The notes under the pieces are model-generated. The model saw only the letters and a list, made by a program, of their open reading frames with translations, did not search any database and was not told where the DNA came from. From positions 3,877 to 36,488 of the forward strand of contig CAYUTF010000024.1 of the NCBI GenBank assembly GCA_964447495.1: a stretch of 32,612 nucleotides of DNA, in the 5' to 3' direction. How positions within the stretch are numbered: the stretch's first letter is position 1; the number at the start of each line of letters is the position of its first letter. The DNA is from an uncultured archaeon. Its GTDB lineage: Archaea; Asgardarchaeota; Lokiarchaeia; Sigyniarchaeales; SOKP01. Below, piece after piece: positions 1-32,612 of this stretch. A program made the translations under genes and the position numbers.

Positions 1-866
1 AAATAAAAGAATTAAATTACATTACAAGAAAACTTGGAAAAAAGCAGGCTATTTTAGATGAATTTCTTAGAAAAAAATATGGTGATGTCCGAGATGCAGA
101 AAATATACTCAATAAATTACCTAAATTATTTTCATTAAGAGATAACATAGAAAATGCAAAAAAAGATTTGGAGCTATTTGAGAAGGAACTGAAAGAAAGG
201 AAAGATGCACAAGAGCGAATGAATAGTGAATTATTAGAATTAGAAAAAGATCAATTGTTTGTTGAGCTAGAAAAAAAGAAAGATGGTTTATTCAAATTGC
301 GAATGGATATTAATGAGAAACTTGGTTTTAAAAAAGCTTTAAAAAAGTTAAAATTTGAATTAGAGAAGAATACAATACCGAGTACAAACATCGATTTGGA
401 ATTTCTTAAAGGATATTTAAAAGATCCAATTAATATGTTAACAAAAGAACGTAAAGATTTGCCCAGTTTTTCAGCTTTATTAATTCAATTACGCCATATT
501 CTAGAAGATAATAAGTTAAATCTAAAATCTGACACCAAAGAAAAAACCATAGATCAAATAAACATTATCTTCGAAGAGAAATCAATTAATGATGAGATTG
601 AAAAAGTGAAAGATTTAAATTCCCAAATAAAGGAAGTTGAAAAAAAAATAGAAGAAGCAGGATTAACCTCGAAATTGGACGACGTAAAAAATCAAATCTC
701 ACTAAATACAGTTAAACTTGAACATACACAAAATGATTTAGATAGGAAAAACAAAGATTATGTGCGATATCTATCATCCATAAAGGAAGAAAGAGAAGAA
801 TTCCAGAAATCAGTAGAGAATGTTATTCAAGAGGAGATTAAAGTTAACATTAAGTTCTCATTTTAA
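1..866 (+). CDS. Long coiled-coil protein of unknown function, 5'-truncated by the window edge
   Basis: Frame 3 is open from base 3 (IKELNYITRKLGKKQAILDEFLRKKYG...) into the tracked ORF at 168, so TTG168 is probably not the true start. The sequence is K/E/L-rich with a heptad pattern and ends at TAA 866. Confidence 0.8.
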   Translation, partial: IKELNYITRKLGKKQAILDEFLRKKYGDVRDAENILNKLPKLFSLRDNIENAKKDLELFEKELKERKDAQERMNSELLELEKDQLFVELEKKKDGLFKLRMDINEKLGFKKALKKLKFELEKNTIPSTNIDLEFLKGYLKDPINMLTKERKDLPSFSALLIQLRHILEDNKLNLKSDTKEKTIDQINIIFEEKSINDEIEKVKDLNSQIKEVEKKIEEAGLTSKLDDVKNQISLNTVKLEHTQNDLDRKNKDYVRYLSSIKEEREEFQKSVENVIQEEIKVNIKFSF

Positions 867-884
867 TTTTTAAATACGAGATTC

Positions 885-1601
885 TTAAATTTTTAATTTT
901 CTATTATTTTTGATATTCTTTTTTATTAAACCTAACTTTAAATTACTTGTAAGAAATGCATACGTCTCAGTTTTTACTAAATCGAATATCTTTAAATATT
1001 GATGAGCTAATACTAAATCTTGCTTAATATCAATATCAAATCCTGATCGAAACGAATCATAAATTGCTACTTTCAATTTAACTTCTTTAGCTGCTTCCAA
1101 CATTGCCAATAACGATGGTGTTTCATTATCGGAAAAAAATGTGGGGATAATATCGGGTGGATTTCTCCCAAATACTGAAATTCCCGCTGATGAGATTGCA
1201 GGGCATATAACTAATTGATGGGTTTTTGTAAGCATACTAATTTCATAAAAATTTTGTGCTGAGATTAAAAGGATATCTAAGAAGGTAAATACTGTCGTTG
1301 TAGCATCATATTTATTTAATGCTATATGATTTAGATCATTGATGACCTGATCAAATGTTTTTCTCGGAGTTGTCAATTCCTCCTTTATTCCTATTAATCC
1401 AAATTGATTAGCTAGTTCTAGTATTTCTACACTATTGCAATAGACTATCTTATTATCAAAACAATCAACTTTTCTTAATTTTATCGCTAAATCTTTAAAC
1501 ATTGCAATAGTCAAATCTTTAAGTTGCTCTTTAGAAAAACATTTTCTAAGTCTAGACTTGGTTCTAGAAAGAGGGGCAATAGGAATTAATAAAATATTCA
1601 T
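885..1601 (-). CDS. cofC: CofC/FbiD-like 2-phospho-L-lactate (or PEP) guanylyltransferase, F420 biosynthesis
   Basis: N-terminal 'LIPIAPLSRTKSRL...LTIAMFKD' matches the CofC IPvK...aKSRL...AMl.D signature. C-terminal 'FDIDIKQDL' matches DvDtpeDL. Confidence 0.75.
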   Translation of the reverse strand: MNILLIPIAPLSRTKSRLRKCFSKEQLKDLTIAMFKDLAIKLRKVDCFDNKIVYCNSVEILELANQFGLIGIKEELTTPRKTFDQVINDLNHIALNKYDATTTVFTFLDILLISAQNFYEISMLTKTHQLVICPAISSAGISVFGRNPPDIIPTFFSDNETPSLLAMLEAAKEVKLKVAIYDSFRSGFDIDIKQDLVLAHQYLKIFDLVKTETYAFLTSNLKLGLIKKNIKNNRKLKI

Positions 1602-1643
1602 ATAATTGCAAAATATAAAGATTTTAGAATTATAAAATTTATT

Positions 1644-2201
1644 TTACTTTAAATTATTTAAAATTTGAATAGATAATCTCTCAAATGCTTCATTAACATT
1701 TTGATTTAACTTTGCTGAGGTTTCGAAATAGTCAATCCCTAGTTTTGAAAGTTTTTCATTAATGAATTCAGGATCAACTTCTCTTTCTAAGTCAGATTTA
1801 TTTCCAACAATGATATATGGAACTTCACCACTTAATTCTTCGAGCTTTGATATCCAAAAATCAAGATTTTGGAAAGAGGAATATTTATTTAAACTGAAAA
1901 TAACCATAGCACCAACAGCTTGAATAAAATAGTACTCATTTGCAAAAAGCTTATCTGACTGACCTCCTATATCCCAGAAGTATAACTTAAAGCCCTTATC
2001 TTTAACATCGGCTTTTAATTCTTCACTCTTCAGTTCAAGTTTATCAATTATTTTGCCTAAGTCAATTTCCTTAATCAAGAAATTGGCTCCAATAGTTTGG
2101 TGATATTCATCACTAAATTTTTTATCTACATATCGTGACAAGAGACTTGTTTTTCCGACTCCTGGATCACCACAGAGTATAACTTTACCCCTATACGACA
2201 T
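1644..2201 (-). CDS. Rab-like small GTPase (Ras superfamily)
   Basis: G1 GDPGVGKTS, G2 YHQTIGANF, G3 WDIGGQ, G4 NKSD, G5 ETSAK. No C-terminal Cys prenylation motif. Confidence 0.93.
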   Translation of the reverse strand: MSYRGKVILCGDPGVGKTSLLSRYVDKKFSDEYHQTIGANFLIKEIDLGKIIDKLELKSEELKADVKDKGFKLYFWDIGGQSDKLFANEYYFIQAVGAMVIFSLNKYSSFQNLDFWISKLEELSGEVPYIIVGNKSDLEREVDPEFINEKLSKLGIDYFETSAKLNQNVNEAFERLSIQILNNLK

Positions 2202-2334
2202 ATTTTTTACCCCTAGATTATGTAATTCATAATATTTAGAGAAAATCTTTCAATTTAAATTTGATTTTCTTAAAACCATTTCTTTAATTAAATTGAATTT
2301 TTCACCATTTGAGAGCTTTATTTCATTATTAATA

Positions 2335-3195
2335 TTATTCTTCTGTTTTTTGGGATGTTAATATAATTTCTTTACATTCGGAAGTAATAAAATGACGGAA
2401 CAAATGTTCATAACCAGCTATTTGTTTTTTTCGCCCATTTTCTAGCCATAAACCAGATGTATATTCAGGTGCTTCTTGTACTTGATCAAGGGTTGTTAAA
2501 ATGAAATCATCATCCGCAATTAATAAACCAAAGGGAATAACACTATCTCCCTCAATAGAATGCACCTTTATTGAGACTTTCAATAACTTTTTAATTTCTT
2601 CTTTTAGCAGATCAAAATATTTAAGTGCAATAACAATTTGTATATTAATTGAAAATTTCTTATTCCATAGCTCATTGAGAATCCATTCATAACCCCCTAG
2701 TTCATCCATTAATAGATCAGGTGTTATAATAAAAAAAATTCTGCGTTCAGAAGAGTTAATTAATTCTTTCACTTTTTTTCTGATTTTATCTCTCGAGCTA
2801 ATAGACCATACGCGGGGCTCAGATTCTTCTTTATCAATCTCAATCTCACTAATGAACTTTTCTAAAATCATAGTATCATTTATTTTTTTCTTGTAATCCT
2901 CGCGAAGTGTCTTAAAGATTTTCTCAATTGGTATTATTTGATAATTCGCTCCTCTTTTTACTGGTTCCTTTTGAATAAATCCTTTCTCCATTAATCTATT
3001 TAAACTGTCATATACTCGTGCACGATCTACTCCCGAATACTTTGCAATATCAGCTGGGCTTAATATCTTGTATTTCGCAAGGGTGAGCAAAACTTTTGAA
3101 TCATTTTTAGTGAAGCCAAGACTTTGTAGTCCCTGCTCAATTTCAGACCGACTAAGCTCAGTATTATGATTAGAAAATGTCAAAAATCGAATCAA
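2335..3195 (-). CDS. TrmB-family transcriptional regulator
   Basis: N-terminal winged HTH 'LQSLGFTKNDSKVLLTL...SPADIAKYSGVDRARVYDSLNRLMEKGFI', followed by an effector domain 'I..LINSSERRIFF...LLIADD'. The start codon (TTG) is uncertain. Confidence 0.88.
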   Translation of the reverse strand: MIRFLTFSNHNTELSRSEIEQGLQSLGFTKNDSKVLLTLAKYKILSPADIAKYSGVDRARVYDSLNRLMEKGFIQKEPVKRGANYQIIPIEKIFKTLREDYKKKINDTMILEKFISEIEIDKEESEPRVWSISSRDKIRKKVKELINSSERRIFFIITPDLLMDELGGYEWILNELWNKKFSINIQIVIALKYFDLLKEEIKKLLKVSIKVHSIEGDSVIPFGLLIADDDFILTTLDQVQEAPEYTSGLWLENGRKKQIAGYEHLFRHFITSECKEIILTSQKTEE

Positions 3196-3780
3196 ATCCC
3201 TATTATTCTACCAATTAAATATCTTATCTTAATAGTAATATTTTAATTTTGTTTTTTCGAAATTTCTTTTTAATGAAAATTCTTCCTTCTAAAAGGTCAT
3301 TAGAATAATAGGTATTTAAAAATTGTTATGATACTTTCTAAATTCTTATTGTGCTTAACTCTAGTTAATCCAAAAGAAGATTAGTATTTTGATTATACTC
3401 ATTTTAAAATGGAGTTGCACAAAACTGATAAACAATTAATCAAATAAAAAAGGTGAAAATTTGAACTTTTTGAAATTTAACTTACTTACTGATTGGTTTA
3501 TTTTCTATCGCTTAGCCTTTAAAAGATGAAAATTTTCAACTTGAGCTTTATATCAAAAGATTAATAAGGATAAAAATTTCAAGTTCTATGGTCAATATTT
3601 CTCATTGGAATGAGGATCTAGCAAAATTCTATTAACCTAGAATTTTTATTTTCTATTTAATAAAGATAAAAAATTTATTTTAATAGTGCTATTTTGTCGG
3701 ACAACGTATTTTTAGCAAATTTCTGATCTAAAAATTTCAATCAATCATATTTCCATAAACAGTCATTTCGAACCATAATA

Positions 3781-3861
3781 TTTATATAATAGAAATGAGT
3801 AGTTATTATTAATTATAAATCTATATTAAAACATACTATTCTTAAAAATATTAAGTGGAGG
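3781..3861 (+). promoter_or_regulatory. Putative TATA box (TTTATATA, 3781-3788) and Shine-Dalgarno (GGAGG, 3857-3861) of the histone gene
   Basis: The TATA matches the archaeal consensus. GGAGG lies 8 nt before ATG 3870. The AT-rich background makes the TATA call uncertain. Confidence 0.4.
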
Positions 3862-3869
3862 AATAAAAA

Positions 3870-4112
3870 ATGGCTAAAAAGAAAGCTGCTCCAGCTAAGA
3901 AAACGAAAGCAGAAAGTTATATCGCAAAAGCACCTATTAGAAGATTGATGAAAAAAGAAGGTGCTGATTTAGTGGCTGCTGAAGCATTAGATAAATTAAT
4001 AGGTTTTCTCGAAAAGAAAGCTGCTGAAGCAACAAAAGATTCGTTAGCAATCTGTAAAAAGGATAAGCGCAAAAGAATTACTGCTGCTGATGTGCGTAAT
4101 GCTACAAGATAG
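3870..4112 (+). CDS. Archaeal histone (HMf-like fold) with a Lys/Ala-rich N-terminal tail
   Basis: Residues 17-80 align without gaps to HMfB (APIRRLMKKEGA.., RKRI..DV..A). The extension is MAKKKAAPAKKTKAES. Confidence 0.93.
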   Translation: MAKKKAAPAKKTKAESYIAKAPIRRLMKKEGADLVAAEALDKLIGFLEKKAAEATKDSLAICKKDKRKRITAADVRNATR

Positions 4113-4144
4113 AAAGCTTCAGATAGTTTAAAATCTGTATAATC

Positions 4145-4167
4145 TTTTTTTTCTTATTTATTTTTTT
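4145..4167 (+). terminator. Oligo-T tract, probable archaeal intrinsic terminator of the histone gene
   Basis: TTTTTTTTCTTATTTATTTTTTT about 30 nt after the histone stop, between convergent genes. Confidence 0.5.
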
Positions 4168-4684
4168 AAAAAGTCTCATAAAATTCTTTATTTAAAAATT
4201 TGTGGATATTTGCTTCCAATTTTTTTTTAACTGAATCCATACCTTCTGGTACTACGCGTGTTTTACCCACAATATCAATATAGCCCAGTTCAGCCCCATA
4301 TCTCGGCACAATGTGAATATGGAGATGTTCAATACTTCCTCCCGCAATAATTCCCTGATTAATACCAATATTATATCCTTTTGGATTATAAAGACTATCT
4401 AATAATAATTGAACTCCTTGAATAGTCCGGTTAATATGTACGATCTCTTCTTTAGAAAGGTCTAAAAACGATGTGATATGTCTATTTGGGATTATCATTA
4501 GATGACCAGGATTATATGGATAAAGATTTAAGGAGATGAATAATATTTCATCCTCATAGACTTTAAGAGTTACAACCCGCTCATCATTGTCTTTCACAGC
4601 ACATAATATACATTCTACCTTCGGTCTTGATTTTCCTTGAACATAATCTAATTTTCCTAAAGCTCTGAGCCAATCCTTAAACAT
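4166..4684 (-). CDS. HIT-family nucleotide hydrolase/phosphorylase (Ap4A phosphorylase/FHIT-like)
   Basis: CILC zinc pair, NLYPYNPGHLMIIP, GYNIGINQG..AGGS, and the HIT motif HLHIHIVPR. Confidence 0.9.
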   Translation of the reverse strand: MFKDWLRALGKLDYVQGKSRPKVECILCAVKDNDERVVTLKVYEDEILFISLNLYPYNPGHLMIIPNRHITSFLDLSKEEIVHINRTIQGVQLLLDSLYNPKGYNIGINQGIIAGGSIEHLHIHIVPRYGAELGYIDIVGKTRVVPEGMDSVKKKLEANIHKFLNKEFYETF

Positions 4685-4713
4685 TATCCTACACCTCCAT
4701 AGAATTTATTTCT

Positions 4714-5250
4714 TTAAGAATATAAGGTAAAATCAGAATCTGAAGCAAAATCCTTAAATTTTCCAATTTCATCAGGTTTTATTTTTCCAATACAAAATTC
4801 ATTTAAGAGAATATTACTATAAGCGGTACTATTAAACACTTTTCGAATACTAGTAAATAATTGATTTTTTGAAATACTATGATGTGGTTTAAGAAATATT
4901 TGATCACTTGTTTCATAGCGAAAATTTTGTATATCGATACGATAAAATACATCTTTTAGCAGGAATAATTTACGCAATTCCATAAAGAATTTTAATTTTT
5001 TTTTTTCGCCAAGAGACTTCAATGCATCTATATGTTGGGGGGATATCTGAGTTCCTGTACTTACAATTATTATATCTTTATTTTTTGGCTTATATACTAC
5101 CATTAAATGTCCTTTAGAACCAGGAGGGAATAAAAATTGAAAGCCAAATTCGAGCTTTTTTTCTGAATCAGGAATCTGAGTACGAAGCATACCTTCATCT
5201 ATTAAATACTCACGAATTTGGTTTTTTATTTTACTTTCTTCGATAGTCAT
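4714..5250 (-). CDS. DUF2299-like conserved archaeal protein
   Basis: 'IREYLIDEG...FGFQFLFPP...KPKNKD..IVSTGTQISPQH' resembles DUF2299. Co-oriented with the HIT gene (29-nt gap). Confidence 0.65.
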   Translation of the reverse strand: MTIEESKIKNQIREYLIDEGMLRTQIPDSEKKLEFGFQFLFPPGSKGHLMVVYKPKNKDIIIVSTGTQISPQHIDALKSLGEKKKLKFFMELRKLFLLKDVFYRIDIQNFRYETSDQIFLKPHHSISKNQLFTSIRKVFNSTAYSNILLNEFCIGKIKPDEIGKFKDFASDSDFTLYS

Positions 5251-5376
5251 TATTTATCGTAATTTTATGAATGATATGAAAAATATAACATTTTAGATTT
5301 ACGCAAGGTCCATATTCTGCTTTATCTTCAAATATCCAAATAGATGATATAATAAATACATTTAAAATTTTAATAA

Positions 5377-5745
5377 TTAATATTTACCCTTTGGCCTCGG
5401 TTGAGGTTTAATCCCTGCATTCTTGAGTTTTTGTATGTTTTGCTCAAGTTCCTCCTTTGAAGTACAATATACCACGTTTAAAGATTTGAAGTCTATAAAT
5501 AATGACCCCACGATCCCTAATCCCATTAGTTGATTCTTATTATTTACAAACGTGCTATCTATATTCATTTTAATTGCTTTTATGTATTCCTCAAGTTCCA
5601 CTAATTGAGGTTGACAAGCAGTATAACCCGTTCCTCTATTTTGGATCAAATAATTCATTAGAGCATAATCAAGCTCGTCATTAATTTCTCCTTTTTCCTG
5701 AAGAATTTTCACAATTTTAGGTTTATTCGTTGAACTCACTTTCAT
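5377..5745 (-). CDS. Hypothetical protein (122 aa)
   Basis: ATG-started ORF with normal composition that fills the gap between co-oriented genes. No motif recognised. Confidence 0.7.
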   Translation of the reverse strand: MKVSSTNKPKIVKILQEKGEINDELDYALMNYLIQNRGTGYTACQPQLVELEEYIKAIKMNIDSTFVNNKNQLMGLGIVGSLFIDFKSLNVVYCTSKEELEQNIQKLKNAGIKPQPRPKGKY

Positions 5746-5795
5746 ATTTAGCTAATATTTCAATTAAGTTATAAAAAATTGATTTAGAGCACAAT

Positions 5796-6077
5796 TTATT
5801 TGGTTTCAGTTTCACTTAACCAGTCATCATCATAAATATATACTTTATCTAGGCTATGTAAAGCACAATTGAGTTCTTCTAATTTTTCTTTTATATTTTC
5901 TAATTCAAGATCTCCCGTACCTTGAATCGTTATAAAAACAGATGTAGTTACATTATCAATCTCATCAATCTTTATTGCTACGTATTTTACACCTGGTATA
6001 GCTTTTAGAGAACGAGCGATGAGATCATTCCCTGGTTCATGCGGTTTTAATACGTCAAGATCATAAACTACTCTCAT
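5796..6077 (-). CDS. DUF211 (COG1888) family protein
   Basis: Signature 'LDVLKPHEP...GV..V.I...EID..T...ITIQG......I...LEEL..ALHSLDKV'. Confidence 0.85.
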   Translation of the reverse strand: MRVVYDLDVLKPHEPGNDLIARSLKAIPGVKYVAIKIDEIDNVTTSVFITIQGTGDLELENIKEKLEELNCALHSLDKVYIYDDDWLSETETK

Positions 6078-6201
6078 TTAAATGTCGATATCCTCCGCCG
6101 AAATGGCTTAATATTGAATATTGTATAATTATTTTTTTAATATATTTAAATTGAAATTATGCATTAATAGTATAAATTGTATTTATAATTTTTTTTATCT
6201 T

Positions 6202-6897
6202 TCAAATTAATTCTTTAAGTTCTGTTATTAGTGCATTAGGGATATCTTTTGGTTCAAGAACTATATTTGCTTTTTCAAAAGCACTTCTTTTAATATATTT
6301 AGGTATATTGGTTTTTAATGCGATACAATAAGAGCCAATATTGATTGCTGCTTCGATATCGGTATTTGTATCACCAATTATGACAATTTCATCAAATCCA
6401 AGCTTTAGTTGTTCACATATTTTTTTTACGTGATCAGGGTGTGGCTTAAGGTTGTTAATATCATCACGACCTATGATAACATCAAAATAAGTATCTATTT
6501 TAGCAGTTTTTAGAGAGAGTACTGCATTTGCATGTGTATTATAAGTGAATACAGCTTGTTTGATGTCGTTTTTATAAAGGAATTCTAATACTTTATCTAT
6601 ATCTTTGGTTAATGTTGCTTTGAGGGCAGCCTTATGTTCGACCTCAATCACCACTTTATTCACTTCAGTCACAATTTTTTGTATTTTCTCCGATGGGACC
6701 CCTTTCTGTTCAAATAAAATTCTGGAGGTTCTCACATTTTCAATGATAGATTTTTGAATGGAGATTAGATTTTTGGGGATGCCATTTCTTTTTAAAATTT
6801 TAATCGCTTTTCTTCGAGCTTCTACAGAATTGATTTTAAAATCAATTAGTGTTCCATCTAAATCCCAGATAATTGCTCTAATTTTTTTCTTAATCAT
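6202..6897 (-). CDS. HAD-superfamily phosphatase (phosphoglycolate phosphatase-like)
   Basis: Motif I DLDGTL, motif II T(YN), motif III KPHP, motif IV GDTNTD. Confidence 0.9.
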   Translation of the reverse strand: MIKKKIRAIIWDLDGTLIDFKINSVEARRKAIKILKRNGIPKNLISIQKSIIENVRTSRILFEQKGVPSEKIQKIVTEVNKVVIEVEHKAALKATLTKDIDKVLEFLYKNDIKQAVFTYNTHANAVLSLKTAKIDTYFDVIIGRDDINNLKPHPDHVKKICEQLKLGFDEIVIIGDTNTDIEAAINIGSYCIALKTNIPKYIKRSAFEKANIVLEPKDIPNALITELKELI

Positions 6898-7470
6898 TTA
6901 ATAAACCAAATCAGTATATATTGGTCCTTGTGGCGTCAAAGTTGACTTTTTAAGAAATACTTTATTAATCTCGAAAGTACCGAATTCTCTGTCCTTATTT
7001 TCATGGATTAAATTTTTGAATATGTCAAAAGTTTTAAAATTTATGCGTTCTTTTTTCAGTCGTGCGATAGTCAAATGAGGTTTAAATTCTTTCCTCTTAT
7101 CTTTAGCAATTGCTAGATTTTGATATAAATTTTCTTCCAATTTATTCTTTATATTCTGCAAAAAGGCAATATCTCCTAAAAGTGTAATCCATATTACAGA
7201 GAAGCTATGAAACTGTCCGACTCCTTTTAAAGTATAGGTTAAAGATTGTCCTTTAAACAACGGTGTATTCACTTCTTCTTGAATTACTCTATAGATTTTA
7301 GGGGCCATGTTTTCTGTAATATTTCCTAAGAATTTTAAGGTTAAGTGTAAATTTTCAGATTCTACCACTTTTAAATTATCTTGATTCTGTTTTAATCTAT
7401 TAGAAAAAGTGCGAATATTGTCGATAGTTTGCTGATTTTTTAATTCGATTGCTATAAATGTTCTTATCAA
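6898..7470 (-). CDS. thpR: RNA 2',3'-cyclic phosphodiesterase (2H phosphoesterase, LigT/ThpR)
   Basis: RTFIAI start, two HxT motifs (NLHLTLKFLG, FKPHLTIAR), C-terminal STLTPQGPIY. Confidence 0.93.
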   Translation of the reverse strand: MIRTFIAIELKNQQTIDNIRTFSNRLKQNQDNLKVVESENLHLTLKFLGNITENMAPKIYRVIQEEVNTPLFKGQSLTYTLKGVGQFHSFSVIWITLLGDIAFLQNIKNKLEENLYQNLAIAKDKRKEFKPHLTIARLKKERINFKTFDIFKNLIHENKDREFGTFEINKVFLKKSTLTPQGPIYTDLVY

Positions 7471-7486
7471 AAAAAAACATCATCTC

Positions 7487-8620
7487 CTATTGCTCTAACC
7501 AATATTTTTTTATACGCCAATTAGTTTCTTCAAGCTCCTTTTTCTGTTCTGGAATAATATGCACATCCTTTAAATCTTGAATACTTCTTGATTGGATAAT
7601 TTTAATTATATCTTTTAGAAATAAATTAACCATCCTACCTCTTGTATTTGCATCTGCAGAAGCGTTATGGGGCATTAAAATCATCCTAATATCAGGTTGT
7701 GAAGTTTTTATTGCTTTAATTCTTTTCAAAGTCTTGATATCAATTGGCTCTTGGGGGTACACATCAAAAGCGAAATTAACTAAAATTTCCTTTTTTTCTA
7801 GTAAATCTAAAAACTCAGTTAAATTTAAGATTTTACCCCTAGCAGTATTTATTAGAAAAGAGTTTTTTTTCATGACCTTTAGTAAATCTTTATTGATTAA
7901 ATTTTCAGTATTTCTGTTTAGTGGAATGTGAAGGCTTATTATATCTGCCTCTTCAAACAAGTTCTCCAATTTAGTAACAAATTCTAAGTTTTCGAATTGT
8001 TTTTCTAATTCTTCCCGTCGCTCAATATCATAATAAAGGATTTTTAACCCCCAATTATGAACTTTCCTAAGGATCTCAGTACCTATTTCACCTAAGCCTA
8101 TGAGTCCCAACACATTATTTTTTATTGAAGATGATAAATTTTGGTCCATATCCCATTTTTCCGACACAACCCACTTTTCTGACCATACATAATTGTGAAG
8201 ATCAATCACATTTCGTAGATTACTCATTATTAATGCTAAAGTATAATCCGCAACGGCTTCAAATAATACTCCCGGGGTATGAGTTATAAGAATATCATTT
8301 TTTTCAGGTATTTGGATATGATTATATCCTACAGTTGCAGTGCATACTGCAACAATATTAGAGTTTTCTAACATTTCTGAGGTAATTGGATGGCTAAGAT
8401 GACATCCCAATATGAGGGGATCAAACTGTTCAATATTTTTTTGAATTTCTATATCATCGGGAAATCGCCCGTTATAAATAATTACTTTCGCAATTTGATC
8501 CAATTCCTTCCATAGTTGAGAGAGAGAATCTCTTATATCTTGACTAATTTTTGGATTATTTCCAATTTCTGCAGATGAAAATATATTTGAAGTTAAAAAT
8601 ACTCTTGGTTTAGTAGCCAT
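7487..8620 (-). CDS. D-isomer-specific 2-hydroxyacid dehydrogenase (glyoxylate/hydroxypyruvate reductase-like)
   Basis: VGYNHI, TPGVL.EAVAD, GLGEIG Rossmann motif, INTARG, DVYPQEP, PHNASA (Arg-Glu-His triad). Confidence 0.9.
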   Translation of the reverse strand: MATKPRVFLTSNIFSSAEIGNNPKISQDIRDSLSQLWKELDQIAKVIIYNGRFPDDIEIQKNIEQFDPLILGCHLSHPITSEMLENSNIVAVCTATVGYNHIQIPEKNDILITHTPGVLFEAVADYTLALIMSNLRNVIDLHNYVWSEKWVVSEKWDMDQNLSSSIKNNVLGLIGLGEIGTEILRKVHNWGLKILYYDIERREELEKQFENLEFVTKLENLFEEADIISLHIPLNRNTENLINKDLLKVMKKNSFLINTARGKILNLTEFLDLLEKKEILVNFAFDVYPQEPIDIKTLKRIKAIKTSQPDIRMILMPHNASADANTRGRMVNLFLKDIIKIIQSRSIQDLKDVHIIPEQKKELEETNWRIKKYWLEQ

Positions 8621-8649
8621 AACTAAAAGTTTAATAATTTTTTTTGATC

Positions 8650-9612
8650 CTATCGTTTTATTTTTTCTGGAAGGTAAAATTCATATTTTTTCTTAAAGAT
8701 TTTAGTTTTTAGATATCTATCAAAACGTCTAACACTCTGAAATATTACCCACATATTTTTATCGCTCTTATAGTATTTCTGGATTTCTTCCAGTGTTATT
8801 GGATTGATAGCAAATTCACTAGCTTCTTCAGCAAAAAAATTATTTACTAATGTGATTAGGTTCGGTATTAATTCTGATCTTTGCTCTTTATAAAAATTAG
8901 CTATTAAATCTACTGCCACTTTTCTCCAATCATAGTATCGCCCTACAGTTTCTTCAAGAAAGAGTGCTTTTAGAAGCCATCTTAAAAAGGAAGGAGCGCT
9001 TTTAAGAAATAAAACCGCTTCCATAGCCTCAGCTCCGTTAATTCGTACCATAGGTGTGCTGGTGTCAAAATAATAGAGTTTGGTATTCAAATCTATTTTT
9101 GGATTTTTAGGATCATAATTGATAATAGCAAAGTTAGAGATCTGGCCATCAAGTCCCAAATCAATAAGCTTATTTTTTTTACTGTACATCCAAACCTTCT
9201 TCATTTCTTGGAGTACAAGTGTGATTAATGTATATATTTCATTTTCACTAATCTGGTGTATTACTTTATTTCCTACAGATTCTACAGCAATCTTCTCCTG
9301 TACACAGTAAAACTGAATAGTTCCATTATCGTCTTTAAACCATGCCGCATCGTAATGAGGCATATTTAAGCCTACGTCTTTCTCTAAAATTTTACAGTAT
9401 GCATTATATGCCCAGATGTGCCTTTTCACCTGATCTTCAGAGTCAAAAATTGGAATACGTTTATAAGCTAAATTTTCAGGATCATCAAGGATTTCAAAAA
9501 CGAGACTTATCTCACCAAAGCCTAAAATTTTAATGGGGATTTTACCTTTTTCTGGATGGATGGTATTGATAGTCCGTTCTAATTCTTTTAATAATTCAAG
9601 ATCAATTTTCAT
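8650..9612 (-). CDS. DUF6206-like protein with protein-kinase-like motifs
   Basis: LGFGEISLV (Gly-rich loop), AYKR, VQE, DGQISN (DxxxxN), YFDTS. The family name is from memory. Confidence 0.6.
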   Translation of the reverse strand: MKIDLELLKELERTINTIHPEKGKIPIKILGFGEISLVFEILDDPENLAYKRIPIFDSEDQVKRHIWAYNAYCKILEKDVGLNMPHYDAAWFKDDNGTIQFYCVQEKIAVESVGNKVIHQISENEIYTLITLVLQEMKKVWMYSKKNKLIDLGLDGQISNFAIINYDPKNPKIDLNTKLYYFDTSTPMVRINGAEAMEAVLFLKSAPSFLRWLLKALFLEETVGRYYDWRKVAVDLIANFYKEQRSELIPNLITLVNNFFAEEASEFAINPITLEEIQKYYKSDKNMWVIFQSVRRFDRYLKTKIFKKKYEFYLPEKIKR

Positions 9613-9745
9613 AAAATATCAAATAACTCATATTAAATTCTGATAAAATAGATTTAAATTTTTAAACATTTAAAATTAATTACGTATTTAATTTGGACAA
9701 TATTAAAGTAGTTACATTTTTATTTCTCATCTTTTTTATTTTCTC

Positions 9746-11626
9746 ATGAATCGTTTAGAAAATGATTTAGTACCTAGACCCGAGTATCCAAGACCTCAAT
9801 TTGTAAGAAAAGATAATTGGATTAATCTCAATGGAGAATGGAATTTTAAATTTGATGACTATAATAAGGGTCTAGAAGAGGAATGGTATAAGCATCAAAA
9901 TTCTACTGTAATTGACAAAAAAATAATGGTTCCTTTTTGTTATCAATCTAAATTAAGTGAAATTTCTGATTTTACTCCTCATAGGTATATATGGTATAAA
10001 AAAACGTTCAAAGTATCAGAATCGTTCAAAAAAAATCGTATTTTTTTACATTTTGGAGCAGTTGATTATTCCTGTAGAGTTTATCTAAATGATTATTATA
10101 TAGGTTCCCATGAAGGAGGGTATATAGGATTTTCCTTTGATATTACTCCTTATATTCAACTTGAGAATGTTTTAATAATATATATTGACGATCCATATGA
10201 TGATTTGGAAATTCCAAGAGGAAAACAGTTCTGGAAAAAGCATTGGAAGAGTATCTTTTATCCAAATATAACTGGAATATGGCAAACAGTTTGGATTGAA
10301 GGCGTAAATATGGAATTCTATTTTAAAAAAATAAAACTATATCCTGATATAGATAATTCTGAAATCTTGATAGAATGCCACATACCAGGAATTGGTCTCG
10401 ATGATTTAGCAATAAATGCAATAATATATTTGAATAAAGAATTTATTTCTGATGTTAAAATTCCTTTATCATTTTTGGGGCATTCTAAAAAAAAATCCAA
10501 AATCGGAGTGTTAGTTACTGAAAGATTACAGAATTCGGGTATTGAGCTAGATTTCTTCGAAGATCCAAATATGTTTAAGTTTAAAATGAAAATCTCTGAG
10601 GATAAGTTGGTATTATGGAGCCCCAGTACTCCTAACCTATATGATCTTACCTTTAAAATTTATAATAAGATTTCTAGTGAGACATACGATGAAGTAGAAA
10701 CATATTTCGGTATGAGGAAAATTGCTATTGATAATAATGGGAAAATTACATTAAACAATAAACCAATCTATCAAAAACTCGTATTAGTACAAGGTTATTG
10801 GCCAGAGAGTCTATATACTGCGCCTTCTGATGAAGCAATTAGATTAGATATACAATATATTAAAAATTTTGGGTTTAATGGGTTAAGAACTCATCAGAAA
10901 GCATTTGATCCCAGATTTCTATATTGGTGTGATAGAGAAGGTCTTTTAGTATGGAGTGAAATGGGTAGTAATTATGCTTATTCTATTGAAGCCCAGAAGA
11001 GATTCATTAACCAATATATTGAAATGATAGATCGTGATTTTAATCATCCCTCAATTATTGTATGGACTATTTTAAATGAAGGATGGGGTGTTTTCTTGGC
11101 AGATAAAAATCCTAAGAAAGTTGATTTTATAACATCCCTTTATTATCTAGTAAAATCAATTGATTCTTCTAGGTTAATTATCGATAATGATGGGTGGTGG
11201 CATACTAAAACTGATATTTGTACTAAACATTTTTATGCAAACATAAAAGAGCTTTCTAGTACGTTCGAAGGAGAACTGGAACGATCGTACGTAGCTCCTA
11301 ATTTTCCGAAAGTATATTTGGAACCATTTAAATATAATCATGAGCCTATTATTTATAGTGAAATTGGGGGAGTAGCAATGGATTTTTATGGAAATATGAG
11401 GAAATTTCGGGGGGTTGGAAAAGTTAATTCAAGTGAGGAATTATTAGAGTATGTGTGTGATTTAATCCAAAATTTCGCTGAAAGAAAAGGGTGGATTCAA
11501 GGATTTTGTTATACTCAGCTATATGATCAATTTCAAGAAATCAATGGTCTATTGACATTTGATAGAACTCCTAAATTTTCTCCAGATGTGCTAAGAAAAC
11601 AATTAATTAAGTTGATTTACGATTAA
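9746..11626 (+). CDS. Glycoside hydrolase family 2 (beta-galactosidase/glucuronidase-like), cytoplasmic
   Basis: PRPEYPRPQF..W.NLNGEW, LHFGAVDY, HEGGY, FGMRKI, acid/base WTILNEGWG, nucleophile SEIGG, GFCYTQLYD.QE.NGLL. No signal peptide. Confidence 0.93.
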   Translation: MNRLENDLVPRPEYPRPQFVRKDNWINLNGEWNFKFDDYNKGLEEEWYKHQNSTVIDKKIMVPFCYQSKLSEISDFTPHRYIWYKKTFKVSESFKKNRIFLHFGAVDYSCRVYLNDYYIGSHEGGYIGFSFDITPYIQLENVLIIYIDDPYDDLEIPRGKQFWKKHWKSIFYPNITGIWQTVWIEGVNMEFYFKKIKLYPDIDNSEILIECHIPGIGLDDLAINAIIYLNKEFISDVKIPLSFLGHSKKKSKIGVLVTERLQNSGIELDFFEDPNMFKFKMKISEDKLVLWSPSTPNLYDLTFKIYNKISSETYDEVETYFGMRKIAIDNNGKITLNNKPIYQKLVLVQGYWPESLYTAPSDEAIRLDIQYIKNFGFNGLRTHQKAFDPRFLYWCDREGLLVWSEMGSNYAYSIEAQKRFINQYIEMIDRDFNHPSIIVWTILNEGWGVFLADKNPKKVDFITSLYYLVKSIDSSRLIIDNDGWWHTKTDICTKHFYANIKELSSTFEGELERSYVAPNFPKVYLEPFKYNHEPIIYSEIGGVAMDFYGNMRKFRGVGKVNSSEELLEYVCDLIQNFAERKGWIQGFCYTQLYDQFQEINGLLTFDRTPKFSPDVLRKQLIKLIYD

Positions 11627-11643
11627 TTAAAAAAAATAGTTAA

Positions 11644-12435
11644 TTATTTACCAATAAATTTTGGTTTTTCTTTATTTAATAGAGCATTTACACCAATCTT
11701 ATAATCTTCAGTCTCAGCTGATTTGATTTGCATTTGTCTTTCACTTTCAAGATGCTTATCTAATGTAGTACTGAGTGCATCATAAAATAACTTCTTTGTT
11801 CGAGCATAAGTTAGTGTGGGACCATTAGCAAGGCGTTGAGCCCACTCGAGTGCTTTTTTATCTAAGTTGTTAGAGTCTACAACTTCATTTACAAAACCAA
11901 GATTTTTCATTTCTTCAGCTGAATAAGTATCCCCAAAAAATGCCATCTGAGTAGCTTGTTGCCAGGTTAATTGACGGCTTAATAGAATTGAACCCGCAAA
12001 ACCAGGAATTAGGGCAAGATTACTAAAAGATTGCCTAAATCTTGCTTTCTCAGAAGCAATAATGAGATCACAAGAAAGTGCAAGGTTCATTCCGGCTCCA
12101 ACGGCCCAACCATTTACCGCAGCAATTACTGGCTTAGGATATAAGCGTAATTCATATGCTATTTTGTAGAGATCCTTGGTTAAATCGTCCATCAATTGTC
12201 CAGGAGTGCCATCCTCAATACTTTGTTTGAATTTTTTAATATCTCCTCCCGCAGAAAATGCTTTACCAGAGCCAGTAATTATTACACATCTAATATTGTC
12301 TCGATCTTTTATACTGACTAAACTCTCCAACAATTCTTTAGCAGTTTCATTATTTAAAGGATTTAAATTCTCAGAATCAATTAAGGTGATTATCGCAATT
12401 TTATCTTTAATCACTAATTCTAATTTCTTACTCAT
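11644..12435 (-). CDS. Enoyl-CoA hydratase/isomerase (crotonase) family protein, PaaG-like
   Basis: AFSAGGDI oxyanion loop, KPVIAAVNGWAVGAG..LALSCD, C-terminal KEKPKFIGK. AGGTGA SD at 12440-12445 (minus strand). Confidence 0.9.
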   Translation of the reverse strand: MSKKLELVIKDKIAIITLIDSENLNPLNNETAKELLESLVSIKDRDNIRCVIITGSGKAFSAGGDIKKFKQSIEDGTPGQLMDDLTKDLYKIAYELRLYPKPVIAAVNGWAVGAGMNLALSCDLIIASEKARFRQSFSNLALIPGFAGSILLSRQLTWQQATQMAFFGDTYSAEEMKNLGFVNEVVDSNNLDKKALEWAQRLANGPTLTYARTKKLFYDALSTTLDKHLESERQMQIKSAETEDYKIGVNALLNKEKPKFIGK

Positions 12436-12448
12436 ACTATCACCTTTT

Positions 12449-13678
12449 TTATTTACCCCACATTCTTATCATTTCTCTTGATATTAAATACCTCATTATT
12501 TCTGATGTCCCAGCGGAGATCTGGCCTATTTTTGCATCACGGTAATATCTCTCTAAAGGATATTCCTCAGAATATCCAAGACCACCTACAACTTGAATTG
12601 CGTCTTGAGTAATTTTAACGGTATCATCTGACAACCGTGTTTTGATTGCTGCAACCGAGGCGCGGACGTTATGACCCTCATCTAACATCCTAGCTATTTG
12701 TGTTACTGCTATTCTATTAAGTTCAATTGCCATGTACATTTCGCTAAGTTTAAAGGATATTCCTTCAAAGGAATAGAGGGATTTTTTGAATTGTTCGCGT
12801 CTTTGAGAATAACGGTAGGCAACTTCGAATGCACTTCTTGCCAAACCTAAATATTGAGAACCCGTAAAAGTTCTTTCTCCATCCAATCCGAATAATAGCA
12901 CATCTAAACCTTGATTTTCTTTATGTAATACATTTTCTATTGGTACTTTACAGTTAGTAAATTTTAATTTTGAATTAGGCATACCCCGACGTCCCATATG
13001 TTTGTAATCCTTTATTACTTCAAAACCCGGAGTATCTGTTTCGAAAATAAAAGCTGTCATACCTTGATGAGGCTTCACTTGATTATTTGTAATAGCATAT
13101 AAACAGATATAGTCCGCAACACTACCGTTTGTTATATAGCATTTTTGCCCATTTAAAATATAATGATCACCCTCTCTTTTAGCCTGCAATCGCATTCCTC
13201 CAATCGCATCGCTCCCTCCGGAAGGTTCAGTAATTCCAATGGCACCAATCTTTGTTCCGTCTCCAATTGGTGTTAGATATTTCTTTTTTTGCTCTAACGT
13301 TCCAAATTCTATAATCGGTCCAGCAAACAAACAGGAAGATGCTCCAAATATACCTGCTAACGCATAACTAAATGCGGTAAGTTCTTCTCCTAAGATTGTA
13401 CGATATAAAACGCCTTTTCCTAATCCACCGACTTCTTTTGGGATAATGATATTCAAATATGGTTTCATTTTTTTTAAAGTTGCGACAGCTAATTCTTTAT
13501 TTCTTTCTCGATCTATTCTTTCTGCTACAGGTTCAACATTTTCTCTACACCAATTTCGTACTTCCATACGAAATTCATTTTCTTCTTTACTGAAATAATG
13601 GAGCCGATCAGGCATGCATGAATAGCCAAATTCAACATTTAATTCATCAAAATTGACATGATCTTCCATTTCTATCAC
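12449..13678 (-). CDS. Acyl-CoA dehydrogenase (isovaleryl-CoA/LCAD-type catalytic Glu position)
   Basis: ITEPSGGSD, LNGQKCYITNG, LDGER (helix-G Glu), RREQF, AIQVVGGLGY, ERYYRDAK..I.AGTSEI. The start may be ATG 13669. Confidence 0.93.
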   Translation of the reverse strand: MIEMEDHVNFDELNVEFGYSCMPDRLHYFSKEENEFRMEVRNWCRENVEPVAERIDRERNKELAVATLKKMKPYLNIIIPKEVGGLGKGVLYRTILGEELTAFSYALAGIFGASSCLFAGPIIEFGTLEQKKKYLTPIGDGTKIGAIGITEPSGGSDAIGGMRLQAKREGDHYILNGQKCYITNGSVADYICLYAITNNQVKPHQGMTAFIFETDTPGFEVIKDYKHMGRRGMPNSKLKFTNCKVPIENVLHKENQGLDVLLFGLDGERTFTGSQYLGLARSAFEVAYRYSQRREQFKKSLYSFEGISFKLSEMYMAIELNRIAVTQIARMLDEGHNVRASVAAIKTRLSDDTVKITQDAIQVVGGLGYSEEYPLERYYRDAKIGQISAGTSEIMRYLISREMIRMWGK

Positions 13679-13864
13679 ATTATAATTATTTCTAATTCTT
13701 TATTAATGTAAGTTAAATATTATAAAGCTATTAAATCGCTATGCTTATTTAACAATAGTAGTTACTTAAAATATATTAGAATATCATAATTTCATAAGTT
13801 ATTAAACTACAAAATTTTTAGTTTAATGCTAACATTTTGTAAATCTATTAAATTCGGGAGTTAA

Positions 13865-14821
13865 GTGATGAGTAGTTCAAACTTTTTACCAGCTAAAAAG
13901 CCAACGTTTTACTATATTGGGGTATCTACAACAAAGTCTTCAATTATGAGAGTATTCCCAAAATGGGCAGAATACCTTGGAATAGGAAATACACAATTTG
14001 TCGGTAATGATTGCAAAATTCATGATAAGCCTGAAGTATATAGAACCATTGTGAATTATATAAAAAAGGATAATAATTCATTAGGAGCATTAGTGACCTC
14101 TCATAAAATTGATTTATATGATGCAGCTAAAGATTTATTTGACAACGTAGATTCATATACCGAATTATTGGGAGAACTAAGCTGTATATCAAAGCGAAAT
14201 GGAAAGCTGTGGGCTCATGCTAAAGATCCTATAACGAGCGGTTTATCCCTTGAATCATTTATTCCATTAAATCATTGGAAAAAAACCAAAGCGGAGATTT
14301 GTATTATTGGCGCAGGAGGGGCTTCTCTGGCGTTAACGACGTATATAATGGAGAATTTAAATGAAGATAATCGTCCTTCAAAAATATATATCTTAAATAG
14401 GAGCAAACCCCGATTAGACAAGATGAAGCTTATTCATAATAATATTAATCCAGGAATAAATGTTGAATATATTTGTAGCCCAGATTCAGAAAAGAATGAT
14501 GAAATAGTAAACGCTTTGATTCCAAGGTCATTAGTAATTAATGGAACTGGCCTTGGCAAGGATGCTCCTGGTTCTCCGTTGACAGATAATGTTCAGTTTC
14601 CCATGAACGGTTTTGTATGGGATTATAACTACAGGGGGGATTTATACTTTTTAAAGCAAGCAAAAAGTCAACAAATTAAAAAAAAACTTCAGATCGAAGA
14701 TGGTTGGGTCTATTTTCTCCATGGTTGGACAAGAGTGATTGCTGAAGTTTTTCATATCAATATTCCAACTAGTGGACCTAAATTTGAAGAGATTTCAAAA
14801 ATAGCATTAAAAGTAAGATAA
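13865..14821 (+). CDS. Shikimate dehydrogenase-like NAD(P)-dependent oxidoreductase (non-AroE subfamily)
   Basis: LVTSHK (cf. NVTIPHK), HAKD (cf. NTD), IGAGGA, LNRS, INGTGLG, DYNY, DGW.YF.. Confidence 0.8.
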   Translation: MMSSSNFLPAKKPTFYYIGVSTTKSSIMRVFPKWAEYLGIGNTQFVGNDCKIHDKPEVYRTIVNYIKKDNNSLGALVTSHKIDLYDAAKDLFDNVDSYTELLGELSCISKRNGKLWAHAKDPITSGLSLESFIPLNHWKKTKAEICIIGAGGASLALTTYIMENLNEDNRPSKIYILNRSKPRLDKMKLIHNNINPGINVEYICSPDSEKNDEIVNALIPRSLVINGTGLGKDAPGSPLTDNVQFPMNGFVWDYNYRGDLYFLKQAKSQQIKKKLQIEDGWVYFLHGWTRVIAEVFHINIPTSGPKFEEISKIALKVR

Positions 14822-14841
14822 AATTGATAGGTGCTTAAAAT

Positions 14842-15426
14842 TTGGTTGAAATAAAAAATATAAAATCTATGGCAATTAGGTTTGATATAAGCAATGGGTT
14901 ATCTCCTGATAGAGACTCAAAAAAGCGAATGCTCTCAGATATGGATGGTATGTATTTAGATAATATTGCTTTAAAAGAAATGATTTCTAAACAAGATATT
15001 TTAGTTTATGAATTTTACGAACTAGGTATACCAGAAGAACCAGGGCATATAGCATTTGGCACGACTATTCTCTATCCTGGTAAAGTAGGAAATGAATTTT
15101 TTATGACAAAAGGGCATTTCCATTCTATCCAAGAGACTGCTGAAATTTATTATTGCTTAAAGGGGCATGGGTTTATCGTAATGGAAAATCCGAATGGTAT
15201 AACTGAAATGCAAGAGATGAATCCAGGTGTCTCTGTTTATGTACCTCCTCGATATGCCCATAGAAGTATTAATGTATCCAAAAAGGAACCATTAATATCT
15301 TTTTTTGCGTTCCGAGCGGATGCGGGGCATGATTATAAGACGATTGAAACAAAAGGGTTCAGGAAACTTTTAGTAGAATATGATGGAAAACCGAAATTAA
15401 TTGACAATCCAAAATGGAAGTTGTAA
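14842..15426 (+). CDS. pgi: Cupin-type (archaeal) glucose-6-phosphate isomerase
   Basis: T.LYPGKVGNEFFMTKGHFH...AEIYYCLKGHG, YVPP.YAHRSIN, AGHDY..I...GF, as in Pyrococcus-type cupin PGI. Confidence 0.88.
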   Translation: MVEIKNIKSMAIRFDISNGLSPDRDSKKRMLSDMDGMYLDNIALKEMISKQDILVYEFYELGIPEEPGHIAFGTTILYPGKVGNEFFMTKGHFHSIQETAEIYYCLKGHGFIVMENPNGITEMQEMNPGVSVYVPPRYAHRSINVSKKEPLISFFAFRADAGHDYKTIETKGFRKLLVEYDGKPKLIDNPKWKL

Positions 15427-15453
15427 TGAAATGTATTAGAGGGAGATAAAAGG

Positions 15454-16368
15454 ATGAAAGTATATGTTACGCCAAGATCAATAACTCTAAAGGGTCATCC
15501 TGCTTTAGAAAAGCTAGAGAAAGCGGGTTTTGAAATAATTTATGCATCTCCAGGTCAGCAACCCTCTGAAGAGGACCAATTACGAGTTTTACCTGATTGT
15601 GAAGCGTATTTAGCAGGAATAGAGCCAATTAATGCGAAAGTTCTAAATATAGCAAAAAAATTGAAAGTCATAAGTAGAAATGGAGTAGGTATTGAAAACA
15701 TCGATTTAAAGGCAGCGAAAGAATTAGGAATAGAAATTAAAATTGCTAGTGGCTCTAATTCTCAAGGAGTGGCAGAGTTAGCGATTGCATTGCTCTTATG
15801 CGCGATTCGGGCTATATCATTAGGCAATAGTCTTATGAAAAATGGAAATTGGCATCGAGAACAAGGTGTTGAGGTCATAGGAAAGAGCTTAGGTATAATT
15901 GGATGTGGTAACATAGGAAAAAAAGTAATAGAAATGGCCTTAGGATTAAATATGAAAGTGTTAGGATATGATCTTTTCCCTGATGATAAATTTCATCCTT
16001 CAGATGATTTTGAATATGTCTCGCTTAGTGAATTATTTACAAAATCGGACTTTATTTCCCTGCATTGTCCACCAGGAGAAAAGCCCATAATTAATGAAAA
16101 AAGCATATTAAGTATGAAGAAAAATGTGATTATAATAAATACTGCTCGTGCGTCAGTGGTAGAGAAGAGTTCGATCATTAGAGCTTTGAATGAAGGACAC
16201 ATTAAATTTTATGCTACTGATGTATATGAAGTCGAACCTCCCAATTTAGATGAGTTAATAAGTAATAAAAGAGTGATCACAACCCCTCATATTGGAGGTT
16301 ATACAAGAGAAAGTGTAGATCGCGCTGTAGAAGCGGCAGTTAATAATATTTTGAAGACATTAGGGTGA
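15454..16368 (+). CDS. Phosphoglycerate-dehydrogenase-like D-2-hydroxyacid dehydrogenase (no ACT domain)
   Basis: LKVISRNGVGIENID, NSQGVAE, GCGNIG, INTARA, DVYEVEPP, TPHIGGYT.ES. Confidence 0.9.
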   Translation: MKVYVTPRSITLKGHPALEKLEKAGFEIIYASPGQQPSEEDQLRVLPDCEAYLAGIEPINAKVLNIAKKLKVISRNGVGIENIDLKAAKELGIEIKIASGSNSQGVAELAIALLLCAIRAISLGNSLMKNGNWHREQGVEVIGKSLGIIGCGNIGKKVIEMALGLNMKVLGYDLFPDDKFHPSDDFEYVSLSELFTKSDFISLHCPPGEKPIINEKSILSMKKNVIIINTARASVVEKSSIIRALNEGHIKFYATDVYEVEPPNLDELISNKRVITTPHIGGYTRESVDRAVEAAVNNILKTLG

Positions 16369-17234
16369 ATATCATTAAAATCGATAGTGTTATCGTTAGT
16401 TCCATAAAAGAATTTGTAAATTCAGAAATTACCCCTTCAGAGGGGATTAATATAGCATGGATTGGGCAAGCAGGATTTATCATAAAGTTTAATCAAAAAA
16501 TATTCGTCATTGATCCCTATTTATCTGATTTTCTCTCTAAAAAATATAAAGGAACAATATTCCCTCATATTAGATTGATGCCGATTCCAATAAATCCGGA
16601 GGATTTTAATAAGATAAGTTATATATTTTGCACACACGCTCATTCTGATCATATGGATCCCGAAACGGTTTCAACATTCTCAAAGAAATTTATCGATTGC
16701 AAATTTATCATTCCCGCAGCTGAAATAGAAGAAGCTATTGATCGAGGAATAAACAAGCGACAATTGTTGCCCATAAATGCGGATCAGTCTATAAATCTTG
16801 ATACCAGAGTTGATGTAAGCGCCATAGCAGCAGCTCATGAAACTTTCAAGATTAATGAGAGATGGGAGCACTCATTTTTAGGTTTCATTTTGCATATAGA
16901 CGGGATTAATATATATCATTCTGGAGATTGTGTTCCCTATGACGGATTAGCTGAAAAGTTGAGAACTATAGGAGTAGATATTGCATTATTACCAATTAAT
17001 GGAAGAGATAAATATCGATTAGATCATGGAATTAGTGGTAATTTTAAAATTTCAGAAGTTTTAGATTTATGTGAAAAAGTAAATATAAAACATTTAATAG
17101 TCCATCATTTTGGAATGTTTGCATACAATTCTGTTTCAAAAGTGGATTTGATTAAACTTGCCAAATTAAATTCAGATTCACTTCAAATTATAATTCCTGA
17201 GATAAATGTAGTGTATAAAATTAAAAAAAGTTGA
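16365..17234 (+). CDS. Metallo-beta-lactamase-fold hydrolase, UlaG-like (putative sugar-phosphate lactonase)
   Basis: WIGQAGF, DPYLS, THAHSDHMD, YHSGD, LPING, HHFGMF. GTGA start/stop overlap with the upstream gene. Confidence 0.85.
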   Translation: MNIIKIDSVIVSSIKEFVNSEITPSEGINIAWIGQAGFIIKFNQKIFVIDPYLSDFLSKKYKGTIFPHIRLMPIPINPEDFNKISYIFCTHAHSDHMDPETVSTFSKKFIDCKFIIPAAEIEEAIDRGINKRQLLPINADQSINLDTRVDVSAIAAAHETFKINERWEHSFLGFILHIDGINIYHSGDCVPYDGLAEKLRTIGVDIALLPINGRDKYRLDHGISGNFKISEVLDLCEKVNIKHLIVHHFGMFAYNSVSKVDLIKLAKLNSDSLQIIIPEINVVYKIKKS

Positions 17235-17304
17235 TAGAAAATATTATTTTGAACCTCTAACTTCATTATTTAATCAAAATTATCATTAATTAAGTAGATG
17301 GAAG

Positions 17305-17940
17305 ATGGAAGTAATTCAAAAAATTAAGATGTTAAAGATTATACCTGTGGTTATTATCGAAGATAAGAAACATGCGATCCCTCTTGGAAAAGCATTATTA
17401 AAAGCAGGGCTTCCTGTTATAGAAATTACCTTTCGAACTGAGGCTGCCGCGGAAGCAATAGAACTTATTTCAAAAGAATTGCCCGAGATATTTATTGGGG
17501 CAGGAACAGTACTCAAAATCGATCAAGTTAAACAAGCAGTAGCAGCAGGCGCTCAGTTTATTGTAACTCCAGGATTTAATCCAAAAGTTGTGGATTATTG
17601 TGTAGAAAATAATATTGTAATAATTCCTGGATTGAATACTCCCACTATGGTAGAGTGGGCTTTAGAAAGAGGGATATCATTGGTTAAGTTTTATCCTGCT
17701 GACGTTTCTGGTGGAACAAAGATGCTAAAATTACTATCTGGACCTTATCCAACAATGAAATTTATGCCAACAGGAGGCGTTAATAATATCAGTATGGTTG
17801 AATATCTTAAGTTAGATAATGTTCTGGCTGTTGGTGGAAGTTGGATTGTTAAAAAAGACCTAATCGCCTCTGAACGATTTGATGAGATAACAATAATAAC
17901 TAAAGAAGCTTTAGAGATTTTAAAATCAAAATTAAATTGA
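17305..17940 (+). CDS. eda: 2-keto-3-deoxy-6-phosphogluconate / 4-hydroxy-2-oxoglutarate aldolase (bacterial Eda type)
   Basis: IIPVV, EITFRT, GAGTV, FIVTPG, Schiff-base VKFYPA, FMPTGGV, AVGGSW. Confidence 0.93.
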   Translation: MEVIQKIKMLKIIPVVIIEDKKHAIPLGKALLKAGLPVIEITFRTEAAAEAIELISKELPEIFIGAGTVLKIDQVKQAVAAGAQFIVTPGFNPKVVDYCVENNIVIIPGLNTPTMVEWALERGISLVKFYPADVSGGTKMLKLLSGPYPTMKFMPTGGVNNISMVEYLKLDNVLAVGGSWIVKKDLIASERFDEITIITKEALEILKSKLN

Positions 17941-18016
17941 AGGTTTATTAAATCTTTATATTAAATTCAAAATACTTTATATTATCATACGCATTTTTTT
18001 AGAGGATAATGATACA

Positions 18017-18832
18017 ATGGCTCGACCACTATGGTTTGTAAAACTGTTAAAAAAGGCCTTTCCGAACATCAAATTCATAGCAAAATTAACTAGATTCCCG
18101 CTTTTAGGAAAAATAATCGATAAGATATTATTTGAAGACGATGAAATAATATATTTACCCCAAGATAAAATTATTTTAGTAGATCAAGAGGTTGAGAATC
18201 AAGAAGATCTAGTTTTACCATCTCAGGTTTTAGAATATTTTATAAAAAAAGCGAACTATCACTGGATCATGAACTTTTGTATATGTAGGGCTTCTATGAA
18301 ATGTCAAAACTATCCCATAAATTTAGGGTGCCTTTTTTTGGGCGAAGCAGTATTAGGTATTAATCCTGAATTAGGAAGGCTTGTTTCAAAAGAAGAAGCA
18401 TTAGAGCATATTAAAAAATGTAGAGATGCGGGATTAGTCCATATGATAGGAAGAAATCGACTTGATAAGCAGTGGTTAGGAGTAAATCCAGGAAATAAAT
18501 TATTAAGTATTTGTAATTGCGATCCATGTTGTTGTCTATGGCGCGTTTCCCCAATTTTGAATCCAAAAATAGGCAGAAAAGTTCATAAAATGCATGGTGT
18601 AAAGGTTTACGTGACAGATAAATGTATTGGATGCGGAACATGCACAAAAAATATATGTTTTGTAAATGCAATTTCGTTGATCAATAATCGGGCCAAGATT
18701 AGTCAAGAATGTAGAGCTTGTGGACGATGTATCAATGTATGTCCCCAAAATGCAATCAAATTAGAAATTGATGATAAAGAATTTATTGAAAAATCAATTA
18801 AACTGATTGACCAAATCATAGATGTAACTTAG
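18017..18832 (+). CDS. 4Fe-4S dicluster ferredoxin-domain protein with an extra Cys-rich N-terminal domain
   Basis: CIGCGTC...C and CRACGRCINVCP ferredoxin motifs. Additional CICR...C......C and CNCDPCCC. Confidence 0.88.
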   Translation: MARPLWFVKLLKKAFPNIKFIAKLTRFPLLGKIIDKILFEDDEIIYLPQDKIILVDQEVENQEDLVLPSQVLEYFIKKANYHWIMNFCICRASMKCQNYPINLGCLFLGEAVLGINPELGRLVSKEEALEHIKKCRDAGLVHMIGRNRLDKQWLGVNPGNKLLSICNCDPCCCLWRVSPILNPKIGRKVHKMHGVKVYVTDKCIGCGTCTKNICFVNAISLINNRAKISQECRACGRCINVCPQNAIKLEIDDKEFIEKSIKLIDQIIDVT

Positions 18833-18866
18833 ACTTTCCTGCGAAAATAAAAAAAATATGAGCTTT

Positions 18867-19745
18867 TTATATACCATTTATTTTAGCGAATACTTTATAT
18901 AACCCGTGAGTTCCAAGATTCTCTAATCCTAATGCTTGGGCAGCTATATAAAATTGATATGCCAAGGAAAGACCAGGCAATGCTAGATTCATATTTTTCG
19001 CCTCTTTCAGGGCAATTCCCATGTCCTTGACGAAATGCTTAATAAAAAAGCCCGGATCAAAATTATTCTTAACAATTCTTGGACCTAAGTTATTTATAGA
19101 CCAACAACCAGCAGCACCCTTTCCGATTACATTTATAACCTCATCTAAATCATTTCCCGCCTTGTAAGCGTAAAGAAGTGATTCTACAACACCAATCATG
19201 GTTGATGCGATTAAGATCTGATTGCTCATCTTGGTGTGTTGACCAGCTCCAGCTTTACCCATATAAGCAATATTTTTTCCCATTAATTGAAAAAGAGGGA
19301 AAACCTTTTCATAACTTGCATTATCACCACCAACCATAATTGCTAAAGTACCTTCTTTTGCTCCTATATCACCTCCAGACACAGGGGCATCGATAGAAGA
19401 CACTCCTTTTAACTTTGCTTCTTCATATATTTTTTGAGCCAATGATGGTTCTGAAGTAGTCATATCTATGATTATCGCTCCACTTTTAACCCCTTTTAGA
19501 ATCCCAGTATCTCCAAGGTATACTTCTTCTACATCTATAGGGTATCCTACAATTGTAAAGACAATATCACTTTTTTCAGCTACTTCTTTAGGGTTTGAAC
19601 ACCAAACAGCGCCTTCATCGATTAATTCTTGAGCTTTTTGCTTAGTTCGGTTGTAAACGTAAATGGAATAGCCATCATTTAATATATGGGCACACATCGA
19701 ATTTCCCATAACCCCAGTTCCGATCCACCCAATTTTTTCTTTCAT
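18867..19745 (-). CDS. Beta-hydroxyacid dehydrogenase family (3-hydroxyisobutyrate DH / tartronate semialdehyde reductase-like)
   Basis: GWIGTGVMG, YNRT, DAPVSGGDIGA..GTL.IMVGG, catalytic GQHTKMSNQ, PGF...H..KD. Confidence 0.92.
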   Translation of the reverse strand: MKEKIGWIGTGVMGNSMCAHILNDGYSIYVYNRTKQKAQELIDEGAVWCSNPKEVAEKSDIVFTIVGYPIDVEEVYLGDTGILKGVKSGAIIIDMTTSEPSLAQKIYEEAKLKGVSSIDAPVSGGDIGAKEGTLAIMVGGDNASYEKVFPLFQLMGKNIAYMGKAGAGQHTKMSNQILIASTMIGVVESLLYAYKAGNDLDEVINVIGKGAAGCWSINNLGPRIVKNNFDPGFFIKHFVKDMGIALKEAKNMNLALPGLSLAYQFYIAAQALGLENLGTHGLYKVFAKINGI

Positions 19746-19837
19746 TTTGTATAACCTTCTCCTAAGAGTATTAATTTAAAATTATCAAGATGAGCATCTA
19801 AATTTTATGGATATAGTAAGTTTTAAGATTTAATTTA

Positions 19838-21283
19838 TTATTGGGGAAAATTTCCTCTCTTAGCATTTTCTAATTTAGTTCGATGTTTAAGCGCTGACAC
19901 TGCTTGAACTGTTTCTTTTATTGAATGAAATACAGGAATATATGCTAATTCCAATGATTCTATTATCATTTCATACTTACTTACGTAAGGAACAAAACAT
20001 ACAACTGGTTTTCTTTTGTTGGCAACAATATTTGCTATCCTTCTGCCAATTTGAAAAGAAATATTTGGAGGATATGGGAGTAAAAGGAGAATAATACATT
20101 CAATTTTCTCAACTTCAGATAAATATCGCATGATATTTTCAATATCGGTATCTAGAACTGAACCTGTTAAATCAATAGGATTGTTGAAGGAGGCGATTTC
20201 CCTTGCTACAGGATTCATCAATTCTTTCATTTCTGCTTTTTCTTTTTTTGTAAAATCCACACGATTCAATCCATAAGTTTTTAACATATCTGCAGCGATA
20301 ACGCCATGACCTCCTGATACGGACACAATAACAACATCTCCATATGTCACAACATTTTTTCCAAATGGATTTTTTTTATGAGAAAGCACATCAAATACTT
20401 TCAAGCTAGTAAGTAATTCTCTTTCAGAATGAGGTTGAATCACATAATGCTGTCTTAATGCCGCATATTGAATTTTGTAATTTCCCGCTAGACTGGCTGT
20501 GTGAGAAAGCGTAGCAACTTTACCCTCGCGAGTTATACCTCCAAAAAATGCAATTACCGTATCTTCTGATTCCTTTGCAAATTTCAAGAATTCTCTTGCC
20601 CTACCCTCTTTAAAGCCTTCCAAATAGAACGCAATATTGGAGGTTTCAGTATCTATCTTGCTAAAATACTCAAGTAGCATTACCTCATCAACAACAGCCC
20701 TATTTCCAATAGAAACTGCTGTGGATACTCCAATATTTCTTTCTTTAAATTTCACAAAGAATTGATCAACAAGTACACCTCCACTCTGGCTAATCAGTGC
20801 GACAGAACCTTTTGGAGGTCTTGTAATACGTTCAGTTGGAAGGAAAATTGTATCAACTAATGGAGGAGCATAGACTCCCAAGCAATTAGGTCCGAGTACA
20901 GCAATTTCATTTTCAAATGCAATTTTCTCCAATTTATCCTGTCTTTTCTTTCCTTTGATTCCAGTCTCAGCAAAACCACCACCGATGATCACGGCCGCAG
21001 GAATATTCAAATCGGCACAATCTTGAATATATCCTAAAGTATCATCTGGACCAACCGCGATTACCAGAAGATCCGGTATTTCAGGTAATTTGTCTAAGCG
21101 TTCATATAAAGGAATCCCCTCGATCTCACCACCAGAGGGGTAAATACCATACACTTTTACTTGCATTTCAAATTCATTTTTTAGCATCACGATCCGTCCA
21201 GGACTTAACGGATTCTTTTTTGAAATTCCTACGACCGCCATTGATTTTGGTTTGAAAAGCTTCTGTAACTCCATTTCAAACAT
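19838..21283 (-). CDS. acdA: ADP-forming acyl-CoA synthetase (acetate-CoA ligase) alpha subunit
   Basis: LFKPKSMAVVG, GGGFAE, LGPNCLG, ISQSGG, SIGN, YLEG, phospho-His SHTASLAG, SGGHG, NPIDLTG. No ATP-grasp domain. Confidence 0.88.
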   Translation of the reverse strand: MFEMELQKLFKPKSMAVVGISKKNPLSPGRIVMLKNEFEMQVKVYGIYPSGGEIEGIPLYERLDKLPEIPDLLVIAVGPDDTLGYIQDCADLNIPAAVIIGGGFAETGIKGKKRQDKLEKIAFENEIAVLGPNCLGVYAPPLVDTIFLPTERITRPPKGSVALISQSGGVLVDQFFVKFKERNIGVSTAVSIGNRAVVDEVMLLEYFSKIDTETSNIAFYLEGFKEGRAREFLKFAKESEDTVIAFFGGITREGKVATLSHTASLAGNYKIQYAALRQHYVIQPHSERELLTSLKVFDVLSHKKNPFGKNVVTYGDVVIVSVSGGHGVIAADMLKTYGLNRVDFTKKEKAEMKELMNPVAREIASFNNPIDLTGSVLDTDIENIMRYLSEVEKIECIILLLLPYPPNISFQIGRRIANIVANKRKPVVCFVPYVSKYEMIIESLELAYIPVFHSIKETVQAVSALKHRTKLENAKRGNFPQ

Positions 21284-21392
21284 TTCTCATTTGATATTCT
21301 TAATTTAGTAATGTTATACTAATTATAACTTTTGCATAACCTTTATAAAAAATATTGAGAAATACTATTATCTTTTCAAAAAAAGTGATTTT

Positions 21393-22799
21393 ATGGAAAC
21401 TAATAATAAAAAACGAGAGAAAAGCAAATTTTCGTATAAAAAAGCCGCTTCTTATGGTATCGGGCAATTATCTGATATCGCATCCTATCAAACATTTACT
21501 TTTTTAACGTTTACCTTCTACTTTGCTGTAGTTGGATTCGAAATTGGGTGGATTACACTTGGGTTTGTAATCTGGTCAATATGGAATAGTTTCAATGATA
21601 CGTTCATTGGATATTTATCCGACAGAACCCATACGAGATGGGGGCGACGCTTTCCATGGATCATGCTTTCTTTAGCTCCAATCGCAATACTGCTCGTGTT
21701 ATTATTCACTCCCCCAATTACATTCGGAGATGACGGTTATGTGTCCAATTATGCGTATTTCATAATCATCATTATTTTATTTGAGTTATTCTTTACGATG
21801 TATGATATTAATTATACATCGTTATACCCAGAAATCTTTATATCTGAAGAGGAAAGAACAAAAGGGAATAATGTAAGGCAATTATTTGCTATTTTTGGAT
21901 TAATTGCTGCGTTTATTTTACCGGGAGTTTTCATTTCAAGTTATACTAGTCCCAAACCGGGAGAGTATCCCCTTTTTGGATTGATAGTGGGAATTATTGT
22001 AATTATTCCTGGACTAATATTCCTAAAATTATCCCCGAAAGAACGAACGGAATTCAAGCATGATTATAAAACTGCACCCAATTTTTTCAATGCAATTAAA
22101 TTTTGCGTGAAAAGTAAAAGTTTCATTCGATATATCCCCGCGGAAATCGCTAACTGGTTTGTCTATGGAATGCTCCCAACAATTGTTCCTCTTTATGCTG
22201 AATTTATTCTCGGATTTACTAATCCTTTGATGATCTCTTTGTTATTAGGACTTACATTTATATCAGCAGCATTGTTTATGACGATTCTCTGGAAACCTTT
22301 AGTCCAAAGGATGGGACCTAGAAAATCTTGGTTGATTTCGATGAGTATTTGGATCATTAGTCTCGCTCCATTATTTTTCCTTGGCCCTCATATGGAAGTG
22401 GCAGCTTTTATCATATTTTTCCTGATCGGAATAGGATTATCTGGCTCCCTTTATATCATCGATATTGTTATTGCAGATATTGTAGATGAGGATGAGGTGA
22501 ATTCGGGAATTCGGAGAGAAGGAGGATATTATGGAGTTAATATCTTTTTTCAAAGATTTGCAACAGTATTCGTCTTTTTGATAATCGGTCCTGTTTTTCT
22601 TATTGCGGATTATGATAAGTTTGCACCTGTTAATATACCTGATCTCGGATTAAGGAGTCTTATGTTTATCTTTCCTGCGATAGCACTACTAATTGCCATC
22701 ATTGCGATATACTTTTACCCATTAGATGGTGAAAAACTGCGTGAAATAAAAGAGAAAAAGGGAAAATTACATCAAGAAAAAATCTCAAAAATACAATAA
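21393..22799 (+). CDS. MFS transporter, glycoside-pentoside-hexuronide (MelB/GPH) family
   Basis: SYGIG, WNSFND.FIGYLSDRTHTRWGRRFPW, ADIVDEDE..SG.RREG.YYG, about 12 hydrophobic segments. Confidence 0.92.
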   Translation: METNNKKREKSKFSYKKAASYGIGQLSDIASYQTFTFLTFTFYFAVVGFEIGWITLGFVIWSIWNSFNDTFIGYLSDRTHTRWGRRFPWIMLSLAPIAILLVLLFTPPITFGDDGYVSNYAYFIIIIILFELFFTMYDINYTSLYPEIFISEEERTKGNNVRQLFAIFGLIAAFILPGVFISSYTSPKPGEYPLFGLIVGIIVIIPGLIFLKLSPKERTEFKHDYKTAPNFFNAIKFCVKSKSFIRYIPAEIANWFVYGMLPTIVPLYAEFILGFTNPLMISLLLGLTFISAALFMTILWKPLVQRMGPRKSWLISMSIWIISLAPLFFLGPHMEVAAFIIFFLIGIGLSGSLYIIDIVIADIVDEDEVNSGIRREGGYYGVNIFFQRFATVFVFLIIGPVFLIADYDKFAPVNIPDLGLRSLMFIFPAIALLIAIIAIYFYPLDGEKLREIKEKKGKLHQEKISKIQ

Positions 22800-22803
22800 T
22801 CTA

Positions 22804-22821
22804 CATTTTTTTTCTTTATTT
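22804..22821 (+). terminator. Oligo-T tract after the MFS gene (convergent gene junction)
   Basis: CATTTTTTTTCTTTATTT immediately after TAA 22799. Confidence 0.45.
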
Positions 22822-24128
22822 TACTTTTTATTTATTTGTTTTAATTTGGAAATACCCATTTTAATTTTTGTGAGAATTATATCTAATTCCCCTTCAGTTA
22901 CGATTAAAGGGGGCATAATTATTAACGTATCCTTCTTATTCCCGCAATAGTTCAATAATACGCCTTCTTTAATGATAGAAATCATCGATAATAGGCTGTC
23001 TTCTTCTTTATAGAATTCTACGCCCCACATCAAGCCTCTTCCTCTTACCTCTTTAATTAAATCGGGATATTCTCCAGCAATCTTTTCGAGTCCATTTCTA
23101 AAAATCTTACCCATTGCTTTTACATGATCCAGAAATTTAGGAGCTGATTGAATTTCTAACATTTTTAACGCCACAACACAGCCTAATTCCGCTCCTCCAG
23201 TGGTCGAAATATGAATAAAGGGATCATCCTTAAAAACTGCTTTTTCTATAAATGGTTTATAACTACAAGTGGATAATGGATAAATTCCCGCGCTCATCCC
23301 CTTGCTTAAGACCATAAAATCAGGTACGACCTTTTCATTTGGATACATACCCCCATAGATTGCCCAGAAATGACCTGTTCTCCCAAGACCGGCCTGAACC
23401 TCATCGATGATCATCATGGCACCAGTATCATCGCAAATTTCCCTAACTTCCGAAAAATATCCTTCAGGTGCGATAAGAACCCCTGCTGTCGCCGGAATGG
23501 TCTCTAAAATAACGCATGAAGTATTCTCATCAACAGCTATTCTCATAGCATCCGTATCTCCAAATGGAACTTGTTTAAACTCTGGTAAATTCCATAAGAA
23601 GTTATCTTTAAAACCAGGATCTCCTGTAGCGAGTGCGAATCCTGTGTGTCCGTGATACCCTCCTATAGCGGAAACACAACCCTTTCTTTTGGTATAAGCT
23701 CTTGAAAATTTTATCGCACAGTCGATCGCTTCCCCTCCACTCACTCCAAACGTGGTTTTACTAATATCCCCCGGTAATACTTCTGCCATCTTTTGCCCCA
23801 GTAGTGCACGTTGCTCTGATAATAATTGGTGGTCACCAAGGTCTAATCCCTCATCCAGTGCTTCTTTAAGGGTCTGTATTATTATTGGATTACAATGTCC
23901 CAGATTAAACACACCTCCTGAAGAACGACAATTATATAGTTCAAAGGGAGGATCATTCTCTCTAGGACCTTCCAAAGACTTAAGAATTATTCCTTTTCGT
24001 TCTCCAGGAATTACACCTAACCCCGCAGCTTTAAAAAATCGGACTTTAGGTCCATTCACGTATTTAGTATATAATTTAAGTAATTCTTTCTGGGGTAAGG
24101 TGCCGATATATTTTTTCTTATTTACCAT
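22821..24128 (-). CDS. Class-III PLP-dependent aminotransferase (putrescine/acetylornithine aminotransferase-like)
   Basis: NLGH, SGGEAID.AIK, YHG, IIDEVQAGLGRTG, PDFMVLSKGMSAG (PLP Lys), VRGRGLMWG, IMPPL. Confidence 0.93.
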   Translation of the reverse strand: MVNKKKYIGTLPQKELLKLYTKYVNGPKVRFFKAAGLGVIPGERKGIILKSLEGPRENDPPFELYNCRSSGGVFNLGHCNPIIIQTLKEALDEGLDLGDHQLLSEQRALLGQKMAEVLPGDISKTTFGVSGGEAIDCAIKFSRAYTKRKGCVSAIGGYHGHTGFALATGDPGFKDNFLWNLPEFKQVPFGDTDAMRIAVDENTSCVILETIPATAGVLIAPEGYFSEVREICDDTGAMMIIDEVQAGLGRTGHFWAIYGGMYPNEKVVPDFMVLSKGMSAGIYPLSTCSYKPFIEKAVFKDDPFIHISTTGGAELGCVVALKMLEIQSAPKFLDHVKAMGKIFRNGLEKIAGEYPDLIKEVRGRGLMWGVEFYKEEDSLLSMISIIKEGVLLNYCGNKKDTLIIMPPLIVTEGELDIILTKIKMGISKLKQINKK

Positions 24129-24270
24129 AATTTTAATATTGATTTTAACGATTTATTAAAATTTTGAATTTAGCTATTTATAAGATAATTCAAATAGAAT
24201 AAAAAGAGAGTCGATATCAATAAATAATAAAAAGAAGGAATAAAAAAATGTATTTTGCTAATTTTTTTCC

Positions 24271-25170
24271 TTAAAATTCATAACCACACTTTTTACATAC
24301 ATGCTTTTTTGCGTACATGGGGATGTGGCCCACATAGCTCAATACTTTTGATTTATCTTCAGCTTGTTTTATGTTAGAGCCCACAGCTCCGCACATTGGG
24401 CAAGTGATTCGCTCTTCGCTAGCAAATCCACCCGCTCCTATATCGGGGGGTTTCAATTCTCCAAGTTCGGACTCTACTTCTTCAATATGAGTTGTTTGCG
24501 CTTCAATTAACTTTTCTTTTTCTCCTAAAGCAGAAGAGATTTCTTGAAGTTGATCATCCTTTTGAAGTAATAAGTTATTAAATTCACTGAGTTGTGCATT
24601 AAGGTCTGCTTTTTCTTGATCTGCTGCAGATAATGCTGCCTTTAATTCACTTATCTCCCCATTTAATTTTGTTATTTCGGCTCTTGATTCTTCTAGTTCT
24701 TGTACTTGACCTTCTAGGCCTACAATTTTACTTTTTGCTTCTTCCAACTCGGAAGATAAGTTCGATAATGCACCTTCAGAATTTCCTACATTATTCTCAA
24801 GTTCGCTTATTTTCGCATTAGCGCCTTCGAGATTAGATTTTAAACTCTCGATTTCGGAATTTAAACTAGAAATCATGTCATCTTTCGCGCTATTTTCACT
24901 TTTGCTATTATCTAAGACAGTTTTAGTTTCATTAAGTTCCGATTTGGTTGTATCTAATTTGCTTTTTGTGGAATCAAGATCGCCTACAGTTTTTTCTAAC
25001 TCTTGAGTTGTGGATTTTAATTTATCTTTTGTTGTGGATAATTCATTTTTAGTTTCACTTAATTGCTTCTCTAAGTCATTTACTTTTGCTCTAAGGTCCA
25101 ATAAAAAGCGCCCTTCAACAGACTGCTTCTTATCAGGTTTCTCCTCTGCCTTACTCCAGTCTATACTCAA
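24271..25170 (-). CDS. Long coiled-coil protein with C-terminal zinc ribbon
   Basis: About 215-aa heptad region, then CPMC...CKKCGYEF. TTG start preceded by AGGTGA SD at 25177-25182. Confidence 0.85.
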   Translation of the reverse strand: MSIDWSKAEEKPDKKQSVEGRFLLDLRAKVNDLEKQLSETKNELSTTKDKLKSTTQELEKTVGDLDSTKSKLDTTKSELNETKTVLDNSKSENSAKDDMISSLNSEIESLKSNLEGANAKISELENNVGNSEGALSNLSSELEEAKSKIVGLEGQVQELEESRAEITKLNGEISELKAALSAADQEKADLNAQLSEFNNLLLQKDDQLQEISSALGEKEKLIEAQTTHIEEVESELGELKPPDIGAGGFASEERITCPMCGAVGSNIKQAEDKSKVLSYVGHIPMYAKKHVCKKCGYEF

Positions 25171-25386
25171 TTTGTTTCACCTAAACAATTTTTTCTTAAT
25201 TTTTTTTATTTTATATTATATATAAGAGATCAGTTTTTTAATTGTTTCTTATATAAGAATTAAAATATTTAAATTGATGTTGGAACTAATTGTCCAAATA
25301 TTAATACAACAATTATGTAACATATATTTATTTTTCGATAATAATAATATAATAACGATAAACTAAACAGAGTGTAGCGTAAAAAT

Positions 25387-26256
25387 ATGGAAAAGGAGGA
25401 TAAAGCACAGGAATTTGAATATATTTCTACATCTGGAGTGTATAAAACCCCATTTACCTTAATAATGGTTATACAGTTTCTGGTTGGGTTTTTTATAATT
25501 ATTTTAGTTAATATATGGTATTGGAATTCTTTGTATTTCTATATATTCGGAGAGGCAATATTCCCGCTTCCAGTTATGGATAATGAAATAAGCAAGTGGA
25601 TCATCATTTTTCTGATTCCATTAAATATCTACGGAAATATTTTTCTATTCGCTTTTAGTATCATCTTGTTCTCAACTGTAGTGTATAAAATTTTAAACTA
25701 TTTATCGCCACCGAGAGAGGGTATATTTGAGCGAGGTTCTAAAGATTGGAAATATATGCACAGAAGGTTTTGGATCGCCTATTTTCCGATTTGGTTAGCA
25801 AGAGCTCTACCGATTCCATGGGCAGATATATTTGCATATCGTTTTTTTGGTACAAGGGTTGGCAAAAATGTAGTGTTATATGAAGGCTACGTAGATCCCC
25901 TTTTTGTAGAAATTGGCAATTATACTATGACCTCATTAAATATCTGTATTTTTTCCCATTTAATCTATCATGATAAAGTCTTAATACGTAAGGTGAAAAT
26001 TGGCAATGCTTGTGTCGTAGGACCGCAAACTGTGACTTCACCCGGCACCATTTTTCATGATAGGGCAATATTGGGCGCTAATAGCTATACGTGGATTGAT
26101 CAAGAATTAGAAAGTGATTTAATACATGTAGGAATTCCCGTAAGTATGAAATTACCCATTCAATCTCTTGAAGAATCTCAAAAGAAAGTTGAGAAAATTC
26201 AAAAGGGAGGTGTCGATTCTGATTTAAAGCTCGAAAAAGAGGGTGATAGCGAATAA
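25387..26256 (+). CDS. Membrane-anchored left-handed beta-helix (hexapeptide repeat) acyltransferase-like protein, paralogue 1
   Basis: Two hydrophobic helices, PREGIF, FFGTRVGKNV, VEIGNYT, VKIGNACVVGP....PGT...AILGA, GIP. Confidence 0.8.
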   Translation: MEKEDKAQEFEYISTSGVYKTPFTLIMVIQFLVGFFIIILVNIWYWNSLYFYIFGEAIFPLPVMDNEISKWIIIFLIPLNIYGNIFLFAFSIILFSTVVYKILNYLSPPREGIFERGSKDWKYMHRRFWIAYFPIWLARALPIPWADIFAYRFFGTRVGKNVVLYEGYVDPLFVEIGNYTMTSLNICIFSHLIYHDKVLIRKVKIGNACVVGPQTVTSPGTIFHDRAILGANSYTWIDQELESDLIHVGIPVSMKLPIQSLEESQKKVEKIQKGGVDSDLKLEKEGDSE

Positions 26257-27000
26257 ATGTTCCAGCCCGCGAGTTTAAAAGGTGAGTCTCCGATCCCGAT
26301 TGATGAGAGATTAAGAAATAGATTCTTAATTTTATATATTTTAATCATTATTATCAGTTTTATTCCCATATCCTTTATAGAATATATTTATATAATATTC
26401 TTATGGACACCCGGTGTTTATTTTATATTTTTCTTATTACTTCCCTTTAATATCCTAGTAATACTGCATTTCCTTCAAATTAGTGCGATCTTTACCTCGA
26501 AAATGTTCTTAATTGTAGTTAATCTGCTCCATAAACCTGTTGAGGGCATTTTCAAACGTTCTATAAAAGATAAAGATTATTACTATTGGAATTTAAGAAA
26601 TATCATAAAAAAGTGGCCATTATTTATCGCAGCTTCAAACCCATTTCCATGGTTTAAAAATCGATTTGCTCTTAGATTTTTTGGAGTGAAAATTGGGAAA
26701 AGAACTATTTGTGACAATTGTTGGATATCTTCTGAGTTTGTTGAAATCGGAGAGAATGTAATTATTGGAATGAATAGCGCTTTAATATCGTTTGGAATAG
26801 AACAGGAGAATTTTATAATTAAAAATATCCGTGTGGGGAATAATGTCATAATTGGTGCAAAATGTGTCGTTTTACCTGGAACTGAGATTCATAATGACGT
26901 TAAATTATCTGCTCATTCTTATACGCCTTATAATTCTGTTCTGGAAGAAAATAAAGTTTATTTAGGACATCCTGCGAAAGAGAAAACAAAAATAAAATAA
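26257..27000 (+). CDS. Membrane-anchored left-handed beta-helix acyltransferase-like protein, paralogue 2
   Basis: Two hydrophobic helices, PVEGIF, FFGVKIGKRT, VEIGENVIIG, VGNNVIIGAKCVVLPGT, GHPA. The ATG directly follows the TAA of paralogue 1. Confidence 0.82.
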   Translation: MFQPASLKGESPIPIDERLRNRFLILYILIIIISFIPISFIEYIYIIFLWTPGVYFIFFLLLPFNILVILHFLQISAIFTSKMFLIVVNLLHKPVEGIFKRSIKDKDYYYWNLRNIIKKWPLFIAASNPFPWFKNRFALRFFGVKIGKRTICDNCWISSEFVEIGENVIIGMNSALISFGIEQENFIIKNIRVGNNVIIGAKCVVLPGTEIHNDVKLSAHSYTPYNSVLEENKVYLGHPAKEKTKIK

Positions 27001-27074
27001 AATTGAAATAATTTATTGTAATAGTAAAAGAAGAAATCTCACAGTGTATCTATAAATAATATCTTACATTTTGT

Positions 27075-28307
27075 ATGAAAGGAATAATGAAGTATTTTAT
27101 TTTAAAGCAGTATAATTTAATATTGATTCGGTATGGGGAAGTCTGGCTGAAATCCCAGAGGGTAAAAATCCGAATGCTAAACTATTTAATGACAAATATT
27201 AAAACTATGCTTAAAAGAAACGAAATTCCCTTTCATAAGTATCAACTCAGTAAAGATTCTTCACGAATTTTTTTCTTTTTTGCCAATGAGCAGCTTTCCA
27301 ATGCTTTAGAAGTAATCCAAAAGGTGTTTGGGGTTCATTCCTTTAGTCCTGCTTTAAGAACTTCAAATAAAATAGATAATATTATTGAAAAAACTCTTGA
27401 AGTAGCTCAAGACGTTTTAGAAAAGAATGATACGTTTGCATTGCGCATAAAGAGATCCGGAACCCATGAGTATAGTTCATTGGATGTGGCAAGAATAGTA
27501 GGAAAAGAAATAATTGAACACTTTTCCGACTTAAATTTAAAAGTTAATCTCTCAAGTCCTCAGAAAAAAATCTTTATAGAAATTCGAGATGATTTTTCTT
27601 ATATTTTTACCAATATCTATGAAACTGAATGGGGTGGTTTACCAATTGAACCTCAAAAGAAGATTTTAGTAATGGATGTAGGTAGATTAGGAGATTTGAT
27701 CGCAGGTTTTTTATTGATGCGTCGGGGAAGTAAAATTTACCCACTGCTATTTGATTTGAATAATGATAATGAAACGTTCAATACCTGGCTCTCGAATTGG
27801 AATAAAATTTTAGATTATATCCCTTTTAACGATTTCAAGGTCTTCAAGATTAACTTAACTCCACTATTTGATAAAATCATTTCTAAATTGGATAAAAAAG
27901 AATATATTTGCGCTATTTGTCGCCTTTTAAGATTTCAAATAATTCCTCAAGTTATTGAGAGCACGGAAGATAAGGAATTAAAAAAAGTAAGAGCCATTAC
28001 TGATGGTTTAAGCTTTAACAATTCTTCTTTTTGTTATGATGATATTGATTTAAATTCAATATCTTTAAATTATCTCTTCTCAACTTATCCAATTTTCACT
28101 CCAGTAATTAGTTTTTCCTTAAATGATATAAATTCAATTATAAAAAAGATATCCAAGAATTTAATTAAACTAGATTATTGTAAGTATAAACCACAAGATC
28201 AGAAATTTGATAAAGAGTTGGCACAAAAAGAGTTTGAAAACCTTAATATTAAAGAAACAATAGACGATATTGCAACTTTCATTGAAGAAATAAATCTGAA
28301 TGGATAG
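27075..28307 (+). CDS. thiI: ThiI-like THUMP-domain protein (tRNA 4-thiouridine synthase family) with degenerate PP-loop
   Basis: LIRYGEVWLKS, VFGVHSFSPA, TFALRIKRSG.H.YSS, VNLSSP, GGLP, LMRRG, CAIC. The canonical SGGxDS is replaced by VGRLGD. The start may be the second Met. Confidence 0.8.
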   Translation: MKGIMKYFILKQYNLILIRYGEVWLKSQRVKIRMLNYLMTNIKTMLKRNEIPFHKYQLSKDSSRIFFFFANEQLSNALEVIQKVFGVHSFSPALRTSNKIDNIIEKTLEVAQDVLEKNDTFALRIKRSGTHEYSSLDVARIVGKEIIEHFSDLNLKVNLSSPQKKIFIEIRDDFSYIFTNIYETEWGGLPIEPQKKILVMDVGRLGDLIAGFLLMRRGSKIYPLLFDLNNDNETFNTWLSNWNKILDYIPFNDFKVFKINLTPLFDKIISKLDKKEYICAICRLLRFQIIPQVIESTEDKELKKVRAITDGLSFNNSSFCYDDIDLNSISLNYLFSTYPIFTPVISFSLNDINSIIKKISKNLIKLDYCKYKPQDQKFDKELAQKEFENLNIKETIDDIATFIEEINLNG

Positions 28308-28419
28308 AGAGGTTCGATCTGTTATATTATATTAGATTAAACTTTATTACATAGGCATTTTTAGATCAATATGATTAAGGAATAATAATTCATTGTTAAA
28401 AAATTCACTTCGAATAACC

Positions 28420-28701
28420 ATGGTAAAGGTAGAACTAAATCTATTAAATATTTTTGCGTTGAGAATTAAGAAGCAAAAATTACATTATGAAGGAAAGTCT
28501 ATTGGCGATATTATTACACTTTTTTTGAACGAATATAAAGACCAACTAGATGAGTCAATACTAAGCAAAGATAAAAAAAAACTTAGCCCTCAGATGGTCA
28601 TTTTGCTCAATGGTAGAAATATATCTTATCTCAAGAATTATAAGACAAAATTAGATGAGGGAGATAAGCTCTATATTTCATTTCCTATTTCTGGAGGTTA
28701 A
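28420..28701 (+). CDS. Ubiquitin-like beta-grasp protein (MoaD/ThiS/SAMP/Urm1 family)
   Basis: ILLNGRNI...TKLDEGDKL.I.FPISGG-stop. ATG 28420 is a more plausible start than TTG 28393. Confidence 0.9.
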   Translation: MVKVELNLLNIFALRIKKQKLHYEGKSIGDIITLFLNEYKDQLDESILSKDKKKLSPQMVILLNGRNISYLKNYKTKLDEGDKLYISFPISGG

Positions 28702-28746
28702 CCACGCTTTTTTTATAAAATGACATAAAGCAAGCATAATTCAAGA

Positions 28747-28768
28747 TTTTCACATGAAAATGTGAAAA
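28747..28768. repeat. Perfect 9-bp inverted repeat TTTTCACAT-GAAA-ATGTGAAAA
   Basis: Read directly; lies between the Ubl and GTPase genes. Confidence 0.7.
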
Positions 28769-28842
28769 GATTAATAAATTTCTAATACAATTAATATTTT
28801 GTAAGAATTTTACGAATAAGTAATTTTAGGTGATGCAATGTA

Positions 28843-29775
28843 ATGAAAAAGCTTGCTTTTATGGGGTTGGATGAAGCAGGTAAAACTAGCATTATAACAG
28901 CAATAACAAGGAAGTTTGGTTTTGAGGAAGAAGTATTTAAGTTGATGCCAACACGAAGAATAGTTCGGGATGCATTCAAATTTTTAGGTGTAGAGTTCAT
29001 AAGGATGGATTTTGGTGGTCAATCCCAATATAGAGAAGAATATCTAAAAAATCCCTCGAAGTATATTTCAGGAACAGATCTCATATACTATGTCATCGAC
29101 GCTCAGAATTTTGATAGATACGTAGAGTCAATTGACTATTTAGACGAAATATTATTATATTTAAAGGAAGAAAGAGAATATCCTCCAATTTGTATATTAT
29201 TTCATAAATTTGATCCTCAAATTATAAAAGATAAGCTGATAAACCAAAGAATTCTAACATTAAAACAAGCTTTAACCCGATATTCACATGATTATACTAT
29301 TTTCTTTTTTGAAACTTCGATTTATGATATAAAATCAATAATGGACGCTTTTTCAAGTGGATTATCGCTCTTATTTGACAATATCCAGATGATTTCCCAA
29401 TTATTTACTGAAATTAGCAAGAATTATAATGCAATACTAATTGCTTTATTTGATGCAAAAGGAATAACCATAGGTGAATATTATCGCCCACATTTACATC
29501 TGCGGGAGAAAATGAGAATCTATGATAAATATTTAGAAGTGCAGAAAAAAATTATTTCTGAAAACAGGACATTATTGGAATTTTCTGATAAATTTGACGA
29601 TGGAGATCGTTATTCAGGAATTGTAGAGGTTCTTAATTTTAGTAATTTAGATTTTTATTTATTGTTCATTGTAGAGGAAAATGCGAAAGATTTAGGGAAG
29701 ACCGTTCAGATTTTGGATAAAATTGAAGCCGCAAAACCCCAAATGGAAAATTTAATACTACAACTCATACAATAA
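28843..29775 (+). CDS. Rag/Gtr-like (Arf-related) small GTPase with C-terminal roadblock/longin-like domain
   Basis: G1 GLDEAGKTS, G2 PT, G3 DFGGQ, G4 HKFD, G5 TSIYD, and about 130-aa C-terminal alpha/beta domain (ILIALFDAKGITIGEY). AGGTGA SD at 28828-28833. Confidence 0.85.
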   Translation: MKKLAFMGLDEAGKTSIITAITRKFGFEEEVFKLMPTRRIVRDAFKFLGVEFIRMDFGGQSQYREEYLKNPSKYISGTDLIYYVIDAQNFDRYVESIDYLDEILLYLKEEREYPPICILFHKFDPQIIKDKLINQRILTLKQALTRYSHDYTIFFFETSIYDIKSIMDAFSSGLSLLFDNIQMISQLFTEISKNYNAILIALFDAKGITIGEYYRPHLHLREKMRIYDKYLEVQKKIISENRTLLEFSDKFDDGDRYSGIVEVLNFSNLDFYLLFIVEENAKDLGKTVQILDKIEAAKPQMENLILQLIQ

Positions 29776-29785
29776 AGAGTTATTT

Positions 29786-30862
29786 CTACGAATTTCTAAA
29801 TTTTTTTATGAATTCTTCTATTTGTTTTTTAGTAGGTACTAATTGAGTAGTAATTTTGTATAAAGCGGTATAAGTTGCAAATTCCATACAATTGGTTAAT
29901 AGCTCTTTAAAGGTTTCTAAATTATGTTTATGATATAATTGGACTAGGTTAGTTTTATTCTCAACTAATTCCCATAATTTTGTTAAAAAACCTGCAGCAT
30001 AACAATCACCAGCACCAGTTTGGTCTACAATATCGTCTAATTGGATAGAAGGATATGACAATTGAATATTATCTGTAATTAAATGAGAACCTTCTTTACC
30101 TGCAGTATATATTCGAATTTTAGCAAACTTTTCGAAAAACTTGTCGCTTTCAAGCAATGTTAGATTCTTTTTCAAAATTAAATTTGCATCATTTGAATTT
30201 ATGAATATTAGGTCCACTTTACAATCAATTAATTCATTGAGATGTTCATAACTATTAACTTTTTGAGCTTCGATGTTTAAACTACTAATTAATTCATACT
30301 TCGAGGTTAAATTAACTAATTCCTTGAATTTTTCGGCAATTGGAGTAATATAAACGATCTTAGTGCCCTTAAAAATGTTTTCTTCAAACTTTATCCCTTC
30401 AAAATTCATTTGAAGTTTTAAATTTTTAGCTATAAACATCTTTGTAGTGATATCCGACTTTAATATTGTGCTTATAGGAGTTAGAAGATTTTTCTTAAAT
30501 ATTGAACTAGTATCGATTCCCTGTGAATTTAACTCATCAATTATCCAATCACTTTCCTTACCGATCACAGAAATTAATTTGGTTGGTATTCCAAATCCAG
30601 CACAATATTCAGCGGTATTGTTACCATTTCCACCTCTCTTTAAAGTACAGTTGGCATTATTTTTTTTTGGAATTTCTAAAATTGCTCTTTTTATAATTTT
30701 TTTCAGTATAGGCTTATTTATGTCATCAGGATTGTATTTGATGAAGTCCTGAATATGATTTGCAGCTTTTTCTATTAGAAGGTTAAAAAACTCAGTATCA
30801 TACACTAAATCTTGATGTAGTTCGCCAATAATTATAAGATTTTTTACTGGGATATAGAACAC
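29786..30862 (-). CDS. PfkB/ribokinase-family carbohydrate kinase
   Basis: GGNGNN.A, DLIFINS.DA, T.GKEGS, DQTGAGDCYAAGF. Confidence 0.92.
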   Translation of the reverse strand: MFYIPVKNLIIIGELHQDLVYDTEFFNLLIEKAANHIQDFIKYNPDDINKPILKKIIKRAILEIPKKNNANCTLKRGGNGNNTAEYCAGFGIPTKLISVIGKESDWIIDELNSQGIDTSSIFKKNLLTPISTILKSDITTKMFIAKNLKLQMNFEGIKFEENIFKGTKIVYITPIAEKFKELVNLTSKYELISSLNIEAQKVNSYEHLNELIDCKVDLIFINSNDANLILKKNLTLLESDKFFEKFAKIRIYTAGKEGSHLITDNIQLSYPSIQLDDIVDQTGAGDCYAAGFLTKLWELVENKTNLVQLYHKHNLETFKELLTNCMEFATYTALYKITTQLVPTKKQIEEFIKKFRNS

Positions 30863-30882
30863 CTCTCTATAAAAGACATAAA

Positions 30883-30983
30883 CGCAGATGGAGGGATTCG
30901 AACCCCCGAACGCTTGCGCGCACCGGCTTAGTCGGGCTATTCACCTCTCGAAGCCGGCGTCTTACCAGCTAGGCTACATCTGC
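30883..30983 (-). tRNA. tRNA-Ser(CGA) with an 18-nt intron at position 37/38
   Basis: Acceptor GCAGATG/CATCTGC with G73. Anticodon stem CCGGC/GCCGG, anticodon CGA at 30950-30948, intron 30946-30929. Long variable arm GCGC-GCAA-GCGT. T-arm GGGGG-TTCGAAT-CCCTC. CCA is not encoded. Confidence 0.95.
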
Positions 30984-31135
30984 TTATTATTTCTCGGTAT
31001 TTAAATGAGATTAATATGAAAGAATATAATGCTCTAAATTTTAAATATGAGTGATTCTAATAAAAAGTTGTTTTTTTCATAAAAAATCTAAAATTTAAAA
31101 AGAACTTCCAATTATATTTATCCTACGCCAAAGAA

Positions 31136-31435
31136 TTAGCTATTTGGGATATAAATTTTTAATTTTAAAGTTGAATCCAATAATTTAATTAATCCTTCTT
31201 CTTCATATTGGTATAATAATAATTTTGCAGTAGAGAGGCGTATATCGTATCTTAAAGCAATATCAGATGCTAAAATGGATTTTCTCTTCTTTAAGGATTC
31301 TCTTATTTCTTTCTCAAAAGCTTTAGGGAGGAATGCATCCCGCTCAACTACATTGATTTGTTTCGTTCTACCGTACTTCCTTCTCAAATTGAGAGTTGCT
31401 TTTCTTACTAATATCTTTTCTTCTTTTTCTGACAA
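31136..31435 (-). CDS. rps25e: 30S ribosomal protein eS25 (S25e)-like winged-helix protein
   Basis: Basic N-terminus (RRKYGRTK), then 'KSILASDIALRYDIRLSTAKLLL...EEEGLIKLL......IY', parallel to eS25 K.ITP...aer..I..S.A...L..L...GLIKLV.....IY. Confidence 0.75.
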   Translation of the reverse strand: MSEKEEKILVRKATLNLRRKYGRTKQINVVERDAFLPKAFEKEIRESLKKRKSILASDIALRYDIRLSTAKLLLYQYEEEGLIKLLDSTLKLKIYIPNS

Positions 31436-31524
31436 GAAAAATCACAAATTAATATGAATAATTGATGTAAATCTATATTGAAAATGAAATGATTAAATTC
31501 TAATAAAATTTATTATTTTAAACT

Positions 31525-31556
31525 AATTGAAAATTGAAATGAACTAATTTTCAATT
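31525..31556. promoter_or_regulatory. 11-bp inverted repeat AATTGAAAATT-N10-AATTTTCAATT in the divergent eS25/methyltransferase promoter region
   Basis: The perfect inverted repeat is read directly. Regulatory function is inferred from position. Confidence 0.45.
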
Positions 31557-31583
31557 TACTATTATAAAATAAGGTTTTTATTT

Positions 31584-32216
31584 TTGTCATTTGATTATCA
31601 TTTCCATGTGAAAAAAGAGAGGCCAGAGGATATATACAAGGATGTAAGAGAGTATTATAATGATGAAAAGCTCTTTAACTATGCTACCTCAAAAAATATG
31701 ATGAGAATACAGGAAAAAATTACAAAACGAGTAGTAGAGTTATTAAATTTTATTGATAATAATAAATTAATTTTAGATGCAGGGTGCGGTCCTGGTTTCG
31801 CCTCATTTTATATGCAAAAACAAGGTTACAAAATTGTTTCATTAGATTTAATAGATGCATTTCTCAAAGTTTATGATATGTCAGATCTAAATCCCATAAC
31901 GGGTGATATGAGCTATTGTGCATTTAGACCTAATACATTTGATGGCATTATTTCTATTTCGGCATTACAATGGATTTACTCAAATTTACATAAATTAGAA
32001 GCCAAAAAGAGAATGATAGATTTAGTAAAATCATTCTTTTTTATATTAAAGAAGAAAGGGACTATTATTATTCAATTTTATCCTAAAAATTCAGAAATGA
32101 TGAAAGAAATTGGAAAGATATTTATTGATTACGCTCCATTTGAAGGAGGGTATATAATTGACAATGTAGAGACCCCTAAAAAGCGAAAAATTTTTTTAAA
32201 ACTCAAAAAACATTGA
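31584..32216 (+). CDS. bud23: Class I SAM-dependent methyltransferase, Bud23/WBSCR22-like (SSU rRNA m7G methyltransferase family)
   Basis: RPE...YYND...Y.....IQ.KIT.R..ELL, ILDAGCGPG, DM....FRPNTFDGIISISALQW, QFYPKN, GG.IID..ETPKKRK.FL.L. These match yeast Bud23 along the whole catalytic domain. Confidence 0.8.
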   Translation: MSFDYHFHVKKERPEDIYKDVREYYNDEKLFNYATSKNMMRIQEKITKRVVELLNFIDNNKLILDAGCGPGFASFYMQKQGYKIVSLDLIDAFLKVYDMSDLNPITGDMSYCAFRPNTFDGIISISALQWIYSNLHKLEAKKRMIDLVKSFFFILKKKGTIIIQFYPKNSEMMKEIGKIFIDYAPFEGGYIIDNVETPKKRKIFLKLKKH

Positions 32217-32356
32217 ATTTTTTATTTTATACCTAAATTATGAATTATTATTAGAAGTAAGTTTATTGAAAAGATTATAATTTTTTCTGTTTATCCTATT
32301 TAATTGATTTATTATATACTAATAGTTAAATATACGAAATGGTATTAATAGTGATA

Positions 32357-32420
32357 AAAAGTTCAACTCTTTGAACTTTTAAAAAATTTGAAAAAACATT
32401 GTTTACACAAAAAGTGTAAA
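32357..32420. promoter_or_regulatory. Two tandem palindromes: AAAAGTTCAA-CTCT-TTGAACTTTT (32357-32380) and TTTACAC-N5-GTGTAAA (32402-32420)
   Basis: Perfect inverted repeats 26-90 nt upstream of ATG 32447; candidate operators. Confidence 0.5.
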
Positions 32421-32446
32421 AAATAATTTTAAAAAGGTAATAGTCT

Positions 32447-32612
32447 ATGAATACAAAATTTAGACAGAAAGTGACAACTTTAACTATTTTATTAATAGTC
32501 TTTATCATACCGCTAAGCTTTTCGATTTTTAATTTTAATCAAGGGATAATTTTGAACCCCAGTGAACCAAGTACTAAAGTTGATAATGATATTGATGATA
32601 TAAGTGAATATA
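32447..32612 (+). CDS. 5' end of a putative secreted/membrane-anchored protein, truncated by the window end
   Basis: Open frame from ATG 32447 to the end: MNTKFRQKVTTLTILLIVFIIPLSFSIFNFNQGIILNPSEPSTKVDNDIDDISEY. Basic n-region plus hydrophobic h-region; AAGGT upstream. Not in the ORF track. Confidence 0.7.
   Translation, partial: MNTKFRQKVTTLTILLIVFIIPLSFSIFNFNQGIILNPSEPSTKVDNDIDDISEY

Follow-up and report, generated by a model that had tools for sequence, protein, structure and literature searches.

The window, a stretch of 32,612 nucleotides from an uncultured archaeon of the Lokiarchaeia, carries a small histone gene whose DNA-binding loops and dimer-dimer contact positions depart from those of HMfB. 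The question raised by this locus is whether these departures mark a single unusual protein with H2A-like features and an impaired interface between dimers, as was originally predicted, or a histone of another class. Tailed Asgard histones are at present the closest prokaryotic parallel to the histones of eukaryotes.

Identification of the histone gene and its expression signals

The open reading frame at 3870..4112 (+ strand) is complete, and its coding part (3870-4109) translates to a protein of 80 amino acids followed by a stop codon. Residues 20-78 score 37.1 bits with the Pfam family CBFD_NFYB_HMF (PF00808), well above its curated cutoff of 21.4 (E 3.8e-9), and 493 homologues were found at E <= 1e-3. 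Because of the Pfam match and the homologues, together with a gene order, promoter block and ribosome-binding site that are kept in related genomes, this reading frame is a real gene for a Lys-tailed Asgard histone and not a chance occurrence. The original prediction recognised the histone correctly, but its start at 3918 is codon 17; the ATG lies at 3870, and the Lys-rich tail had been missed.

Signals for expression were compared across 76 usable orthologues obtained from 80 genomes. A Shine-Dalgarno-like GGAGGA, read in the sequence at 3857..3862 (+), lies 13 nt before the start codon, and the same hexamer is present in 76/76 orthologue upstream regions at -12 to -16. Further upstream, a conserved block at 3767..3807 (+) contains a TATA-like TTTATATAA at 3781-3789, with GTAGTTA approximately 18 nt downstream. 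The sequence TTTATATAATAGAA was found in 65 of the 76 upstream regions (72 with a degenerate pattern) at a median start of -87 from the ATG, and starts at -89 from the histone ATG in the window; GTAGT[TA]A was found in 69 of the 76, at a median position of -69. Judging from its conservation and position, the block is the probable promoter and transcript start region. A T-rich tract at 4145..4167 (+), in the 53-nt spacer before a convergent HIT gene, is by its composition a possible archaeal terminator.

The N-terminal tail and the histone fold

Residues 1-16 (3870..3917, +) form an N-terminal tail rich in Lys, Ala and Pro, with six basic residues, one acidic residue and a pI of 10.3. In the AF2 model, residues 1-19 are non-helical and the first two ten-residue blocks have mean pLDDT values of 53 and 67. 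Tails of the 76 orthologues are 11-28 aa long (median 14) and are composed of 42% K, 27% A and 10% P. The remainder of the protein (3918..4109, +) was modelled as a histone fold with a mean pLDDT of 80.9, in which helix 1 (residues 20-29), L1 (30-36), helix 2 (37-64), L2 (65-71) and helix 3 (72-79) give the helix-loop-helix-loop-helix arrangement with its long central helix. The best Foldseek matches were HPhA (1ku5; TM 0.81 on target), HHoB (9qv5/9qv6), H4 chains and HMfB, with TM values of 0.76-0.83 on archaeal histone targets; the shortness of the fold keeps the E value of all of these matches above 1e-3.

Tailed histones of this kind have been described in Lokiarchaeum ossiferum and Margulisarchaeum peptidiphilum as HLoB and HMpB (preprint 10.64898/2026.07.02.735847), which are reported there to be among the most abundant proteins of the cell, localised to the nucleoid and methylated on their tails. 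Like them, the window protein comes from an Asgard lineage and consists of a single archaeal-type fold preceded by a disordered N-terminal tail rich in Lys: its 16-aa extension has K or R at 6/16 residues, low pLDDT and no helix. Two short peptides were compared. RKRVTAADV of HLoB.1 reads RKRITAADV in the window protein, and the tail sequence AKKKTPAKK of HLoB.2 reads AKKKAAPAKK; the C-terminus of HLoB.1 diverges from the window protein after the nine shared residues. As far as these two short peptides go, the window protein closely resembles the tailed 'HLoB-type' histones. The gene is a further member of a tailed family that has already been described.

Loop and interface residues

The phmmer alignment pairs query residues 20-80 with HMfB 5-65, and since both spans contain 61 residues, HMfB numbering is obtained with an offset of 15 and no net gap. 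Leu34 (3969..3971, +) corresponds to HMfB Arg19, so that the L1 'RV' motif reads LV, and Arg69 (4074..4076, +) corresponds to Thr54, so that the L2 'RKT' motif reads RKR. K64 (codon 4059-4061) stands for H49 and N77 (codon 4098-4100) for L62, while R10, G16, R52, K53 and D59 are kept as R25, G31, R67, K68 and D74. Translation and the phmmer offset bear out all nine residue statements of the original prediction.

The RV and RKT motifs are termed universal histone signatures in a 2026 survey (PMC13260811). At the first of these the window protein has L34-V35, with Leu in 76/76 orthologues, and at the second, given as RKT(V/I/L) with its Thr belonging to the R-T pair, it has RKRI, with Arg at the Thr position in 76/76. 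Two further signatures from the same survey are retained: the residues of the R-D clamp, an L2-motif Arg and an Asp seven positions further on, are present in the sequence as R67 and D74 (each 76/76), and the L1 Gly required for close stacking as G31 (76/76). Neither of the 'universal' motifs of PMC13260811 holds for the abundant tailed Asgard class.

The dimer-dimer positions extend from the end of helix 2 into helix 3 (4050..4100, +) and comprise I61 (=L46), C62 (=A47), K64, D74 and N77. Roles for L46, H49, D59 and L62 in the four-helix-bundle interface are described in PMC6136690 and PMC7776873; of the set in PMC6136690, which reads I61, K64, D74 and N77 here, 2/4 are kept in kind. As had been predicted, non-canonical residues occupy the positions of the four-helix-bundle markers H49 and L62. 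In the 76 orthologues, position 46 is I in 38, V in 36 and L in 2, position 47 is C in 64 and T in 12, and position 59 is D in all 76. Position 49 is variable, with A in 55, T in 8, K in 5 and E in 4, which makes the Lys of the window protein a minority state, and position 62 is N in 43, A in 15, K in 13 and D in 2. Helix 3 is almost invariant in the family (R61, A63, T64, R65, D59), and HMfB positions 2-29 are invariant in the 76 orthologues at all but two positions.

Distribution of the loop substitutions among Asgard histones

The swap is not confined to this one protein: Leu19 together with Arg54 is fixed in 76/76 orthologues and in 120/120 of the homologue clusters listed. The layout of tail and fold is also common to 120/120 homologues listed, and where source names are given these are histones or histone-like proteins from Loki-, Hod-, Hermod-, Thor- and Promethearchaeota MAGs. 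The loop residues are genuine, and since the whole highly conserved family and most of its Asgard relatives have them, they characterise the lineage and not an individual protein.

A wider sample took in 95 cluster representatives with 107 histone-fold domains between them, and 97 of these domains fall into four classes by residues 19 and 54: R19 with T54 (8), R19 with a basic residue at 54 (2), non-R19 with T54 (8) and non-R19 with a basic residue at 54 (79). Lys or Arg at 54 was thus found in 79/87 domains without Arg19, and Thr54 in 8/10 domains with it (Fisher p = 3.4e-6, uncorrected for relatedness). In line with the prediction, the L1 Arg tends to be lost where L2 has acquired a basic residue, with the same reservation about relatedness. 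A tree-aware analysis of co-variation (103 domains, trait columns removed) yielded one independent pair on supported branches and six on all branches, and at least 6 changes are needed to explain the R19 state and 11 to explain the T54 state. Statistical power is low, and with one supported independent pair the association could rest on very few events.

Untailed Asgard histones allow the loop change to be separated from the interface change. The 'GAEIVS ... RKKVT' type (P0159 and 49 relatives) shows the same relocation of the basic residue and comes by name from the same source lineages, but differs in having His49, Lys54 instead of Arg, Ala/Ser/Gly at position 10 and no long tail. Ile19 was present in 50/50 and Lys54 in 46/50 untailed Asgard relatives, mostly with His49, and distant Asgard histones have a hydrophobic residue at 19 with Lys or Arg at 54. 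Since His49 persists in untailed Asgard histones that combine a hydrophobic residue 19 with Lys54, the loop swap is independent of the interface change. His49 is absent from 26/27 domains with a hydrophobic residue at 19 and Arg at 54, and the median N-terminal extension is 25 aa in the Arg54 class and 9 in the Lys54 and Thr54 classes. Within this sample, Arg54, the lack of His49 and a long tail are associated with one another.

The sole statement found in the literature that bears on the 19/54 swap is in PMC7776873; it was printed in 2020 and holds that diversification of residue 54, which interacts with residue 19, is almost confined to Asgard archaea. In the main text of the preprint on the tailed Loki histones, the terms sprocket, R19, T54, tetramer and capstone do not occur, although its Extended Data Fig. 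5 may show the residues. Among the PDB matches there is no solved archaeal histone with swapped loops: HHoB, HMfA/B and HPhA read R19 and T54. The original prediction would have been abandoned had the residue combination proved to be common and already characterised. Common it is; as to characterisation, abundance, nucleoid localisation and tail modifications have been published, and DNA wrapping and oligomerisation of the tailed Loki-type class are not among the published results.

Comparison with solved histones

HMfB, HPhA, HTkA and HHoB (1a7w/5t5k, 1ku5, 9qv5-7) share with the window protein a three-helix fold of the same length, Gly16, the R52-D59 clamp and a basic helix 1. They are untailed and have Arg19, Thr54, His49 and Leu62, whereas the window protein has Leu19, Arg54, Lys49, Asn62 and a 16-aa tail. 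The best PDB sequence matches are the two-domain H4-H3 doublets of Marseilleviridae (7n8n and 9cvt, E 2.2e-7 and 3.5e-7; PMC8357426). In the alignment, Val and Arg of their H3-like half stand opposite Leu34 and Arg69; unlike the window protein they are fused giant-virus proteins with an H3-like N-terminal helix, and they have been solved as DNA-wrapping particles.

The resemblance to H2A that was originally proposed lies in an L2-side arginine of helix 2 (R77 in H2A) that serves as an L1-L2 minor-groove anchor (PMC9496766). In the account given there, H2A uses R42 and R77 as two L1L2 minor-groove anchors. H2A keeps the L1 arginine R42 and receives none from its partner H2B; it also has a docking domain and a C-terminal extension. 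In the window protein the L2-side Arg is present and the L1 side is Leu. The protein also stops one residue past helix 3 in the AF2 model, so that the docking extension is absent. The sequence and structure searches of the PDB were led by H4, archaeal and viral H4-H3 chains, and neither the 60 listed sequence matches nor the listed structure matches include an H2A chain. For these reasons the H2A-like reading was not upheld.

Predicted dimerisation

Complex prediction was performed with four copies of the protein and a custom alignment, without DNA and without an HMfB or HHoB control. The fold score was 0.89 and that of the best of three controls 0.00. The score mark was reached by 20/30 proteins solved as one-chain pairs and by 1/23 single chains, a calibration that is only roughly valid here because of the custom alignment and the use of four copies. 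Contact agreement between the four-copy runs was at least 92%, pLDDT of the partner was at least 88, and the predicted dimer interface includes residues 34-36 and 68-72. The usual handshake homodimer is predicted, a result that may reflect likeness to known structures because histone dimers have already been solved.

In the four-copy model a confident interface was listed only between copies 3 and 4, which form the handshake dimer. Residues 61, 64, 65, 77, 78 and 80 were not named in an interface; as an unnamed residue is an uncertain one, the model is neutral on tetramerisation. Because positions 49 and 62 are non-canonical and vary within the family, like dimers may plausibly contact one another only weakly.

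Proposed function of the tailed histone

The best explanation, held with moderate confidence, is that the window protein is a tailed HLoB-type nucleosomal histone of Loki-type Asgard archaea, a conserved paralogue present as a single copy per locus under its own promoter, with an L2 anchor and mixed assemblies as its suggested mode of action. As other histones do, each dimer would engage approximately 30 bp by way of its helix-1 pair and its two paired L1-L2 sites. Each L1-L2 site would contribute a single basic minor-groove side chain, from L2 of one subunit, for which Arg69 is the proposed residue by its position in the alignment; Leu34 in L1 of the other subunit would not be inserted and would pack underneath. 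With Gly16 and the R52-D59 clamp retained, loop geometry and close packing would stay possible, and the canonical contact between like dimers is probably not relied on, since His49 and Leu62 are absent and both positions drift. The likely role would be in mixed nucleosome-like assemblies with untailed His49 paralogues, the tails pointing outward as sites of lysine modification. In the preprint on the tailed Loki histones, the best AlphaFold3 assembly has six untailed and two tailed subunits on DNA.

On the evidence at hand, an ordinary hypernucleosome former is unlikely. In that case the protein would polymerise on DNA unaided, as HMfB and HHoB do, its substitutions at 19/54 and 49/62 would be neutral or compensated, and nothing but the tail would be special. 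In favour of this, Gly16, R52-D59, a hydrophobic residue at position 46 and a basic helix 1 are all kept, and helix 3 is nearly invariant, as for an interface in use; this near-invariance is also compatible with a conserved protein-protein interface of its own. According to a figure legend of the preprint, an all-HLoB.2 hypernucleosome built on an HHoB template was run in MD, and a collapse is not reported, an observation that lends no support to a weak interface between like dimers; the protein class is also abundant enough to coat the genome. On the other side, His49 and Leu62, which are the published criteria (PMC6136690), are absent and variable in the family, and the HMfB stacking pairs 14-48 and 34-65 of the same paper become Lys-Lys and Lys-Arg. 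The best-scoring assembly of the preprint, moreover, is the mixed one.

A dimer-only or capstone histone, which would bind DNA or the end of a stack as a dimer that permits no extension and so limits oligomer length, is considered improbable. Positions 49 and 62 are non-canonical, and residue 49 is Ala or Glu in 59/76 orthologues, which agrees with the hydrophobic-or-negative marker described in PMC7776873; the Lys of the window protein does not carry that marker. The published capstones Msp_0383 and Msm_1260 of Methanobacteriales (PMC7776873) likewise have a residue other than His at 49 and have formed a distinct syntenic group over long times, but they are untailed, have a negative or hydrophobic residue 49 and are unstable by MD. 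They are also single, lowly expressed paralogues, in contrast to the highly abundant tailed Loki histones, and on these grounds the capstone reading was set aside in the form in which it had been proposed. A capstone furthermore needs at least one working face, and the faces of a symmetric homodimer are indistinguishable by the present data.

An obligate heterodimer, in which the tailed fold would pair only with another paralogue as H2A does with H2B, appears very improbable. Tails can bias histones towards heterodimers according to a review (PMC10919886), and the natural doublets P0132 and P0154 fuse a His49-type fold to one that most resembles the window protein. Against this, the homodimer is confidently predicted, subject to the likeness to solved dimers noted above, and no second histone gene was found in the window or within 6 kb of the histone in the 80 loci, each of which carries one histone-fold ORF. 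Pairing with an Arg19/Thr54 partner would also leave one L1-L2 site with two arginines and the other with none. A role as a sequence-specific, NF-Y/HAP3-like regulator in place of a chromatin protein is hardly credible. NCBI gives some of the homologues the name 'NFYB/HAP3 family transcription factor subunit', which follows from the shared Pfam family PF00808, and a TrmB-family regulator is the conserved divergent neighbour. The protein has no extra domain, however, its nearest structures are nucleosomal histones, and the preprint describes its class as highly abundant and nucleoid-wide.

For the preferred reading of a tailed nucleosomal histone, what is new here is a residue-level handle: the tailed class has moved the basic residue of L1-L2 to L2 and dropped the His49 contact. 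If the loop change alters DNA preference or wrapping, or if the interface enforces mixing, this bears on the start of paralogue specialisation; otherwise the gene is one more orthologue of a described family. Leu19, Arg54, the non-His residue at 49 and the Lys-rich tail travel together and are fixed throughout the family. A bolder idea, put forward as speculation with a small chance of being correct, is that they define a functionally distinct class of dimers that would be unable to self-polymerise but would dock on tetramers or stacks of untailed His49 histones and set their size, with modifiable tails displayed. Such a docking class would amount to a division of labour like that of H2A-H2B and H3-H4, arising within Asgard archaea and possibly independently of eukaryotes.

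Genomic neighbourhood

A gene for a TrmB-family winged-helix regulator (2335..3195, - strand; Pfam PF01978, E 6.4e-17) is divergent to the histone gene. On the convergent side lie genes for a HIT-family protein (4166-4684, -; Pfam PF01230, E 3.8e-19) and a DUF2299 protein (4714-5250, -; Pfam PF10061, E 1e-16). Gene order around the histone is kept in 73-76/80 genomes: the TrmB-family gene adjoins it in 73/80 loci, the HIT gene is beside it in 76/80 and the DUF2299 gene is present in 75/80. These three neighbours are given as context, and a functional link to the histone is not claimed. By a hand count, the titles of the 80 loci name Promethearchaeota/-ia in 53 cases, Hod-/Hermod-/Odin-/Thorarchaeota in 17, 'uncultured archaeon' in 9 and a bacterium in 1. 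The histone is the most conserved gene of its own neighbourhood, with a median identity of 83% to the window protein over the histone fold, compared with medians of 48-78% for ten neighbouring genes.

A tailed histone gene

The ORF listing and a reading of positions 3700-4400 gave a single plus-strand ORF at the site, 3870-4112 (80 codons). The original prediction had placed the start at 3918, which is codon 17, so that its coordinates held for the fold but missed the first 16 residues, rich in lysine, alanine and proline. The protein matched Pfam PF00808 (archaeal histone / NF-Y fold) at E 3.8e-9, over the curated cutoff, and a phmmer search against PDB sequences aligned residues 20-80 to HMfB 5-65 without net gaps, an offset of 15. 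In HMfB numbering, the substitutions originally read (Leu34 for Arg19, Arg69 for Thr54, Lys64 for His49 and Asn77 for Leu62) were all correct, as were the retained Arg10, Gly16, Arg52, Lys53 and Asp59.

An unusually long, AT-rich intergenic region of 674 nt (3196-3869) separates the histone from a divergent TrmB-like gene; its last 160 nt were compared between loci. GGAGGA lies 13 nt 5' of the ATG in the window and was present in all 76 orthologue upstream regions, and TTTATATAATAGAA was found about 87 nt upstream of the ATG in 65 of the 76, or in 72 using a degenerate pattern. The conserved block and GGAGGA point to a ribosome-binding site and a dedicated, putative promoter.

Conservation of the gene and its neighbourhood

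Among 5.8 billion protein clusters searched, 493 homologues reached E <= 1e-3. The best 120 of these 493 share 74-100% identity with the window protein and, where named, are called histone or histone-like; all 120 have the same layout, Leu19 and Arg54. When one genome per species was scanned, 87 loci were found and 80 of them retained; a hand count of their titles gave 53 Promethearchaeota/-ia, 17 Hod-, Hermod-, Odin- or Thorarchaeota, 9 'uncultured archaeon' and 1 bacterial. This last locus, L071, carries an archaeal histone (77% identity) in a MAG titled Nanopelagicaceae bacterium and is probably a mis-binned contig. Gene order is conserved in the 80 loci, with a TrmB-like regulator in 73, a HIT protein in 76, DUF2299 in 75 and a Ras-like GTPase in 71. 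Exactly one histone-fold ORF, and no second, was found in the window and in the stretch examined at each of the 80 loci.

Residues were counted in 76 orthologues, after loci L073 and L075 (fold-start motif not found in the parse) and L077 and L080 (divergent past loop L2) had been dropped. In the latter two the histone reading frame leaves the family after L2 in a frameshift-like manner, and in the former two no tail start was found in the parse of the histone ORF; assembly errors or decay of the gene copies may explain all four. Positions 2-29 are invariant in the 76 but for two positions, and Leu19, Lys48, Arg54, Asp59, Arg61 and Ala63 each occur in 76/76. Position 49 is occupied by Ala (55), Thr (8), Lys (5) or Glu (4), and position 62 by Asn (43), Ala (15), Lys (13) or Asp (2). 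Cys62 (4053-4055; HMfB position 47), which adjoins the dimer-dimer interface positions, is Cys in 64 and Thr in 12. The histone fold has a median identity to the window of 83%, against medians of 48-78% for ten neighbouring genes. Orthologue tails span 11-28 residues (median 14) and consist of 42% Lys, 27% Ala and 10% Pro.

Exchange of loop residues across Asgard histones

A wider sample, 95 proteins with 107 fold domains, came from a profile-free search of 1.84 billion cluster representatives. Most paired a hydrophobic residue at 19 in L1 with a basic one at 54 in L2: I/K 24, L/R 21, L/K 15, M/K 8 and, more rarely, V/K 4, I/R 3, F/R 2 and M/R 1. The canonical R/T was seen in only 8 of the 107, and mixed states were few (L/T 3, I/T 2, M/T 1, R/R 1, R/K 1, R/V 1). 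The reciprocal substitution originally proposed is real. Co-variation was borne out in part: a two-by-two table of 97 domains (Arg19 or not, against Thr54 or Lys/Arg54; 8, 2, 8 and 79) gave Fisher p = 3.4e-6, a value that ignores relatedness, but a tree built without both columns held only one independent 19/54 pair on supported branches.

A second search, seeded with an untailed I/K-type representative, returned 50 proteins, the named members of which are Promethearchaeota or Lokiarchaeota histones. Ile19 was present in all 50, Lys54 in 46 (hand count) and His49 in most; in these Asgard histones the basic residue has thus generally moved from L1 to L2, also where the dimer-dimer signature is canonical. 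The loop pattern is lineage-wide and not special to the window protein. Within the sample of 107 domains, Arg rather than Lys at 54 is associated with the loss of His49 (absent from 26 of 27 hydrophobic-19/Arg-54 domains) and with an extended N-terminus (median 25 aa, at least 15 aa in 21/26; median 9 in the Lys54 and Thr54 classes).

The window protein has two helix-1 arginines, Arg24-Arg25 (3939-3944; HMfB positions 9 and 10). Its untailed relatives have mostly Ala, Ser or Gly at position 10, with Arg one residue earlier in five printed sequences, and this second DNA-contact residue seems to have shifted in the lineage.

Long-tailed, tandem and fused relatives

Five cluster representatives (P0122, P0128, P0134, P0144 and P0157) are distant Leu19/Arg54 relatives with far longer Lys/Ala/Pro/Thr/Ser-rich tails, that of P0122 (145 aa) reaching about 75 residues, a eukaryote-like length. 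Others are multi-fold or fused: among P0121 (374 aa), P0131 (203 aa) and P0167 (204 aa), four or two tandem histone folds precede a Cys-rich CxxC...CxxC tail, and in P0123 (649 aa) the fold lies near the C-terminus behind a long unrelated region. Natural doublets are P0132, P0154, P0170, P0176 and P0215. P0132 and P0154 begin with a His49-type fold, while their second fold is non-His49 and most similar to the window protein, a 'Rosetta-stone' hint that the two classes may pair.

Predicted structure

An AlphaFold2 model built from a 68-row alignment (mean pLDDT 80.9) placed helices at residues 20-29, 37-64 and 72-79, the chain stopping one residue after helix 3; residues 1-19 had no helix and low confidence. 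The protein is accordingly predicted to be a histone fold plus a disordered basic tail. The top Foldseek PDB matches were HPhA, HHoB and HMfA/B (TM 0.76-0.83 on target), alongside eukaryotic H4 chains; none reached E 1e-3 or better, as expected for a fold of 60 residues.

A handshake homodimer was confidently predicted, with a score of 0.89 (best of three controls, 0.00). In calibration the same mark was reached by 20/30 proteins whose solved structure is a pair of one chain and by 1/23 solved as single chains, counts that are only a rough guide here. Runs shared at least 92% of contacts, with partner pLDDT of at least 88. As histone dimers have already been solved, this result indicates likeness rather than proof. 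The predicted interface takes in residues 34-36 and 68-72, so that L1 of one chain would face L2 of its partner, the arrangement of known histones.

Relationship to described histones

Tailed Asgard histones have been on record since 2017-2018 (PMC6136690). In its available text, a July 2026 preprint (10.64898/2026.07.02.735847) recognises three classes of Loki histone (HLoA, untailed; HLoB, tailed; HLoC, divergent), and reports the tailed forms to be among the most abundant proteins, located on the nucleoid and methylated at tail lysines. Its HLoB.1 and HLoB.2 peptides closely resemble the window protein, and the gene is an orthologue of this described, very conserved tailed family. Word searches of the preprint's main text gave no hit for sprocket, R19, T54, tetramer or capstone. 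That diversification at residue 54, which interacts with residue 19, is nearly confined to Asgard histones was noted in 2020 (PMC7776873), and the reciprocity of the 19/54 change and its linkage with His49 loss and the tail appear not to be spelled out in searchable text. Of the signatures that a 2026 survey (PMC13260811) presents as universal, the family departs on the RV motif, the RKT(V) motif and the R-T pair, but not on the R-D clamp. Unlike the window protein, HHoB, an Asgard histone of solved structure, has the canonical residues at 19 and 54. The best PDB sequence matches, ahead of archaeal histones, were Marseilleviridae H4-H3 doublets (9cvt_C, 7n8n_A), whose H3-like half has Val/Arg at the two loop columns.

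Proposed DNA binding and assembly

At each L1-L2 site, Arg69 would assume the minor-groove role of the absent L1 arginine, with Leu34 packed under it. H2A R77 offers a precedent for an arginine anchor at the L2 end (PMC9496766, in the text available), and the protein had originally been called H2A-like. That label is not supported: H2A has arginines at both helix 2 ends and a docking extension, and the nearest relatives of the window protein are archaeal histones and H4; no H2A chain occurred among the 60 PDB sequence matches listed by phmmer. Its reading as a capstone draws on a published concept, but Stevens et al. (PMC7776873, available text) define capstones by a negatively charged or hydrophobic side chain at position 49 and describe their expression as low; Lys49 does not fit this marker, and the abundance reported for these histones speaks against a minor role in capping. 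The homodimer prediction and the lack of a linked partner gene in the loci examined speak weakly against an obligate heteromer, although the P0132 and P0154 doublets leave heterotypic pairing conceivable.

Positions 49 and 62 carry polar or small residues that vary between family members, so the dimer-dimer contact is probably not canonical, and by sequence two of the three HMfB stacking pairs (as listed in the available text of PMC6136690) would be like-charged. The favoured model is one in which the window protein would wrap DNA as a dimer and join mixed assemblies with untailed paralogues. The best AlphaFold3 assembly in the available text of the preprint (10.64898/2026.07.02.735847) comprises six HLoA.3a and two HLoB.2 subunits on DNA. 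Helix 3 is nearly invariant, and a dedicated interface specific to this protein would also be in keeping with that.

Eukaryote-like signature genes

Eukaryote-like signature genes lie at 1644-2201 (-), 28843-29775 (+) and 31136-31435 (-). The first of them, two genes away from the histone, encodes the Ras-family small GTPase (PF00071, E 1.9e-37). The others code for a Gtr1/RagA-type GTPase (PF04670, E 3.5e-25) and for the ribosomal protein S25e; all three are consistent with an Asgard origin.
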